From Chthoniobacteraceae bacterium (GTDB taxonomy: Bacteria; Verrucomicrobiota; Verrucomicrobiia; Chthoniobacterales; Chthoniobacteraceae), in contig JBBCKI010000068.1 in assembly GCA_037190965.1 (NCBI GenBank), positions 42,739 to 106,738 of the forward strand: a stretch of DNA of 64,000 nt, written 5' to 3'. The notes beneath the pieces are model-generated. The model did not search any database. It saw only the letters and a list, made by a program, of their open reading frames with translations, and was not told the origin of the DNA. Positions within the stretch are counted from its first letter, which is position 1, and every line of letters begins with the position of its first letter. The position numbers and the translations under genes are program-made. Positions 1 to 64,000 of this stretch are shown here, piece after piece.

Positions 1-331
1 AGTCATGGCCGTCGACCGCTACGCGAACCGGGGTGCCGGGCTGGCCCGTCAGGGCATAGGAAACGCCGGTGGAATCCAGATCCTCGCCCACCCGCCGCCC
101 CATGAAGCGTTTGATGGAATAGACCGTCTCAGTAGGGGCCAGAACCCGCATCCGGCTCGCCGCGCTTCCCACGAGCGGCTCTCCATGTTCACTGGGAAAG
201 TGAACCACCGAAGGCGTCAGGCGCTTGCCATCGCGATCCGCTAGTAGAATAGGGAAACCGGCGTCCATCACGCCGATGAGCGAGTTGGTGGTGCCGAGAT
301 CGATGCCGACGATGGGATCCAGAGAGTCCAT
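1..331 (-). CDS. hscA: Hsp70-family chaperone (HscA/DnaK-like), N-terminal part; runs off the window edge
   Basis: Not in the ORF track. Manual translation from ATG at 331 gives MDSLDPIVGIDLGTTNSLIGV...GKRLTPSVV...SIKRF, the Hsp70 signature. Lies downstream of hscB. Confidence 0.85.
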   Translation of the reverse strand, partial: MDSLDPIVGIDLGTTNSLIGVMDAGFPILLADRDGKRLTPSVVHFPSEHGEPLVGSAASRMRVLAPTETVYSIKRFMGRRVGEDLDSTGVSYALTGQPGTPVRVAVDGHD

Positions 332-371
332 GGCGGGAAGCTAATGCCAATGACCTCCCCGGGACAACGGC

Positions 372-541
372 TAAAGCGTTTTTGAGTTAGATGTTTACAG
401 AGGATTTGCGAGCACCGCAGTTCGATGGGAGGCTTTTCGAGCGCAGTGGCTGTATTTTCAATACTGCCCAAGCTCGAAATGCTTCATAGCGGACTGTGCT
501 GCCGCAAAGCCTTTGTAAACAGGAACTCAAAACCACTTTTA
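372..541. mobile_element. MITE-like element (family A), ~45-bp imperfect terminal inverted repeats, TA at both ends
   Basis: Left end TAaagcgtttttgagttagatgtttacagaggatttgcg matches the reverse complement of the right end TAaaagtggttttgagttcctgtttacaaaggctttgcg. Confidence 0.7.
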
Positions 542-1123
542 ACTCTCGATTTGCAGCCGAACCAGCCCTTCGCGGATCTGCGCGCTCCATTTATCGAGGT
601 AGCCAAGCGCCTGCGCGGTCTCCGCGACTTGTGAAACGGGCCGCTCTGCTTCGCCGCTCGTCCAGGCTGCATCCAGCGCGGGAATGCGTTCCAGCCACCG
701 CCCCCGTTCCGCCTCCAGCACTGCCAGCAGCGCCTCAAGGTCCTCCTGGAGCGTGTATTGTTCGGCTAACAACAACGCCTTCGCGAGCGCCGACCCGGCG
801 GCGGTCCGCTTTTTCAGAAAACCGTCGAGTGCTTGTTTTTTGGCCCCCATTTCCAGAAAAAGCTCGCCCACCGAAGGCGGAGCCGCCACGCCCCGGAACG
901 GCTCTTCGGGCGCTTCCAGTTCCAACAGGTGACGAAGCCGTGCGCGCGGATTGTTTAACACCCCGTAGGCCACGGTCAGCGCGGCGAAGGGGGGCGATCC
1001 GGCATCCGTTCCCGCCACGTCGGGGTGATGCTCCGCCGTCAAGGCGTGGAATCGGGCTTTCAGCGCCTCTTCTTCGAGCCATGGACGGCGCGGCTCCCCC
1101 AGCAAGGCAAAATGATCAGTCAT
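539..1123 (-). CDS. hscB: HscB-like J-domain co-chaperone
   Basis: MTDHFALLG...RFHALTAEHHPD: J-domain with HPD followed by a helical C-terminal domain; adjacent to the Hsp70 gene. ATG at 1123 chosen as start. Confidence 0.85.
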   Translation of the reverse strand: MTDHFALLGEPRRPWLEEEALKARFHALTAEHHPDVAGTDAGSPPFAALTVAYGVLNNPRARLRHLLELEAPEEPFRGVAAPPSVGELFLEMGAKKQALDGFLKKRTAAGSALAKALLLAEQYTLQEDLEALLAVLEAERGRWLERIPALDAAWTSGEAERPVSQVAETAQALGYLDKWSAQIREGLVRLQIES

Positions 1124-1163
1124 TCCGGGAACCGTGCCGTGAAAGCCAAAAAGCGGCAACTTA

Positions 1164-1404
1164 AACCTGAATTCCGAGGTTGTTGCGGCGAGATCCCGTG
1201 CACGGCACGGGCTCCGCGTTGAGACTCCGCTGCGCTTCGTATTGAGAAAACCGTTTCGCGGTGGCGGTCTGACGCAATTTGTTGGCCGCGAGTGCCTTTC
1301 GTCAGAGACTCACCGTATCTAAAGATGCGCTTCGCTCTTCCTCAAGTCATCGCGACTCAACCCTCTCGCGCCAGCTCATCCGCTCCAACATCGGAGTTCA
1401 GGTT
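1164..1404. mobile_element. MITE-like element (family C), 19-bp terminal inverted repeats
   Basis: Left AACCTGAATTCCGAGGTTG versus right (reverse complement) AACCTGAACTCCGATGTTG, 2 mismatches; interior non-coding. Confidence 0.7.
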
Positions 1405-1411
1405 AAATGAC

Positions 1412-1468
1412 TTGACGGCATCCTAAGGGGTGATAGTTAGGTTTCTAAACTATCAGGGGGCTAACTAA
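1412..1468 (+). promoter_or_regulatory. Putative marR-RND promoter with MarR operator palindrome
   Basis: TTGACG at 1412. Perfect inverted repeat TGATAGTT-N9-AACTATCA at 1431-1455 covers the -10 region; a further CTAACTA half-site at 1461. Confidence 0.65.
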
Positions 1469-1534
1469 CCGGGTTCGCGCGATTCTTCTCGAGCGTCGCC
1501 GGTTCACCACCAATCCAAAAAACATCCTCACGCC

Positions 1535-2086
1535 ATGCCCCTCCTGATGCTCAAAGACCTCCCCCGCTACGAATGCCTTCTCAAGGCGGCGGAGCGGTAT
1601 CCCGACATGGAACTCAGCGCGAACGAGGCGTTCCTGAACCTCCTGAGGACGGCGGACATGATGTTTGCGGAAAAGGGGCGCTACCTCGGCCAGCTTGGCC
1701 TGAGCCAGGGGCGTTTCACCGTTCTGATGCTTCTCAACGGGTGCTGCGAACATCCGGCGACGCCTGCGTCGCTCGCGGATGAAGCCGGAGTGACCCGCGC
1801 GACCATGACGGGGCTCATCGATAACCTGGAGCGGGACGGTTTTGTCGTCCGCGAAGCCGATCCCCTTGATCGCCGTACGGTTCTGGTGCGGCTGACGGAG
1901 GCGGGCCAAACGTTTGTGGAAGGGATGCTCCCCGGCTGGTTCCAGCGAGTTTCCTCCGTCATCGACCCCTTGGACGAGGCGGAACGCAAAACACTCGTGG
2001 ACCTCCTCCAGAAAATCCAGATCGGCCTGACTCCTTCCCCCGCAGAAGATCTTAAAACCGAATCGTTCAAACCATCCGAAGCCTGA
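1535..2086 (+). CDS. MarR-family transcriptional regulator
   Basis: LA..AGVTRATMTGLIDNLERDG and DRR..LVRLT winged-HTH motifs. Confidence 0.93.
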   Translation: MPLLMLKDLPRYECLLKAAERYPDMELSANEAFLNLLRTADMMFAEKGRYLGQLGLSQGRFTVLMLLNGCCEHPATPASLADEAGVTRATMTGLIDNLERDGFVVREADPLDRRTVLVRLTEAGQTFVEGMLPGWFQRVSSVIDPLDEAERKTLVDLLQKIQIGLTPSPAEDLKTESFKPSEA

Positions 2087-2091
2087 AATTT

Positions 2092-3213
2092 ATGTGGAAG
2101 AGAATGCTGACAATGCTGGTTCTGGTGGTCCTCGCCGTGGGGGCTATCGCCTTTGCTAAATACCGCCAGATCCGCGCGGCGATGGCGCAGGGGATGAGCT
2201 TCAAGATGCCTCCCGCCGCCGTCACTACGCTGGTCGCCCGGGGGGAGCGGTGGCAGCCGGTACTTCACGCGGTCGGCTCGCTACGGGCCGTGCACGGGGT
2301 GGAAGTCAGCACCGATCTCTCCGGGATCGTGCGGGAGATCGCCTTCGAATCCGGCACGCCGGTGAAAGAGGGTGACTTGCTCATCAAGCTCGATACCCGG
2401 CAGGAAGAGGCCCAACTGAAAGCGGCGGAGGCCGCCCGGGAACTGGCCCGCCTGAACCTGAGCCGCCAGCGCGACCTGCTTTCCAAGAAGGCCACCTCCC
2501 AATCGGAGTTTGACGCGGCGGCGGCAAGCGCCGACCAGAGCGACGCCTCGGTGGAGCAGATCAAGGCGCTTATCGCCCGCAAGACCATCCATGCTCCCTT
2601 CGATGGCGTGCTCGGAATCCGGAACGTGAACATCGGCCAGTTTCTCGATGTGGGGAAATCGATCGTCCCGCTCCAATCGCAGGATCCGATCTATGTCGAG
2701 TTCGCGCTTCCGCAGCAGGAACTCGGCAACGTCGCCCTGGGGAAGAAAGTCCGGCTCAAGGTGACCGGGCTGGAAGGTAAAGAGTTTGACGGCGAGATCA
2801 CCGCTATCAACTCCAAGGTGGACGAATCCACCCGCAACATCCAGGTGGAAGCCACCGTTTCCAACAAGGACGGCATCCTGCGTAGCGGCATGTTTGTGCG
2901 GGTGGAAGTCCTGATGCCCGAACAGGATGGCATCGTCGCCATTCCGGCCTCCTCGATCAACTACGCTCCTTATGGTGATTCGGTCTTCATCGTCAAGGAC
3001 GCGGAGGGGGGGCAGGGCGGCAAACAGGTGATCCAGCAGGTGGTGAAGGTGGGGCCCTCGCGCGGCGATCAGGTCTCCATTCTTTCCGGGGTAAAGGAAG
3101 GCGACGAAGTGGTGACTTCCGGCGGGTTCAAGCTCAACAGCGGCGCCGAGGTTCAGGTCAACAACACCGTTCAGCCGAGCAACGAAGCCAACCCGAACCC
3201 GCCCGAAACCTGA
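2092..3213 (+). CDS. RND efflux periplasmic adaptor (membrane fusion protein)
   Basis: N-terminal TM; lipoyl/hairpin motifs (V..GDLLIKLD, IHAPFDG, LRSGMF); precedes the RND gene. Confidence 0.93.
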   Translation: MWKRMLTMLVLVVLAVGAIAFAKYRQIRAAMAQGMSFKMPPAAVTTLVARGERWQPVLHAVGSLRAVHGVEVSTDLSGIVREIAFESGTPVKEGDLLIKLDTRQEEAQLKAAEAARELARLNLSRQRDLLSKKATSQSEFDAAAASADQSDASVEQIKALIARKTIHAPFDGVLGIRNVNIGQFLDVGKSIVPLQSQDPIYVEFALPQQELGNVALGKKVRLKVTGLEGKEFDGEITAINSKVDESTRNIQVEATVSNKDGILRSGMFVRVEVLMPEQDGIVAIPASSINYAPYGDSVFIVKDAEGGQGGKQVIQQVVKVGPSRGDQVSILSGVKEGDEVVTSGGFKLNSGAEVQVNNTVQPSNEANPNPPET

Positions 3214-3238
3214 CGGTCTTTTGGATCTCTCTTAGGTT

Positions 3239-6200
3239 ATGAATTTTACCGATCTCTTCATCCGGCGGCCCGTCGTGGCAACCGTCGTCAGCTTGCTCAT
3301 TCTGCTGGCGGGGTTCCAGTCGTACCGTTTGCTCAACGTGCGGCAATACCCGCGCAGCGACATTGCCGTCATCACGGTCAAAACTGCCTATGTCGGCGCG
3401 AATGCCGACCTCGTGCGAGGCTTCATCACCACGCCGCTCGAACGCGTTATCTCCAGCGCGGATGGGATTGACTTCGTGGAATCGACGAGCGCGCAGAGCC
3501 TCAGCACCATCTCGGTTCATCTCAAGCTCAACTACGATACCAACGCCGCGCTCACGCAGATCCAGGCGAAGGTCGCACAGGTTCGCAATCAGCTTCCTCC
3601 CGAGGCGGAGTCGCCGGTTATCGAGTTGGAAACGACGGATAACCAGTTCGCGTCGATGTACCTGAGCTTCTACTCCAAGGAGCTTGATCAGAACCAGATC
3701 ACCGATTACCTCACCCGGGTCGTCCAGCCGAAGCTCTCCGCCGTCAGCGGGGTGCAGCGGGCCGATATTCTCGGGGCGCGCACGTTTGCCATGCGGATCT
3801 GGTTGAAGTCGGACCGCCTTGCCGCGTTGAACGTGTCACCTTCCGAAGTTCGCGCCGCGTTGGCGTCGAACAACTATCTCTCCGCCGTCGGCGCCACCAA
3901 GGGGTCGATGATCTCCGTCAACCTGATCGCCAATACTGACCTGAGATCGCCGGAAGAATTCCGGGAGCTTGTCGTGCGGGAGCGGGATGGCGTGATCGTC
4001 CGGCTCAAAGACGTGGCCGAAGTCAACCTCGGCGCGGAGAGCTACAACGACGACGTCCGCTTCTCCGGTCAGAAGGCGACCTTCATGGGCATCTGGGTGC
4101 TGCCGACCGCCAACTCCCTCGATGTCATCAAAGCCGTGCGGGCGGAGTTGCCCGCCATTGAGAAGCAGCTCCCCTCCGGCATGAACGTCGGGGTCGGTTA
4201 CGACGCCACCGAGTACATCAACGATGCGCTCCATGAGGTCATCCGTACCTTGAGCGAGACGCTCATTATCGTCGTCATCGTCATCTTCTTCTTCCTTGGC
4301 TCGCTCCGGACGGTGTTGATTCCGGTTGTCGCCATCCCGATCTCGCTCGTCGGCGCGCTTTTCCTGATGCTGCTCTTCGGGTTCACGATCAATCTCCTCA
4401 CGTTGCTGGCCATTGTGCTGGCGGTCGGGCTTGTGGTGGACGACGCCATCGTTGTGGTCGAAAACGTGGAGCGGTATCTGCAACTGGGCCATGCTCCATT
4501 CGAGGCGGCCCTCAAGGCTGCCCGCGAACTCTTCGGGCCGCTGGTCGCCATGACGATCACTCTCGCGGCGGTCTATGCGCCCATCGGGCTGCAAGGCGGG
4601 CTGACGGGCACGCTCTTCCGTGAGTTCGCCTTCACGCTGGCGGGCGCGGTGGCTGTGTCCGGGGTTGTGGCGCTCACGCTCTCTCCGATGATGTCTTCGG
4701 TGCTGCTGAGGTCGGGGGATTCGCACCGGGGTTATGCAGGATGGATCAACCATCGCTTTGACGCGTTGCGCAGGCTTTATCGGCGCATTCTTGCCAATAC
4801 GCTTAACTACCGTCCCGTCACCATCACCCTCGCGGTGATCATTATTCTTCTCTCGGCCCCGTTCTTCATGTTCTCGCAGAAGGAACTTGCGCCCAAGGAG
4901 GATCAAGGTTTCGTGATGGCGATTCTCCAGGCATCGCCGAATTCCACCATCGACCAGACGGTTCTTTATTCCGAACAGGTCTACGAAGTCTTCAAGACGA
5001 TCCCTGAAATGGGGAACGCCTTTCAGCTCACCAGCCCCGGCGGCGGTTTCGGCGGTCTCGTCACCAAGCCGTGGAGCCAGCGCACACGATCCACGGAAGA
5101 GATCAACGGCGAGCTTTTCGGCAAGGTCTCCGGCATCGGCGGCGTGCGCGTCATCACCACGACGCCTTCTCCGCTGCCCGGCGGCAGCAACTTCCCGGTG
5201 GAAATAGCCATCGTCTCCACGGCGGAACCGGCGCAGTTGTTGGAGTTCGCCAACCAACTGGTGCAGACCGCCTACAAGACGGGGCTTTTCATGTATGCGG
5301 ATACCGACCTGAAGTTTGACCAGCCGCAGACGGAAATCGTGTTCGACAGGGACAAGGTCGCTTCGCTCGGACTCAACCTGCAAAAGGTCGGCGCGGACCT
5401 CGGTACCTTGCTCGGCGGGAACTATGTCAACTGGTTCAACATCCAGGGCCGCAGTTACAAGGTCATCCCGCAGATTACGCGTACGGAGCGGCTCAACACC
5501 GATCAGTTGAACGACTATTACGTCAGTGGCCCGGATGGGAAGCTGGTCGCCCTTTCGACATTCGCCACGTTGAAAACCTCGGTGGAGCCCCGTTCGCTCA
5601 ACCGTTTCCAGCAGCTCAACTCTGCGCGCATCCAGGGGGTTATCCCGCCCGGCGTGTCATTGGACATGGCGCTCTCGAAACTCGAGGAAGAGGCCGCAAA
5701 AATTCTCCCGAAAGGCTTCACGCTTGATTACGCAGGTGAGTCCCGCCAGCTCCGGCTGGAGGGCAACAGCTTTTACGGAACGATGGCGCTTTCGCTCATC
5801 CTCATCTTCCTGGTGCTGGCAGCCCAGTTTGAGAGTTTCCGCGATCCGTTCATCATTCTGGCCGGATCGGTGCCGCTCGCGCTCTCCGGCGCGCTGTTCT
5901 TCACCTTCTTCGGGTTCACCTCGCTCAACATTTACAGTCAGGTCGGGTTGATCACGCTCGTCGGGTTGATCGCCAAGAACGGCATTCTGATCGTCGAGTT
6001 CGCCAACCACTTGCAGGAGTCGGGCTTGAGCAAACTTCACGCCGTGATCGAAGCCGCCGCGACCCGTCTGCGTCCGATCCTGATGACGACAGTGGCCACG
6101 GTCGTCGGACACTTCCCGCTGGTGCTGGCCAGCGGCCCCGGCGCGGGCTCCCGTAACAGCATCGGCATTGTGCTGGTGACCGGCATGATCATCGGGACGA

Positions 6201-6331
6201 TCTTCACGCTTTTCGTGGTGCCGACAATTTATGTCGTCATCGCACGGGACCGTGGCGGGAAGAAGACGCGGATGGAGGAAGAGAGAGTGGAGAGCAAGGA
6301 GACGCCGGTGTTGGAACCGGCCACGGCGTAG
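3239..6331 (+). CDS. RND efflux permease (AcrB/MexW/MexI-like)
   Basis: 1030 aa; FIRRPV, GLVVDDAIVVVEN, KNGILIVEFA and RLRPILMT motifs. Confidence 0.96.
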   Translation: MNFTDLFIRRPVVATVVSLLILLAGFQSYRLLNVRQYPRSDIAVITVKTAYVGANADLVRGFITTPLERVISSADGIDFVESTSAQSLSTISVHLKLNYDTNAALTQIQAKVAQVRNQLPPEAESPVIELETTDNQFASMYLSFYSKELDQNQITDYLTRVVQPKLSAVSGVQRADILGARTFAMRIWLKSDRLAALNVSPSEVRAALASNNYLSAVGATKGSMISVNLIANTDLRSPEEFRELVVRERDGVIVRLKDVAEVNLGAESYNDDVRFSGQKATFMGIWVLPTANSLDVIKAVRAELPAIEKQLPSGMNVGVGYDATEYINDALHEVIRTLSETLIIVVIVIFFFLGSLRTVLIPVVAIPISLVGALFLMLLFGFTINLLTLLAIVLAVGLVVDDAIVVVENVERYLQLGHAPFEAALKAARELFGPLVAMTITLAAVYAPIGLQGGLTGTLFREFAFTLAGAVAVSGVVALTLSPMMSSVLLRSGDSHRGYAGWINHRFDALRRLYRRILANTLNYRPVTITLAVIIILLSAPFFMFSQKELAPKEDQGFVMAILQASPNSTIDQTVLYSEQVYEVFKTIPEMGNAFQLTSPGGGFGGLVTKPWSQRTRSTEEINGELFGKVSGIGGVRVITTTPSPLPGGSNFPVEIAIVSTAEPAQLLEFANQLVQTAYKTGLFMYADTDLKFDQPQTEIVFDRDKVASLGLNLQKVGADLGTLLGGNYVNWFNIQGRSYKVIPQITRTERLNTDQLNDYYVSGPDGKLVALSTFATLKTSVEPRSLNRFQQLNSARIQGVIPPGVSLDMALSKLEEEAAKILPKGFTLDYAGESRQLRLEGNSFYGTMALSLILIFLVLAAQFESFRDPFIILAGSVPLALSGALFFTFFGFTSLNIYSQVGLITLVGLIAKNGILIVEFANHLQESGLSKLHAVIEAAATRLRPILMTTVATVVGHFPLVLASGPGAGSRNSIGIVLVTGMIIGTIFTLFVVPTIYVVIARDRGGKKTRMEEERVESKETPVLEPATA

Positions 6332-6340
6332 AGCCCGAAA

Positions 6341-6480
6341 AGAGTGGGCCTGCGGCCGTGACGGCGTCGTGGAACTCCGCCCTCCGACGATCGCGCGGCA
6401 AGCGCGCGCAGGACGAGGGTGGGGGAAACTGCGGCGCGAAATGCCCCCTCCTGACGGAGGGCGCAGCTCTGCGACGCCGC
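6341..6480. repeat. REPIN-like doublet (family D), copy 1
   Basis: Inverted arms cggcgtcgtggaactccgccctccg (6362-6386) and cggagggcgcagctctgcgacgccg (6455-6479). A homologue at 63896-64000 shares caagcgcgcgcaggacga. Confidence 0.75.
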
Positions 6481-6496
6481 AGATATACGACGCTGA

Positions 6497-7597
6497 TTAA
6501 TCCCGCACCGCGCCCGCCGAGTTCCCCAATGCGGACTCTTCTTCGGGCAGGAATACCTTGAAGCGGTTCTTGTCGATCGCCTTCATGTATGCCTCGTGCG
6601 GGGAGACCATGCCCTGTTGCATGACGTGCCAGATGGCGTCGTCCATGAACTGCATCCCCTGGCCTTTGCCGCCGACGATCACGTCCTGAAGCTTCTGCGT
6701 CGCGCCTTCACGGATGATGGCGGAGACAGCGCTGTTGGCGACGAGGATTTCGTTGACCGCCAAGCGCCCCGGTTTGTCGCTGCGCTTGAGGAGAAGCTGG
6801 GCCACGACACCGCGCAACGAGGAGGAGATCATCGTGCGAACCTGCGCCTGCTGGTCGGATGGAAACACGTCAATGAGACGATCGATCGTCTTGCGGGCAT
6901 TGTTGGTGTGCAGCGTGCCGAAAACGAGGAGGCCGGTTTCTGCGGCGGTCAGCGCGAGGGAGATCGTCTCCAGGTCGCGCATTTCACCCACGAGCACGAT
7001 GTCGGCGTCCTCACGCAGGGCGGCTTTGAGGCCAACCGGGAAGGAGGAGGCGTGCTCCGGCACTTCGCGCTGGGTGATGATGCTTTTCTTGTTGTTGTGA
7101 ACGAACTCGATCGGCTCCTCGATGGTGATGATGTGGCGGGCGTAGTTCGTGTTGATGTAATCCATCAACGCGGCCAGCGTGGTGCTCTTGCCCGAGCCGG
7201 TGGGGCCGGTGACGAGAACGAGCCCGCCGCGCAGCTTGCCGAATTCCTTGACCACCTCGGGAATGCCGAGTTGCTCAAGCGTGAGGATCTTTGTGGGAAT
7301 GAGACGGAAAACCGCTCCATAGCCGTTCGTCTGCTTCAGGAAGTTGCAGCGGAAGCGGGATTCCTCGTTCATCTCGTAGGCGAAGTCGAGGTCGCCGCGC
7401 TCCTCGTATTGCGCCCAGCGTTCCGGTCCCGCAATTTCGCTCAACATGTAAGCGGCCTCTTCGTGCGTGATGACTTCGTTCCGGATCGGAACGATATCGC
7501 CGTGACGCCGAATCTTGGGGGGCTGGCCTTCCCCGAGGTGAAGGTCGGAAGCTCCGGCCTGGATGAGAACTTCAAAAAACTGATCGATGTAAGCCAT
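6497..7597 (-). CDS. pilT: PilT/PilU-family type IV pilus retraction ATPase
   Basis: GPTGSGKSTT, ITIEEPIE, VGEMRD and GTLHT motifs. Confidence 0.92.
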   Translation of the reverse strand: MAYIDQFFEVLIQAGASDLHLGEGQPPKIRRHGDIVPIRNEVITHEEAAYMLSEIAGPERWAQYEERGDLDFAYEMNEESRFRCNFLKQTNGYGAVFRLIPTKILTLEQLGIPEVVKEFGKLRGGLVLVTGPTGSGKSTTLAALMDYINTNYARHIITIEEPIEFVHNNKKSIITQREVPEHASSFPVGLKAALREDADIVLVGEMRDLETISLALTAAETGLLVFGTLHTNNARKTIDRLIDVFPSDQQAQVRTMISSSLRGVVAQLLLKRSDKPGRLAVNEILVANSAVSAIIREGATQKLQDVIVGGKGQGMQFMDDAIWHVMQQGMVSPHEAYMKAIDKNRFKVFLPEEESALGNSAGAVRD

Positions 7598-7621
7598 GGA
7601 TGCGAAAGGGAGAAGGAAGGG

Positions 7622-8740
7622 CTATTGGCGCAGGCAGTGTTGCCGCATGAGCTGCTTCTGCTCCGCGCGGGCAATGGCTTCTTCTGACGTGATAAGCTTC
7701 TGGTCGTAAAGCTCCATGAGGGAGTCGTCCATCAGTTTCATGCCGAGTTTGCGCCCGGTCTGGATGATGCCCGGGAGCATGAAGGTCTTGCCTTCGCGGA
7801 TGACGTTCGCGACGGCGGGTGTGTTGACGAGAACCTCCATCGCCAGGCAACGGCCCGAGCCGTCGGCCTTCGGGACGAGCTGTTGGGAGACGACGCCCCG
7901 CAGCGATTCGCTCACCATGATGCGGATCTGTTCCCGTTGATCGGTGGGAAACACGTCCAGCACGCGATCGAGCGTCCGGGAGGCGTTGCCCGTGTGGAGT
8001 GTGCCAAGCACAAGGTGACCCGTCTCCGCGGCGGTGATGGCCAGCTGGATCGTCTCAAGATCGCGCATTTCACCGACCATGATGACGTCGGGGTCTTCAC
8101 GCAGCGCGCCGCGCAGCGCGGCGGCGAAGGAGCGGGTGTGCGTATGCACCTCACGCTGGGTGACGTGGCAACCGTTGGAGTGAAAGACGTACTCGATCGG
8201 GTCTTCGAGCGTGATGATGTGGTCATGTCGCGTGCGGTTGACCTCGTCCACCAGCGCGGCCAACGTGGTCGATTTACCGCTGCCGACGGAGCCGGTTACC
8301 AGCACCAGCCCGTTGTGATATTGGGTGAGGAGCTTGAGGGTATCAGGCAGGCAAAGCTCGTCCATCGACCGGATCTTGGTATTGATGATCCGGAACACCA
8401 TGTCGAACCCGAGCCGGTGCCGGACGACGCTGGTCCGGAAACGCCCGAAGGAGTTCGCGTACGCGAAATCGACGTCGCCTTGGTTGTGAAGTTGATGTTT
8501 CTGCTCTTCGGTAAGGAAGCCCATCGTCAGCCGCTCCGTGTCGGCGGCGGTGAGAAGGGGGGCCTGAAGCCAGATCGGTTCCAGCGTGCCGTTGCGCCTC
8601 CAGATGGGGAGAGAATTAACACCCAAGTGAATATCCGACGCATTCGATTCCTGGCCGACCCTTAGGTAATGGTCGACGTGTTCGAGTGTCTGCGTGACGG
8701 GTTCGCCCGGGGAGGGAGTCTTGGGGAGAATGTCTGACAT
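7622..8740 (-). CDS. pilT: PilT/PilU-family ATPase (second paralog)
   Basis: GSVGSGKSTT, ITLEDPIE, REDPDVIMVGEMRD, GTLHT and AVANVIRE motifs. Confidence 0.92.
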   Translation of the reverse strand: MSDILPKTPSPGEPVTQTLEHVDHYLRVGQESNASDIHLGVNSLPIWRRNGTLEPIWLQAPLLTAADTERLTMGFLTEEQKHQLHNQGDVDFAYANSFGRFRTSVVRHRLGFDMVFRIINTKIRSMDELCLPDTLKLLTQYHNGLVLVTGSVGSGKSTTLAALVDEVNRTRHDHIITLEDPIEYVFHSNGCHVTQREVHTHTRSFAAALRGALREDPDVIMVGEMRDLETIQLAITAAETGHLVLGTLHTGNASRTLDRVLDVFPTDQREQIRIMVSESLRGVVSQQLVPKADGSGRCLAMEVLVNTPAVANVIREGKTFMLPGIIQTGRKLGMKLMDDSLMELYDQKLITSEEAIARAEQKQLMRQHCLRQ

Positions 8741-8854
8741 TTTGCTGCCGAGAGAACCGACTACAGCCCGGCAGCAAAATCAATCAAAATCAAGCGTACG
8801 AGCCCTGCGATTTTCAATAAATGAGGGATTGCGGTAATGTTGTGGGTCTTCCTG

Positions 8855-9280
8855 TCAGTACCTGGAAGCACGGCGTGGCGGCTCCGGCTGATGATCGCGG
8901 GTTGCGAACTCTGTCAGCTTGTGGGTCAGGAAGGAGGTCACCGCCGGTTTGAGGAGCGTTCCCGCCAGCCCGAGCAGTGCCAGCAGCCATCCGCTGCGCT
9001 TGGCTTCCTTCGGTTCGGGCATGAAGCGCGATAAAAGCGTCTGGGGCTTCTCCTTCGGCTCTTTTAACCGGCCGGGGATCCGCGACAGAAGCCAGCCCGT
9101 CACGGCGGCTCCGGTGAACCAGAGCGTTTTCTGCCTTAAAATGGCGTGTTTGACGTGCGAGCCTACGTCGAGCCCCTGCCGGACGCCGCGCATGTCCCGG
9201 GCGAGACCCGCCCGGGAGCGTTCCAGTTCGGCGATCAGTTGCGATTTCCGCTCTTCGTCTCTTTGGGACTGCTCAGCCAT
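8855..9280 (-). CDS. Hypothetical membrane protein (YqjK/DUF3618-like position)
   Basis: RKSQLIAELERSR helix plus TM segments; third gene of a DUF883-YqjE cluster. Confidence 0.65.
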   Translation of the reverse strand: MAEQSQRDEERKSQLIAELERSRAGLARDMRGVRQGLDVGSHVKHAILRQKTLWFTGAAVTGWLLSRIPGRLKEPKEKPQTLLSRFMPEPKEAKRSGWLLALLGLAGTLLKPAVTSFLTHKLTEFATRDHQPEPPRRASRY

Positions 9281-9690
9281 TCCTGGTCCTTTTTGAATTC
9301 ATTCAACGTTGCGGTGAATACCGGTTTGCCCCATTTCGCCTTCGCTCCCCAGAGGCATCCTGCGGTGCCGATGAGGTGCAGCACTCCGACGGCAAGGGTG
9401 ATCCACCCCCAGTGCACCGCCGCGAAATGGGCGATGACCGCGATCAGCCCGATCCAGAGGAAAATGTAGCCGAAGAGCAGCAGCGCGATGGCTCCCGCCA
9501 CAAAGGCGAAGACCTTGCCGTAGGCGACCACCGCCTCCTTGCCTTCGAGGCCGGCCAGTTCGAGCCGGGCGCGAAAGTACCCGGCGGCAGAAGCCAGCAA
9601 CGAGAGCAGATGCTCCGGCAGGCCGGTGTCAGCCGCGGTCCGCTCTTCGGGCGGCTGCGTTTTCCAGATCATGTTCAAAGTTTGCCGCAT
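9235..9690 (-). CDS. YqjE/'phage holin 3_6'-family membrane protein
   Basis: RLELAGLE.KE, two TM helices, and a F.ATLNEFKKD.EWL C-terminal motif. Confidence 0.8.
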   Translation of the reverse strand: MRQTLNMIWKTQPPEERTAADTGLPEHLLSLLASAAGYFRARLELAGLEGKEAVVAYGKVFAFVAGAIALLLFGYIFLWIGLIAVIAHFAAVHWGWITLAVGVLHLIGTAGCLWGAKAKWGKPVFTATLNEFKKDQEWLSSPKETKSGNRN

Positions 9691-9744
9691 TGGAGCCTTT
9701 CATCCCGGGGGATGAGTAGGTCAACGCGGAGCTGGGGGATCGCC

Positions 9745-10035
9745 TTAGCGGCGGATGAGAAGGCCGAGGACGAAACCGATACCCAGCGCCGTCAGCACGC
9801 CGCGAAGCGGGTTCTCGCGGACATAGTGTTCTCCTTCCTCCTGCCAGGAACGGGCGCGGGTGCGGGCCTGCTGGTAGGCCTGTTCGGCGCGGCCACGGAG
9901 CTCGTGCGCCTTTGCTTCGGCGGCAGAGCGGATGTCTTCGGCGGCCTGCTTGGCGTGTGTCTTACCGCTTTCGAACTTACTGGCGGCTTCCTGTTGCTCC
10001 TTGGATGTCGTGGGATCGCTGGTTGTCTCGTTCAT
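9745..10035 (-). CDS. ElaB/YqjD/DUF883 membrane-anchored ribosome-binding protein
   Basis: Helical N-terminus and C-terminal YVRENPLRGVLTALGIGFVLGLLIRR. Confidence 0.88.
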   Translation of the reverse strand: MNETTSDPTTSKEQQEAASKFESGKTHAKQAAEDIRSAAEAKAHELRGRAEQAYQQARTRARSWQEEGEHYVRENPLRGVLTALGIGFVLGLLIRR

Positions 10036-10197
10036 AAGTCTATTATCGGTTGGTTGAATTAATAAACGGCATTCAAAGCCGGGTGGCAAGGGTCAAGGAT
10101 TGCAGGGCTCATTGTCATTCCCCCGCGATTTCCTCTTAAAACGCGTCATCTGCCGTATTCGCGCGTTTCATGCGGCCTCAGAACCCTTGTTTTCCAG

Positions 10198-10416
10198 CTA
10201 TTTTTCCCGAAAAACGATCCGGGCTTTACTCAAATCGTACGGAGAGAGCTCCAGCGTCACTTTGTCTCCGGGGACAATGCGGATAAAATTTTTTCGCATT
10301 TTGCCGGAGATATGCGCCAGCACATCATTGCCGTTGGGAAGCTGAACACGGAACATGGTTCCTGGCAGCACGTCCCTCACGGTGCCCTCCGTCTGAATCC
10401 CATCTTCTTTCGGCAT
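10198..10416 (-). CDS. infA: Translation initiation factor IF-1
   Basis: 72 aa; [28 protein letters not shown]. Confidence 0.98.
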
Positions 10417-10493
10417 GGTTCTGTATCATGCCGGGTTAAACCGGGGAGTTCAACCTGAAAAGGGGGGCGTTGCCGCACCGGTAGTCCGACCTT

Positions 10494-11153
10494 TTACCCC
10501 CGTGCCGTTTTCATCGCCGCGACATACGCTGCTGCGGCGGTCGTCAATGCCTCCCAATCCCGACGCTCGAGGATCGCCTTGCTCACCAATCCGGAGCCCA
10601 CCCCCAGCGCGACGCAGCCTGCCTTGATGAAACTCCCGACCGTCTCCGGCATGACGCCGCCCGTCGGGATGATCGGGAGCTGCGGCATGGGGGCCAGCAG
10701 GTTTTTGATGTATTGCGGTCCCAGCGCGTCGGCGGGGAAGATTTTGATGAAGTCCGCCCCACACTCATAGGCCGCGAGCGCTTCGGTTGGTGTGTACGCC
10801 CCACAGATTACCGGCTTGCCGTAGCGGTTTCCCATTCGGATCACCTCGGGGCGAAGCACCGGTGTGACGATAAACTCCGCCCCCGCCAGTAACGCCCCAC
10901 GGCAGGTCTCGGCGTCGAGCACGCTTCCGACGCCGATCAGCACCCGCCCCGTGAATTCGCGGGCAATCCCGGAGATCGCCCCGAGCGCGTCGGGTGTTGT
11001 CATCGTCACCTCCATCGCGGTCACGCCGCCCTCAAGCAGCGCCTTGGCGGCGCAGACGAGGCAGTCCGGGCTATCGGCGCGCATGATCGCGACGATGCCG
11101 GGGTTTACAATACGGTTGAGGAGATCGAGCTTCATCATGGTTGCATCAAACAT
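10494..11153 (-). CDS. eda: KDPG/KHG aldolase
   Basis: EVT..TP, G.G.V, GA.TPTE, K.FPA and PTGGV motifs. Start may be 11138. Confidence 0.9.
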   Translation of the reverse strand: MFDATMMKLDLLNRIVNPGIVAIMRADSPDCLVCAAKALLEGGVTAMEVTMTTPDALGAISGIAREFTGRVLIGVGSVLDAETCRGALLAGAEFIVTPVLRPEVIRMGNRYGKPVICGAYTPTEALAAYECGADFIKIFPADALGPQYIKNLLAPMPQLPIIPTGGVMPETVGSFIKAGCVALGVGSGLVSKAILERRDWEALTTAAAAYVAAMKTARG

Positions 11154-12432
11154 TCCAGACGCTCTTGCCGCCCACGATCGTCCGCACCGCGCGGCCTTTC
11201 AGTTCCCAGCCGTGGAAGGGCGTGTTGCGGGAGCGGGAGAGCGACGCGTTTTTGTCGACGGTCCACTCCAGCCCCGGGTCGATGATGGTTACGTCGGCGA
11301 CGGCTCCAAGGGAAAGCGTGCCACGGTCGAGCTTGAGCAATTGCGCCGGGTTGATGGTGTAGAGTTCGATGAGCCGCGAGAGGGAAATCGCTTTGCGCTT
11401 GTGGACGAGGATGTCGAGGAAGAGCGCCAATTCCGTCTCCAACCCGAGAATCCCGAAGGGAGCCTGATCGAACTCGCGCTCCTTCTCGAAGTCGCAGTGC
11501 GGGGCGTGATCGCTGGCCAGAATCGTGATCGTGCCGTCGGCGATGCCTTCGATGAGTTCCTCCACGTCGCGCTCTGTCCGCAAGGGCGGATTCATTTTGA
11601 AATTGGTGTCGAACGAGCGGATCGACTCGTCGGTCAACGCGATGTGGTGAGGGCAGACTTCGCCCGTCAGCGGAATGCCTCGCGAGCGGGCCTCGCGCAG
11701 GATGCGGATGCTTCCGCCTGCGGAGAGGTGCTGGCAGTGGATCGGCGTGCCGCAGAGTTCGGCAAGCTGCGCGTTGCGCTGCACGATGATCTCTTCGCCC
11801 AGCGACGGCCAGCCGGGCAAGCCTAGCACGGTGCTCCAGTACCCTTCATGCATGACGCCTTTGCCGACGAGGTTGTAGTCCTGGCAGTGGTCCATCACCG
11901 GAAGGTCGAACATCTTCGCGTACTCCAGGGCGCGGCGCATCATCTCGTGGCTTTGAATGCAATGACCGTCGTCGGTCAGCGCAACGATCCCCGCCTTCGC
12001 CATGGCGCCAATGGGTGCAAGTTCCTCGCCCGCGATCCCTTTGGTAATCGCGCCGGTTGCATAGACATTGACGCACGACTCCGCCGTCGCCTTGTCTTTC
12101 ACCCAGCCCACGACACTGGCGTTGTCGATGGATGGGTTGGTGTTAGGCATGCAGACAACGCTGGTGAATCCGCCCGCCGCCGCCGCGCGCGCACCCGTGG
12201 CAATGGTCTCCTTGGCCGATTGCCCCGGCTCGCGCAGATGGACATGGATATCGATCAACCCTGGCGCGACGACGAGTCCCGTGCAGTCGATTTCATCATA
12301 GGGTGCACCTTCGGCGTCGAGGGCGGAACGTTCGACAATGCGGCCATTGAGAATGGCGAGATCGGCGATTTCGTCACGGCGATTGGCCGGGTCGATCACG
12401 CGGCCGTTGCGGAGGAGAGTGGGGTTGGTCAT
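11146..12432 (-). CDS. pyrC: Dihydroorotase
   Basis: DIHVHLREPG, MPNT, KMNPPLR, SDHAPH and NTPF motifs. Confidence 0.95.
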   Translation of the reverse strand: MTNPTLLRNGRVIDPANRRDEIADLAILNGRIVERSALDAEGAPYDEIDCTGLVVAPGLIDIHVHLREPGQSAKETIATGARAAAAGGFTSVVCMPNTNPSIDNASVVGWVKDKATAESCVNVYATGAITKGIAGEELAPIGAMAKAGIVALTDDGHCIQSHEMMRRALEYAKMFDLPVMDHCQDYNLVGKGVMHEGYWSTVLGLPGWPSLGEEIIVQRNAQLAELCGTPIHCQHLSAGGSIRILREARSRGIPLTGEVCPHHIALTDESIRSFDTNFKMNPPLRTERDVEELIEGIADGTITILASDHAPHCDFEKEREFDQAPFGILGLETELALFLDILVHKRKAISLSRLIELYTINPAQLLKLDRGTLSLGAVADVTIIDPGLEWTVDKNASLSRSRNTPFHGWELKGRAVRTIVGGKSVWNV

Positions 12433-13274
12433 GAGTCAGTAAGAGTTTTACGAAGGCGGAGGCGGATGACTAGCAATGTGAGGGCGGAAAAGAGGATGCC
12501 GGAGAGGAGTAGGAGGAAGGCTTCGAAGTTCAGGAGTTCGACCCGGGCAAAATGAATGAAAAAGGTCGGTTTGAGGATCGCGTAGAGTCGAACGATCGCG
12601 CCTGCAACTCCCACGAGGAGAGGGAATGGGGTCCACCAGGAATGATGGGAAGCGATCCATCGGAGGGGGAGCGCCGCGGTGCTCACCGTCAGGAACAGCA
12701 TCGTCATGAAACATCCCCAGAAAAGCGGGTTGGCTTCAATCCAGAGGAGTTTGAGGAGGGTGTTATTGGGATCGAGAAAATATTTTTCGACAAGAAATTC
12801 GGGGGCAAAAAGCGCCCTGCCAGAAAGCCCGCCAGCTAAAACGGATGGGCAAGAGAAGCTCAAGTTCCATCCGAAAAGTAGAAGCCAAAAGCGGCGCAGA
12901 AGTGCTGCGCTCCGGGACGCTGGCGCAAGGAGTTTCCCCTCGTTCCCAATCTCCAGATTGGGAACGCACTTGTCTGCGAATCTCTGATTCGTACGCCTCC
13001 GGGCTAAGAAACGCGCGAGCTTATCGTTGAGCCTTTGCAAAGGCTGCTTGTGAGAGGTGCGGTTTCGAAACTGGGGTTTCGGGGACACTGGCATTCCCAA
13101 TCTGGAGATTGGGAACGAGGAAAAGGCCCCCCTCAATAGGGCTGGCAGCGGGATCAATATTCCCAATCGGTTCACCAGAGTTTGGCGGGGAATGAACATA
13201 CAGCCGATGGGTGCAAGGATCATCAGATAACCGACCCATGTCACGGGGGCGGGTTGGAGGAGAAGAGATGACAT
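12429..13274 (-). CDS. Hypothetical multi-pass membrane protein carrying an in-frame repeat insertion
   Basis: Several hydrophobic segments; stop overlaps the pyrC ATG (ATGA); contains the 183-bp element at 12938-13120. Confidence 0.65.
   Translation of the reverse strand: MSSLLLQPAPVTWVGYLMILAPIGCMFIPRQTLVNRLGILIPLPALLRGAFSSFPISRLGMPVSPKPQFRNRTSHKQPLQRLNDKLARFLARRRTNQRFADKCVPNLEIGNEGKLLAPASRSAALLRRFWLLLFGWNLSFSCPSVLAGGLSGRALFAPEFLVEKYFLDPNNTLLKLLWIEANPLFWGCFMTMLFLTVSTAALPLRWIASHHSWWTPFPLLVGVAGAIVRLYAILKPTFFIHFARVELLNFEAFLLLLSGILFSALTLLVIRLRLRKTLTDS
12938..13120. repeat. REPIN-like doublet (family E, CTCGTTCCC type) inside a CDS
   Basis: 27-bp perfect inverted ends cctcgttcccaatctccagattgggaa, each containing a 10-bp hairpin; imperfect match extends to ~55 bp. 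Confidence 0.88.
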
Positions 13275-13284
13275 GCGAAAAGGG

Positions 13285-14295
13285 CTAGGGTGTTGGAAGT
13301 TCCTGTGCCGATGAAGATCGCTTTTTAAGTTTCTGGACACTGATCACGCTTTTCAGAGGGATCACTTTGAGTTCGAAGCTGTGGGGGGAAATGAAGTGGG
13401 GAGTGGCTCGAAAACGCCCTCGGATTTCGTTGGAGTCCACGCCGGTGATCATGCCATGCACGACTTGCCATTCCGCTTCGCGGGATGTGGAACCGTGTGT
13501 GATCCTTACTTCGGAACCGATAAGCGCATGAAAGGGAGCGAGGTTCGGAGATTTTGAATCGATTTCCGCGAGGACGATTGCTCCGTCCGCGATCCATGAG
13601 GATGAATCCACACTTCGATCGGCGTTCACAAAGATTGTCGATTCGGGCGAGTCCCCCGATTTGCCTGAGTGAAATGTGATTGTGAATTGTGGACGTCCGA
13701 ACCACGGGCTTTCCCGGGTTGCGATGCGGTCTGGAATGATCTGGGCCGCTGGGTGGTGGCTCAGGAGATAATCGGTGGCTATTTTTAAGGCTTCTTCTTT
13801 TAAGAGCGGAGGATTGGTGTCGGATTCCTCCGGAGTCATCTGGCAGATCGCGTAGCCCTCATCGAGAAGACCATCTCGCGCGCCTATGTATATCCCATCC
13901 TGGGGCGCAGGGTTCAGATAGCAGCGATAGCGTTTCCCCTTTTCAAGGACCACTCGGCAGTCCATGCCGGAACCTTTTGAGACTCGAACTTTTATCTCGG
14001 TGGGTGCTTTTCCTTTGATCGTCGCTAGCACTTTCAGGGTGGCGACGAAGCCGTCCCTGTCGCGGAAGCTTTCCCCTTTTGTTTCCAACGCAATCGCGTT
14101 GCAGATCACCTCAGCCTTCTCCGAAAGCTCATCTGAAGAAAAGTTGCTGGGAGTGTATGCCTCGACTCGAAGTGCGAAACAGATGAGAAGAATCGTCGAC
14201 GGAAGGTATGAAAAGCAGCGTAATAGCGCCGCACCCCAAGAGGCTTCGCGCTTAAGGAGCGCTTCATTTTCTTCACCTGCCATAAACGCCTTCAA
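13285..14295 (-). CDS. Hypothetical, probably exported protein
   Basis: 336-aa ORF filling the gap in the pyr operon; hydrophobic signal-like segment ending VEA. Alternative ATG at 14283. Confidence 0.65.
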   Translation of the reverse strand: MKAFMAGEENEALLKREASWGAALLRCFSYLPSTILLICFALRVEAYTPSNFSSDELSEKAEVICNAIALETKGESFRDRDGFVATLKVLATIKGKAPTEIKVRVSKGSGMDCRVVLEKGKRYRCYLNPAPQDGIYIGARDGLLDEGYAICQMTPEESDTNPPLLKEEALKIATDYLLSHHPAAQIIPDRIATRESPWFGRPQFTITFHSGKSGDSPESTIFVNADRSVDSSSWIADGAIVLAEIDSKSPNLAPFHALIGSEVRITHGSTSREAEWQVVHGMITGVDSNEIRGRFRATPHFISPHSFELKVIPLKSVISVQKLKKRSSSAQELPTP

Positions 14296-14987
14296 CTAAT
14301 CGCCCTCGCGATGACAAACGCCGCCGTGGCCGCAAGACCGCCGATCATCGTGGTCTGGAACGCGCTGCGCCACGGGTGTGTCCCGGTGAAACGCCCTTTG
14401 ACGTAGCCGAAGACAAACAGCGCGACGAGGGTGATGGCGGCTGAATAGGTAAGTGCCGTATGCACATCCTCCATCAGGATATAGGGAACGAGCGGGATGA
14501 TCCCGCCCACCATGTACGCCCCGGCGATGGCGGCGGCGCTTTTGAGCGCGCGGCGCGGGTCGGGTTCCTCAAGGCCGAGTTCGAAGCGCATCATGAAATC
14601 GACCCACTGCTGCGGCTTCGCCTCCAGTGCTTTGACGATCGGGGCGATCTCCTCTTCGCTTAAACCATAGCCGCGAAAGACGTCGGCGACTTCCTGCCTT
14701 TCGTCCTCGGTCTTGTCGATAATCTCCTGCTCTTCGCGTCGGCGCTCGCTGCGGTAATGCTCCGCATCGCTCCGCGCGGCGAGATACCCGCCCAAACCCA
14801 TCGCGATGGAACCGGCGGCGATCTCCGCAAAGCCCGCCGTGACGATCAGGCGCGATGCGGCAATCGCGCCGGTCAGCCCCGCCGCAAGCGCGAACGGGAC
14901 GGTCAATCCATCGGACATGCCGATAACGATGTCGCGCACCAGCGCGCCCGCCGTGAAATGCTTTTCGATGTGAGGCGTCGCGGGCAT
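14292..14987 (-). CDS. VIT1/CCC1 iron/manganese transporter
   Basis: RDIVIGMSDGL, AEIAAGSIAMGLGGYL and MMRFELGL motifs. Confidence 0.93.
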   Translation of the reverse strand: MPATPHIEKHFTAGALVRDIVIGMSDGLTVPFALAAGLTGAIAASRLIVTAGFAEIAAGSIAMGLGGYLAARSDAEHYRSERRREEQEIIDKTEDERQEVADVFRGYGLSEEEIAPIVKALEAKPQQWVDFMMRFELGLEEPDPRRALKSAAAIAGAYMVGGIIPLVPYILMEDVHTALTYSAAITLVALFVFGYVKGRFTGTHPWRSAFQTTMIGGLAATAAFVIARAIS

Positions 14988-14992
14988 GACGG

Positions 14993-15964
14993 TTACTCGC
15001 CCGCCTGCCCCCTCGCTCCATCGCACAGATACAGCGCGGCCATGCGGACGGCGAGGCCGTTGGTGACCTGGTCGAGAATCACGCTCCTGCCGCTGTCGGC
15101 GACGTTGCTGTCGATCTCGACGCCCCGGTTGATCGGTCCGGGGTGCATGATAAGCGCGTCAGGCTTGAGCCGTTCGGCGCGTTCCTTCGTCAGGCCGAAG
15201 AAGGCGGTGTATTCGCCGAGGCTCGGGAAATATTCCTTCCTCTGCCGTTCCATCTGGATGCGCAGGAGGTTGATGACGTCCACATCCTCAAGAACATCGT
15301 CGATGCGGTGCGTCACGGTGACGCCCATCTTCTCGAAGCAACGCGGAACGAGCGTGCTCGGGCCGACCAGCGTGACCTTTGCGCCCAGCTTGAGGAGCGC
15401 GTGGATGTTCGAGCGCGCGACGCGGGAGAATAGAATGTCGCCGACGATGGCGACGTGCAGCCCTTCAACGCGCCCCTTCTTCTCGCGAATGGTAAAAGTA
15501 TCGAGCAGCGCCTGGGTCGGATGCTCATGCGCGCCGTCGCCCGCGTTGATGACGCTAGCGCTGAGACGCTCCGCGAGGAACTTTGCCGCGCCCGCCGAGG
15601 AGTGGCGAAGCACGATGATGTCGGCGTGGAGCGCCTGCAGATTCAGCGCGGTGTCCTTGAGTGTCTCGCCCTTGGTAAGGCTGGAGGTGCTCGCGGAGAT
15701 GTTCACCACGTCGGCGCTCAAGCGAAACGCCGCCAGCTCGAAGGAGATGCGGGTGCGGGTGCTGGGCTCGACGAAAAAGTTGACGAGGGTTTTCCCTCGC
15801 AGCGACGGAACTTTCTTGATGTCGCGCGCGCCGACCTGCTTGAACGCGGCGGCGGTGTCGAGTAGGAACCTGATTTCCTCGGCGGAGAGATCCTCTAGGC
15901 CGACGAGATCCTTGCGAGACCACGGCGCGGCGACGGGAGATGGGGAGGGGGTCATGGGAATCAC
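14993..15964 (-). CDS. pyrB: Aspartate carbamoyltransferase catalytic subunit
   Basis: [27 protein letters not shown] and MHPGPINRG motifs. Confidence 0.97.
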
Positions 15965-16560
15965 GATTTGCTGATCCAGACGGCATCGGCCACGTTGTCC
16001 ACGGCTTGGAAGCGGACAAAGACGCGGTCGCCGGGGGCGGTGGGGATGTTCTTGCCGACGTAATCGGCACGGATCGGGAGTTCGCGATGCCCCCGGTCAA
16101 TCAGGACGGCATACTGGATGCGCGCCGGGCGGCCGAAGGAGGAGATGGAATCCATGGCGGCGCGGCAGGTGCGCCCCGAGTAGAGGACATCGTCGACCAG
16201 CACCAGCGTCAGATCGTCGAGGTTCTGCGGAAGATGAGAGGCGACGACTGGCGAGAGCCGTTGGCGGAGCCGGAGGTCGTCGCGATGCATGGAGACGTCG
16301 ATCACGCCGGTTTGCACTTCGCGGCCTTCGAAGCCTTGAATCAATGCGGCCAGGCGGCGGGCGACTTCCACGCCGCGAGAGGGAATGCCGACGAGGACGA
16401 CTCGGTCGAGGTCGGGGTTGCGCTCGATGATCTCGTGCGCGATGCGCCGCAGAATGCGGTCGATGGCGGCGGCGTCCAGAAGGAGGACTGCCGAAGGTGC
16501 GGGAGGGGAAAGCGGGGTTTCCGGTTGGGTCGACTCGGTAGGCTTGCTGGGTTCGGTCAT
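15961..16560 (-). CDS. pyrR: PyrR pyrimidine regulatory protein/UPRTase
   Basis: [20 protein letters not shown] and [17 protein letters not shown] motifs. Confidence 0.96.
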
Positions 16561-16569
16561 TGAGGGTCT

Positions 16570-16601
16570 CCTTGGCAACCTCGCGGGATCGCCGTTAAAG
16601 G
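16570..16601 (-). promoter_or_regulatory. PyrR-binding RNA loop overlapping the pyrR Shine-Dalgarno
   Basis: Minus strand reads CCUUUAAcggcgaUCCcGcGAGGUUgccAAGG-agaccctcaAUG, matching the CUUUAA...UCCNGNGAGGYU consensus. Confidence 0.85.
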
Positions 16602-16616
16602 ATCAGAAAGGGCAGC

Positions 16617-16883
16617 TCAGGTGGATTTAACGGTTTCGGGGGCGACGGATGGGGTAGCGGTCTGCTGTTGCTGGCGTTTTTCGCGCCAGGCGGATCGGTA
16701 TCTTACAATCCAGTCGAGCAAAGCTCGCTCAAAACCGATGTCGTAGCCCGCTTTCTCGCTCTCCAGCCATTTGTGGCAGAGAATCTCCTCGCGCTCAGCC
16801 AGAAACTCCTTGTAGAGCACCGAATTTCTGACGAGATCCGAATTTTCAGTGTTCGGATGATCCATGGTGGGGTCACTTTTCAT
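16617..16883 (-). CDS. DUF4032-like small protein
   Basis: EREEIL.HKWLESEKAGYDIGFERALLDW motif. Confidence 0.8.
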   Translation of the reverse strand: MKSDPTMDHPNTENSDLVRNSVLYKEFLAEREEILCHKWLESEKAGYDIGFERALLDWIVRYRSAWREKRQQQQTATPSVAPETVKST

Positions 16884-17001
16884 AAGAAACACCAACCCGT
16901 CAATGCTGCTTTTCCCTCAAATAGGTTTCGGGCGCGGCCTGTTGCCCGGATGACTTTTGGAGCACTAAGGGGGAGGGGATGGGGGGTGGATAACATTGCG
17001 T

Positions 17002-18042
17002 TCAGGCAGAGAGAGTATCCTGCAAGTGTTTCGCAATGGCAAGAAATGCCTGGCTTACCGGGCTCTCCGGGTTGGCTGCCGTGACGGGAAGGCCGCGGTC
17101 GCCCGCCTCCCTGGTGGCGATATCGATGGGGATTTCTCCCAGGAGCGGTACGCCGAGGCGCTTCGCTTCCCGCTCGCCGCCGCCGCTGCCGAAGATGTCG
17201 TACCGCTTATCGTCGCTCGGGCAGACGAAATAGCTCATGTTCTCGATCAGCCCGAGAATCGGGACGTTGACCTTGCCGAACATTGAGGAAGCCTTGCGGG
17301 CGTCGATCAGCGCGACTTCCTGCGGGGTCGTCACGATCACCGCGCCCGCGAGAGCGACGGTCTGGACAATGGTGAGCTGGATGTCGCCCGTGCCGGGAGG
17401 AAGGTCGAGAATGAGAAAATCGAGTTCACCCCATTCCACCTGCCGCAAAAACTGCTGGGTGTAACGGGTCACCATCGGCCCACGGAGCACGGCCGGGGAG
17501 GTGTCTTCGAGCAGGAAGCCCATAGACATCAGTTTGAGCCCTGCCGTTTCGATGGGAATAATGAAATTATCTTCCGTCGCCATTGGCCGCTCCCGGCTCC
17601 CGAACATCAGGGCGACGCTCGGGCCGTAAAGGTCGCAGTCGCAAAGCCCGACTTTCGCCCCATTGCGCTGGAGCGCGACGGCGAGGTTCGCCGCCACGGT
17701 TGATTTGCCGACGCCCCCCTTGCCGCTGGCCACCGCGAGGATGTGTTTAACCCCGGGGATCGCCGTCGCGACGTTCGCCGAAGCCGCCTGAGGCGGGGCC
17801 TGCACGTCGATCCGCACCTGCACGTTGCCGATGCCGGAGATCGCCTTCAACGCCGCCTCGCTCCCGGTCTTGATCGCCTGTGGGATCGCGTTGTCAGCGG
17901 TGGCCAGGCTCATCTGGACGATCACATCCTCCCCGGAGATACGGATCTCTTTGACGAGCCCAAAAGAAACGATGTCCCGGCTAAATCCCGGGTAGCGGAC
18001 TTGCGAGAGGGTGCTGCGGATCAGGTCTTCGGTAATGGCCAT
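17002..18042 (-). CDS. mrp: Mrp/ApbC (NBP35) Fe-S cluster carrier ATPase
   Basis: ASGKGGVGKST, DLPPGTGD and ENMSYFVCP motifs; N-terminal DUF59-like domain. Confidence 0.95.
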   Translation of the reverse strand: MAITEDLIRSTLSQVRYPGFSRDIVSFGLVKEIRISGEDVIVQMSLATADNAIPQAIKTGSEAALKAISGIGNVQVRIDVQAPPQAASANVATAIPGVKHILAVASGKGGVGKSTVAANLAVALQRNGAKVGLCDCDLYGPSVALMFGSRERPMATEDNFIIPIETAGLKLMSMGFLLEDTSPAVLRGPMVTRYTQQFLRQVEWGELDFLILDLPPGTGDIQLTIVQTVALAGAVIVTTPQEVALIDARKASSMFGKVNVPILGLIENMSYFVCPSDDKRYDIFGSGGGEREAKRLGVPLLGEIPIDIATREAGDRGLPVTAANPESPVSQAFLAIAKHLQDTLSA

Positions 18043-18125
18043 GAGAGAGAATCGATAAACCGGGATTGAAACTCAAATCCGGGATTGGAGCGAGTGGAAA
18101 TCTTTAAGGGTTGGAGGCAAGAATG

Positions 18126-18285
18126 GGTAGTCCGCTCGCGCCGCGAGCGCGGGAGACGACGATGTAGCGCGTTTGACGTTCATCCCCGCAGGGCGGGTTG
18201 TGGGTGTTGGGATGCGGCTTGCAGGGCGGTATGGGAGCCGATACCCGCGCTCGCGGCGCGAGCGGACTACCGGTGCTTCCGCACC
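18126..18285 (+). repeat. GTAG-tagged REPIN-like element (family F), copy 1
   Basis: ggtagtccgctcgcgccgcgagcgcggg...catccccgcagg...cccgcgctcgcggcgcgagcggactacc followed by a ggtgcttccgcacc hairpin. Confidence 0.9.
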
Positions 18286-18304
18286 TTGAAAAACCGTAGT
18301 GCAC

Positions 18305-19717
<1,413 letters not shown>

Positions 19718-19724
19718 CGCGGTT

Positions 19725-19888
19725 TAGGTCATGTTAACAAATTTGCTGAAATCGGCTAAAAGCCGGTTTTTGGCCCAAAACGGCCTTCTTCGGGTATCCG
19801 ACTCGCGATTCGGCTTCCCTCAGAAGCCTCGTTTTCGGCTCAAAAATCGATCTTTTATCCATCTTTCTCAATTTGTTAACACGACCTA
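19725..19888. mobile_element. MITE (family B), copy 1, TA-flanked
   Basis: TAggtcatgttaacaaatt...aatttgttaacacgaccTA; interior homologous to 25200-25364 and 31574-31670. Confidence 0.85.
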
Positions 19889-21259
19889 ATCGAAAATTTT
19901 GCCGGGGTTGAGGATCGCGTCCGGGTCGAGCGTCTTCTTGAGCTGCTTGATAAGGTTCAGGCTGGCGTTGCCGATGGCGCCCGGCAGGAAGCTCTTCTTT
20001 GCAAGCCCCACGCCGTGCTCTCCGGTGATCGTGCCGCCCAGTTCCACGGCGAAATCGAAAATCTCCTTCATCGCTTTTTCCACCCGATGCATCTCCTCGG
20101 TGTTCCGCTCGTCCGTCAGGAAGGTCGGGTGAAGGTTACCATCGCCCATGTGGCCGAAAGTGCCAACCCGCAGGTTGTAACGCTCCGCGACACCCTGGAT
20201 GAAGTTGACCATGCGGGCGAGTTCGCTGCGCGGCACCGTCGCGTCTTCGAGAATCGTCGTGGGAGCCACGCGGGCCAGCGCGGAGAACGCCGAGCGGCGT
20301 GCGGAGGCGAGCTTCGTCGCCTCGTCGGCCGTCTGCGCGATTTGCACGGTGGTGGCTCCGCAGCGGCGGGCGACCTCTTCCATTTTTGCGGCTTCGTCGG
20401 CCACCACGGCGGGATGCCCGTCGGTCTCCATCAGCAGGATCGCCTCGGCGTCCAGCGGTAAGCCGATGTGCGCGAAGTCTTCCACGCAACGGATCGTGAT
20501 CTTGTCGAGAAACTCCATCGTGCATGGGATGATCTTCTCCGCGATGATGGCGGAGACCGTCTCCGCCGCGGCGTCCATCCGGGAGAAGGTGGCGAGCATC
20601 GTCTTCTTGGTCTGCGGCTTGGGCACGAGCTTGAGCAGGATCTTCGTGATGATCCCGAGCGTCCCTTCGCTGCCGACGAAGACATCTTTCATCGAATACC
20701 CGGCCACGTCCTTCACGCACTTGTTGCCGAGCCAGATCACTTCGCCGGTCGCCATGACGACTTCCAGCCCCATCACGTAGTCGCGGGTGATGCCATACTT
20801 GAGCCCGCGCAGGCCGCCGGAGTTCTCCGCGACGTTGCCGCCGATGGTCGAGATTTTCATCGAGCCCGGGTCCGGCGGATAGAGCAGGCCGGCTCCGTCG
20901 GCCAATTCGGCCACCGTGATCGTCGTCACTCCCGGTTCCACGAGGATCGTGAGATTCTTCTGATCGAGCTCCAGCACCTGGTTCATCTTCGTGAGGCAGA
21001 GGACGATGCTGCCCGCCTGCGGGATGCTGCCACCGCTCAGGCCGGTGCCCGAGCCGCGTGTCACCACCGGTGTCTTACGAGCGGCGGCGTATTTGATGAT
21101 GCGGGCGACTTCCTCCGTCGTCTGGGGAAAGGCGACGCAGGAGGCCACGCCGGAGATCGCGGCGGTGCCGTCGAACCCGTAGACGGCCAGGTGCTCCGGC
21201 TCAAAAAGGACCCTCTCCCGGCCGAGGATTTCAATCAGATCGGTGACAAGCTTATCCAT
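19886..21259 (-). CDS. glcD: FAD-linked glycolate/D-lactate oxidase subunit GlcD
   Basis: RGSGTGLSGG, PDPGS, GSEGTLG, HMGDGNLHP, GEHGVG and LNPGK motifs. Confidence 0.93.
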   Translation of the reverse strand: MDKLVTDLIEILGRERVLFEPEHLAVYGFDGTAAISGVASCVAFPQTTEEVARIIKYAAARKTPVVTRGSGTGLSGGSIPQAGSIVLCLTKMNQVLELDQKNLTILVEPGVTTITVAELADGAGLLYPPDPGSMKISTIGGNVAENSGGLRGLKYGITRDYVMGLEVVMATGEVIWLGNKCVKDVAGYSMKDVFVGSEGTLGIITKILLKLVPKPQTKKTMLATFSRMDAAAETVSAIIAEKIIPCTMEFLDKITIRCVEDFAHIGLPLDAEAILLMETDGHPAVVADEAAKMEEVARRCGATTVQIAQTADEATKLASARRSAFSALARVAPTTILEDATVPRSELARMVNFIQGVAERYNLRVGTFGHMGDGNLHPTFLTDERNTEEMHRVEKAMKEIFDFAVELGGTITGEHGVGLAKKSFLPGAIGNASLNLIKQLKKTLDPDAILNPGKIFD

Positions 21260-21414
21260 GATAACGTGAGGAGGACGATGTGGGGGGTAGGAAGGAGAAT
21301 GAAGGACTTTTTATGATCGTCTTCAATCGTAAAACTTTGAAGTTAACCGGTGTGGGCTGCAATCGTGAAATTCACCATGGACTAGATTCTTATGGCAAGT
21401 AATCTCGAAAATGC

Positions 21415-22152
21415 ATGAGCACGCATCTTTCCCACATTTCCCAAAAATCGATCCCGACCCGTGAGCGTTTGATCTTTGCGCTCGATGTCGAAAACGCCGC
21501 CGACGCTAAAGCATTGGTCGAAAAGCTGGGGGATTCGGTGCTCTTCTACAAGGTCGGCCTTGAGCTTTTTATGGCGGGTGGCTACTACGAGTTGATCGAT
21601 TGGCTGGCCGAGAAGGGGAAGAAAATTTTCGTCGACCTCAAGTTTTTCGACGTCCCTGAGACCGTCAAACGTGCCGTCGCTGCCTTGAAGGGCCGTCCGG
21701 TGGAGTTCGCCACCGTGCACGGCAACCAGGGAATCATGGAAGCCGCCGTCGCGGCCGACAGCGGGGTGAAGATCCTCGCCGTCACCGTGCTCACCAGCCT
21801 CGACCGGGGCGATCTGGCCGACCTCGGCTTTGACTGCGACACCCCGGAATTGGTGCTCTCCCGTGCCCGCCGCGCGTTGGAAGCCGGTTGCGCCGGAGTG
21901 ATTTCCTCCGGACTGGAAGCCGCTCGCTTGCGCGAGAACATCGACAACCGGCTCCTCATTATCTCCCCCGGCATTCGCCCCGTGGACAACGCCACGACCG
22001 ACGACCAGAAACGGATCGTCACGCCGCGCGCGGCCTTTGAGGCCGGGGCCGACTACATCGTCGTCGGGCGGCCGATCCGCAACGCCGCAGATCCCCGCGA
22101 GAAGGCGGAGGAGATCCAGGCGGAGATTGCGAGTGTTTTTGCGGTAGAGTAA
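21415..22152 (+). CDS. pyrF: Orotidine-5'-phosphate decarboxylase
   Basis: ALD, DLKFFDVPETV, VTVLTS, PGIRP and VVGRPI motifs. Confidence 0.96.
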   Translation: MSTHLSHISQKSIPTRERLIFALDVENAADAKALVEKLGDSVLFYKVGLELFMAGGYYELIDWLAEKGKKIFVDLKFFDVPETVKRAVAALKGRPVEFATVHGNQGIMEAAVAADSGVKILAVTVLTSLDRGDLADLGFDCDTPELVLSRARRALEAGCAGVISSGLEAARLRENIDNRLLIISPGIRPVDNATTDDQKRIVTPRAAFEAGADYIVVGRPIRNAADPREKAEEIQAEIASVFAVE

Positions 22153-22177
22153 GCCTAAAAACGGCAATGGGAGGGGC

Positions 22178-22600
22178 CTAGTCCTCTCCCTCTTCCGCTT
22201 CTTTCGGGAAATCGTAAGGTTTTGTGTTCTTGGGACCGATCTTCACGGTCACGGCTTCCAGCTCGCCGGTATCGCGTTTGCGCGTGGAGCCGCGAATTTC
22301 GACGCCGGGCTTGAGATCGGTAACGTTGGCGGGAGAGCCGTCGCTTTTTAGAAAACGGGTCGTCTCCATGACATAGACGAGACGCACCTTTTTCTTGCCC
22401 ATGCGGAAGTTCTTCCCCTCGGGATCGACGGAAAAGACAACGCTCTTGAAGGGCACCGCGCGCCCCAGCTTGGGCCGGGTGACGATGTCCTCGTTGGTCG
22501 TCTCGCTGGATGCCGCGGAAGACTCAGCGGCAGCGGGAAGGTGGCTCAAAGGCAGCAGCGCCAGGGCCAGAAGCACGGCAACGGTGGAGAAAGCCTTCAT
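22178..22600 (-). CDS. Hypothetical secreted protein (OB-fold/DUF5666-like)
   Basis: Signal peptide; beta-rich TTRF....DLKPG.EI pattern. Confidence 0.7.
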   Translation of the reverse strand: MKAFSTVAVLLALALLPLSHLPAAAESSAASSETTNEDIVTRPKLGRAVPFKSVVFSVDPEGKNFRMGKKKVRLVYVMETTRFLKSDGSPANVTDLKPGVEIRGSTRKRDTGELEAVTVKIGPKNTKPYDFPKEAEEGED

Positions 22601-22675
22601 GGGTGGACTCTGTCCTACGCGGTAAGCGTCAATACGTCAATGCGTGAGGGTATTGTCCGGTTTGGAGGACGGCAA

Positions 22676-22846
22676 GGTAGACCGCTCGCGCCGCGAGCGC
22701 GGGATGGATTTACAAATCGGGTTTGGCATCCATCCCCGCAGGACGGACCAGGACGGTCTGTTGATGTTGGGATGTGGTCTTCATGATGACACGGGAGCCG
22801 ATATCCGCGCTCGGCGGCGCGAGCGGGCTACCGGTGCTGCCGCACC
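22676..22846 (+). repeat. REPIN-like element family F, copy 2
   Basis: ggtagaccgctcgcgccgcgagcgcggg...catccccgcaggacgg...gcgcgagcgggctacc-ggtgctgccgcacc. Confidence 0.9.
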
Positions 22847-22863
22847 TTTTTTATTGAGGGACC

Positions 22864-24558
22864 TTACATCTTCTCCGGCGTGGAGATTCCTAGCAGACCC
22901 AATCCTTGCCTGAGTACCCGCGCGCTCAAATCGCAGAGCGCCAGCCGCGAATCGCGGACGGCTCCTTCGCTCTTGAGGACCGGGCACGCTTCGTAGAAGG
23001 CGTGGAAGGTGTTGGCAAGCTCGTAGAGGTAGTTGGCCAGCAGGTTGGGGCGGAAGTCTTCCAACGTCTGCGGGACGACCTCGCCGAACTGCATCAGTTT
23101 CTTGGAAAGCGTGAATTCCGCCGGATCGGTGAAAGTCAGCGATGCCGGGAGCGTGAATGCCGCGTCGAGCTTGCGGAAGATGGAGCGGATCCTGACGTAG
23201 GCGTTTTGCAGGTAAGGGGCGGTGTTCCCCTGGAAGGAGAGCATCTTGTCCCATGAGAAAACGTAGTCGGTCATGCGGAATTGGGAGAGCTCCGCGTATT
23301 TCACCGCGCCGATGCCGATGGTGCGCGCGATGGCGGCCTTTTCCTCGGGCGGCAGGCCGGGGTTCTTCTCCTCCACGATGCGGAGGGCGCGTTGCTGCGC
23401 CTCTTCGAGCACGTCGCGAAGCTGCACGTTCTCGCCCGAGCGCGTTTTCATCAGTTTGCGGTCTTCGCCAAGAATGCTGCCGAAGGCGACATGCTTGAGT
23501 TCGCTGGTGATCCCCATTTTGTGGGCGACGGAGAAAACCTGCTCGAAGTGCAATGCCTGCGGAGCGCCGACGACATACCAGATCGCGTCGGGATGCCACC
23601 GTTCCACGCGGTATTCCAGCGTGGCGAGATCGGTGGTGGCGTAGAGAAAGCCGCCGTCGCTCTTGCGGATGAGGCATGGCTTGTCCGCGAGCGCCGGGTT
23701 GTCGCGGAAGAAGATGCAGACGGCTCCTTCGCTGACTTCCGCCGTGCCGCCGGCAAGAAGGTGGTCGACCAGCGGGGCAAGCCGGTCGTTGTAAAAACTT
23801 TCGCCCAGATGTTCGTCGAAGTGGATATCGAGCAGCCCGTACATCGCCTCGAACTCTTTCCATGAGAGCGCCACCGTCTGTTTCCAGATCTCGAGATTTT
23901 CGGCGTCCCCTCCCTGAAGCTTCACCAGTTCTTCGCGGCAGGCGGTGAGGATGGCGGGGTCGCTGTCGGCCAGGGCGTTGGCCTCTTTGTAAAGGCGCAC
24001 GAGTTCCTTGATCGGGCTCGCCGCCAGCGCCGCGTCGTCGCGGAAATGCTTCCAGCCGTAGATGACCTTGCCGAACTGCGTCCCCCAGTCACCGACATGG
24101 TTGTCGGTGATGACGTTGTGGCCGAGGAACCGGGCGATGCGGGTCAACGTATCGCCGAGAATGGTGCTGCGGATGTGGCCGACATGCATTGGCTTGGCGA
24201 CGTTGGGCGAACTGAAATCGAGGATGATCGTCCGTTTCGGCTCCGCTTCCGGCACGCCGAGGCGCGTTCCTTCCATGAGCGAGCGGGTGTGCCGCTCCAC
24301 AAAATCGGGCCGCAGGCGGAAATTGATGAACCCGGCTCCCGCGATCTCCGGCGTATCGCAAAGATCCTCCACGCGGAGCGCTTCGATGATCTGAGCGGCG
24401 ATCTGGCGCGGGTTGGCCCGCTGCGCCTTTGCCAGCAGCATGGCAGCGTTGGTCTGGTAATCGCCAAAGCGGGCGTCGTTGGTGGAGGAAACCAGGGCGG
24501 TGGCTCCTGCTGGTACGGCGTCACGCAAGCGGGATTCGAGAAGAGTCTGGATCGTCAT
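22864..24558 (-). CDS. argS: Arginine--tRNA ligase
   Basis: DFSSPNVAKPMHVGHIRS, GDWGTQFG, KTRSG and GNTAPYLQ motifs. Confidence 0.97.
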   Translation of the reverse strand: MTIQTLLESRLRDAVPAGATALVSSTNDARFGDYQTNAAMLLAKAQRANPRQIAAQIIEALRVEDLCDTPEIAGAGFINFRLRPDFVERHTRSLMEGTRLGVPEAEPKRTIILDFSSPNVAKPMHVGHIRSTILGDTLTRIARFLGHNVITDNHVGDWGTQFGKVIYGWKHFRDDAALAASPIKELVRLYKEANALADSDPAILTACREELVKLQGGDAENLEIWKQTVALSWKEFEAMYGLLDIHFDEHLGESFYNDRLAPLVDHLLAGGTAEVSEGAVCIFFRDNPALADKPCLIRKSDGGFLYATTDLATLEYRVERWHPDAIWYVVGAPQALHFEQVFSVAHKMGITSELKHVAFGSILGEDRKLMKTRSGENVQLRDVLEEAQQRALRIVEEKNPGLPPEEKAAIARTIGIGAVKYAELSQFRMTDYVFSWDKMLSFQGNTAPYLQNAYVRIRSIFRKLDAAFTLPASLTFTDPAEFTLSKKLMQFGEVVPQTLEDFRPNLLANYLYELANTFHAFYEACPVLKSEGAVRDSRLALCDLSARVLRQGLGLLGISTPEKM

Positions 24559-24647
24559 GGAAGAAAAGCGAACTGGAGAACCCCCCCGGGCGGGTCGCTC
24601 CTCTTCAACGTTCCAGAGGGGCGGCCTGGGGGTCGGAGGAAGGCGAC

Positions 24648-25118
24648 TTAAGCGCGGGCGGAGGGCGAGGCCTCAAAGATGCTCAGGATCTCCGGGGCAT
24701 TTTGGGCGGTTGCCAGCCGTTCGCGGACCGTGCGGTCGTTGAGGAACTTGGCGATGGCGGCCAGCGTGCGGAGATGGGTCTGAAATTGGTCCTTGGGAAC
24801 GATGAAAAGGACGATGAACTTGACCGGGAGATTGTCGAGCGAATCGAACTCGATCCCAGCCTCCGAGCGGCCAAAGGCGGCGACGACCTGGGAGACGCGG
24901 TCCGAGGAGGCGTGCGGGATGGCGATACCGAACCCGATGCCGGTGCTCATGGTTTCCTCGCGAGCGCGCAGGGCGGCAAGGACGACGTCGCGGTCACCGG
25001 GGTTGATCTTGCCGAGCCTGACAAGAAGGTCGACCAGTTCCACAATGGCGGACCACCGCTCGGTCGCCTTCATTTCCGGAATAATCTGATCAACTGATAG
25101 TAGATGCCCCAACGTCAT
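24648..25118 (-). CDS. ptsN: PTS IIA (Ntr/fructose-type) domain protein
   Basis: RE..MSTGIGFGIAIPHA and F.SLD..PV motifs. The ORF-track 5' extension runs into a MITE, so ATG 25118 was used. Confidence 0.85.
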   Translation of the reverse strand: MTLGHLLSVDQIIPEMKATERWSAIVELVDLLVRLGKINPGDRDVVLAALRAREETMSTGIGFGIAIPHASSDRVSQVVAAFGRSEAGIEFDSLDNLPVKFIVLFIVPKDQFQTHLRTLAAIAKFLNDRTVRERLATAQNAPEILSIFEASPSARA

Positions 25119-25199
25119 GGTTCCTGTCGAAAGGACTGCGACTGTAGGCAGTGCATTGCCCCAACGCAAGAGACTTTTCCCCGGCGTTTCAAACCGGGT

Positions 25200-25364
25200 T
25201 AGGTTGTATTTACGAATTTGCTGAGGAGCGGCTAAAAGGCGCTTTTTGGCCAAAAATCCAGCTCCTCAGGGGTCCGAATCTCGATTCGGCCCTCTTCGAT
25301 CGCCGCATTTTTGACTCAAAAATCGTTCTTTTATCCATCTCTCTCAATTCGCAAACACAACCTG
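25200..25364. mobile_element. MITE family B, copy 2
   Basis: TAggttgtatttacgaatt...aattcgcaaacacaacc; shares ggctaaaag, tttttggcc and ctcaaaaatcg.tcttttatccatct with copy 1. Confidence 0.85.
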
Positions 25365-25415
25365 GAGCGCGATTCCATTGTCGCCAAGCGATTTGCCGGT
25401 GCTATAACAACGCGC

Positions 25416-26876
25416 ATGAAGATTCTGATGGTGGGCACGGAGATGGCGCCGCTCGCGCGTACCGGCGGGCTTGGCGACGTTCTGGAGGCGTTGCCTGCGG
25501 AACTGCAACGGCGCGGGCATGAAGTGAGCGTCGTTCTGCCGCTCTACCGGAGCATCCGCGAAGACCCTTCGGTCACTCTCCGTAGCACGGGAGTGGAGGT
25601 CACCGTGAATGTCGGTGCCAAGCGGATGGACGCGGCGATTTACGAGACGACCGCCCCGAACGGGGTGCAGGTATTTTTTGTCCGCCGGGATGAATATTTC
25701 GACCGTTCAGGCATTTACGGAGACGACAGCGGGCGCAGCTATGATGACAACGCGGAGCGGTTTATTTATTTCTCCCGGGCCTCGGTCGAACTGGCCTGTC
25801 ATATCACCCCGGCTCCCGATGTCATCCACGCGCACGATTGGCAGGCCGCGCTTGCGCCGGTGTTCGTGAAGGAGCGCGGGCTCCCGTTCGGGACGGTGCT
25901 CACGATCCATAATCTCGCTTATCAGGGAAGTTTTTGGGGGATTGATTTCGGGCTCACGAACCTGCCCGGGCACTACTTCAGCGAGCATGGGCTGGAATTT
26001 CACGGGCAACTCAATTTTCTCAAGGGGGGCATCCTGGCTTCCGATGCCGTGACCACCGTGAGCGAGCGGTACGCGCGCGACATCCAGACGCCGGAGTTCG
26101 GGTGCGGGCTCGACGGGGTTCTGCGGGCGCACGCGTCCAAGATCGTCGGGATTCTCAACGGGGCCGATTACACGGTGTGGAACCCGGCGACCGACAAGTC
26201 GATCGCGGCGCATTACTCCCCGCAATCGCTCGCGGGAAAGCGCGCCTGCCGCGACGCGCTGCTTGGGGAAATGGGGCTTCAGCCCAACCCTCGCGGGCCT
26301 GTTTTTGCCATGGTGAGCCGGCTGGCGGATCAGAAGGGGATCGATCTGCTCGCCCCCGTGCTCGACCGCTTGCTCGCCGATGATGTGCGGCTGGTCATTC
26401 TCGGCGAAGGGGAGACCCGGTTTGAACGAGAGCTTCTCGTCGCCTCCCGTCGTTATCCCGGGAAGTTTGCCTTCCGGCAGGGATTCGACGATGCCCTGGC
26501 TCATCGCATTGACGCCGGGGCCGACGTGGTGCTCATCCCGTCGCATTTCGAACCGTGCGGCCTGACGGCGATGTACGCGCTCAAGTATGGCGCGATCCCG
26601 GTCGTGCGCGCTTCGGGCGGGCTTCACCAGATCGTGCGGGATGATGACCCCGTCTCGAATGGCGGCGGTAACGGCTTCGTTTTCTACGAGGAGAGCGCCG
26701 AGGCATTCTGGGACGCTATTGGAAGGGCCAAGAAGCTTTTCGCCAATCGCGAAGCGTGGGCGGCGCTGACTGCTCGCGCCATGGAGGCCAATTTTTCCTG
26801 GCCCGTCGCCGCCGGGCGTTACGAACAGGTTTACGAGAGTGTCACCCGTCACCTGCCGCTTCCTGTTCCGAAGTAA
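25416..26876 (+). CDS. glgA: Glycogen synthase
   Basis: RTGGLGDV, HAHDWQ, TIHNLAYQG and SHFEPCGL motifs. Confidence 0.96.
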   Translation: MKILMVGTEMAPLARTGGLGDVLEALPAELQRRGHEVSVVLPLYRSIREDPSVTLRSTGVEVTVNVGAKRMDAAIYETTAPNGVQVFFVRRDEYFDRSGIYGDDSGRSYDDNAERFIYFSRASVELACHITPAPDVIHAHDWQAALAPVFVKERGLPFGTVLTIHNLAYQGSFWGIDFGLTNLPGHYFSEHGLEFHGQLNFLKGGILASDAVTTVSERYARDIQTPEFGCGLDGVLRAHASKIVGILNGADYTVWNPATDKSIAAHYSPQSLAGKRACRDALLGEMGLQPNPRGPVFAMVSRLADQKGIDLLAPVLDRLLADDVRLVILGEGETRFERELLVASRRYPGKFAFRQGFDDALAHRIDAGADVVLIPSHFEPCGLTAMYALKYGAIPVVRASGGLHQIVRDDDPVSNGGGNGFVFYEESAEAFWDAIGRAKKLFANREAWAALTARAMEANFSWPVAAGRYEQVYESVTRHLPLPVPK

Positions 26877-26888
26877 GACTGTCCGCCG

Positions 26889-28208
26889 ATGTTGCCCGAA
26901 ATTCGTACCCCCATCCCCGGACCTCGTTCCCGCGAGGCGGCGGAGATTTTGCGCCGGTTCGAGTCGCGCAATGTGACGTATCTCGACGCGGACTTTCCCA
27001 TCTTCTGGCAGCGCGCGGAGGGAACCAACGTCTGGGATGCCGACGGCAACCGCTTTCTCGACTGGACCTCGGCGTTTGGAGTGGCGGGGCTCGGGCATAC
27101 GAACCCGGGCGTTCGCAACGCGCTCATCGAGCAATCCGGGAATCTCTTCCACGCGATGGGCGATGTGCATCCCGCACTGCGTAAGGCGGAATTGTGCGCC
27201 CGGTTGAGCGCGCTGACGTTCGAGCGCTGGGGAGCCGGCGAGGGGAAGGTAATTTTGGGCAATTCCGGGTTCGAGGCGGTGGAGGCCGCGCTCAAGACGG
27301 CGTTGCTTCGCACGGGGAAATCGGGGGTGATCGCTTTTGAAGGCGGCTACCACGGGCTCGGCTACGGGGCGCTCGAGGTGGTGGGCCTCCCGTATTTCCA
27401 GGACCCGTTTCGGGCGCAATTGGCGCAATTCGGCGCGGTCCTTCCGTTTCCATCCAGCGAGGATGATTTGCAGAGAATGGAGGAGGGGATTAAGGCAGCC
27501 CTTGCGGAGAGGGAAATCGGGGCCATTCTTGCGGAACCGATCCAGGGGAGGGGAGGTGAGAGAGTGCCTCCAACCAATTTTCTCCGGAAGCTGCGCGAAC
27601 TCTGCGACCGCCACGGGCTGCTTCTTATTCTGGATGAGATTTATACCGGCTTTAACCGCACCGGGGAGCTCTTTGCCTGCGAACGTGTTGGGGTGGTTCC
27701 CGATGTGATTTGCCTCGGCAAGGCGTTGACCTCCGGGTTTCCGCTATCCGCCTGCGTCGGGCGGGCCGATATTATGGATGCCTGGCCGCTCTCGGGAGGG
27801 GAAGCGTTGCATACCAGCACTTTTCTTGGAAACCCGCTCGGGTGTGCGATGGCGCTTGCCTCCCTGCATGAGCACGAAAAGCCGGAGACGGCGGCCAGGG
27901 TGAGGGAGCGGGGAGCACGCCTCAAGCAGGTGTTGGAGGAGATCCGTTCGCCTCATATCGAGGAGGTCCGTGGCGAGGGACTGCTGGTCGGGATGGAATT
28001 GCGTCTCGACGGAGGAGCCGTCAACGACTTGGTCAAGCGCGCTCTTCGCGACGGCTTGATTCTTCTGCAGAGCGGACCCGCGGGGAACGTGCTTGCTTTC
28101 ACGCCCCCGTTTGCCATCAGCGACGAGGAGATCGGGTTTACCGCCGGGCGGATTCAGGGATACTTGGGAACCCCGGCCTCGGTGGGTCTCGCAGGGTCGG
28201 TTTCATAA
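26889..28208 (+). CDS. Class III PLP aminotransferase (GabT/ArgD-like)
   Basis: DADGNRFLD, EPIQGRGG, DEIYTGFNRTG and GKALTSG motifs. Confidence 0.92.
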   Translation: MLPEIRTPIPGPRSREAAEILRRFESRNVTYLDADFPIFWQRAEGTNVWDADGNRFLDWTSAFGVAGLGHTNPGVRNALIEQSGNLFHAMGDVHPALRKAELCARLSALTFERWGAGEGKVILGNSGFEAVEAALKTALLRTGKSGVIAFEGGYHGLGYGALEVVGLPYFQDPFRAQLAQFGAVLPFPSSEDDLQRMEEGIKAALAEREIGAILAEPIQGRGGERVPPTNFLRKLRELCDRHGLLLILDEIYTGFNRTGELFACERVGVVPDVICLGKALTSGFPLSACVGRADIMDAWPLSGGEALHTSTFLGNPLGCAMALASLHEHEKPETAARVRERGARLKQVLEEIRSPHIEEVRGEGLLVGMELRLDGGAVNDLVKRALRDGLILLQSGPAGNVLAFTPPFAISDEEIGFTAGRIQGYLGTPASVGLAGSVS

Positions 28209-28486
28209 TTGAGAACGACCTGTTGCACCGTGTTCGGTTTGAGTACCTCTTCCATGTACTTGATGTAGTGGGCGTCGTCCTTGTAAGCAGCGAGTTTAGC
28301 CATCGATTCGACGTCGACAGCGACAAAAAACCCCCACTGATCGCCAGAAGAGACATTTCTCCCGCATCTTACCGAGAGGGCCTTGTCGATTTTGAGGAGG
28401 CTGGTGCGGGTTCGGCGCATCATCTCCTCCAGTTTCTGAGGAGAGACTCCGGGCTTTAGCTTACAGAGCACGATGTGATGAACCAT
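28154..28486 (-). CDS. Dabb (stress-responsive A/B barrel) protein
   Basis: MVHHIVLCKLK...LAAYKDDAHY pattern. Confidence 0.85.
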   Translation of the reverse strand: MVHHIVLCKLKPGVSPQKLEEMMRRTRTSLLKIDKALSVRCGRNVSSGDQWGFFVAVDVESMAKLAAYKDDAHYIKYMEEVLKPNTVQQVVLNYETDPARPTEAGVPKYP

Positions 28487-28530
28487 GGTTGGCGAATACC
28501 GAAATACCGAATAGGGGAATCGGTACAAGA

Positions 28531-28546
28531 AACAATTCGCGTGCCA
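28531..28546 (-). promoter_or_regulatory. Possible sigma-54 (-24/-12) promoter for the Dabb gene
   Basis: Minus strand TGGCACGcgaaTTGT, one mismatch to TGGCACG-N4-TTGC, ~45 bp upstream of the ATG. Confidence 0.4.
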
Positions 28547-28646
28547 GGGCGAGCCCGGGCGGTAGATCCGGAGCGGTTTTGCTGAATTCCCAACTCCGGA
28601 CGAGGCTGCTAAGTCAGCGCACCTGGACCGATCCTTCTTCCCAGCC

Positions 28647-29216
28647 TTACCAGAGGCTCTGGAGTACTTCGATCTGGTCCCCCGGTTGAACGGGGAAATC
28701 CTTCGAGGGATCTTCTGAGATCTTGCGGATATCGATGATGGTCAGCTTTCCATCCCTCGAAAGGCGAACCTTCTTGCCCGCAAATTCGCTGAGCCCCCCT
28801 GCGGCGTTGATGGCGGACATGAACGTCAGATCGGGCGTGTAAACCACGCGCATGGGGGTTTTGACCGCCCCCCTGACGTTGACGAACCGGGCATTGTTCG
28901 AGACGAGCACGGCAACCGTCGGGTGGGTATAGATTTTATCGGCCTTGAGCTTTTGCTCGATGGCGGTCTGTAACTGGTTGGCTAGCAACCCTTTGCCTTT
29001 GATCAGGCCGATGTAGGGGAGATTCAACATCCCCGCGTCGTCGATGGTATAGGGAGCCGAGAATTGCCCAACTTCCTCCGGGGGAACTCCGGAAAGCCGG
29101 ATGTCGACGGTATCTCCGACCCGCAGCGCGCTTTGAGCGAAGGCGGTCGTGCCGAAGCCAAGCCCCAGGAATCCCACCAGGGCCAAAGTCAAGAGTGATG
29201 CAGGTAAACGTTTCAT
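28647..29216 (-). CDS. Polysaccharide export protein (Wza-like, Poly_export + SLBB)
   Basis: Signal peptide; LRVGD, G.LNLPYIG, V.GAVK.P, AI.AAGG and PGD.I motifs. Confidence 0.9.
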   Translation of the reverse strand: MKRLPASLLTLALVGFLGLGFGTTAFAQSALRVGDTVDIRLSGVPPEEVGQFSAPYTIDDAGMLNLPYIGLIKGKGLLANQLQTAIEQKLKADKIYTHPTVAVLVSNNARFVNVRGAVKTPMRVVYTPDLTFMSAINAAGGLSEFAGKKVRLSRDGKLTIIDIRKISEDPSKDFPVQPGDQIEVLQSLW

Positions 29217-29226
29217 CTCAAATTCT

Positions 29227-31362
29227 CTAGTAATCTCCCGGAGTCTGAACCGAGGGGGCTTCAACGGCGGCGGCCTTCTTCGACTTCTTGTTCGCTCCCG
29301 GGCGGTAATAGTCGTAGTACTGAGTGTAGTACTGATAATTCGTATCCCGCTGGGTGTCCACATTGTTGAGAACCGCGCCGAGCAGGTTGCCCTTGGAGTG
29401 GAGCACAGACTGTTTGACCCGTTTGAGCATCGAGCGAGGGAAGCGGCGGTACTGCACCACCATCAGGGTAACGTCAACAAGGCTGGTAAGAACCGCCGCG
29501 TCGCTCAATCCGAGGATAGGCGGGGAATCAAAGAAAATCAGGTCATAGTGTGGCTTCACCTTGGTGATGAAGTCCGCCATCTGCTGCGAGTTCAGGATGC
29601 CCCTGGAATCGTCGGGGAGTTCTCCACTGGGGATGAACCAGAGATTTTCAACGGCCGTTTTCTGGACGGCGTCCTCAACTCTGATCTGTCCCATCAAAAT
29701 ATCGGAAAGCCCCGATGTCTTCTCGACTCCGAAGTAAAGATGCTGGGAAGAACGGCGCAAATCCGCGTCCACGACGAGGACCTTGTGCCCCGCCCGGGCA
29801 TAGGTGTAGGCAAGATTGTTGATCGTGGTCGACTTTCCTTCGCCCACGCCACCGGAAACCAGGGTGATGGTGTTCCCATTCGGGTCTTTCCGGTTCAAAT
29901 CGAGATTCGTCTGCAGGATGCGATACGCTTCGGCGTCGGGCGAATCGCCCGCCGTCTTGATCAGGGCGCAGATGCCTTTGGGAATGACGCCCAGCACGGA
30001 GACGTTGAGCAGTTTTTCGACGTCTTCGATGGTTTTGACGCTGGTGTCGAGGTACTCGAGGAAGAAGGCGATGCCCAAGCCGATGAACAGACCGCTGCCC
30101 ATCGCGAGCGCCATATACATGAGGACGTCAGGCTTGGCGGGGTAGAGCGAAGGTTCCGCGTGCGCCCAGATCTTGGCCGGGTAAACCGACATGCTCATCT
30201 GCATTCTCTGGGTTTCGAGACGACTTTCCGCCGCTTCCATGACTTGTTTGGACTTCAGCCACTTGCTCTTGGCGTTGGCGTAGCCCACGCTTTGTTTGCG
30301 GTCCTGATTGAAGAGCTCTTTGCTCTGTTGCAGCTTTTCATTCAAAACCTCCAGGGTGCTTTCCGCCACCTTCAGTCGTATCGCCAGCGAAGCGCGAACT
30401 GCTTCGATTTGCTCGGTGAGTTGGTTGGCAAAAACGTCCTTTTGAGCGCGCAGCGCATGAACCCGGGGATGGTTTTCACCCAAGCCGGAGTTGAGCATTC
30501 TCGCTTCTTCAACGATCGAGTCCTGATAGAGCGGAAGGATCTTCGAGACCGTGGCATCCTCAATATTGAGGGTGCGGAGAGCGGTCATCAATTCTTCGGG
30601 CTTGAGCTTGTCGGTCTGTTCCAACTGGGAGCGGAGCTCGGCGATTCGGATTTTGTGCTCGTTGACCTGTCCCTCATACTGGGTAACGGCGGTGCGCGCA
30701 CTGCTCTCGGAGGACTCCAGGTTTTCAGGGTTAAGGTCGACGATTCCTTCTTCGATGCGGATGCGGTGGACCTCGGCCTGGTCGTCATCGACATCCTTGC
30801 GCTTCTTCACCACCTCTTCCTCCAACTGCGCCAAGCCTTGCTTGACCTGGTTCAACTGGTCGGCGCGCCGGCGATCCTGGTAAATCTTGGCGATGGTGTT
30901 GGCGATATCGGCCGCTTCGCGCGGATCGGTGGAAAACACCCCGATATTGATCATGTCGGTGTTGCGCACCTCCTGGGATTTGCCCAGCTTCTTGCGGAGA
31001 ATAAAATAGGCCTGCTCCATCGGGATGCGCTGGCCCGCGGGCGCCCAGGTCTCGGTAAGGCGCAGATTCTCAATGACCGGATAGAGGACTTCCTTACTCT
31101 GGATGATCTGGAACTGGGTGGGAGCCAGGCTCCTTTCTCCGGTCATGCGCAGACCATTGTCGTTGGTGAAGATCTGCATCCCGGTATTGTCCGGTTTGAC
31201 CTCCATGGTGACCGACGAAAAATATTCGCGCGGGAGGAAGTAGCAGGTGACGCCCGCAATGGCCGTCACGAAAAGGAAGGCGATAAGTACGAAAGGCCAG
31301 CGATATTTCAGGACTCGCCAATAATCGAGAAAGTGCAGATTTACTTCGCTGGAATCATTCAT
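29227..31362 (-). CDS. wzc: Polysaccharide co-polymerase/tyrosine autokinase (Wzc-like)
   Basis: Two TMs flanking a coiled coil; EAYRILQTN, GEGKST, DADLRR and DSPP motifs; C-terminal Tyr cluster YQYYTQYYDYY. Confidence 0.93.
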   Translation of the reverse strand: MNDSSEVNLHFLDYWRVLKYRWPFVLIAFLFVTAIAGVTCYFLPREYFSSVTMEVKPDNTGMQIFTNDNGLRMTGERSLAPTQFQIIQSKEVLYPVIENLRLTETWAPAGQRIPMEQAYFILRKKLGKSQEVRNTDMINIGVFSTDPREAADIANTIAKIYQDRRRADQLNQVKQGLAQLEEEVVKKRKDVDDDQAEVHRIRIEEGIVDLNPENLESSESSARTAVTQYEGQVNEHKIRIAELRSQLEQTDKLKPEELMTALRTLNIEDATVSKILPLYQDSIVEEARMLNSGLGENHPRVHALRAQKDVFANQLTEQIEAVRASLAIRLKVAESTLEVLNEKLQQSKELFNQDRKQSVGYANAKSKWLKSKQVMEAAESRLETQRMQMSMSVYPAKIWAHAEPSLYPAKPDVLMYMALAMGSGLFIGLGIAFFLEYLDTSVKTIEDVEKLLNVSVLGVIPKGICALIKTAGDSPDAEAYRILQTNLDLNRKDPNGNTITLVSGGVGEGKSTTINNLAYTYARAGHKVLVVDADLRRSSQHLYFGVEKTSGLSDILMGQIRVEDAVQKTAVENLWFIPSGELPDDSRGILNSQQMADFITKVKPHYDLIFFDSPPILGLSDAAVLTSLVDVTLMVVQYRRFPRSMLKRVKQSVLHSKGNLLGAVLNNVDTQRDTNYQYYTQYYDYYRPGANKKSKKAAAVEAPSVQTPGDY

Positions 31363-31573
31363 TGGGGACAGAGGGTGATGAGCAGATTTCGCTGAACCTA
31401 CGTGTTAGGGCGAACAGCGCAAGTCTAACTTCCTTTGCAATGTTTAGAATAGGTGATGGGACCCCTGGTGAGCGAGCACTCGGAGAGAGCGACTGGTCCT
31501 GGAAGAGGAGGCCATTTCGGCATGGCAGGCGAAGGGTAAATGCCGCCCTCTTGCTTGGTTCTTCAGAGCGTCC

Positions 31574-31670
31574 TAGGGTGTGTTCACTAATTCGCTGAAG
31601 TCGGCTAAGAGCCATTTTTGGGCCAAAAATTGATCTTTTATCCTCATTTCTCAATTCGTGAACACGCCGA
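31574..31670. mobile_element. MITE family B, copy 3 (internally deleted)
   Basis: TAgggtgtgttcactaattcgctgaagtcggctaa...caaaaattgatcttttatcc..tttctcaattcgtgaacacgcc; lacks ~65 bp of the middle. Confidence 0.8.
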
Positions 31671-31750
31671 GGATAGCGGACTCGTAGTAGGCGGCATCAG
31701 AAGACCAGCCTGGAAAGGAATTCGGTTCGAGGCAGCAAAACCGAAGGAGG

Positions 31751-33088
31751 CTAGAAATGATACGTCGCGCCCACGGAAACTTCGTTCCGGATGTAGTCTG
31801 AATTCGAAAAATCCGAGATGTTCTGGGAGCGGTTGTAGTTCCCAAAGATGGTCAGGGAACGGGTCGCGATGAATTCCAGCCGCGCGTTTCCGCTGATGAG
31901 TTGCTGTGTATCGCGGGAGTCGGTCAGCAGCCCCTTGTAAGTTTCATGCGCGTAGCTGACTCCGAGCGATCCATTGAGACGGGGAGTCAAAATCTGGCTG
32001 ATACTCAGGCCGGTACGGAAGGTTTGGTTGCGATTGAAGGGCTGGTTGGCTTCTTCGAATCCGAACCGGGTGGTCCACTGTAAGAGCGAGCCACGGCCAT
32101 AGCGGTAGCCCAGAGCTGATTCGAAATAAGGCGAGGTGGCATCGTCCGCGTTGGACAATTCGAATTGACGGAATGAGACACCTCCACGGAAAGTGCTGGT
32201 CAGGCGGGGAGTCATCAGCCAGTCGAAACCGGCCATCACTGACTCCGTTTTGGAATTACGAATCTCGCCGTCGTAATTAATCTGTGAGAATCGCACTTCC
32301 GCCACCCCGGTAAAGCGGGGGGCAAATAGATAGCGGAACGATTCACCCACGAACCACTCGACGTAGTTTGAATCCTGTGATTCGCTGTCCCTGAAGATCT
32401 GGGTATTAACCCCGAAGGAGGTGTTGGTCGTGAACGTCGGGGTCCAGCGGTAGCTCAGGTCAAACAGACTGGCGAGGTTGAAGTAATCTCCCGAATTGAC
32501 TCTGGGGGTGTTGGGAAGGCTTAGGTTTGGCTGGCTGTAGTACCCGGCGTTAACCCTGGCGTTCAACTGGACGCGAGGTGTGATGCTGTAAGCGAACGCA
32601 GAAGAAAGCGTGCCGACCGGGGAGATCTGGCTGTTTGGCTTATCCCAGTAGTAAAGCGCGCCTGCATTGGCGCCAAACGACAGGAATGCGCGCGGGGTGT
32701 TCAGCAGGAGATTGACGCCCGCGGTGGCCTGTGTGGTTGCGCTTCCTTTTTTCGGGGCGGCGCCATTCTTGCCGGAGCTGGAATAAATATTGTCGTTGTA
32801 GCCGGTCTGGATCGTGAGCGAGAAGTCGACTGGAGGGCGTGCGTAAATCCCTGTGCCTGGGGCGATTGTCTCAGGGAGGTATCCGTAGCCACCCGGGAAG
32901 AAAAAGCTGGGAACTTCCGGTTCGACGGAGGTCTCCGTGGTCGTCGTCTCGACGAAGGTCGAGGACTCCGTTACCGCGCTCCCTTCCGTTGAGGCGGCTG
33001 AAAAAGTGTCGGAGCCTTCCTGTGCGACAAGGGGACTGGCGGCAACAAAAAGCGCCAGGGATGAGCGGGAGAGAAATTTGTGAATCAT
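31751..33088 (-). CDS. EPS-associated outer-membrane beta-barrel protein
   Basis: Signal peptide, GYNDNI motif, alternating beta strands, terminal YHF; upstream of wzc/wza. Confidence 0.85.
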   Translation of the reverse strand: MIHKFLSRSSLALFVAASPLVAQEGSDTFSAASTEGSAVTESSTFVETTTTETSVEPEVPSFFFPGGYGYLPETIAPGTGIYARPPVDFSLTIQTGYNDNIYSSSGKNGAAPKKGSATTQATAGVNLLLNTPRAFLSFGANAGALYYWDKPNSQISPVGTLSSAFAYSITPRVQLNARVNAGYYSQPNLSLPNTPRVNSGDYFNLASLFDLSYRWTPTFTTNTSFGVNTQIFRDSESQDSNYVEWFVGESFRYLFAPRFTGVAEVRFSQINYDGEIRNSKTESVMAGFDWLMTPRLTSTFRGGVSFRQFELSNADDATSPYFESALGYRYGRGSLLQWTTRFGFEEANQPFNRNQTFRTGLSISQILTPRLNGSLGVSYAHETYKGLLTDSRDTQQLISGNARLEFIATRSLTIFGNYNRSQNISDFSNSDYIRNEVSVGATYHF

Positions 33089-33332
33089 GCGAACTGGAAC
33101 TTTGGAAGGCGACTAACGACACCGGTGGCAGCCCTTTTTCTTAGCCAATTGGAGAGGGGTTTGCAAATGATTCTTTCTCTGTAGGTTCTGCGGATTAATG
33201 CGGAGGACTATGGCAGAACGGCAAGGAAGATACGAGGATGATCTGTCGGCCGCGGCCTCTCCCTGTGCGGTTGTTTGAGCAAACCACGTGCCTGGGCTTG
33301 CGGCGCATCCCGTTTTTCTGGTAGCAGCAGAT

Positions 33333-33860
33333 ATGACCGATCCGCTTGCAGCTTTGAGGGCCGCCGTTCGAGACGTTCCGGATTTTCCAAAACAAGGGAT
33401 TCTCTTCAAGGATATCACACCGATCCTGGCCGATGGAGCACTGTTCCGGCGCGCGGTTGACTGTTTTATAGAGGTCAACGCCTCCCGCAAAATCGACAAG
33501 GTCGTAGGCATTGACGCCCGGGGTTTTCTATTTGGGGCTGCGGCGGCCTATGCATTGGGGGTTGGCTTCGTTCCGGTGCGGAAAAAGGGCAAGCTTCCCT
33601 ATCGTGCGGAGTCGGTTTCCTATGCTCTGGAGTATGGCGAATCGAACGTGGAAATCCATGTTGACGCCATCGCCCCCGGGGAAAAGATCGTTTTGATTGA
33701 CGATCTTCTGGCCACGGGAGGAACCGCCGCCGCTGCCGCGGAGTTGATCTCCAAGGTGGGCGGCGAACTGATCGAGGCCCAATTTTTGATCGAACTGGAA
33801 TTTCTCAAGGGGAGATCGCTGTTGGGTGACTTTCCGGTGCGCTCCTTCATCAAGTTTTAG
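33333..33860 (+). CDS. apt: Adenine phosphoribosyltransferase
   Basis: PDFPKQGILFKDITP, RKKGKLP, YALEYG and DDLLATGGT motifs. Confidence 0.97.
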   Translation: MTDPLAALRAAVRDVPDFPKQGILFKDITPILADGALFRRAVDCFIEVNASRKIDKVVGIDARGFLFGAAAAYALGVGFVPVRKKGKLPYRAESVSYALEYGESNVEIHVDAIAPGEKIVLIDDLLATGGTAAAAAELISKVGGELIEAQFLIELEFLKGRSLLGDFPVRSFIKF

Positions 33861-33922
33861 AACCATCTGCAGGTTCGGCCCGCCCTCGCGAGAGGAGGCG
33901 GATCCATGCGGAGAAGGGTATC

Positions 33923-36643
33923 ATGACTTCCGGCAATTCCATATCGGCTCGATTCCTTCGACTCCGTCTCTGGTTGCTCGATGCGCCCGGTTTTCGCGCC
34001 CGGTTGCTGGGGGTGTTCCTGCTCGGGGTCGTCTCCATTCTCGCGCTTGTCGTGATTTTCGTGATGGCGGCGGTCCAGTTTTATCACGCCAGTGCGGCCA
34101 GCGATCTCGGTTTCGACCGCATGGAACTCCTGAGGACGACGGCCTATTTGCTGGCCGGGTTGGTTGCCCTGGGCGGTTTGGGCTTCTCCGTGTGGCTCCT
34201 GTTCAAGCTGCACGAGGAACATGCCTCCCGCATGGAAAGGGACACGATCTTCGCACGGTCCATCATCGAGGCCAGTCCCGACGCGATCCTGACTGTTGAC
34301 GTCAACGGAGCCATCCAGTCGTGCAACCCCGCCACGGAGGTGATGTTCGGTTACGAACCGGGGCGGCTGATCGGGCAGAAGATCGCCAAGCTGATCCCCC
34401 AGCGCAATTTCCTGAATGACGTGGCGACGCTCGGGCGGGGAGCCTTCATGGCGTTCGGGCAGCGTCAGAACTTCATCACCTTTCCGGTGGAAGTGGCCGT
34501 CTCCGAGGCCGCCAACCTGGGGCAGCGGCTCTTCATCGTCCTGATCCATGACGCCTCAGAGCGCCGCCACTCCCAGGAGACGGTTCACCATATCTCACTG
34601 AGTGTTTCATCGATGACCGGCGAGGAGTTCGTTCGTACCCTTCTCCAGCAGCTTTCCCAGATCCTTCAGAACGACTTCGCGTTTGTGCTGGAGACCGACA
34701 ATCGCCCCGGCACCGGGATTTGCTCCCTGATGGTGGCCGAGCGCGGGCGCATTCGGAGCAAGAGCGACCATAACCTCGCCGGGACGGCCTTCGCGGAGGC
34801 GCTGGCCAATGGCTTTGCTGCCTATCCCCGCGCGGTCCGGGACTCCTTTCCGCACGACGGGATTCTCCATTCGCTCGACGCCGAGAGCTTCATCGGCACG
34901 CCGCTTTGCGATTCGGGTGGTGGCACCGTCGGGTTGATCGGGGTCATCAGCCGCGCGCCGATGGAGAGCGTGGGGGTCGCCAAGCAGACACTCCAGATCT
35001 TCGCGACCCGAGCCGCCGCCGAAATCGCCCGCAAGCAGGAGGCGGAAGTGCTCGCCTCGGAAAAGGAGCGCCTGCACGGGGATTACACCGTCATGCGCGA
35101 TACGGCGGAGCGGGAGCGCAAGCGGTACGAGGAAGATATCGCGGCGGAGCAGGAGATGCTGGCGGTGACGCTCCGCTCCATCCGGGAGGGATGCATCACC
35201 ACCGACAACGATGGCCTCATCATGATGCTTAACCCGATGGCCGAGGATCTTACCGGCTGGACCCAGCCGGAAGCCGCCGATCGCCGCCTTGGGGAGGTTC
35301 TCAAGCTGCTGGCGCGACGAAACCGCAGGGCGCTGGACGCCGACGATCTGCCCGACCGCCCCGAGCAACTCGGCGCTCCGATGATCCTGGTCTCGCGCGA
35401 AGGCGTCGAGCGGGTCATCGAAATCAGCGCCGCCCCGATCCGGGACCGGCAGGAACGGAAGCTCGGAACCGTTCTCGTCTTTCGGGACGTCACGGAAAAA
35501 AGCCGCGTGGAAGAGGAACGGCAGAAGGCGGAAAAGCTCGAATCACTCGGGCTTGCGGCCGGGGGGATCGCGCACGACTTCAACAACCTGCTCACCGCCA
35601 TCATCGGCAATCTCTCGCTGGCGCTCGCGCAAGCCACCGACAGCACGCGCGAGCGGGTGGAGGCTTCGAAGAAAGCGAGCCTGCGGGCTCAGGATCTTGC
35701 CCAGCAACTGCTGACCTTTGCCAAAGGGGGCGCGCCGATCAAGAAGACCGCCTCGATGCGCCAACTCGTGCTCGATACGGTCGGCTTCTCTCTCAGCGGC
35801 ACCAATATCCGGTCGGATTTTTCCATCCCGGAGGATCTATGGCCGGTCGATATCGACGCCGGGCAGATCAGCCAGGTGATCAGCAACCTCGCCGTGAACG
35901 CCGTCCAGGCGATGGCGCGGGGCGGCACCTTCCATGTTTGCGGCGAGAATCTCGACGTGAAAGAGCAGGACGCGCCCCCCACGCTCAGACCGGGCCGCTA
36001 TGTTCGCATTTGCGTGCGGGACGAAGGCCCCGGCATCCCCGACGAGATCCAGAAGAAGATCTTCGACCCGTATTTCACCACGAAGCCCAAGGGGAGCGGG
36101 TTGGGGCTGGCGACTTCCTATTCCATCGTCAAGAACCACGACGGGTTGATCCAACTGGAGTCGAACCCCGCGGTCGGCGGGGCCAAGTTCATCGTCTATC
36201 TGCCCGCCTCCGAGGCAGAGATCATCCCGGAGGAAGCGCCCGCCATCGCGAGCGTCGCCCGCGAAGGGAATATCCTCGTGCTCGACGACGAGGAGGTCAT
36301 CTGCGAACTGGTCTCCTACGCGTTGACGCCCCTCGGCTATACCGTCGCGCAGGCTTACGATGCCGACACCGCGCTCCGGATGTACCAGGAAGCGCTCGCA
36401 CAAGGGAAACCGTTCGACGTGGTCATCATGGACCTCACCATCCCCGGCGGCATGGGCGGCAAGGAGGCGATCGTCAAGCTCCGGGAGATCGACCCGAAGG
36501 CGAAAGCCATCGTCTCCAGCGGCTACGCCATGGACCCGATCATGAGCAAGTTCCGCGACTACGGTTTCTCCGGGGTCATCGCAAAGCCCTACGACATCAA
36601 TGAGCTGGAGCTGGTCGTCGGAGGGCTGATCGCGGAGGAATAA
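33923..36643 (+). CDS. Hybrid sensor histidine kinase (2TM-PAS-GAF-PAS-HisKA-HATPase-REC)
   Basis: AGGIAHDFNNLL, NLAVNA, D.GPGI and FTTK..GSGLGL motifs; receiver domain VLDDE...MDLTIP...KPY. Confidence 0.95.
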   Translation: MTSGNSISARFLRLRLWLLDAPGFRARLLGVFLLGVVSILALVVIFVMAAVQFYHASAASDLGFDRMELLRTTAYLLAGLVALGGLGFSVWLLFKLHEEHASRMERDTIFARSIIEASPDAILTVDVNGAIQSCNPATEVMFGYEPGRLIGQKIAKLIPQRNFLNDVATLGRGAFMAFGQRQNFITFPVEVAVSEAANLGQRLFIVLIHDASERRHSQETVHHISLSVSSMTGEEFVRTLLQQLSQILQNDFAFVLETDNRPGTGICSLMVAERGRIRSKSDHNLAGTAFAEALANGFAAYPRAVRDSFPHDGILHSLDAESFIGTPLCDSGGGTVGLIGVISRAPMESVGVAKQTLQIFATRAAAEIARKQEAEVLASEKERLHGDYTVMRDTAERERKRYEEDIAAEQEMLAVTLRSIREGCITTDNDGLIMMLNPMAEDLTGWTQPEAADRRLGEVLKLLARRNRRALDADDLPDRPEQLGAPMILVSREGVERVIEISAAPIRDRQERKLGTVLVFRDVTEKSRVEEERQKAEKLESLGLAAGGIAHDFNNLLTAIIGNLSLALAQATDSTRERVEASKKASLRAQDLAQQLLTFAKGGAPIKKTASMRQLVLDTVGFSLSGTNIRSDFSIPEDLWPVDIDAGQISQVISNLAVNAVQAMARGGTFHVCGENLDVKEQDAPPTLRPGRYVRICVRDEGPGIPDEIQKKIFDPYFTTKPKGSGLGLATSYSIVKNHDGLIQLESNPAVGGAKFIVYLPASEAEIIPEEAPAIASVAREGNILVLDDEEVICELVSYALTPLGYTVAQAYDADTALRMYQEALAQGKPFDVVIMDLTIPGGMGGKEAIVKLREIDPKAKAIVSSGYAMDPIMSKFRDYGFSGVIAKPYDINELELVVGGLIAEE

Positions 36644-36668
36644 GCGATCGATTTGGAAGGACCCGCGA

Positions 36669-36814
36669 GGTAGTCCGCGGGATCGGTGAAGAGTCGCGTT
36701 GGGGGCTCCATCCCCGCAGGACGGGCTGCTGGTGCTGAGATGTGGCTCTCACGAAGCCAAGGAGTTCGATACCCGCGCTCGACGGCGCGAGCGTGCTACC
36801 GGTGCTGCCGCATC
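36669..36814 (+). repeat. REPIN-like element family F, copy 3 (left arm partly deleted)
   Basis: ggtagtccgc|gggat...catccccgcaggacggg...cccgcgctcgacggcgcgagcgtgctacc-ggtgctgccgcatc. Confidence 0.85.
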
Positions 36815-36832
36815 ATCGCCTCCAGAGGACGA

Positions 36833-38005
36833 CTAGGGTTGCTCCGGTTTCTCCTCGGCTGCGGGAGTCTCCTTCGTTTCCAGAAGATCGGCGCGCGGTT
36901 TGAAGAGCGGTTCAAAGGCGGACTTCGAGACCAGATAGACGCGGGCTTCGAGCGTCTTTTCCTTCGCCAGCTTTTCCTCCTGCTCCTTGAGCTGCGCCGC
37001 AAACTCCGCGTCGAGCTTCTCTTTATCTTCCGGCTTTTCTTCCGGGCCGGGGGAGCGCTCCTTTTTCAGGTTCGCCGTGATGGCAATCTGAACCGGCAGG
37101 TTTTCGCCCTCGGCCTTGCCGAAAGCAAACCTATAGACAACTCCGTCGAAGGTTTCCACGGCAACAGTCTGGCTGCTTTCCACCTTGGTTTCCGGCGGAA
37201 GCACGTCGTGGAAGCCTGGTGCGCCGAGGATGGACGTGAAGTTTGGCACCTTGGCGTTGTCCAGCTTCTCTTCGGGTTTAGCTCCGTCGAGTTGCCACTC
37301 CGTCGCCATCTCGCTCTCGCGGGTTAGCTTCCAGCCGGCAGGGCTCCCTGCAATCACTGAACGGACTTTGGCAATCCGGATGAAGTCCTTTTTAAGCCAT
37401 TTCTCGGGCTTGGCCTCGGCTGACTCGAGCGTTTCCGAAACCAGCGACACCTTGCCGCCCTGTGCGGTGACCGGCATGACATAGCGTCCCGCCGGGTAGC
37501 CTTCCATGTCGGGGAGATGCGGCGATTTTTTGAGGAAACGCTTCCCGATCAACAGCGCGGCAAGAGGGTTTCCCTCTCCGTTTTTCAACTCCACGAGGGT
37601 ACCGGCGCGCGAAGCTTCCGCTCCCTCGGTTTTCTTTTCCCCCGGCGCGACGAGATCGAGCCGCGCGAGTTGCGAGGGCCCTGCTTTCACCTCCTGCGTA
37701 GGCTTAAGTTCCCATAACCCCCGGATCAATTCCTTGATTCGGTTGAAGTCGGCGGGGTAATCGCCGCGATCTTCCACCACCCAGAGGTCGCCTTTTTTAA
37801 CGAGGCCGAGCGTGCCGTTCTCTTCCTTGATCGTGACGCGGTTGACCGCGTTGAGATCGAAAGTACCCAGAACGGTATTGCCCGCGGAGCCCGAAAAGGA
37901 CGTGCTGCCATTCCAACTGGCGGCGTTGCGGCGGTAGGCGGCAAGGCCCACTCCTCCGACCACGAGGCCGAGAACAAGAAGAAGTCTGAACTGCTTACGA
38001 TTCAT
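36833..38005 (-). CDS. DUF4340 domain protein
   Basis: N-terminal TM, W.V....DYPAD and L.IGK motifs; typical position after gldG. Confidence 0.8.
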   Translation of the reverse strand: MNRKQFRLLLVLGLVVGGVGLAAYRRNAASWNGSTSFSGSAGNTVLGTFDLNAVNRVTIKEENGTLGLVKKGDLWVVEDRGDYPADFNRIKELIRGLWELKPTQEVKAGPSQLARLDLVAPGEKKTEGAEASRAGTLVELKNGEGNPLAALLIGKRFLKKSPHLPDMEGYPAGRYVMPVTAQGGKVSLVSETLESAEAKPEKWLKKDFIRIAKVRSVIAGSPAGWKLTRESEMATEWQLDGAKPEEKLDNAKVPNFTSILGAPGFHDVLPPETKVESSQTVAVETFDGVVYRFAFGKAEGENLPVQIAITANLKKERSPGPEEKPEDKEKLDAEFAAQLKEQEEKLAKEKTLEARVYLVSKSAFEPLFKPRADLLETKETPAAEEKPEQP

Positions 38006-38008
38006 CGT

Positions 38009-39886
38009 TTATTTTGCCGAGGTGCGTTTCCGTTGATAAAGGCCGAGCCCGATGCCGTAGAGAGTCACGGCCAAAGGCATCGCCGCGATATTGATCCACT
38101 TCACGCGGGTTTCCAGCGCGTCGGTGTCCGAGCGAAGGTTGCGCCGGACTTCCTTGAGTTGTTTTCTGACTTCAGCCTCCGTTTTGCGAAACTTGGCGAT
38201 CTCCGCCTGCTGTTCCGCCGTGAGAATGAAACGCTGCCCGTTTCCTTCCTGGCTCTGCTGGATCTCGCCAAGCTTGCGTTGCGTTTCCGATAGGCTCATT
38301 TCCAACTCACCGATCTTGCTCTGGTAGGCCGCTCCCGCTCGCGCTTCCATCTTCTGCACCGCCGTGAAGGGCCGTTCCCGCGAGGCGCGGCTGCGGACGG
38401 CGATGAGATCGTTGTCGCCGCTCAATTGTTCCACCGCCGCCTGGGCAAACGCGAGATTCCCGTTGGCGGGCAGCAGCATCCGGCTGCCGGTGAACGGGTT
38501 CTGCTGTTCGATGACCGCCACCGGGTCCTGAATCATATCCGAGTCGCCGATCAGAATGACGCTGCTTTCCTGGGTCGATTCCTTCAGCCCCGGCTCTGAG
38601 GCCGGTTGGTCCGGTTTCTCATCGGTCCTTTCTGCATTCGCGGGAGCCTTCGGCTTGCCATCGGGGAAGGCGGTCTTGAACTTTCCGGTCAGCCGGATGG
38701 CCAGCGGGAATTCTTTGTCGGCGGGCTGGAGGCTGCGGAGGACTTCCTCGGGCGACGTCTGCGCCAGCATCGGCTCGGCCAACTCCGCGTTCCTGGAGGA
38801 ACGGAGTAATACCGTTTCTTTCAACCCTTCCACGGGCGTGCCGCTGAACGCACCCGCGTAGACGAGGAAAAGGTTATTCGCCCCCGCCGTCAGGATGTCC
38901 TCGCGGGAAAGCGCCTCGCCGTTGAGCGACAGGATACCGGGGGCGCGGCCCCGGGCGGTGCGCGCAAGGTACTCGGCGTCGACCACCGTTTTGGAAGTTT
39001 CGAAGCTCTTGCCCCACGCCGGGAGCAGTTTCTCCAGATTGGAGCCGCCCCCGCCCCTCATCCCGGGGGATTGTTGGTCGAGCACCGCGCTCGGGTCGAG
39101 GAAGGCGATGAGCTTGCCGCCCCGCAGGACAAACTGATCGATGGCATATTGGGTCTCTTCGCCGATCCCGCGAGGGTGGATCAGCACCAGCACCTTGATT
39201 TCATCGGGAATCTTGTCCGCCGTCAGCGGGACCTCCTGAATCTCGAAGTCGCGCTTGAGCTCCCGGTAGATCGTCCATGGCTCCTGGCCGCTGCGCTGCC
39301 CCATTTGCATCAGCATCGGGTTCATCGGCGCGCCTGCCATCGGGAGCGGGGTCATCAAGCCGACCACCGGCTTCTTTGCGTTGGCCACACGCGTGATCGC
39401 GCGGGAGAGGTCATACTCCAAAAGACGTTCGCGGCCGGGATCCAGGAAGGAGATCGCCTCTTTTTGGTCGAGGAGGCTGATGCTGAGCCCGAGATAAAGC
39501 CGGTCGCCGTTGGAAAGCGGTTCGCCCTCGATGCCGTCAAGTTTTGCGGAGTCTTCCGCATCCGAGTCCGGCTCCGGGTTGAGCTTCTGGATCTCCACGA
39601 GCCCTCGGGAAGCCTGCCGGTATTCATCGAGCAAATCCTCCACCTGCTGAGCATAGAGCTTGAGCTGGGGAGGCATGGTTTCATTGCGGGTGCAGTAGAA
39701 CCGGATCTGCACCGGCGTATCGAGCCGGGATAGGATCGAGCGAGTCCCGTCGGAAAGCGTGTAGGCTTTCTCTTCGGTAAGATCGATGCGTTTGGGAACC
39801 CGCCCCGCCAGATAGTTGGCGGCGACGAGGGTAAGAAAGACGGCGGCAACCCCCACCGCCGAGGTGAAAATGGGTGATTTCTTCAT
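38009..39886 (-). CDS. GldG-like ABC auxiliary component
   Basis: RIDLTEEKAYTLS, LEYDLSRAI, DQFVLRGG and GDSD motifs. Confidence 0.9.
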   Translation of the reverse strand: MKKSPIFTSAVGVAAVFLTLVAANYLAGRVPKRIDLTEEKAYTLSDGTRSILSRLDTPVQIRFYCTRNETMPPQLKLYAQQVEDLLDEYRQASRGLVEIQKLNPEPDSDAEDSAKLDGIEGEPLSNGDRLYLGLSISLLDQKEAISFLDPGRERLLEYDLSRAITRVANAKKPVVGLMTPLPMAGAPMNPMLMQMGQRSGQEPWTIYRELKRDFEIQEVPLTADKIPDEIKVLVLIHPRGIGEETQYAIDQFVLRGGKLIAFLDPSAVLDQQSPGMRGGGGSNLEKLLPAWGKSFETSKTVVDAEYLARTARGRAPGILSLNGEALSREDILTAGANNLFLVYAGAFSGTPVEGLKETVLLRSSRNAELAEPMLAQTSPEEVLRSLQPADKEFPLAIRLTGKFKTAFPDGKPKAPANAERTDEKPDQPASEPGLKESTQESSVILIGDSDMIQDPVAVIEQQNPFTGSRMLLPANGNLAFAQAAVEQLSGDNDLIAVRSRASRERPFTAVQKMEARAGAAYQSKIGELEMSLSETQRKLGEIQQSQEGNGQRFILTAEQQAEIAKFRKTEAEVRKQLKEVRRNLRSDTDALETRVKWINIAAMPLAVTLYGIGLGLYQRKRTSAK

Positions 39887-39904
39887 GGCGAAGGAAAAGA
39901 AACG

Positions 39905-40654
39905 TTAGCCTGCGCGATGGGCGCGAAGGATTACGCTGGTGGTGAAAAGGGAAAAACCGATGACGGAGAAGAAGAAGAGGATGTCCCGGGAATCGAGCAC
40001 CCCTTTCTGCAACCCGATGGAATGGGTCATCACGCTGAAGGATGCGATCGTCTCCACCAGCCACGGGCTTGCCCAGCGAACTAGCATGTCGGTGACGGGG
40101 GGCCATCCCGCGAGAATGAGAAAGAGGCAGACAACCACGGAAACGATGAAACTGACCACCTGGTTGCGCGTCATTGCCGAGGTCATCGCCGTGATGGCCA
40201 AATAGGTCCCCGCCAGCAGGAAGCTCCCGAGGTAGCCCGCGAAGATGATGCCGTTATCGGGCTGGCCGAGCGAGTTCACCGTGATCACCATCGGAAACGT
40301 CAGGAGGAGGGCGATCCCAAGCACCGCCCACGCCGCCAGGAATTTGCCGACAATCGCCTGCCACGGGGTGATCGGCATCGTCATCAGCAGCTCAATAGTG
40401 CCGAGTCGCCGTTCTTCCGACCACATCCGCATCCCGACTGCCGGGACAAGGAAGAGGTATAGCCACGGGTGCCAGGTAAAGAAGCGGTCGAGCCGTGCTT
40501 CTCCCGCGCTGAACCAACCCGCCGCCATGAAGGTGAAGAAGCCGGATAGCAGCAGGAAGATCACGATGAAGACATACGCAACCGGCGAGGAAAAGAATCC
40601 CGCCACCTCGCGTTTGGTGATCGTCCAGATATTGCGAAGAGCCGTTGCGTTCAT
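39905..40654 (-). CDS. GldF-like ABC-2 permease
   Basis: FSSPVAYV, MRMWSEERRLGTIELL and GKFLA motifs. Confidence 0.92.
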   Translation of the reverse strand: MNATALRNIWTITKREVAGFFSSPVAYVFIVIFLLLSGFFTFMAAGWFSAGEARLDRFFTWHPWLYLFLVPAVGMRMWSEERRLGTIELLMTMPITPWQAIVGKFLAAWAVLGIALLLTFPMVITVNSLGQPDNGIIFAGYLGSFLLAGTYLAITAMTSAMTRNQVVSFIVSVVVCLFLILAGWPPVTDMLVRWASPWLVETIASFSVMTHSIGLQKGVLDSRDILFFFSVIGFSLFTTSVILRAHRAG

Positions 40655-41625
40655 GCCGCCTCCTTCGTTTTCTCCGCGGAGCGGTCGCCCAGCGTGATGC
40701 TTCGGAAAACCTCGTCCAGTCGTCCCTCCTCGGTGTGGAGTTCCTCCACCGTCCAGCCTTCGCGGGCGGCCAGTTGGGAGATGGCGCGTGCCAATTCGCC
40801 GTCAGGAGAGCCGTCTCGGCATCCCTTGGCCCGGAGGGCAAGGGGGTCGAGAATCATCGCGCTCTCCACGCCCGGCAACGAGCGGATCTTCGCGGCGAGC
40901 GCCTCGGGCGACGGCGCGCCTTTTTCGGATAGCCGCAACGTAACTGCGCCTGCGTTTGCGGAACGGCGTTTCAGATCGCGCGGCGTGCCATTGGCAACCA
41001 CCTGCCCCCGGTCGATGATGATCGCGCGGGAGCAGACCGCCTCGACTTCCTCAAGAATATGCGTGGAGAAGATGATCGCCTTCTTCTCGCCCATCGTGCG
41101 GATGAGCGTGCGGACTTCGTGCTTCTGGTTCGGGTCGAGCCCGTCGGTCGGCTCATCGAGGATGAGGACTTCGGGATCGTGGATGATCGACTGCGCGAAA
41201 CAGGTCCGGTGCCGGTATCCCTTGGAAAGCGTCTCGATGCTCTGCTGGAGGACCGGCTCCAGGAAACACATCTCCACGGCTCGATGGATCGCTTTGTTGA
41301 GCGAACTGCCGGAGAGACCCCGGAGTTCCGCCGCGAAGCGGAGAAAACCGCCCACGGTCATATCGCCGTAGGAGGGGGCGTTTTCCGGGAGATAGCCGAT
41401 CAACCGCTTCGCGGCAAGCGGCTCCTCTTCCACATTGTATCCTCCCACCGTGACGTCGCCGTCGCTCGGAGGGATGAAGCCGGTGATCATGCGCATGGTC
41501 GTCGACTTTCCAGCGCCATTGGGGCCAAGAAAACCGAGCACCTCGCCTTTTTCGACCGAGAAGGAAACGCCGTCGACGGCGATCTTCGGTCCGAAATGCT
41601 TTCTAAGGTTTCGAACGTTTATCAT
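40651..41625 (-). CDS. GldA-like ABC ATPase
   Basis: GPNGAGKST, LSKGYRHR, LDEPTDGLDP and STHIL motifs. Confidence 0.94.
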   Translation of the reverse strand: MINVRNLRKHFGPKIAVDGVSFSVEKGEVLGFLGPNGAGKSTTMRMITGFIPPSDGDVTVGGYNVEEEPLAAKRLIGYLPENAPSYGDMTVGGFLRFAAELRGLSGSSLNKAIHRAVEMCFLEPVLQQSIETLSKGYRHRTCFAQSIIHDPEVLILDEPTDGLDPNQKHEVRTLIRTMGEKKAIIFSTHILEEVEAVCSRAIIIDRGQVVANGTPRDLKRRSANAGAVTLRLSEKGAPSPEALAAKIRSLPGVESAMILDPLALRAKGCRDGSPDGELARAISQLAAREGWTVEELHTEEGRLDEVFRSITLGDRSAEKTKEAA

Positions 41626-41760
41626 GCCTTTGGGAAAGGCGACCGTTCAAGGACCGGGGGTAGTGTTTCTCAAGGGGTCCCGGTCTTTGGGACGCCAGTG
41701 AGCGTTTTCGACACGGCTCTTTCGGGAACGTTCAAAAAATTCCGAGAAATTTTTGGGAGC

Positions 41761-41792
41761 AAAAAAAACGCCCCGCCTGGACGCGGGGCGTT
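41761..41792 (-). terminator. Intrinsic terminator after nuoA
   Basis: Stem aacgccccgc/gcggggcgtt with an 8-T tract on the minus strand. Confidence 0.8.
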
Positions 41793-41817
41793 CTAAAAAA
41801 GTGGGGTGCCGAAGCGC

Positions 41818-42195
41818 TTAGTTTTTCCAGTCCAAAACGCCTTTTTTGATGGCATAAGCGTATCCGACGGTGAGGATGCCCACGAAGCTGAGCATGCTCC
41901 AGAGAATCACGAGCGATTTGCTTTCGGCGATGAAGTCGCGGAACACCAAGGCCCATGGATACATGAAGACCACTTCCAGATCGAAGAGGATGAAGAGCAT
42001 TGCCACGAGGTAGAACTTCACCGCAAAGCGAGGCTGGCCGCTGATTTCGGGCAGCATGCCGCACTCGTAGGGAGTATCTTTCGTGGCGTTGCGGCGACCG
42101 GCTTTGCCGAGAACCACGCTGAGAATCAGCGCGGATGCGGCAAAGCCGATCGCGACGACGACCTGGAGCAGGATAGGGAGATAATCTTTTAACAT
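41818..42195 (-). CDS. nuoA: NADH-quinone oxidoreductase subunit A
   Basis: PYECG and KFYLVAMLFILFDLEVVFMYPWA motifs; KKGVLDW at the C-terminus. Confidence 0.96.
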   Translation of the reverse strand: MLKDYLPILLQVVVAIGFAASALILSVVLGKAGRRNATKDTPYECGMLPEISGQPRFAVKFYLVAMLFILFDLEVVFMYPWALVFRDFIAESKSLVILWSMLSFVGILTVGYAYAIKKGVLDWKN

Positions 42196-42244
42196 GACCC
42201 GTGCTGGTTAAGCGGGTTGGGTTTGCCAGGTTGTATGCGGCTGT

Positions 42245-42580
42245 TTACGCAACTGCGGCGGCCGGGGCGGCTGGAGCAGCGGGATCGGCAGCGGGCGTTG
42301 CCGGCGTTTGCATGGAGGCCAGGGCAGCCAGGCCACGGTACTTTTTGCCGGTCTTTTTGACCATGCCCCGAGCTACCAAATTTTGCAGCTTTTCATAGGC
42401 CCGCAGACGAAGCATCTCCTCGCCTCCGCTGGCGGCGTTTCTTGCGCGCAGGTTTTCATGCACGATATCGAACAGCTGCTTGAATTCGAAAGAGCTTTTG
42501 CGCGAAAGCACGCTAACCAACTCTTCCGTCACAAGGTCGGGAAGGCGGCGCGAAAAAGCAGTTTTCTTCTGAATAGGCAT
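42245..42580 (-). CDS. Small basic hypothetical protein, possible winged helix
   Basis: LRAYEKLQNLVARGMVKKTGKKYR followed by an Ala/Pro tail. Confidence 0.75.
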   Translation of the reverse strand: MPIQKKTAFSRRLPDLVTEELVSVLSRKSSFEFKQLFDIVHENLRARNAASGGEEMLRLRAYEKLQNLVARGMVKKTGKKYRGLAALASMQTPATPAADPAAPAAPAAAVA

Positions 42581-42645
42581 AGAATTGCACTATAACAGCT
42601 TTTCTGCGAATCACGAATGGAAAATTCGGGCAATACAAATTTTCA

Positions 42646-44487
42646 TTAATCGGGCGAGCCGGGCTTGTCGGATGCAGGCTCTTGCGTCGAAGTCGAAATT
42701 GGAGGCTGAGGCGCCTTCGGTGTCTGAGGGCGCGATCTTGGCACGCCGGGGATATTGGGCTTCCCGAAGCCCGGCAACTGCATCTTGCCCTGCATGGCGG
42801 GCACGAGGGCCGCGCCGCCGAGGGCACCGATTCCGATCCCGCCCTGCGAGAATGTCACGGTGCCGGTGCTCTCCCCAAAAAAGCCGTCTTCGGTCTGCGA
42901 AGAGGAAAAGACGGTGGGGAGAAGGTGTTTGCTGATCGGTTCGGTCGTTGGCAGCTTCGCGACATCCACATAGGTTGCCGCCTGGGGAACGAACGCCGCC
43001 CACATCATGGCAGCCGGGCGAAGCGATCCGTAAACACGTTCAAAAATGGCTTTCGAATCGACATAACCGAGGACGGAGCCTGGCTTGGCGACGGTGGCGA
43101 GGGCGCTTTCGTAGGTCGGCGTGGTCGCGAGGGTCTTTCCGGTGGCGCCGGCGGCGGTCTTTGCCACGGCGGCCTTGACGCCCGCGAGGTCGATCCCCAG
43201 GAGCACGTGCTTCTCCGTAAGGGCAACGGTTGGCGAAATGGCGAACATCCCCTCTTTCGAGGGCGCGGACCAATAGGTTGCGTCTCCCGCTTCCTGCTTG
43301 TTCCAGCCGGCGCAGCAGGTTTCCACAATCTTGCGCGCCAAGGCGGCATCGCGAACCTCCGTGGTAATAGCGACGGTTGGGGATAGAGCCGAGGCAGGCC
43401 AATCGGAGATGATGCTGAACTCCGGTCCCATCGCGGCTTTGAATTCCGCTCCGCCGATTCCCTGCTGGCTGAGTTGGCCGGAGATCGACTGAAGGGCGTT
43501 GAGGAATCCGCTGGGATCAGCCGCGGCATTGGGGGCTTCCCATTTCTCCGGCAGGACTGGAGCGAAAGCATAATAGAAGAGCGTTTCCGGAGAGGTCAGC
43601 GCGAGAGTGCCGCCGCTTAGGGTAGGGGTCCGGGCGGCATTAGGGCTTAGAATAAAGTAGCTATCCCGAATGCGCTCTCCCTCAAACCGGGTGGTCGCGG
43701 CAAAGGCCTTCATTTTCCGGATCTCTTCAACCTGCGCGGCATCCACCGGCTTCCCTGAGACGGCCGCCAGCGCCACGATCCGGTCAACCAGAGCGTCGAC
43801 TTTGGCGAAGACGCGGAATTCCGGATCCTGCGAAAGGCGGGCAAGGCTCTTGCGGTAGACTTCGCCGTCGGCGAGTGCTTTTTCCTGCGTCTCTCCGGAG
43901 AAGCGGTCCAGAGTGGCTTTCAGAAGATCGATGTTATTGGCGACCAGATACCAGTTCCCGGCAAAGGCTCCGGCAACGGTAATATCTCTATCGCTGAAGC
44001 TTTCGATCTCGAAGTTCTTGTACTTTACGAGATCGGCTTTTCCACCGGGCGAGGCGGCGTGGGCCTGCGTCTTGGCTTTGGCGACCAGCGCTTCGACTTC
44101 GCCTCGAGGGCCGCTGAAGGCGAGCCCACCCACGACTTTGGGCATGTTGTTTTCGATCCCGGCGAGCGAGATGAACGCGCTCCGGGCGTCCGCCTGGCGG
44201 AGATGGGTTTTCACCGATTCCCACGTTTCATTGGTGGGGATCTGGGTGCGCGGACGTTCCAGGAAGGCCTGTACCTCCGGTTCGTGGATGATTTTCCAGA
44301 GCGAAGTCTCCCGCCAGCGGGCTCCGCTCGCCTTGAAGTCGGGGAACTCGGCAAACGCCATGGTCTCCTCAGAGACGAGTTGCGCCGCCGAAAGGGCCGA
44401 GCCGCCGCGCTTTTTCCACGTCAACAAGCCGATGGCGGCACCACCTGCCACGCCAACCGCTACGATTGTGAGAACTGCCTTTTTCAT
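42646..44487 (-). CDS. Hypothetical membrane-anchored protein (DUF3352-like)
   Basis: N-terminal anchor MKKAVLTIVAVG, alpha/beta body and Pro-rich tail. The ORF-track 5' extension reads through a repeat. Confidence 0.75.
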   Translation of the reverse strand: MKKAVLTIVAVGVAGGAAIGLLTWKKRGGSALSAAQLVSEETMAFAEFPDFKASGARWRETSLWKIIHEPEVQAFLERPRTQIPTNETWESVKTHLRQADARSAFISLAGIENNMPKVVGGLAFSGPRGEVEALVAKAKTQAHAASPGGKADLVKYKNFEIESFSDRDITVAGAFAGNWYLVANNIDLLKATLDRFSGETQEKALADGEVYRKSLARLSQDPEFRVFAKVDALVDRIVALAAVSGKPVDAAQVEEIRKMKAFAATTRFEGERIRDSYFILSPNAARTPTLSGGTLALTSPETLFYYAFAPVLPEKWEAPNAAADPSGFLNALQSISGQLSQQGIGGAEFKAAMGPEFSIISDWPASALSPTVAITTEVRDAALARKIVETCCAGWNKQEAGDATYWSAPSKEGMFAISPTVALTEKHVLLGIDLAGVKAAVAKTAAGATGKTLATTPTYESALATVAKPGSVLGYVDSKAIFERVYGSLRPAAMMWAAFVPQAATYVDVAKLPTTEPISKHLLPTVFSSSQTEDGFFGESTGTVTFSQGGIGIGALGGAALVPAMQGKMQLPGFGKPNIPGVPRSRPQTPKAPQPPISTSTQEPASDKPGSPD

Positions 44488-44704
44488 GAAAGAGTGGGGG
44501 AATCTATCGCGTTTTTGGAATTTATCCTCTTTTTCCGTGTCCGGCGCCAATGGTCCGGCAAACCGCAGGTTGCCCCTGATCGCTGAAACTCCGGGGCGAG
44601 ACAAGAAAAAACGGCGCTTGCTGCCGGGGGAAGAGTCTCGCGCCAAGCACGCAGAGTACGCATAGAAGAATAAGGGCGGGCGCGACGGGGAAGTTATGAA
44701 AGAT

Positions 44705-44864
44705 GGTGCGGGAGCACCGGTAGCCGCTCGCGCCGCCGAGCGCGGGTATCGACTCCCGTGGCTCCATGAAAGCCGCATCCCGACATCTGCAGCCCGTCCT
44801 GCGGGGATGGACGTCAAACGTGACTCGTAGTCCCATCCCGCGCTCTCGGCGAGAGCGGGCTACC
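44705..44864 (-). repeat. REPIN-like element family F, copy 4
   Basis: ggtgcgggagcacc-ggtagccgctcgcgccgccgagcgcggg...cctgcggggatg...cccgcgctctcggcgagagcgggctacc. Confidence 0.9.
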
Positions 44865-45002
44865 TTTCTTCAATCACGCAACCGGACGCTGACCTGGCGG
44901 ACGGCGTTCTTGGCGCGAAACCTTTCACCGACGCCCTATTTCCCCGACCGGACGCTTTTTTGCACTTTGCACTTCGGGAGCAACGCTCCATTGTCCCCTC
45001 CT

Positions 45003-45605
45003 GTGATCACATTTCTGGAAGGTACGCTGGCGGAAGCGCTCCCCACGCAGATCGTCGTCAACGTCCACGGCGTCGGCTATGAAGTGCTTATTCCGCTCTC
45101 CAGCTACGACAAGCTCCCGGTTGTCGGGAAACCGGTTAAAATTCTGACGCATCTCCAGGTGCGGGAAGACGCGCACCTTCTCTATGGGTTCATGACCCCT
45201 GCTGAGCGCGATCTCTTCCGGCTGCTAGTCAACCATGTTTCCGGCATCGGCCCGAAGCTCGCGATGGCGGTGCTCGCGGGAATGAGCGTGGTCAACTTCA
45301 AGGCGGCGGTGGTCAATTCGGACACCGGGCTGATCGCCAAGATTTCCGGCATCGGCAAAAAGACTGCCGAACGGATCGTTCTGGAGCTTAAAGATAAAGT
45401 AGGCGTGGCGGCGGCCTGGGAGGCGGCCTCGGCCCAGCACACTCCAAATGCAGAGGAAGTGCGTATCAATGACGCGGTTCTGGCGCTGATCTCCCTGGGA
45501 TACAAACAGGTGGATGCTCATAAAGCAGTCAAACAGGCATTCACGGCCGGTCCCGCAGCCGCCGTCGAAGACCTCGTGCGTCACGCTCTTAAACTTCTAA
45601 TCTGA
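45003..45605 (+). CDS. ruvA: Holliday junction branch migration protein RuvA
   Basis: GTG start; VHGVGYEV, VREDA..LYGF, SGIGPKLA, GIGKKTAERI and ALISLGY motifs. Confidence 0.96.
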   Translation: MITFLEGTLAEALPTQIVVNVHGVGYEVLIPLSSYDKLPVVGKPVKILTHLQVREDAHLLYGFMTPAERDLFRLLVNHVSGIGPKLAMAVLAGMSVVNFKAAVVNSDTGLIAKISGIGKKTAERIVLELKDKVGVAAAWEAASAQHTPNAEEVRINDAVLALISLGYKQVDAHKAVKQAFTAGPAAAVEDLVRHALKLLI

Positions 45606-46936
45606 TGATAGTGGACAAAATTGAAAAGACTCGGGCGATCCGTGAAGCGGTCCCTCAGGAAGGGCTCTTTGCGGAGAAAGAGTGGCTGATTTCGCCCGAA
45701 CCGTTCCCGGTTTCTTCCGCCTTTGCCGACGAGTTGGAGAAGCTTGGCCACCGGCTTCACCTTTTTCTCAAGGCCTGCAATCAACTTTACTTCGCCAGCG
45801 TTAAGGGAAAGCAGCCGCGCTGGATCGCCGAGCTGCTAGATCGGGGCAAACCGCCGGAACTGATCGAGCTTTCACGGAAGCTGCGAGAAGAGTTGCCTGC
45901 CGTGATCCGCCCCGATCTCATCCTGACCCAGGAGGGGTTCACTATTGCCGAACTCGACAGCGTCCCCGGCGGGATCGGCCTCACGGCCTGGTTGAGCGAG
46001 CGTTACACCGGTCTCGGTTACGAGGTGCTCGGGGGCGGTGGGGGAATGCTGGAAGGCTTCCGCTCCATCACGCCGGACGGTGCGGAAATCATCGTCTCCG
46101 AAGAAGCGGCGACTTACGCCCCGGAGATGCGCTGGTTGGCAGGGGAACTCAATGCGCGCTTTGCTCCTGCCCGGCAGGCCCAGTGGTGCGTGCATGAGGT
46201 GACGGGAAACACCCCGCCGCAGTCGCTGCCGCTTCGGAACAAAAACGTCTATCGTTTTTTTGAACTCTTCGATCTCGCCAATGTCCCCGTCGCTCCGGGG
46301 TTGATGGCGGGGGCTGCGGGGGGGGATCTCCGTGTCACGCCACCATTCAAGCCATTCCTCGAGGAGAAACTCTGGTTTGCTCTCTTCTGGCTGCGGCCCT
46401 TGCGCGAGTTTTGGCGTCGGGAATTGACTGAGCGTCATTTCCTCAAATTGCAGGAAGCCATCCCCTATACTTGGCTGGTCGATCCCGAGCCGCTGCCGCC
46501 GCACGCCGTCCTGCCGGGACTGGAGGTCAATGATTGGGGCGAGGTGGCTTCGTTCTCCCAAAAACAGCGCGAGTTGATCCTGAAGATCAGCGGGTTCTCG
46601 GAGCTTGCCTGGGGGAGCCGCGGCGTTCATATGGCGTCGGATCTTTCGCAGCAGGATTGGCGGGAGGCATTGGAGACGGCGCTGGCGAGCTACGGAAAGC
46701 ACCCGTACCTCTTGCAGCGGTTTCACAAGGGTCGGCTTGTCCGGCAACCTTTTGTCGATGGCGCGGAGCAATTGCAGACGATGGAGGGCCGGGTACGGTT
46801 TTGCCCCTACTATTTCCTCGAGGAGGGCAAAGCCCAGCTCCGTGGCGCGCTCGCCACGGTTTGCCCCGCCGACAAGAAGCTGCTCCACGGAATGCGGGAC
46901 GCGATCCTGGTTCCGGCGGCGGTGGTGGAAGGGTGA
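45605..46936 (+). CDS. Circularly permuted ATP-grasp/glutathionylspermidine-synthase-like ligase
   Basis: IRPDL..FTIAELDSVPGG, LILK, GSRGV and YLLQRF motifs; TGATG overlap with ruvA. Confidence 0.7.
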   Translation: MIVDKIEKTRAIREAVPQEGLFAEKEWLISPEPFPVSSAFADELEKLGHRLHLFLKACNQLYFASVKGKQPRWIAELLDRGKPPELIELSRKLREELPAVIRPDLILTQEGFTIAELDSVPGGIGLTAWLSERYTGLGYEVLGGGGGMLEGFRSITPDGAEIIVSEEAATYAPEMRWLAGELNARFAPARQAQWCVHEVTGNTPPQSLPLRNKNVYRFFELFDLANVPVAPGLMAGAAGGDLRVTPPFKPFLEEKLWFALFWLRPLREFWRRELTERHFLKLQEAIPYTWLVDPEPLPPHAVLPGLEVNDWGEVASFSQKQRELILKISGFSELAWGSRGVHMASDLSQQDWREALETALASYGKHPYLLQRFHKGRLVRQPFVDGAEQLQTMEGRVRFCPYYFLEEGKAQLRGALATVCPADKKLLHGMRDAILVPAAVVEG

Positions 46937-46975
46937 ACCTGAACTCCGGGTAATCGGTTCTTCGCTGTTTTCAGT

Positions 46976-47136
46976 GGTGCGGCAGCACCGGTAGCACGCT
47001 CGCGCCGTGGAGCGCGGGTATCGGCTTTCGTGGCCTCATGAAGTCCGCCATTCCAATACCAGCAGCTTATCCCGCGGGATGGGCACCAAACGCGACTTTT
47101 CATCGATCCCGCGCTCGACGGCGCGAGCGGTCCATC
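46976..47136 (-). repeat. REPIN-like element family F, copy 5
   Basis: ggtgcggcagcacc-ggtagcacgctcgcgccgtggagcgcggg...cccgcgctcgacggcgcgagcgg. Confidence 0.88.
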
Positions 47137-47163
47137 TCGAGTTCGAGTTGAACGGAGCGGCTC

Positions 47164-47985
47164 TCAAAAATCGTCCAACGCATTCCGCAACGCGGCGATG
47201 CGGCGGTTTCGCTCCGCGCCGGAAATATAATCGGTGCGAATCGACCACCAGACGCGGCTGATGCCCGAAGGGGGCTCAAGTCGGCGGCGGAGCTGCGAGA
47301 AAATCGGTCCTTCGCGGGAATCTCCGTTGCGGTAATGGCTTAAAAAGTGGGTGACGGCGGCAAGCCAGTGGGCAAGGCCGCCCGCGCCGGAGTAGCCCGA
47401 ATATCCCATCATGCTCTGGAAAACCACCAGCAGATCGTCGGCGTGCCGGTCCGCCTCCGACATGCCGGGTTGGTGGGCGAGCTCGAAATCGATGAGTCGC
47501 GCGCGGCAGGTTTCCTTGTCGAAGACAAAATTGCCGAGGTGCGGATCCCCATGCGACCAGCACCCGCCGAGCGTCGCGCAGGGGAGCCCGTGAGCGCGTT
47601 TCAACTCCCGCGCCGCCGCTGCCAGCATCTCTTTGCTGAGTCGGCCTTCCCGGGCGGGGTCTTCCAGGACAATGCCCGGTAGCTGCTCCGCCCATACGGT
47701 ATTGTCTCCAACCGCGAACGCGCGGAATCCTTCCTCCTCATGCAGCAACCGGAAGGAGTCGATCTCCCACCGTTGCCATTCTCCGGGGTTGGCCCAGACG
47801 ATTACCGGGTTCTCCGCTGCACGAAAAAAAGTGTTCGCAAAAAGAATGACGGCATGGCTCCACCTCCGGCGATGCTTCACCCAGAAGATGCGGCCATCCC
47901 GGCTTTTGCGTCCCATATGATTGATCCGGATGGCATCGATAATGCCGCCTGTGGCCTGAACAAAGTTTGCCATGGAGGCCGCCAT
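47164..47985 (-). CDS. Protein-kinase-like (APH/Kdo/RIO-type) phosphotransferase
   Basis: WVK lysine, HGDPHLGN catalytic loop and LIDFE. Start position uncertain. Confidence 0.75.
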   Translation of the reverse strand: MAASMANFVQATGGIIDAIRINHMGRKSRDGRIFWVKHRRRWSHAVILFANTFFRAAENPVIVWANPGEWQRWEIDSFRLLHEEEGFRAFAVGDNTVWAEQLPGIVLEDPAREGRLSKEMLAAAARELKRAHGLPCATLGGCWSHGDPHLGNFVFDKETCRARLIDFELAHQPGMSEADRHADDLLVVFQSMMGYSGYSGAGGLAHWLAAVTHFLSHYRNGDSREGPIFSQLRRRLEPPSGISRVWWSIRTDYISGAERNRRIAALRNALDDF

Positions 47986-48319
47986 TGTGGCCGGTGGGTG
48001 GAAATCCTGCAAGGGGGTCCTTCAATTTACAGACATGGAAGCTGCGGCGGCGCGGTGGCTGTAAATAACGACGCAATCTCGAACGATGTCAGGGTATCCC
48101 CGATGGTTTGAACCGGTAGAAAACGGATTGAAACCCGATTCTCAAGACATTAAAAAAGATTTTAATGAACTTTGCGTAAATTGTTGGGTTTAAGGCTTTT
48201 CGGAAATTCTTTCGTTGAGCTTTGGCGGTGTCTTGGGATAGGTTTTCGCCCTTGGCCGGATTCAGCCTTTTGCGTTGATCTCCTGCTTCCCCTTCCGATA
48301 CCGGGCTGAAAATGTTTCC

Positions 48320-50113
48320 ATGAACCTGCCGCATCGTTCGCCATCGACGAAGCCTTCACAGATCATCATCCTGGGCATGCACCGTTCCGGGACCTCCCTC
48401 GCCGGACAGATGCTCCAGGCTTTGGGGTTTCATATTGGTCCTGAAGATCAAGTCGTGAGCCCTAAAAAGGACAATCCGCTTGGATATTGGGAGCGCAGGG
48501 ATGTGACCCGGCTCAACGACAAAGTGTTTGCGGCCCAGGGGGTGACATGGGAACGGGTGGGCACATGGGGGCAGGAGAAACTTTCCGCTTCTTTCCTTGG
48601 CGAATTCGACGCCCGCGCCCGGGAGATCATTGCGGCTTATCCGGCGGGCAGCCCCTGGTTCATTAAAGATCCCCGCATGTGCATCACTCTGCCCTTGTGG
48701 GAGAAGCATCTGGAGAATCCCGTCTATCTCTTCGTTTATCGCGACCCGGTGGAGATCTCCCGCTCGCTCTGGAACCGTAACCAGCACCCTCCAAAACTGG
48801 TGATGGCTTTGTGGGAGCGATATCTATCGGACGCGCTCAATGCCACGAAAGGAAAGCGGCGGCTTCTGTTGCGGTATGCGGATTTGGTCGAGGATCCCAA
48901 GGCCGCGGTCTTCAATTTTGTCGCCGGGTTGCGACAGCTCGGCGTGGAGCCTCCCTGTACCCCCGAGAGCGCTCTTGAAAAGATTGAGGTGGATCGCACG
49001 CTTCGCCATCACCAGAGGGACTTTTTGAGGCTGGAAATTCCCTTCACAAAAAGTCAGGAGACGCTTAACGCCCGGGTTCGGGACGGCTCGGCTTTTGAGT
49101 GGGCCGGGGTGTTCGATGTTTCCGAAGCGAACCGCCGGATCATGCTCAGCCAGGAAACAATCGAAGCCGGGATCACCCGGGGTTCCGGCGTGACCTCCGC
49201 GGGGACAGAAACGTTTGCCCGGCTTTCCGAAGAATCGACCGAGGCGGTTTCGGAGCGGGCGGGTCGGATGTTGAAGAGCGGGCGCGATGTGTTCACGGAA
49301 CGGGGCTTGCAGGCGCTGGAAGCGCTGGAATCGATTCACCTGCTCAAAATCCACCTCAAGCGGGTTCATCCGGGGATCGATTTGGGAAGCGATTATGCGG
49401 TCGCCACCTTGTCGAACTGGTGCACTCAGGTTTTGCATTGGAATCCGCTTCAATCCAGTTTCCGCAAGACACGGCGAAGGCTGCTTGATTATTCGACCCG
49501 GCCCCCGGAGACGCTGCTTCAATCCATCCGGAGATCGGAGTTTGCGCACGGGGTGGAATGGGCAGAAAAATTCGTCGACGCGGGGAGCGCGACGGAATGC
49601 CTTCTGGGAGATCTCGTTCTTGGGCGTCTCCCGCTGTTGCCCAAGGTCACGGGCACCACGGGTGAAGGAGGCGAAGCCGAACTCGCGCTTGAGCTTGAGA
49701 GTTACCGAGCCTCCTTGCAGGAAAGCGCAAGACGAGTCAGAGAGGCATTGGGGCCTATCGCCGCCATGGCGCCTCATCTCGAGCCGTCACGCGGAGAGGC
49801 GCCGGAGCCTTTCAATGCCGATTCCGCCGTCATCTCAAAAAACAGGGATGCCGCGGCGCGGCTCCTCGATTGGGGGCTCCAGCTCTGCCAGCGGGTTCCG
49901 TTGAGCGCCACTCGCGGCAAGGCGGTGCGGGAGTTCACCGGTTACCAAAAGGCGGAAGGATCTCCTGAATTGTGGGATCGGGAACGGCTTCGCGGCATGG
50001 CTCCGGCCTTGAAAGCGGGCAAAGAGTGCCTGACGGCGCTTCTGGACGAGTTGGAGCAGGCGATCCGGGCGGCGGAGAAGATCGGGGCCGCCTTGAGTAT
50101 GGGCTGCGCTTGA
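48320..50113 (+). CDS. Sulfotransferase-family protein with helical C-terminal extension
   Basis: IILGMHRSGTS (PAPS loop), NPLGYWE, KDPR, R.P.E...SL and Y.DL..DP motifs. Confidence 0.88.
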   Translation: MNLPHRSPSTKPSQIIILGMHRSGTSLAGQMLQALGFHIGPEDQVVSPKKDNPLGYWERRDVTRLNDKVFAAQGVTWERVGTWGQEKLSASFLGEFDARAREIIAAYPAGSPWFIKDPRMCITLPLWEKHLENPVYLFVYRDPVEISRSLWNRNQHPPKLVMALWERYLSDALNATKGKRRLLLRYADLVEDPKAAVFNFVAGLRQLGVEPPCTPESALEKIEVDRTLRHHQRDFLRLEIPFTKSQETLNARVRDGSAFEWAGVFDVSEANRRIMLSQETIEAGITRGSGVTSAGTETFARLSEESTEAVSERAGRMLKSGRDVFTERGLQALEALESIHLLKIHLKRVHPGIDLGSDYAVATLSNWCTQVLHWNPLQSSFRKTRRRLLDYSTRPPETLLQSIRRSEFAHGVEWAEKFVDAGSATECLLGDLVLGRLPLLPKVTGTTGEGGEAELALELESYRASLQESARRVREALGPIAAMAPHLEPSRGEAPEPFNADSAVISKNRDAAARLLDWGLQLCQRVPLSATRGKAVREFTGYQKAEGSPELWDRERLRGMAPALKAGKECLTALLDELEQAIRAAEKIGAALSMGCA

Positions 50114-50193
50114 AGTTGCTCGCGACGGTCTTGCGCAACCCGGCTGAAACCCCGGGCTTGCCAGTAAGCTCGAGGTATGGCACACATGGACTG

Positions 50194-50772
50194 ATGCGTT
50201 CCCCCGCAACGATCCTTCTCTCTTTGAGCGCGCTGCTGCTCGGCGCGATCGGGTTCGTTCGTCCCGCTTCCGCGCAGGAGCAGGATCGCAAGCTGATCGA
50301 CCGGATCGACCGGCCCAACATGTCCCTGGATTTCGGCGCGCAGCAGAAATCTTTTTTTGGAGCCAAAAGCTTTCAGGGAGGCGGCAGCGCACGGGTGAAA
50401 GAGTTTTACTATGCCGAAAAGTTCAAGGCGAAGGACTTTTTGACGGGCGCGTATGCCGGGCAGAAAGGGGCCTGGATGGGCGATTTCAAATACAAAACCG
50501 GCGATGCCGATACCAAGGGGCGCGGCATGACGCAGAAGATCGTCAAAGAGCACGCCACCAAGGAGATGCCGGTGAAATCGAGCCGGGACGCCAGCAAGGA
50601 TTATTCGACGACCGAGACTTACGTCACGCGCATGAGCGATTTCAGGGGGAAGTCCCAGGATAAAATCGACGCCCAGGGGCCGGAGGCGATGCTCACGATC
50701 CAGCCCGACGGCACGTTTACGGAGTTGAAGACGATGGACGACATCCGTAACCTTCTGAATAAGAACAAATAG
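50194..50772 (+). CDS. Hypothetical secreted protein
   Basis: Signal peptide ending ASA; K/F-rich body; C-terminal DDIRNLLNK. Confidence 0.75.
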   Translation: MRSPATILLSLSALLLGAIGFVRPASAQEQDRKLIDRIDRPNMSLDFGAQQKSFFGAKSFQGGGSARVKEFYYAEKFKAKDFLTGAYAGQKGAWMGDFKYKTGDADTKGRGMTQKIVKEHATKEMPVKSSRDASKDYSTTETYVTRMSDFRGKSQDKIDAQGPEAMLTIQPDGTFTELKTMDDIRNLLNKNK

Positions 50773-50951
50773 CTTGGGTTCAGGGGGGCCGGGTCGATCC
50801 GGTGGACTCTCGCTTGACTCCCAATGGGGCTCATTTCATTTTTGAGTGATTCCCTTGCGCATTGTTTTTCTGGCCGCTAAAACGGCGATCCGCGTGAAAC
50901 CGCTTTCCGGAAAACCGGGGGGCTTGGCGCGGTATTATTTTTTATTCCGGC

Positions 50952-52127
50952 ATGACTCCCGAACAACAGCTTGAAATCCTGAAACGCGGCGCAGCGCAGA
51001 TCACCTCCGAAGCCGAACTGCTCGACAAACTCAGACTGGGCCGCCCGCTCAACGTCAAGCTGGGGGTTGACCCGACCGCTCCCGACATTCACCTCGGCTT
51101 CACCGTCGCGCTTCAGAAGCTGCGGCAATTTCAGGACCTCGGTCATACCGCCATCCTCATCATTGGCGACTTCACCGCGATGATTGGCGATCCGAGCGGC
51201 CGCTCCAAGACGCGCCCCCAGATCACGCACGATCAGGTGATGGAAAACGCCCGAAGCTTTCGCCAGCAGGCGTTCAAGATTCTCGACCCCGAGCGGACGA
51301 AGACCGTCTTCAACGGCGAGTGGCTTGAGATGATGACCTTCGAGGAAGTCATCAAGCTTAACAGCCGCGTGACCGTGCAGCAGATGCTCCAGCGCGAAGA
51401 CTTTCGCAAGCGGATCGAGCGCGAAGAATCGATCCGCCTGCACGAGATCCAGTACCCGATCATCCAGGGGTGGGATTCCGTGAAGGTCAAGGCCGACGTC
51501 GAGATCGGCGGGACGGACCAGCTTTTCAACATCCTCGTGGGGCGCGATCTTCAGAAGGAAGAAGGGATGCCTCAGCAGGTCGTCTTCCTCATGCCGCTGC
51601 TGGAAGGGCTCGACGGGGTGCAGAAGATGAGCAAGAGCTTGGGCAACTATGTCGGCGTCAGCGAAGCGCCCGATTCGATGTTCGGCAAGCTGATGAGCAT
51701 CTCCGACACGCTCATGGAGCGGTACTACCTCCTCCTGCTGGGTGAGGAGATGCCTCAGATCCACCCGATGGATGCAAAGAAGCAACTCGCCTTCCGCATC
51801 GTCGAGCGTTACCACTCGCGCGAAGCCGCCCAGGCCGCGCTCGACGAGTTCAATACTCGTTTTTCCAAAAAAGATCTCGCGCAGGCCGATCTCCCCGAGG
51901 TGAAACTCGACGCCGAAGCCGCCGCGAACATCGTCTCCGCCGTTGTCGCCGCCTATGCCCAGGCGTTTAACCTCACCAAATCGCGCGGCGACGCGCGGCG
52001 TCTGGTGGAGCAGGGGAGCATCCAGTGGGAAGGCGAGAAGGTCACCGATCCCAAAGCCTCGCCAACTTTCGCGGCAGGCGGCGTGCTCAAGCTCGATAAA
52101 ACGCGGGCGGTGCGGGTATTGGCGTAA
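50952..52127 (+). CDS. tyrS: Tyrosine--tRNA ligase
   Basis: GVDPTAPDIHLG, GGTDQ.FN and KMSKS motifs; S4-like C-terminus. Confidence 0.97.
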   Translation: MTPEQQLEILKRGAAQITSEAELLDKLRLGRPLNVKLGVDPTAPDIHLGFTVALQKLRQFQDLGHTAILIIGDFTAMIGDPSGRSKTRPQITHDQVMENARSFRQQAFKILDPERTKTVFNGEWLEMMTFEEVIKLNSRVTVQQMLQREDFRKRIEREESIRLHEIQYPIIQGWDSVKVKADVEIGGTDQLFNILVGRDLQKEEGMPQQVVFLMPLLEGLDGVQKMSKSLGNYVGVSEAPDSMFGKLMSISDTLMERYYLLLLGEEMPQIHPMDAKKQLAFRIVERYHSREAAQAALDEFNTRFSKKDLAQADLPEVKLDAEAAANIVSAVVAAYAQAFNLTKSRGDARRLVEQGSIQWEGEKVTDPKASPTFAAGGVLKLDKTRAVRVLA

Positions 52128-52135
52128 AGGCGCGA

Positions 52136-52171
52136 AGAAAATAAGGCCCGCCCCGGTTTCCCAGGGCGGGC
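52136..52171. terminator. Terminator hairpin between convergent tyrS and the GH172 gene
   Basis: gcccgccc/gggcgggc stem with an A-rich tract on the left. Confidence 0.65.
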
Positions 52172-52188
52172 TGTCTCAATCTCGGTTT

Positions 52189-53310
52189 TTAAATAACCTC
52201 CAGGCTATCTTTGTCCGGGAGGAGCGGGAACGGGGCGTGCGGTTCGCTTTGATACCAATAGGCCACCGAGGCGATATCGTCTTGCAGCGGCAGGTAGCGA
52301 CCTTTCCGCCACCCGAGCGCTTGGATCGTGAGGCGAAGATCTTCCTCAAAGCGTACCGGGTCCATGATGTGCCAGCGATACATGCCGAAACGTGTCTGCG
52401 ATTGGTAGACGCCATCGGGCCGGATCACTTGAGGAAGACCGGCGTAGGGGGTGGTGAATTCCTGGTATTGCTTGGTTTCCCGGTTTTCGAAATTGTAGGA
52501 GCCGCAAAAATAGTCCTCTGTTCCCGTTCCGCAGATCGTCGGGAATGCCTTGTCTCCGTCCATGTAGAATTTGATTTCGCCTTCTCCCCACCAGCCGTTG
52601 TTGTTGACGCCCCAAGCCATGTAGGTCCCTGCGTAATGTCCCCAGCCTTGCACCCCGTCAAGGATGGTATAGACCTCCTTGTAAGGAAGCGGGTTCACCC
52701 GTCGAAACTGCGCGTGGAAATAAGCCGCATCCTCCGGCACCTCATCAAGGGCGTAGTTGATTTGATAGTAGATTGTTGCAGGTTCTTCCGAGAGGTTCTC
52801 CAGGGTGATGCGGCATCGTTTCCGGAAGGGCATTGGCCAATAGCAGTTAAAGGCGCTGCCGGGGTTCACGCAGACTGGCAGTGAGACAATGGGTGCAAAT
52901 TTTCCCCACCCACAGGCAAAAAAATCACCCACCGGGCATTCGACCGAGGGCGTCTTTTCGTCGTCCCAGAAAAACCGGAGGATGAGATGCCGCCAGTTGC
53001 CGGTGGGCGTTAACCAGATTTGCTGGATTACACCGGGGCCCTCGACATCCATGAGCGTTGTGGTGGTCCGGGGTTGCACCTTGATCAGTGGGCGAACCTT
53101 CCAGCCCTGGCCCAGGTCCCGCGCACAGTCGTAAGGACCGATCCATTCCTGCCCAATACGCGCGACCTCCTCTTGTGGCTCGACCGTCAGGTCCGCCATG
53201 CCGCCTTTGCCTTTTTCACCATAGACGTTTTCCGGCGAGACGGAGCGTGTTTTTGCCCGGCTGAGAATGGGGAGAGAGCCGAGCGACATTGCAAAAGAGT
53301 GTAGATTCAT
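52189..53310 (-). CDS. DUF2961/GH172 glycoside hydrolase
   Basis: SPEN..GEKG.GG, GPG.I..IW.T, P.GDFF, WWGEGE and GTGTEDYF motifs. Confidence 0.92.
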   Translation of the reverse strand: MNLHSFAMSLGSLPILSRAKTRSVSPENVYGEKGKGGMADLTVEPQEEVARIGQEWIGPYDCARDLGQGWKVRPLIKVQPRTTTTLMDVEGPGVIQQIWLTPTGNWRHLILRFFWDDEKTPSVECPVGDFFACGWGKFAPIVSLPVCVNPGSAFNCYWPMPFRKRCRITLENLSEEPATIYYQINYALDEVPEDAAYFHAQFRRVNPLPYKEVYTILDGVQGWGHYAGTYMAWGVNNNGWWGEGEIKFYMDGDKAFPTICGTGTEDYFCGSYNFENRETKQYQEFTTPYAGLPQVIRPDGVYQSQTRFGMYRWHIMDPVRFEEDLRLTIQALGWRKGRYLPLQDDIASVAYWYQSEPHAPFPLLPDKDSLEVI

Positions 53311-53399
53311 AAGTTCAAGGGTCGGGCTCGAGTATTCGAAACGACAGCGCCTTTTCCAATGGAAGTTCAGCGGAGGAATTTGTATTATCTTCGGAATTG

Positions 53400-54203
53400 A
53401 TGAAGCCGCTAAGACGATTCTTTTCCGAGCCCCCCTTGGATAGTTCGCGTCTTCGGATCAGGGGATTTGCCGTTCGGGAGCCGATGAAGCGTGGTTACGT
53501 CAATCGCCCGCAGGGGACCGGTGACTACCTATGCATGTTTTTTTATACGCCGGTCCGCGCGGGGTGTTCGGATCAAGCCGAATGGATCGAGGGAGGAACC
53601 CTCATGGTTTGGGGGCCCGGTGATTACCAGTTTTATGGTAATCACCGCGCGGAGTATCTGCATACGTGGCTTCACTGTGACGGCAGATTGATGAATCGGC
53701 TGCTGGGCGGTTCAGTCCCATTGCGAACGCCGCTTTTCCTGGGCTCCGCGTCGGCCTTCGAAAGACTCGTTGCCGGTCTCGACGAGGAGATTTCTTCTCA
53801 CTTGTCACCCGACGCAATCATCGTCGAAAATCTTCTCGAGAACTGGATTCGAGACCTTGGGCGTCGGCTTTCAGGAGCCATGCGGCCTTCCCCGGAGCGT
53901 CTGACGCGGGTTCGCGATTTTATTGATTCAAACTTCAGCAAAGATCTTACCCTCGGTCAATTGGCGCGAATGGCGAACTGGTCGAATGCGCATTTCACTG
54001 AAGAGTTTCGCAAGCATTTTGGCGCTTCGCCGATCGACTATGTCATTCGCCAGCGGATGCATCGTGCCGCCTATCTATTGATGGATATCAACCAGACGGT
54101 GACGGAAGTGGGGCGGATGGTTGGGTATGAGGATCTCTACCATTTCTCAAAACTCTTCAAACGCCACATGGGCGTATCACCCCGGGGGGCGCGGAAGATA
54201 TAA
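53400..54203 (+). CDS. AraC-family regulator, divergent from the GH172 gene
   Basis: Cupin N-terminus; F...F+..G.SP and VGY.D..HFS+.FK...G.SP motifs. Confidence 0.93.
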   Translation: MKPLRRFFSEPPLDSSRLRIRGFAVREPMKRGYVNRPQGTGDYLCMFFYTPVRAGCSDQAEWIEGGTLMVWGPGDYQFYGNHRAEYLHTWLHCDGRLMNRLLGGSVPLRTPLFLGSASAFERLVAGLDEEISSHLSPDAIIVENLLENWIRDLGRRLSGAMRPSPERLTRVRDFIDSNFSKDLTLGQLARMANWSNAHFTEEFRKHFGASPIDYVIRQRMHRAAYLLMDINQTVTEVGRMVGYEDLYHFSKLFKRHMGVSPRGARKI

Positions 54204-54229
54204 CCATTGGACGAGCCAAGGTGGTTTGC

Positions 54230-56464
54230 TCACGTCCCGGGCGGACTACCTGGTTGTCGCATCTGAGCGGGCGGGCGAAGCACGAGCTCACCGAGATCGA
54301 TGACAGTTGGAGACTCCGCGTCGATCCTGAAACGCCGCTCGATGCCTTCAAAGTCGGCCCACTTGGGGGCATGGCCCGTGAAGCGTGCGATGCGTTCTTT
54401 CTGTTCGGCGCTGGATGGGATTTGAAAGATGTATTCGCCCAGCGGAAGACCTCGCAATTGGCGGCTTTCATGGTCGAAATAATCGTGCCAATTGATTTCT
54501 TTCCCATCGCGGAGGAGAACGCGTTGATAGGTGTCCGGGTTGGAGCCATCCGGCATGACGATGCTCAATTGCACGTCCGCTCCCGGTTCGAGTTTTACAT
54601 CGAAGACATCACCGTCAATCGCGACCGCATTCGCCCGATAGGCGGCAGCGCCGGGAACTCGGATTTCGATCCGATAGCTCCCCGGTTGAATGGCCGCCAA
54701 ACGAATGCGGTCGGCTGTGGGGACCTCGAATGAAGTGGCGGGGTTGCCGAGGGTAAGAGCCTGAGGATCGGAATAACGAAAGATCACGGAGACTGAATCC
54801 GCGCCCGGCGTGACTTTGGGAGGATAGGTCAAATGAAGTTCGAGCGGCTTGGTTTCAACTTCAACGGGGTGTGTCTCGTCGAGCTTCCCGGGTGCCGGGA
54901 TCGCTAGCAGGAAGACTGGATCCTTTGGCGATTGCCCGGGTGGGGTCGTCAAAAAGAGGGCCTCTATCTTGCGGGTTGGGTCCAGGAAATACTCGCGCGC
55001 AATATCGATTCCGCCGTCCGGCCCGGTAGTCACATTTTCGGCCGGTCCGAATTTGTTGACGCTCCAAATCAAGGTCTTCCCGGCAAAGGGCATCCCATTG
55101 ATCCGAATATCGAACTTGACCGGAGGCTGTTGGGGAGGGAGTTCAACAGTTTCACCCATGGCCTCAAGCGCTTTGGCGGCGCTTTCGGTGACCTTTTTCG
55201 AGGGGTGCTTCAGCAGCCGTAACAAGGTTGGTTTGCCTTCAGGGCGGCGTAGCCCACTGCGAAGGACTTCGACAACGGTTTTGGCGGTTTCAAAGGAGGC
55301 TTTGGGCCCGGAAATTTCGTCGAAAAAGCGGAAGATCTCCTTTTGAGTATCATCGTCGAGACTGCGTTCGTTGCCGGGGGAAAAAGCTCCCGCCCCTTCG
55401 ATGCGATCCAGGAGGGTCGCGAGGGTCCGGATGTAATCAGGCTGGGCATCGGGTTTTGCCAGCCGCGCGATTTCGATAAGAAACTTCGCGCATCGCGTTG
55501 AGCGATAGGCGCTCAGGTTGCCCAGAAGCTCCCGGCGTTGCGGGAAAAAAAGCGGGTGATTCTGGCGATAGGCGGGCTCTTGCGACAGCTCGATATCGTG
55601 GGCCGCAAGGGCGCCCGCGAAAAGCCGCTCCGCGTCGAGCCCGAGAATAGCAAGGAGTCTTTCCGGGTGCAAATAACCGCTGTTAAAAGAGTGGCCCCAA
55701 TTCTCAAGATAAAGCGCGGCTCCCGCGGCCTCCGCATATCGTTGCTCGCGGATGGAGGCCAGGAACACCATTACCGAAGTGGGTTCGAAAAATGTACTCC
55801 CGATCACGCACCCGCCATCCCATTGATAATCCAGAAAATCTTCCGGATTTACCTTGGCGCGACCAAGCAGCAGATCATCCACCAGCCGCCAATAGGAAGA
55901 CTTATGGGCATTGTAACCGCGCGGTTTATCGGTTGAGCGCCGGGCTATCGCTTCATCCCTGATCGTTGCGAAGGGAACCTGTATCGATAGATATTCGCGC
56001 CATGCCGATGCCAGTTCCTCGGGAACTTCCTTGGGGATCTCGACTTGCGGCGAGGCGTCTTGCACGAAGCTCGGGCGAATGGGCGGTTTGGCCTTCAATC
56101 GGTCGACCTCGCGGCGGATGAAGAGATCGGCGAGATTCCGGTAAACCCAGTCCCGGGAGAACGACTCCACGGGAATTCGGGAGAAAATACGAACCAATGC
56201 GTCGTAGTGCGAGACATCCGCTTTTGCGCATACCTGTGCAAATCGACTCGTAAACGCGGCGTCCAGCTTTTCCGGGTCTTTGGAGGCGGCGTTCTGCATG
56301 CGCTCCAGCAGGCGAATGCCTTGGCTCGCATCCTTTTGATCGATCGCGCTCCAGTCAATAGGCGGTTCCGGATCCCGGCTTCCGATCTTCCCGGAGGATT
56401 CAACGACTGAAGCGAGTCCCGAGAGGGACGACAGCGCCACGAACATTCCAACGAACCGGAGCAT
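54230..56464 (-). CDS. Hypothetical exported protein (helical N-domain, HEAT-like repeat, beta-sandwich C-terminus)
   Basis: Long ORF with a signal-like start (alternative start 56518); HEAT-like LLKHPSKKVTESAAKALEAMG; QPGSYRIE and GLPLGEY carboxypeptidase-regulatory-like strands. Confidence 0.75.
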   Translation of the reverse strand: MLRFVGMFVALSSLSGLASVVESSGKIGSRDPEPPIDWSAIDQKDASQGIRLLERMQNAASKDPEKLDAAFTSRFAQVCAKADVSHYDALVRIFSRIPVESFSRDWVYRNLADLFIRREVDRLKAKPPIRPSFVQDASPQVEIPKEVPEELASAWREYLSIQVPFATIRDEAIARRSTDKPRGYNAHKSSYWRLVDDLLLGRAKVNPEDFLDYQWDGGCVIGSTFFEPTSVMVFLASIREQRYAEAAGAALYLENWGHSFNSGYLHPERLLAILGLDAERLFAGALAAHDIELSQEPAYRQNHPLFFPQRRELLGNLSAYRSTRCAKFLIEIARLAKPDAQPDYIRTLATLLDRIEGAGAFSPGNERSLDDDTQKEIFRFFDEISGPKASFETAKTVVEVLRSGLRRPEGKPTLLRLLKHPSKKVTESAAKALEAMGETVELPPQQPPVKFDIRINGMPFAGKTLIWSVNKFGPAENVTTGPDGGIDIAREYFLDPTRKIEALFLTTPPGQSPKDPVFLLAIPAPGKLDETHPVEVETKPLELHLTYPPKVTPGADSVSVIFRYSDPQALTLGNPATSFEVPTADRIRLAAIQPGSYRIEIRVPGAAAYRANAVAIDGDVFDVKLEPGADVQLSIVMPDGSNPDTYQRVLLRDGKEINWHDYFDHESRQLRGLPLGEYIFQIPSSAEQKERIARFTGHAPKWADFEGIERRFRIDAESPTVIDLGELVLRPPAQMRQPGSPPGT

Positions 56465-56577
56465 TTCGTGAAAGTAGCGAGGGGCTGGAGAAATCCAACC
56501 GAAATCGAATCCGTTCATTTAGCGAAAGGCTCTTAAAAACTGAGCAGCGACGGACGAGCATCGCTGCCCCCCGAAAG

Positions 56578-57708
56578 TTATCGCAAGGTCGCTTCCCTTG
56601 ACTCCACGGGATTCGGCGTGGAGGAGAACCAGTTTGAAAAGAAACCCCGCTTGCCACGGCTTTCCTGAAGCTCCCTAAGGGGAGCAATGGCCTGAACAAA
56701 ATATTCGGTCCCAACTTGATGGGAAACCAGCCGTTCAATCTCGATCAGATACTTCAACGCCTGTTCGGGCTGGTTCCGGTCGATTAATCTTAACAGGTCC
56801 GAACGCGAGAGGTGCTGATTGCAGTACCCAATATCGCGAGCCGCGAGCGTACCCGCGATGAGTTTGCCTCCGTCAATTCCGCATAGCGTGAGAAACTCCC
56901 GACGTTGTGCATTAAAGCGTTCGGAAGAGCTTTCTTCCGCCGATGTCGTGACGGCCAGGGCTGCGCCTACAGCCTCGGCATAGCGCTTCTCATGCACCAA
57001 TGCGAAGAAGATCATCGCCGTGTGCGATTCGTAGAACGCGTCCGAGCCGGTACCGCACCAGCTGTCCCAATGAAAGGCCAGAAGCTCATCGGCGCCCCCG
57101 TTCGGCTGATCGAGCAGAAAGCGATCCACGGTCTTCCAATAGAGAGGCCCATTGGTTTGAAAGTCGATTCGCTGTTTTTCGGCCGCCGCCTTGCGAGTTT
57201 CGTTGAAGGGAACCAACGCCGAGAGAGCAAAGCGCGATGCCGTTGCCAATGAGGGACTCATTTCCTTCTGCCATTTCAATGACGGCAAATCCTGCTCGGG
57301 AAATTTTAGGAGAGGCGGCGTTGCCCGCAACTGAACCAACTCGCGTTCCATGATCAGCGTTAAGACAGGCGGCAAAGTATGGTAGCGATCGGGAGAATCC
57401 AGCGGGATCGAGGCAAAAAGCTGAGCCAGGCCTCCGACTTGGGAACTTTCTGCCCTTAAGCACGCGAGCTGGAAGAGGCTTGCGAAATAGTAAGAAGGTG
57501 TTCCTTTGGCCTCAACCTGAATGTGACGCAGTAGGCGGATGAGATCCTCTGCACTCAGCGATGAGGACTCTTCCAAAGCCACCTCCTGCAAGACCGCATC
57601 TTCAAAAGCCTTTCCCCGGAGATCAAGGATTGCCTCGACCCCGGTATTGCCCGGAAGGCATCCCGTCAACATAAGCAGAGCGGCAATCAATCCGGTAAGC
57701 CGGAGCAT
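56578..57708 (-). CDS. Hypothetical lipoprotein, paralog of the downstream gene's N-domain
   Basis: Lipobox LMLTGC; shares YW..VD..LL, WD..C..G and E.RYAEA.GAAL with 54230-56464. Confidence 0.75.
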   Translation of the reverse strand: MLRLTGLIAALLMLTGCLPGNTGVEAILDLRGKAFEDAVLQEVALEESSSLSAEDLIRLLRHIQVEAKGTPSYYFASLFQLACLRAESSQVGGLAQLFASIPLDSPDRYHTLPPVLTLIMERELVQLRATPPLLKFPEQDLPSLKWQKEMSPSLATASRFALSALVPFNETRKAAAEKQRIDFQTNGPLYWKTVDRFLLDQPNGGADELLAFHWDSWCGTGSDAFYESHTAMIFFALVHEKRYAEAVGAALAVTTSAEESSSERFNAQRREFLTLCGIDGGKLIAGTLAARDIGYCNQHLSRSDLLRLIDRNQPEQALKYLIEIERLVSHQVGTEYFVQAIAPLRELQESRGKRGFFSNWFSSTPNPVESREATLR

Positions 57709-57740
57709 CCGCTCAGAATAGCTGGATGCAGGGGGAAACT

Positions 57741-58538
57741 TCAACCTTGGTTCGCCCACGACTCGCGCTTCGGCGGCTTGCGGCTGCGCAGAATTCGCAG
57801 CCAATTGTTCCACGTCTTGCGGAAGTTGTCGCGGGCGGTGAGGTAATTGGTGACTAGCGGGTTCTTGCCGGTCAACTGCTTCAAGACACCCGCGACGGTG
57901 AAGTCGCTTGTGGCGACGACGGTGTAGGCGGTGCCGACGGCGGCTTCGTGGTGCGCGTCACTGCCCGCCGTCATCGGAAGGCCGCGCGCCTGGGCATACT
58001 CGAACGCGCGTTCGTTGCAGCGCTTGAAGGTCGTTGCGGCGTTGAAGATTTCCAGCGCGTCGATTTCCAGCGTGTCGAGCGTCTCTTCGTTGATACCTGC
58101 CCGGAAATAGTCGTAGGGGTGCGCGGGAATCGCGAGGCCTCCGCGCGCGTGGATCTCCTTGCAGACCTCGAGGGCGGGGACACCTTTTAGATTCGGGAGC
58201 ATCGCCCCGAGGCAGAGAAGATGGCCTTCCGCCGTACTGACTTCCACACCGGGGATGATCAGGAAACCATCCACCGGCTGGCCGTCAGCACGCATGTACC
58301 CTTTTGCCAGCAGGTACTCGATCCCCTCGCAGGTGTTGTGATCGGTCAGCGCGAGCCCGTTGAGTCCCTTTGCCTTGGCGGCGGCGATCATCTCCTCCGG
58401 GCTGCTGACGCCATCTCCTGAGAAGAACGAGTGTGAATGGAGATCGATCTTTAAACCGCCCTCTTCCGAACCCGAGGCGGGGGAGGCGCTTGGGACACCG
58501 GCGACTTCGGAGTGAAGATGAGACGGATGAGCAGGCAT
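57741..58538 (-). CDS. PHP-domain metal-dependent phosphoesterase
   Basis: DLHSHS..SGDG, TDHN, GVEVST..GH, AHP and GSDAH motifs. Confidence 0.92.
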   Translation of the reverse strand: MPAHPSHLHSEVAGVPSASPASGSEEGGLKIDLHSHSFFSGDGVSSPEEMIAAAKAKGLNGLALTDHNTCEGIEYLLAKGYMRADGQPVDGFLIIPGVEVSTAEGHLLCLGAMLPNLKGVPALEVCKEIHARGGLAIPAHPYDYFRAGINEETLDTLEIDALEIFNAATTFKRCNERAFEYAQARGLPMTAGSDAHHEAAVGTAYTVVATSDFTVAGVLKQLTGKNPLVTNYLTARDNFRKTWNNWLRILRSRKPPKRESWANQG

Positions 58539-58667
58539 GGATCTTGACGATTATGGCTTGGGATTCCCCGGATGGGGAAGCTCCGAAATTACCGCCCCTG
58601 ATTCGAACTGCAACCCCGACACAGCCGTATTGGAAATTCCAAGAGAAAAGTGCTCTATTGGGGCAGC

Positions 58668-59252
58668 ATGAATTTCTCACCGATCGGGTTCAAAGAGTGG
58701 GCCATTGTCTGCGAGGCGCTGGAGCGCGGACGCCAAAGCCTCATCATCCGCAAGGGCGGGATCGCCGAAGGCCGCGATGGTTTTCGCTTCAAGCACGACG
58801 CCTTTTTTCTCTTCCCGACGCTTTTCCACGAGCAGATCGCGCGGACCACGCTCCCTGCCGGCACACCTCTGCCACAACTCGATCCCGAGCGAATCGCCCT
58901 CCGGCTTTTCGGACAGGTGGAATGGACGGAGTTTCTCGGCGATTGGGAGGCCGTCCGGCGACTCGCGCCGTTCCATATCTGGAGCGAGGCAAGCGTGGCG
59001 GAGCGTTTTCATTACAACGAAACCAAGGATCCCGAAAAACCGCCGGGTATTCACGCGGCGGTGTTGCGGGTTTATCGGCTGGCGGAGCCGTGGAGCTTCC
59101 CGAATGAGCCCAGGTACGGCGGGTGCCGTTCGTGGCTGAATCTGCCGGAGTTGCCGGATGGGTTGGCGGCAACGCCGGTGCTGGATGACGCGGCCCATGC
59201 CGCGCGGGTGGCGGAGATTCGGGCGGCGATGATTTCCCCGCAGGGAAGTTAG
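58668..59252 (+). CDS. DUF1802 family protein
   Basis: KEWA..C.AL..G.Q....RKGGI.E, F.LFPT..H and YGGCRSW motifs. Confidence 0.9.
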   Translation: MNFSPIGFKEWAIVCEALERGRQSLIIRKGGIAEGRDGFRFKHDAFFLFPTLFHEQIARTTLPAGTPLPQLDPERIALRLFGQVEWTEFLGDWEAVRRLAPFHIWSEASVAERFHYNETKDPEKPPGIHAAVLRVYRLAEPWSFPNEPRYGGCRSWLNLPELPDGLAATPVLDDAAHAARVAEIRAAMISPQGS

Positions 59253-60562
59253 GCAGCCCGGTTCTTCGCCCGGTTACTCCTGAAGCGGTGAAGAGTGACG
59301 CCGCCAAGCGCCAACCCAAGGAGAGCCCATGTGGAAGGTTCCGGAATGCTGGTGATAATGGTGTAACCCTCCAGGCCGTTATAGAGCCCACCGGTGAAGG
59401 CGCTGCCATCCAGTCCGCTCAGGAACTCGATCACGAAATCACCCTCGGCGCCGGTAATCCATTGACTGGTTTCGTTGTCCCAGAACTGAAATCGCCCATC
59501 GACGATGAAGTTTGTAAAGTCATCGACGTGGTTTCCATGCCAGGCCACGTAACCGTTGTTTAGCCGGAAAGACCCGTCACCGTCGAATGACAAGGTGGTT
59601 GAAAACGAATCTGATCCGAGAACGAAAATCCCTTCGTCAGCCGCGGTGAGAAAGCTACCGCTGGCATCAACGCTCCCTATCTGCATATCTCCGCCGATGG
59701 TGAATGACGAGCCTTCACCAGTGACGAGAACCTCCGAACCCGAGCCAAAAGTACCGCCGATCCGAAAGCTGGAAGCACCGACGGTGCCGGAAGTCGCTTT
59801 CGCCCCGTCGGAAATCGTCAATTTATTGTCATGCGTCTCGTAGCCTCCGATGGAAAAATCCGTCTGGTTGATCCAGGTGGAATTTGTTCCCGTGACCGTC
59901 ACACTGTTATTGTCACCTCCGAAACCAACGAAGAGATTCTGGCTCTTTAAGGATGCGCCATTGCTTACAGTCACCGTGTTGCCGCTTGCCAGCAACTCCC
60001 CGATATTGAAGGAGCCGGCGAATTCCAGACTGGAACCGGTTCCATCCACCAACACGGTGTTGTTGTCGCTCCGGTGGTCGTCATCTTCACCTACCCCCAT
60101 GGTTGCATATCTTCCTTTGAAGGTGCCACCTTCATCAATGATGAGGCTGTTGGAACCTGAACCGCGTCCAAGATAAAGAAAAGGGGCGTTGAAACCGGTC
60201 CACGTCGTCTCCCATTTTGAATCAGCGCCCGTGACCTGCATGGAGTTCGAGCCAAATTCGCCAACCCCGATGGAGACATCGCTGTTGTGATTGGATCCGG
60301 TAGCTCCATTTTCGATAATGAACGCATTATTGGAGTTGTAAGACCCGATCTCGATTGGCGAATTCCCATATGCTCTGCTGTAAGGGCCGGTGAAGCGGTA
60401 GGTGGAATCTCCGTCACTCATCAACTCCTCAACGTCTCCGTTGAGATACTCATCCGCCTGCAGAAGCGAGGGCGAAGCGGCAAGGAGGCCTGCAAGGATC
60501 GTCCATTTGGTAAGCCGGGAAAGGTCTTTGCGGAAAGTGCGGAGCGAACAGAGGGTTGTCAT
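59249..60562 (-). CDS. PEP-CTERM surface protein with T5SS/PEP-CTERM-associated beta repeats
   Basis: Repeated V.G.(G/N)S.W units; C-terminal IPEPSTWALLGL + TM + basic tail. Confidence 0.92.
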   Translation of the reverse strand: MTTLCSLRTFRKDLSRLTKWTILAGLLAASPSLLQADEYLNGDVEELMSDGDSTYRFTGPYSRAYGNSPIEIGSYNSNNAFIIENGATGSNHNSDVSIGVGEFGSNSMQVTGADSKWETTWTGFNAPFLYLGRGSGSNSLIIDEGGTFKGRYATMGVGEDDDHRSDNNTVLVDGTGSSLEFAGSFNIGELLASGNTVTVSNGASLKSQNLFVGFGGDNNSVTVTGTNSTWINQTDFSIGGYETHDNKLTISDGAKATSGTVGASSFRIGGTFGSGSEVLVTGEGSSFTIGGDMQIGSVDASGSFLTAADEGIFVLGSDSFSTTLSFDGDGSFRLNNGYVAWHGNHVDDFTNFIVDGRFQFWDNETSQWITGAEGDFVIEFLSGLDGSAFTGGLYNGLEGYTIITSIPEPSTWALLGLALGGVTLHRFRSNRAKNRAA

Positions 60563-60718
60563 TTGGTGGTAGATGAGGTTTGGGGATTCTCCCCGCGGAA
60601 AAGCAGGAAGTCTCCATCCAGAAGCATGGATTTATCTTAATTTTTGTACGTAAAAAGCCGTGAATTTGTCGAATGGAAACCAGAAAATTCAACATCCATC
60701 CGCCCTCGAATGGTTTGT

Positions 60719-63700
60719 TTAAAACTTTTTCAACAACGCATGCAACTCCCCGAGCCGCGCGCCGGGGTGTGGGACGGTGAGGCGTGGAAATTTTCCGCCG
60801 ATGACAATGTAGTCATTATTGCGTGTTAGCATCACCTTCCAGTCGCGCACTTCCACGCGCGTGATCTTCTTCGACGCGGCGATCAGTTTGATCCGTGACA
60901 GTGTCAGAAGGTTATCCACCGCCTCGGGAAACCGTCCGAAGCGGTCGCGCCAGGCTTCCTGCAACTTGTTTAGCTGTTCGTGCGTAGTGACTTCCGCCAG
61001 CGCGCGGTAGGCCTGGATACGGGTTTGCGATTCCGTAATATAGCGCGTGGGAAGAAACGCGGGAGCATAGCTAGTGGGGTCGCGATGCAGTGAGTCCGCT
61101 TCGCTGGTCGCGACGAAGTCGAGGCTGATCGGCAGTTCCACGCGCGGGCGTACTTTTTCCCCCTTGAGCTTCGCCACGGCTTGTTTGAGGAGTTGGCAAT
61201 AGAGATCGAAGCCGACGGCGACGATGTGGCCGCTCTGCTGCGTGCCGAGAATATTCCCCGCGCCGCGAATCTCCAGGTCGCGCATGGCGATCTTGAAGCC
61301 CGCGCCTAGCGAGGAATATTGTTTGATCGCGTTGATCCGTTTTCGCGCTTCGGTCGCCATCAGGTCGCGCGGGATCATCAGGTAGGCATATGCCTTGTGC
61401 TGCGCCCGGCCCACGCGGCCGCGCAGTTGATAGAGATCGGCGAGCCCGAAGCGGTCGGCGCGATCGATAATGATCGTGTTGGCGTTGGGGATATCCAACC
61501 CGCTTTCGATAATCGTCGTGGAAAGGAGCACGTCGGCCTCGCCCTCCACGAATTGCCGCATCACCTCTTCCAGTTCGTGCTCGTTCATCTGACCATGGCC
61601 CACGAGAATCTTCGCCTTCGGCACCAGCTTCTTGAGCTTGAGGCGCATCTGCTCAATCGTGCCGACCCGGTTATGCAGGAAGTAGACCTGTCCCTGCCGC
61701 GCCATCTCGCGCACGATGGCATCGCGAATGATCCGTTCGTCATAGCCGCAAACCACCGTCTCCGTCGGGATGCGGTTTTGCGGCGGGGTCTCCAGCACTG
61801 ACATATCCTTCGCGCCCATGAGCGAAAGATAAAGGGTGCGCGGGATCGGCGTGGCCGAAAGCGTGAGGACATCGACCTTCTTGAATAGTTCCTTGAACTT
61901 CTCCTTGTGAACGACGCCGAAGCGTTGCTCCTCGTCGATCACCACAAGACCGAGTTCCTTGAATTGCACATCCTTGGAAATCAGGCGGTGCGTGCCGATG
62001 ACAATATCGACCGAACCATCCTTGAGCCCGTCAACGACCTTGCGCTGCTCGGCGGCGGTGCGGAAACGGCTCAGGCTTTCGACGGTCACCGGATAATCCG
62101 ACATTCGCTCCCGGAAATTCTGATAGTGTTGCTGGGCAAGTACCGTCGTCGGCACGAGGAGCGCCACTTGTTTGCCGCCCATCACCGCCTTGAACGCAGC
62201 GCGAATGGCGACCTCCGTTTTGCCGAAGCCGACGTCGCCGCAGATGAGGCGATCCATCGGTTGTTCGCCCTCCATGTCGCGTTTGGTATCCGCAATGGCG
62301 GTGATCTGATCGGGCGTTTCCTTGAACAGAAAGGAGCGTTCGAACTCGCCCTGCCATTTGTTATCGATGGGAAATGCAAAACCGGTGGCGGTCTCGCGTT
62401 CCGCATGCACGGCTAGGAGCCTCGATGCATAGTCAAACACCGCCTTCTGCGCCTGTGACTTGGCGCGCGCCCACTTCGGGTCGCCCAGTTCGCTCAGTGG
62501 CGGGTTGCGCTTGCCCACGCCGACATAGCGGGAGACCAGATAGGACTGCTCCAGCGGTACGTAGAGCTTGGCCTCGTTGGCGAACTCGAGGACGAGCACC
62601 TCTTCCTCGGTGCCGTCGCCTTTTGCAAAGAGCGTGAGCCCCTGGAATCGGGCGATCCCGTGTTCGAGATGCACGACGATATCGTCCTCGGCGAGTTCGG
62701 AGAAATCGATCTGCGCCCGATTCGCCTGTTCCCGCGCGCGGCGCATCGCTAGTCTTCTTGCGCGGGTGTTGCGGTAGCGGCCGAAAAGCTGCGAGTCTGA
62801 AAGCACGGCGAGCTTCCCCGCCGGGAAGGTGAATCCGCTCCCGACGGTGCCTAGTGTCAGTTCCAGCCCGGGATGGTCGAGTTCCGGCCCCGGGAGCAGA
62901 TCGCGAAAGCGTTCGCGCTCGCCCTCGTTGTTGCAGAAGAGCACCACGCGCCAGCCTTGCTCCAGCCACTCAGTCAACTGGCCGAGGAAATGCCTTCGTT
63001 TGCCCGCTTCCACCACGAGATCGCCCGCTTCAAATTCCCCAAGGCCGTGGTCAAAGAACGCGCCGGAGAAATCCTCCTCGCCCTGGTCAGGAGCCATCCC
63101 CTCGGAAGTAATGGCGACTCCTGCCCATTCCACGCCCGCCTGTGCGTCGATGACCAGATCGCCCGCGCGAATAAGGTCTCGCAGGGGGACGAGGGTTTCC
63201 CGCGATTCGCCTTCGCCAAGCAAAATCCCGGTGCGCTCGATCGGTTGCACCGAGGTCTGCACATCGAGGTCGAAATGGCGCAGCGACTCGATTTCATCGC
63301 CGAAGAATTCCACCCGCAACGGCAGCGAGTGTTGCCACGAGAAGAGATCGACGATGCCGCCGCGCACCGCGTATTGCCCGCGCAGCGCCACCTGCGGCGC
63401 GCGTTCGTAACCGGCGGTATCGAGACGGCCAATCAACTCCTCGGGCGAAAGGATCTGGCCGCGTGCCAGATCCAACGTCAGCGAACGGATGCCGTCGGCG
63501 GAGGGAACATTGTCGTTGAGCGACGCGGCGGTGATGACGAGAATACCTTCCGCCGTTTCGTTCCACTGCTGGAGCGCCTGGAGCCGGTCGGCGGCTACTT
63601 CAGGATCGGGGATTGCATTTTCCGCCAATCCCACCTCGGCCTCCGGCAGAAAGATCGCGTCGGGATGCCAGTTCAGGATTTCATTGTGCAGCAGCTCCTG

Positions 63701-63880
63701 ATTGCGAATGCCATCGGTCACCACCCATACGCGGGGGACGCCCGCGTGCGAGGCAATGGTCGCGGCAAGGCAGGGGTGTGCGCCGGGGTGGACGTGATCG
63801 AACACAACGCGCTGTTTGCCGATCGTCCGGAGACGTTTGGCAATGGGCCGGGCCTTGACGATGAGATCGGGCAGGTTCAT
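60719..63880 (-). CDS. mfd: Transcription-repair coupling factor
   Basis: [39 protein letters not shown] and DLEIRGAG motifs. Confidence 0.97.
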
Positions 63881-63895
63881 GCGGCGCAAGATGAC

Positions 63896-64000
63896 AGAGC
63901 GCGGGCCTGCGGCCGGGGGCGGCGTCGCGGAGCTCCGCCCTCCGGTGACCGTGCGACAAGCGCGCGCAGGACGAAGCCTTTCTGACGGAGGGCGGAGCTC
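63896..64000. repeat. REPIN-like doublet family D, copy 2 (cut by the window end)
   Basis: gggcctgcggccg..cggcgtcgcggagctccgccctccg...caagcgcgcgcaggacga...ctgacggagggcggagctc, homologous to 6341-6480. Confidence 0.8.

Follow-up and report, generated by a model that had tools for sequence, protein, structure and literature searches.

A REP doublet of a family spread through the Chthoniobacteraceae, likely inserted in frame in an orphan membrane-protein gene upstream of pyrC

The window analysed here is a stretch of 64,000 nucleotides (G000:C68:42739-106738) from a Chthoniobacteraceae bacterium whose genome, the source genome G000, comprises 4.2 Mb in 73 contigs. Within the window an open reading frame of 281 codons, ORF281, continues without a stop through a palindromic element. 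The locus raises the question of whether a mobile repeat has landed in frame inside a gene and become part of its product, or whether the frame is open by chance across an ordinary repeat between genes. The features of the locus are collected in Table 1.

Table 1. Features of the pyrB-pyrC region in the window and of the corresponding gap in a same-genus genome (G005)
Feature	Position	Strand	Description
pyrC (dihydroorotase)	11146..12432	-	directly downstream of the host ORF
Host ORF (ORF281), 281 codons	12429..13274	-	predicted multi-pass membrane protein, without homologues
C-terminal 144 codons from alternative TTG start	12429..12863	-	carries most of the coding signal
Decayed arm of second repeat family, 13 codons APASRSAALLRRF	12888..12926	+	in frame in the host ORF; 11 bp from the element
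Element, almost certainly a REP doublet (REPIN/TIR dimer)	12938..13120	.	183 bp including one outer variable base per side; invariant family ends 12939-13119
Left arm, about 56 bp	12938..12993	+	hairpin 1 at 12941-12966, hairpin 2 at 12977-12991
Spacer	12994..13064	.	differs from the common spacer of the 150-154-bp subfamily
Right arm, inverted	13065..13120	-	hairpin 2 at 13066-13081, hairpin 1 at 13094-13115
N-terminal 51 codons	13121..13274	-	hydrophobic; T at codon position 2; neutral hexamer score
ORF336, upstream ORF, 336 codons	13285..14295	-	without family match; within the pyrB/pyrC accessory insert
Decayed arm of second family in ORF336	14210-14264		N-terminal part; 20.7 bits, best of 300 shuffles 10.5
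VIT1-family gene	14292..15026	-	first gene of the accessory insert
Orphan membrane ORF of G005, 126 aa	L031:3570-3950		fills the pyrB-pyrC gap

The terminal inverted repeat of the element is perfect over 27 bp, and imperfect complementarity of the ends extends to 43 nt. Each arm is composed of two hairpins, and the arms are identical to one another at 42 of 56 positions. Folding of the element gives -99 kcal/mol (z = -9.2), a stability equalled by none of 200 shuffles, and the RNA of the coding strand is predicted to form a long stem (z = -6.5). The sequence-only reading from which this analysis started had described a palindrome of 183 bp with inverted arms inside an open coding sequence, and this much of it holds. 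The 61 residues encoded by the element include 13 K/R and 4 D/E.

A search of the source genome with a profile of the arm returned 210 matches in 77 loci, 54 of which are doublets, so that the repeat is a multicopy one, as a mobile element had been expected to be. Most doublets belong to a 150-154-bp subfamily with a shared spacer, whereas the spacer of the window copy is unique; some of the singlets are copies split by an IS. The stem of the first hairpin has two-sided, compensatory changes at five positions among 24 distinct rows, although three of these rows fit the pattern by chance. By the simple gene caller used here, 36 loci lie between convergent and 29 between tandem genes, none between divergent ones, 11 at contig ends and one in an overlap that is probably a start miscall, which makes the family predominantly extragenic. 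The repeat is present in 62 of 150 genomes of the bacterial family. The copies are dispersed and mostly doublets, with inverted palindromic units and a spacer that fold into a hairpin, and there is very little doubt that the element is a REP doublet (REPIN/TIR dimer), one copy of a repeat that extends through this bacterial family. It is not a canonical GTAG-type REP: the GT[AG]G foot of the hairpin is absent from both orientations of the listed arms. Rfam has no match to it, and the family was not found by sequence in the literature matches listed or in the supplements searched; figures and bioRxiv supplements may hold it.

Many copies in the source genome adjoin other repeats. A third, larger family (about 250-380 BLAST hits per flank) adjoins the copies at C1:32326, C1:60191, C20:144, C32:62507 and C66:53458. 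An IS1182-family element (NF033551, 390 bits), found at L111:257-1819 (G000:C34 about 112491-114173) and at many contig ends, terminates in the loop of the first hairpin of the repeat, 20 of 23 end matches following half an arm; two of the remaining matches are at contig starts and one is unrelated, and there are at least three end variants. One copy of this IS interrupts the arm upstream of the transposase gene described next.

The source genome contains four Y1 matches. One of them, a RAYT gene at G000:C5:33148-33675, scores 109.7 bits on NF047646 (cut-off 80), and the two others that were scanned fall just below the cut-off. A RAYT/TnpA-REP gene flanked by the arm had been predicted from the window, and the RAYT gene indeed lies, on a different contig, with an inverted arm on each side at distances of 9 and 17 bp; no arm hits occur near the other three Y1 matches. 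Relatives of this RAYT are 60-73% identical to it, and among 30 loci of the gene and its close relatives arms are found on both sides in 13 (that of G000 and 12 of the 29 others), on one side in 3 and on neither in 14. The gene is present in 44 of the 150 genomes of the bacterial family; the repeat is carried by 42 of these 44 and by 20 of the 106 RAYT-negative genomes, kin that do not count as independent. Because RAYT cleavage and movement are known from other systems, according to the sections considered of PMC3116915 and PMC8266576, we infer that this enzyme moves the element. The other three Y1/RAYT-like ORFs of the source genome (L001:969-2523, L002:892-1860), those with no repeat copies nearby, include two with long C-terminal extensions.

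Several described systems resemble the family, each as far as the available sections of the sources describe it. REPINs with their RAYT/TnpA-REP genes (Bertels and Rainey 2011, PMC3116915) have in common with it the inverted doublet with a spacer that folds into one long hairpin, the prevalence of doublets, the dispersed, extragenic location and a RAYT gene flanked by the same repeat; the arms here differ in their length, their two hairpins and the lack of a GTAG/GTGG foot. Also similar in arrangement are the TIRtrons and TIRYTs (Di Nocera et al. 2013, PMC3733652 section 16), in which a RAYT-type gene lies between long non-GTAG inverted repeats that occur as dimers genome-wide. Here too, long non-GTAG inverted repeats flank the tyrosine transposase and are repeated as dimers, and some of the published TIRs are 'double palindromic', as are arms with two hairpins. 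The GGGGWSAS motif of TIRs has one match in the right arm (13081-13088) and none in the left. The sections considered of that paper give no Chthoniobacteraceae example, and the comparison is one with its description rather than with listed TIR sequences. The unclassified REP beside the Y1 gene of Desulfatibacillum alkenivorans (ACL04004.1; Quentin et al. 2018, PMC6006769) has the same TTCCCA...GGGAA hairpin followed by CGAG, but its stem centre differs, a single hairpin is listed without a subclass, and it is the sole such row in the part of supplement 2 considered (row 4).

Repeats read in frame within genes are likewise on record. The available parts of PMC3733652 report intragenic GTAG-17/18/19 REPs of Opitutus terrae, a member of the same phylum, as in-frame singles and dimers inside ORFs; about 70 rows are given, many in well-known genes, others besides O. 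terrae are tabulated as well, and among the rows seen the stretches coded by O. terrae dimers reach about 50 residues. In-frame REP insertions are also noted in PMC6006769 (section 13) and repeat-ORF fusions are reviewed in PMC3184786, in the portions considered. The present case differs from that of O. terrae in that it concerns one copy in 77, in an orphan, a non-GTAG family and a longer, 61-codon insert. Rickettsia palindromic elements (RPE-1, Ogata et al. 2000, as presented in the parts considered of PMC3733652 and PMC3184786) are also palindromes of 100-200 bp read in frame in a gene; their hosts are often conserved genes of which empty orthologues exist, and expression was shown for some of the elements, whereas the family here is almost wholly extragenic and RAYT-linked and its sole candidate host has no orthologue. 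The analogy with these elements that had been drawn from the window does not extend to a family habit, since habitual in-frame insertion into conserved genes is not seen here.

About 87% of the source genome is coding by the simple gene caller, yet the window copy is the only candidate internal insertion among the 77 loci, which suggests that intragenic copies are purged or avoided. The count of in-frame intragenic copies, proposed earlier as a check, thus confirmed the abundance of the repeat but yielded this single candidate. Other open frames spanning copies in the source genome were rejected as shadow frames or 5' read-throughs. The in-frame insertion itself is likely; it is the sole such candidate in the genome and of a kind already published for Verrucomicrobia. 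Since the exceptional copy lies in a gene absent from relatives, tolerance is favoured over benefit.

The exact limits of the mobile unit bear on the reading frame. The invariant ends of the family span 181 bp, which is not a multiple of three, and the base next to the invariant end is C in 92, T in 20 and another base in 4 of 116 arms. When exactly 183 bases are removed in silico the host frame stays open, while removal of 181 bp leaves 77 codons before the first stop. Divisibility by three holds for 40 of the 121 boundary pairs nearby. The earlier statement that excision keeps the frame is therefore correct as an operation on the sequence but does not carry over to the unit marked by the family ends. 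Given these ends and the asymmetric REPIN excisions reported in the sections considered of PMC3116915, the 183-bp unit is an assumption, though a plausible one. Empty sites within the source genome amounted to one loose candidate (C51 vs C32), too diverged to fix the ends, and one locus of genome G036 compared with its genus had no alignable empty site. The ends of the 54 doublets carry no direct repeat by inspection, no clean empty site was found in which a target-site duplication could be seen, and the outer flanks of the arms are T-rich on the arm side. The repeated unit in G036 (L011:1508-1727) is about 219 bp long, in copies 90-97% identical, and extends about 40 bp past the second arm, which makes the mobile unit of that genome asymmetric. 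In the source genome, 10 of 120 arms have their end repeated as a short copy within 16 bp on the outside, against a background of about 1%; such copies are possibly footprints of earlier insertion or excision.

The element has a neighbour derived from another repeat. The adjacent 39-base stretch matches second-family arms of the source genome at 31 of 39 bases, the best of 300 shuffles reaching 25 and two of 500 random genome pieces reaching at least 31, and its hairpin is kept through compensatory and wobble changes. The profile of the second family does not detect the stretch at E<=10, and the claim rests on pairwise identity and shuffles. The decayed arm in ORF336 has the same orientation and reading frame as that in ORF281. 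The residues exposed by excision of the element had been regarded as a natural-looking helix; with APASRSAALLRRF itself derived from a repeat, this argument is removed. The presence of the second-family arm is compatible both with two hits on a permissive loop and with a cluster of repeats between genes.

The gene order on the minus strand is pyrR, pyrB, VIT1, ORF336, ORF281, pyrC, the first two being genes that we take from their sequence to be pyrR and pyrB. The TGA of the host ORF overlaps the ATG of pyrC by 4 nt, as had been pointed out. Four same-genus genomes have a pyrC match, and in three of them pyrB is next to pyrC; in the fourth, G005, a different orphan membrane ORF lies between them and overlaps the pyrC start likewise. 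VIT1, ORF336 and ORF281 therefore form an accessory insert, and the pyrB-pyrC junction has acquired accessory genes more than once. In relatives the position of the insert falls inside a pyrR-pyrB-pyrC run. A promoter and terminator scan gave no signal above chance.

The host ORF stands alone. With the flanks of the element also searched separately as queries, neither the whole ORF nor either flank found a homologue but itself among 5.8 billion proteins. A protein search with the C-terminal 168 aa had none at E<=1, and the insert region gave a blank against longer proteins, in a search that is itself weak evidence. HMMER over 1.84 billion representatives found no homologue, only four hits, which fall on repeat-derived stretches in clusters of one or two members; one candidate, P0005, was rejected as a tandem-repeat protein matched spuriously. 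The host flanks occur in none of 150 genomes of the family and none of 400 of the phylum, a search of 61 genomes matched the repeat but not the host ORF, and pattern scans of metagenomes, genomes and viral contigs found no host homologue. The ORF has no match in Pfam or NCBIfam, the best ESM Atlas values (0.82 and 0.79) are at chance level, and AlphaFold2 on the single sequence gives a mean pLDDT of 49.5. The G005 orphan is collinear with the C-terminal part of the host, not significantly (P about 0.13), and offers no family for a profile. In consequence there is no empty allele for comparison.

The interpretation thus depends on whether the two flanks belong to one gene. The N-terminal piece has 23 of its 43 T's at codon position 2 (P = 0.0016 against composition-matched open shuffles) and surpasses in hydrophobicity 99.6% of 5469 open 51-codon frames taken from intergenic DNA; its ATG lies 11 nt after the stop of ORF336. 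By hexamers it scores neutral: 29% of the open frames from intergenic DNA do as well, and 21% of low-GC gene starts do no better. In the C-terminal 144 codons T occurs 63 times at codon position 2 and 34 and 32 times at the others, none of 359 open shuffles is as hydrophobic, and the hexamer score is positive. The periodicity of both flanks falls in the same frame, and the other five frames have 5-14 stops. The coding score is concentrated in residues 161-281; residues 121-160 score negative by hexamers, and 131-160 are without periodicity (P = 0.27). Read-through across a copy was found for 4 of 29 downstream genes; the host has 74 open codons upstream, the other three 9-24 hydrophilic ones. 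We consider it fairly probable that this is a single gene interrupted in frame by the element, a gene that would be translated through it.

The explanation that we prefer, and hold to be somewhat better than an even bet as a whole, is that a REP doublet copied by a RAYT was inserted in frame by chance in an orphan gene and persists as a tolerated passenger. The doublet would be non-autonomous and most likely copied in trans by the HUH/Y1 tyrosine transposase encoded on contig C5, which would act on single-stranded hairpins without target duplication, preferring T-rich/A-rich sites in transcribed DNA. The family, its copy number, the covariation of its hairpins and the RAYT gene between arms are observed; movement by the enzyme, a single ancestral gene, translation and neutrality are the interpretive part. 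One copy would have landed in the accessory membrane-protein gene between pyrB and pyrC, after its first hydrophobic segment and beside the older repeat remnant, and would have added a basic, hydrophilic segment of 61 residues. That length and frame kept the ORF open may be put down to chance: 24 of the 54 doublets have a length that is a multiple of three, and 55 of 324 doublet-frame combinations (about 1 in 6) are both a multiple of three and open. The copy may have persisted because the host gene is dispensable, as the adjacency of pyrB and pyrC in three of four same-genus genomes and the other orphan in the fourth suggest, or because the site is permissive, and no selected new domain would be involved.

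A less probable alternative, although one to be taken seriously, is that the doublet and the second-family arm form an ordinary intergenic repeat cluster, that the true gene is the 144 codons from TTG 12863, and that the upstream frame is open by chance or belongs to a short gene or remnant joined to it on paper. The simple gene caller starts the gene at this TTG, downstream of both repeats, in accordance with the position of the coding score, and the two unrelated repeats are adjacent, as at many other loci; clusters of REPINs arise when a copy lands within or beside another one (sections considered of PMC3116915), and many 5' REPs in ORFs are annotation artefacts (available part of PMC3733652, section 15). 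The element is read through by chance in 3 of 28 other cases, and the collinearity of the G005 orphan, for what it is worth at its P value, is with the C-terminal part only. Against this, the upstream codons have the periodicity of a membrane protein in the same frame and begin with an ATG close behind the previous stop, no stop separates the two pieces, and TTG is an infrequent start (162 of the 3370 genes called by the same caller).

It is improbable that the insertion has been kept by selection, either because the basic segment has a role or because pyrC is protected from polarity when the 183-nt hairpin is translated. The overlap with the pyrC start, the position inside the pyrR-pyrB-pyrC run of relatives and the long stem in the coding-strand RNA are in its favour. 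Openness by chance at the frequency given above weakens it, as do the 28 other copies between tandem genes, which are mostly untranslated, the few with an open frame having 9-24 open codons upstream; the sequence-only reading, which had suggested that selection may keep the frame open against polarity, finds no support on this point. The arms moreover retain the DNA sequence and hairpins of their family with no discernible sign of adaptation at the protein level, and the case is a single genome, with no conservation. Lowest of all we place the possibilities that the element is a classical MITE mobilised by a DDE transposase or that the assembly produced it by collapsing repeats. Long terminal inverted repeats would suit a MITE, but no direct target duplication is seen by inspection at the ends of the 54 doublets, and RAYT genes lie between arms at 13 of 30 loci. 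As regards the assembly, one study offers two public DNA runs whose contigs include both junctions and portions of the element; they reach 26-30 letters into the element and break inside it, none spanning it, which an artefact would also produce. The spacer is unique, however, and the pieces, from the same strain, match it and both junctions without differences; no joint that skips the whole element was found in these two runs, among which the source itself may be represented.

A bolder reading, which we regard as unlikely, sees in the ORF a young membrane protein under reconstruction from mobile DNA. Two unrelated palindrome families would have supplied 74 of its 281 codons through in-frame insertions in the same loop, the product would be translated and inserted in the membrane, and translation through the hairpin would keep the coupled pyrC expressed. 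If true, this would show a protein in the course of growing by capturing one repeat after another, with the operon providing a reason to keep the frame; the process would be driven by a non-GTAG REP/RAYT family with double hairpins that was not found described by sequence in the literature searched. On the preferred reading of a tolerated insertion, translation through the element would add a further case of mobile palindromes donating protein sequence, 61 + 13 codons. The repeat family and its RAYT offer a tractable non-GTAG REP/RAYT pair for studying the choice of cleavage sites by the enzyme. Such repeats also create read-through ORFs, and an open frame with a length that is a multiple of three is weak evidence of exaptation. 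Open frames through copies into real downstream genes were seen at L014:1446-2633, L018:1509-3038, L008:1132-2250 and L118:155-1927 (G036, G021, G012 and G000), and frames of this kind are likely to give genes false N-terminal extensions when genomes are annotated.
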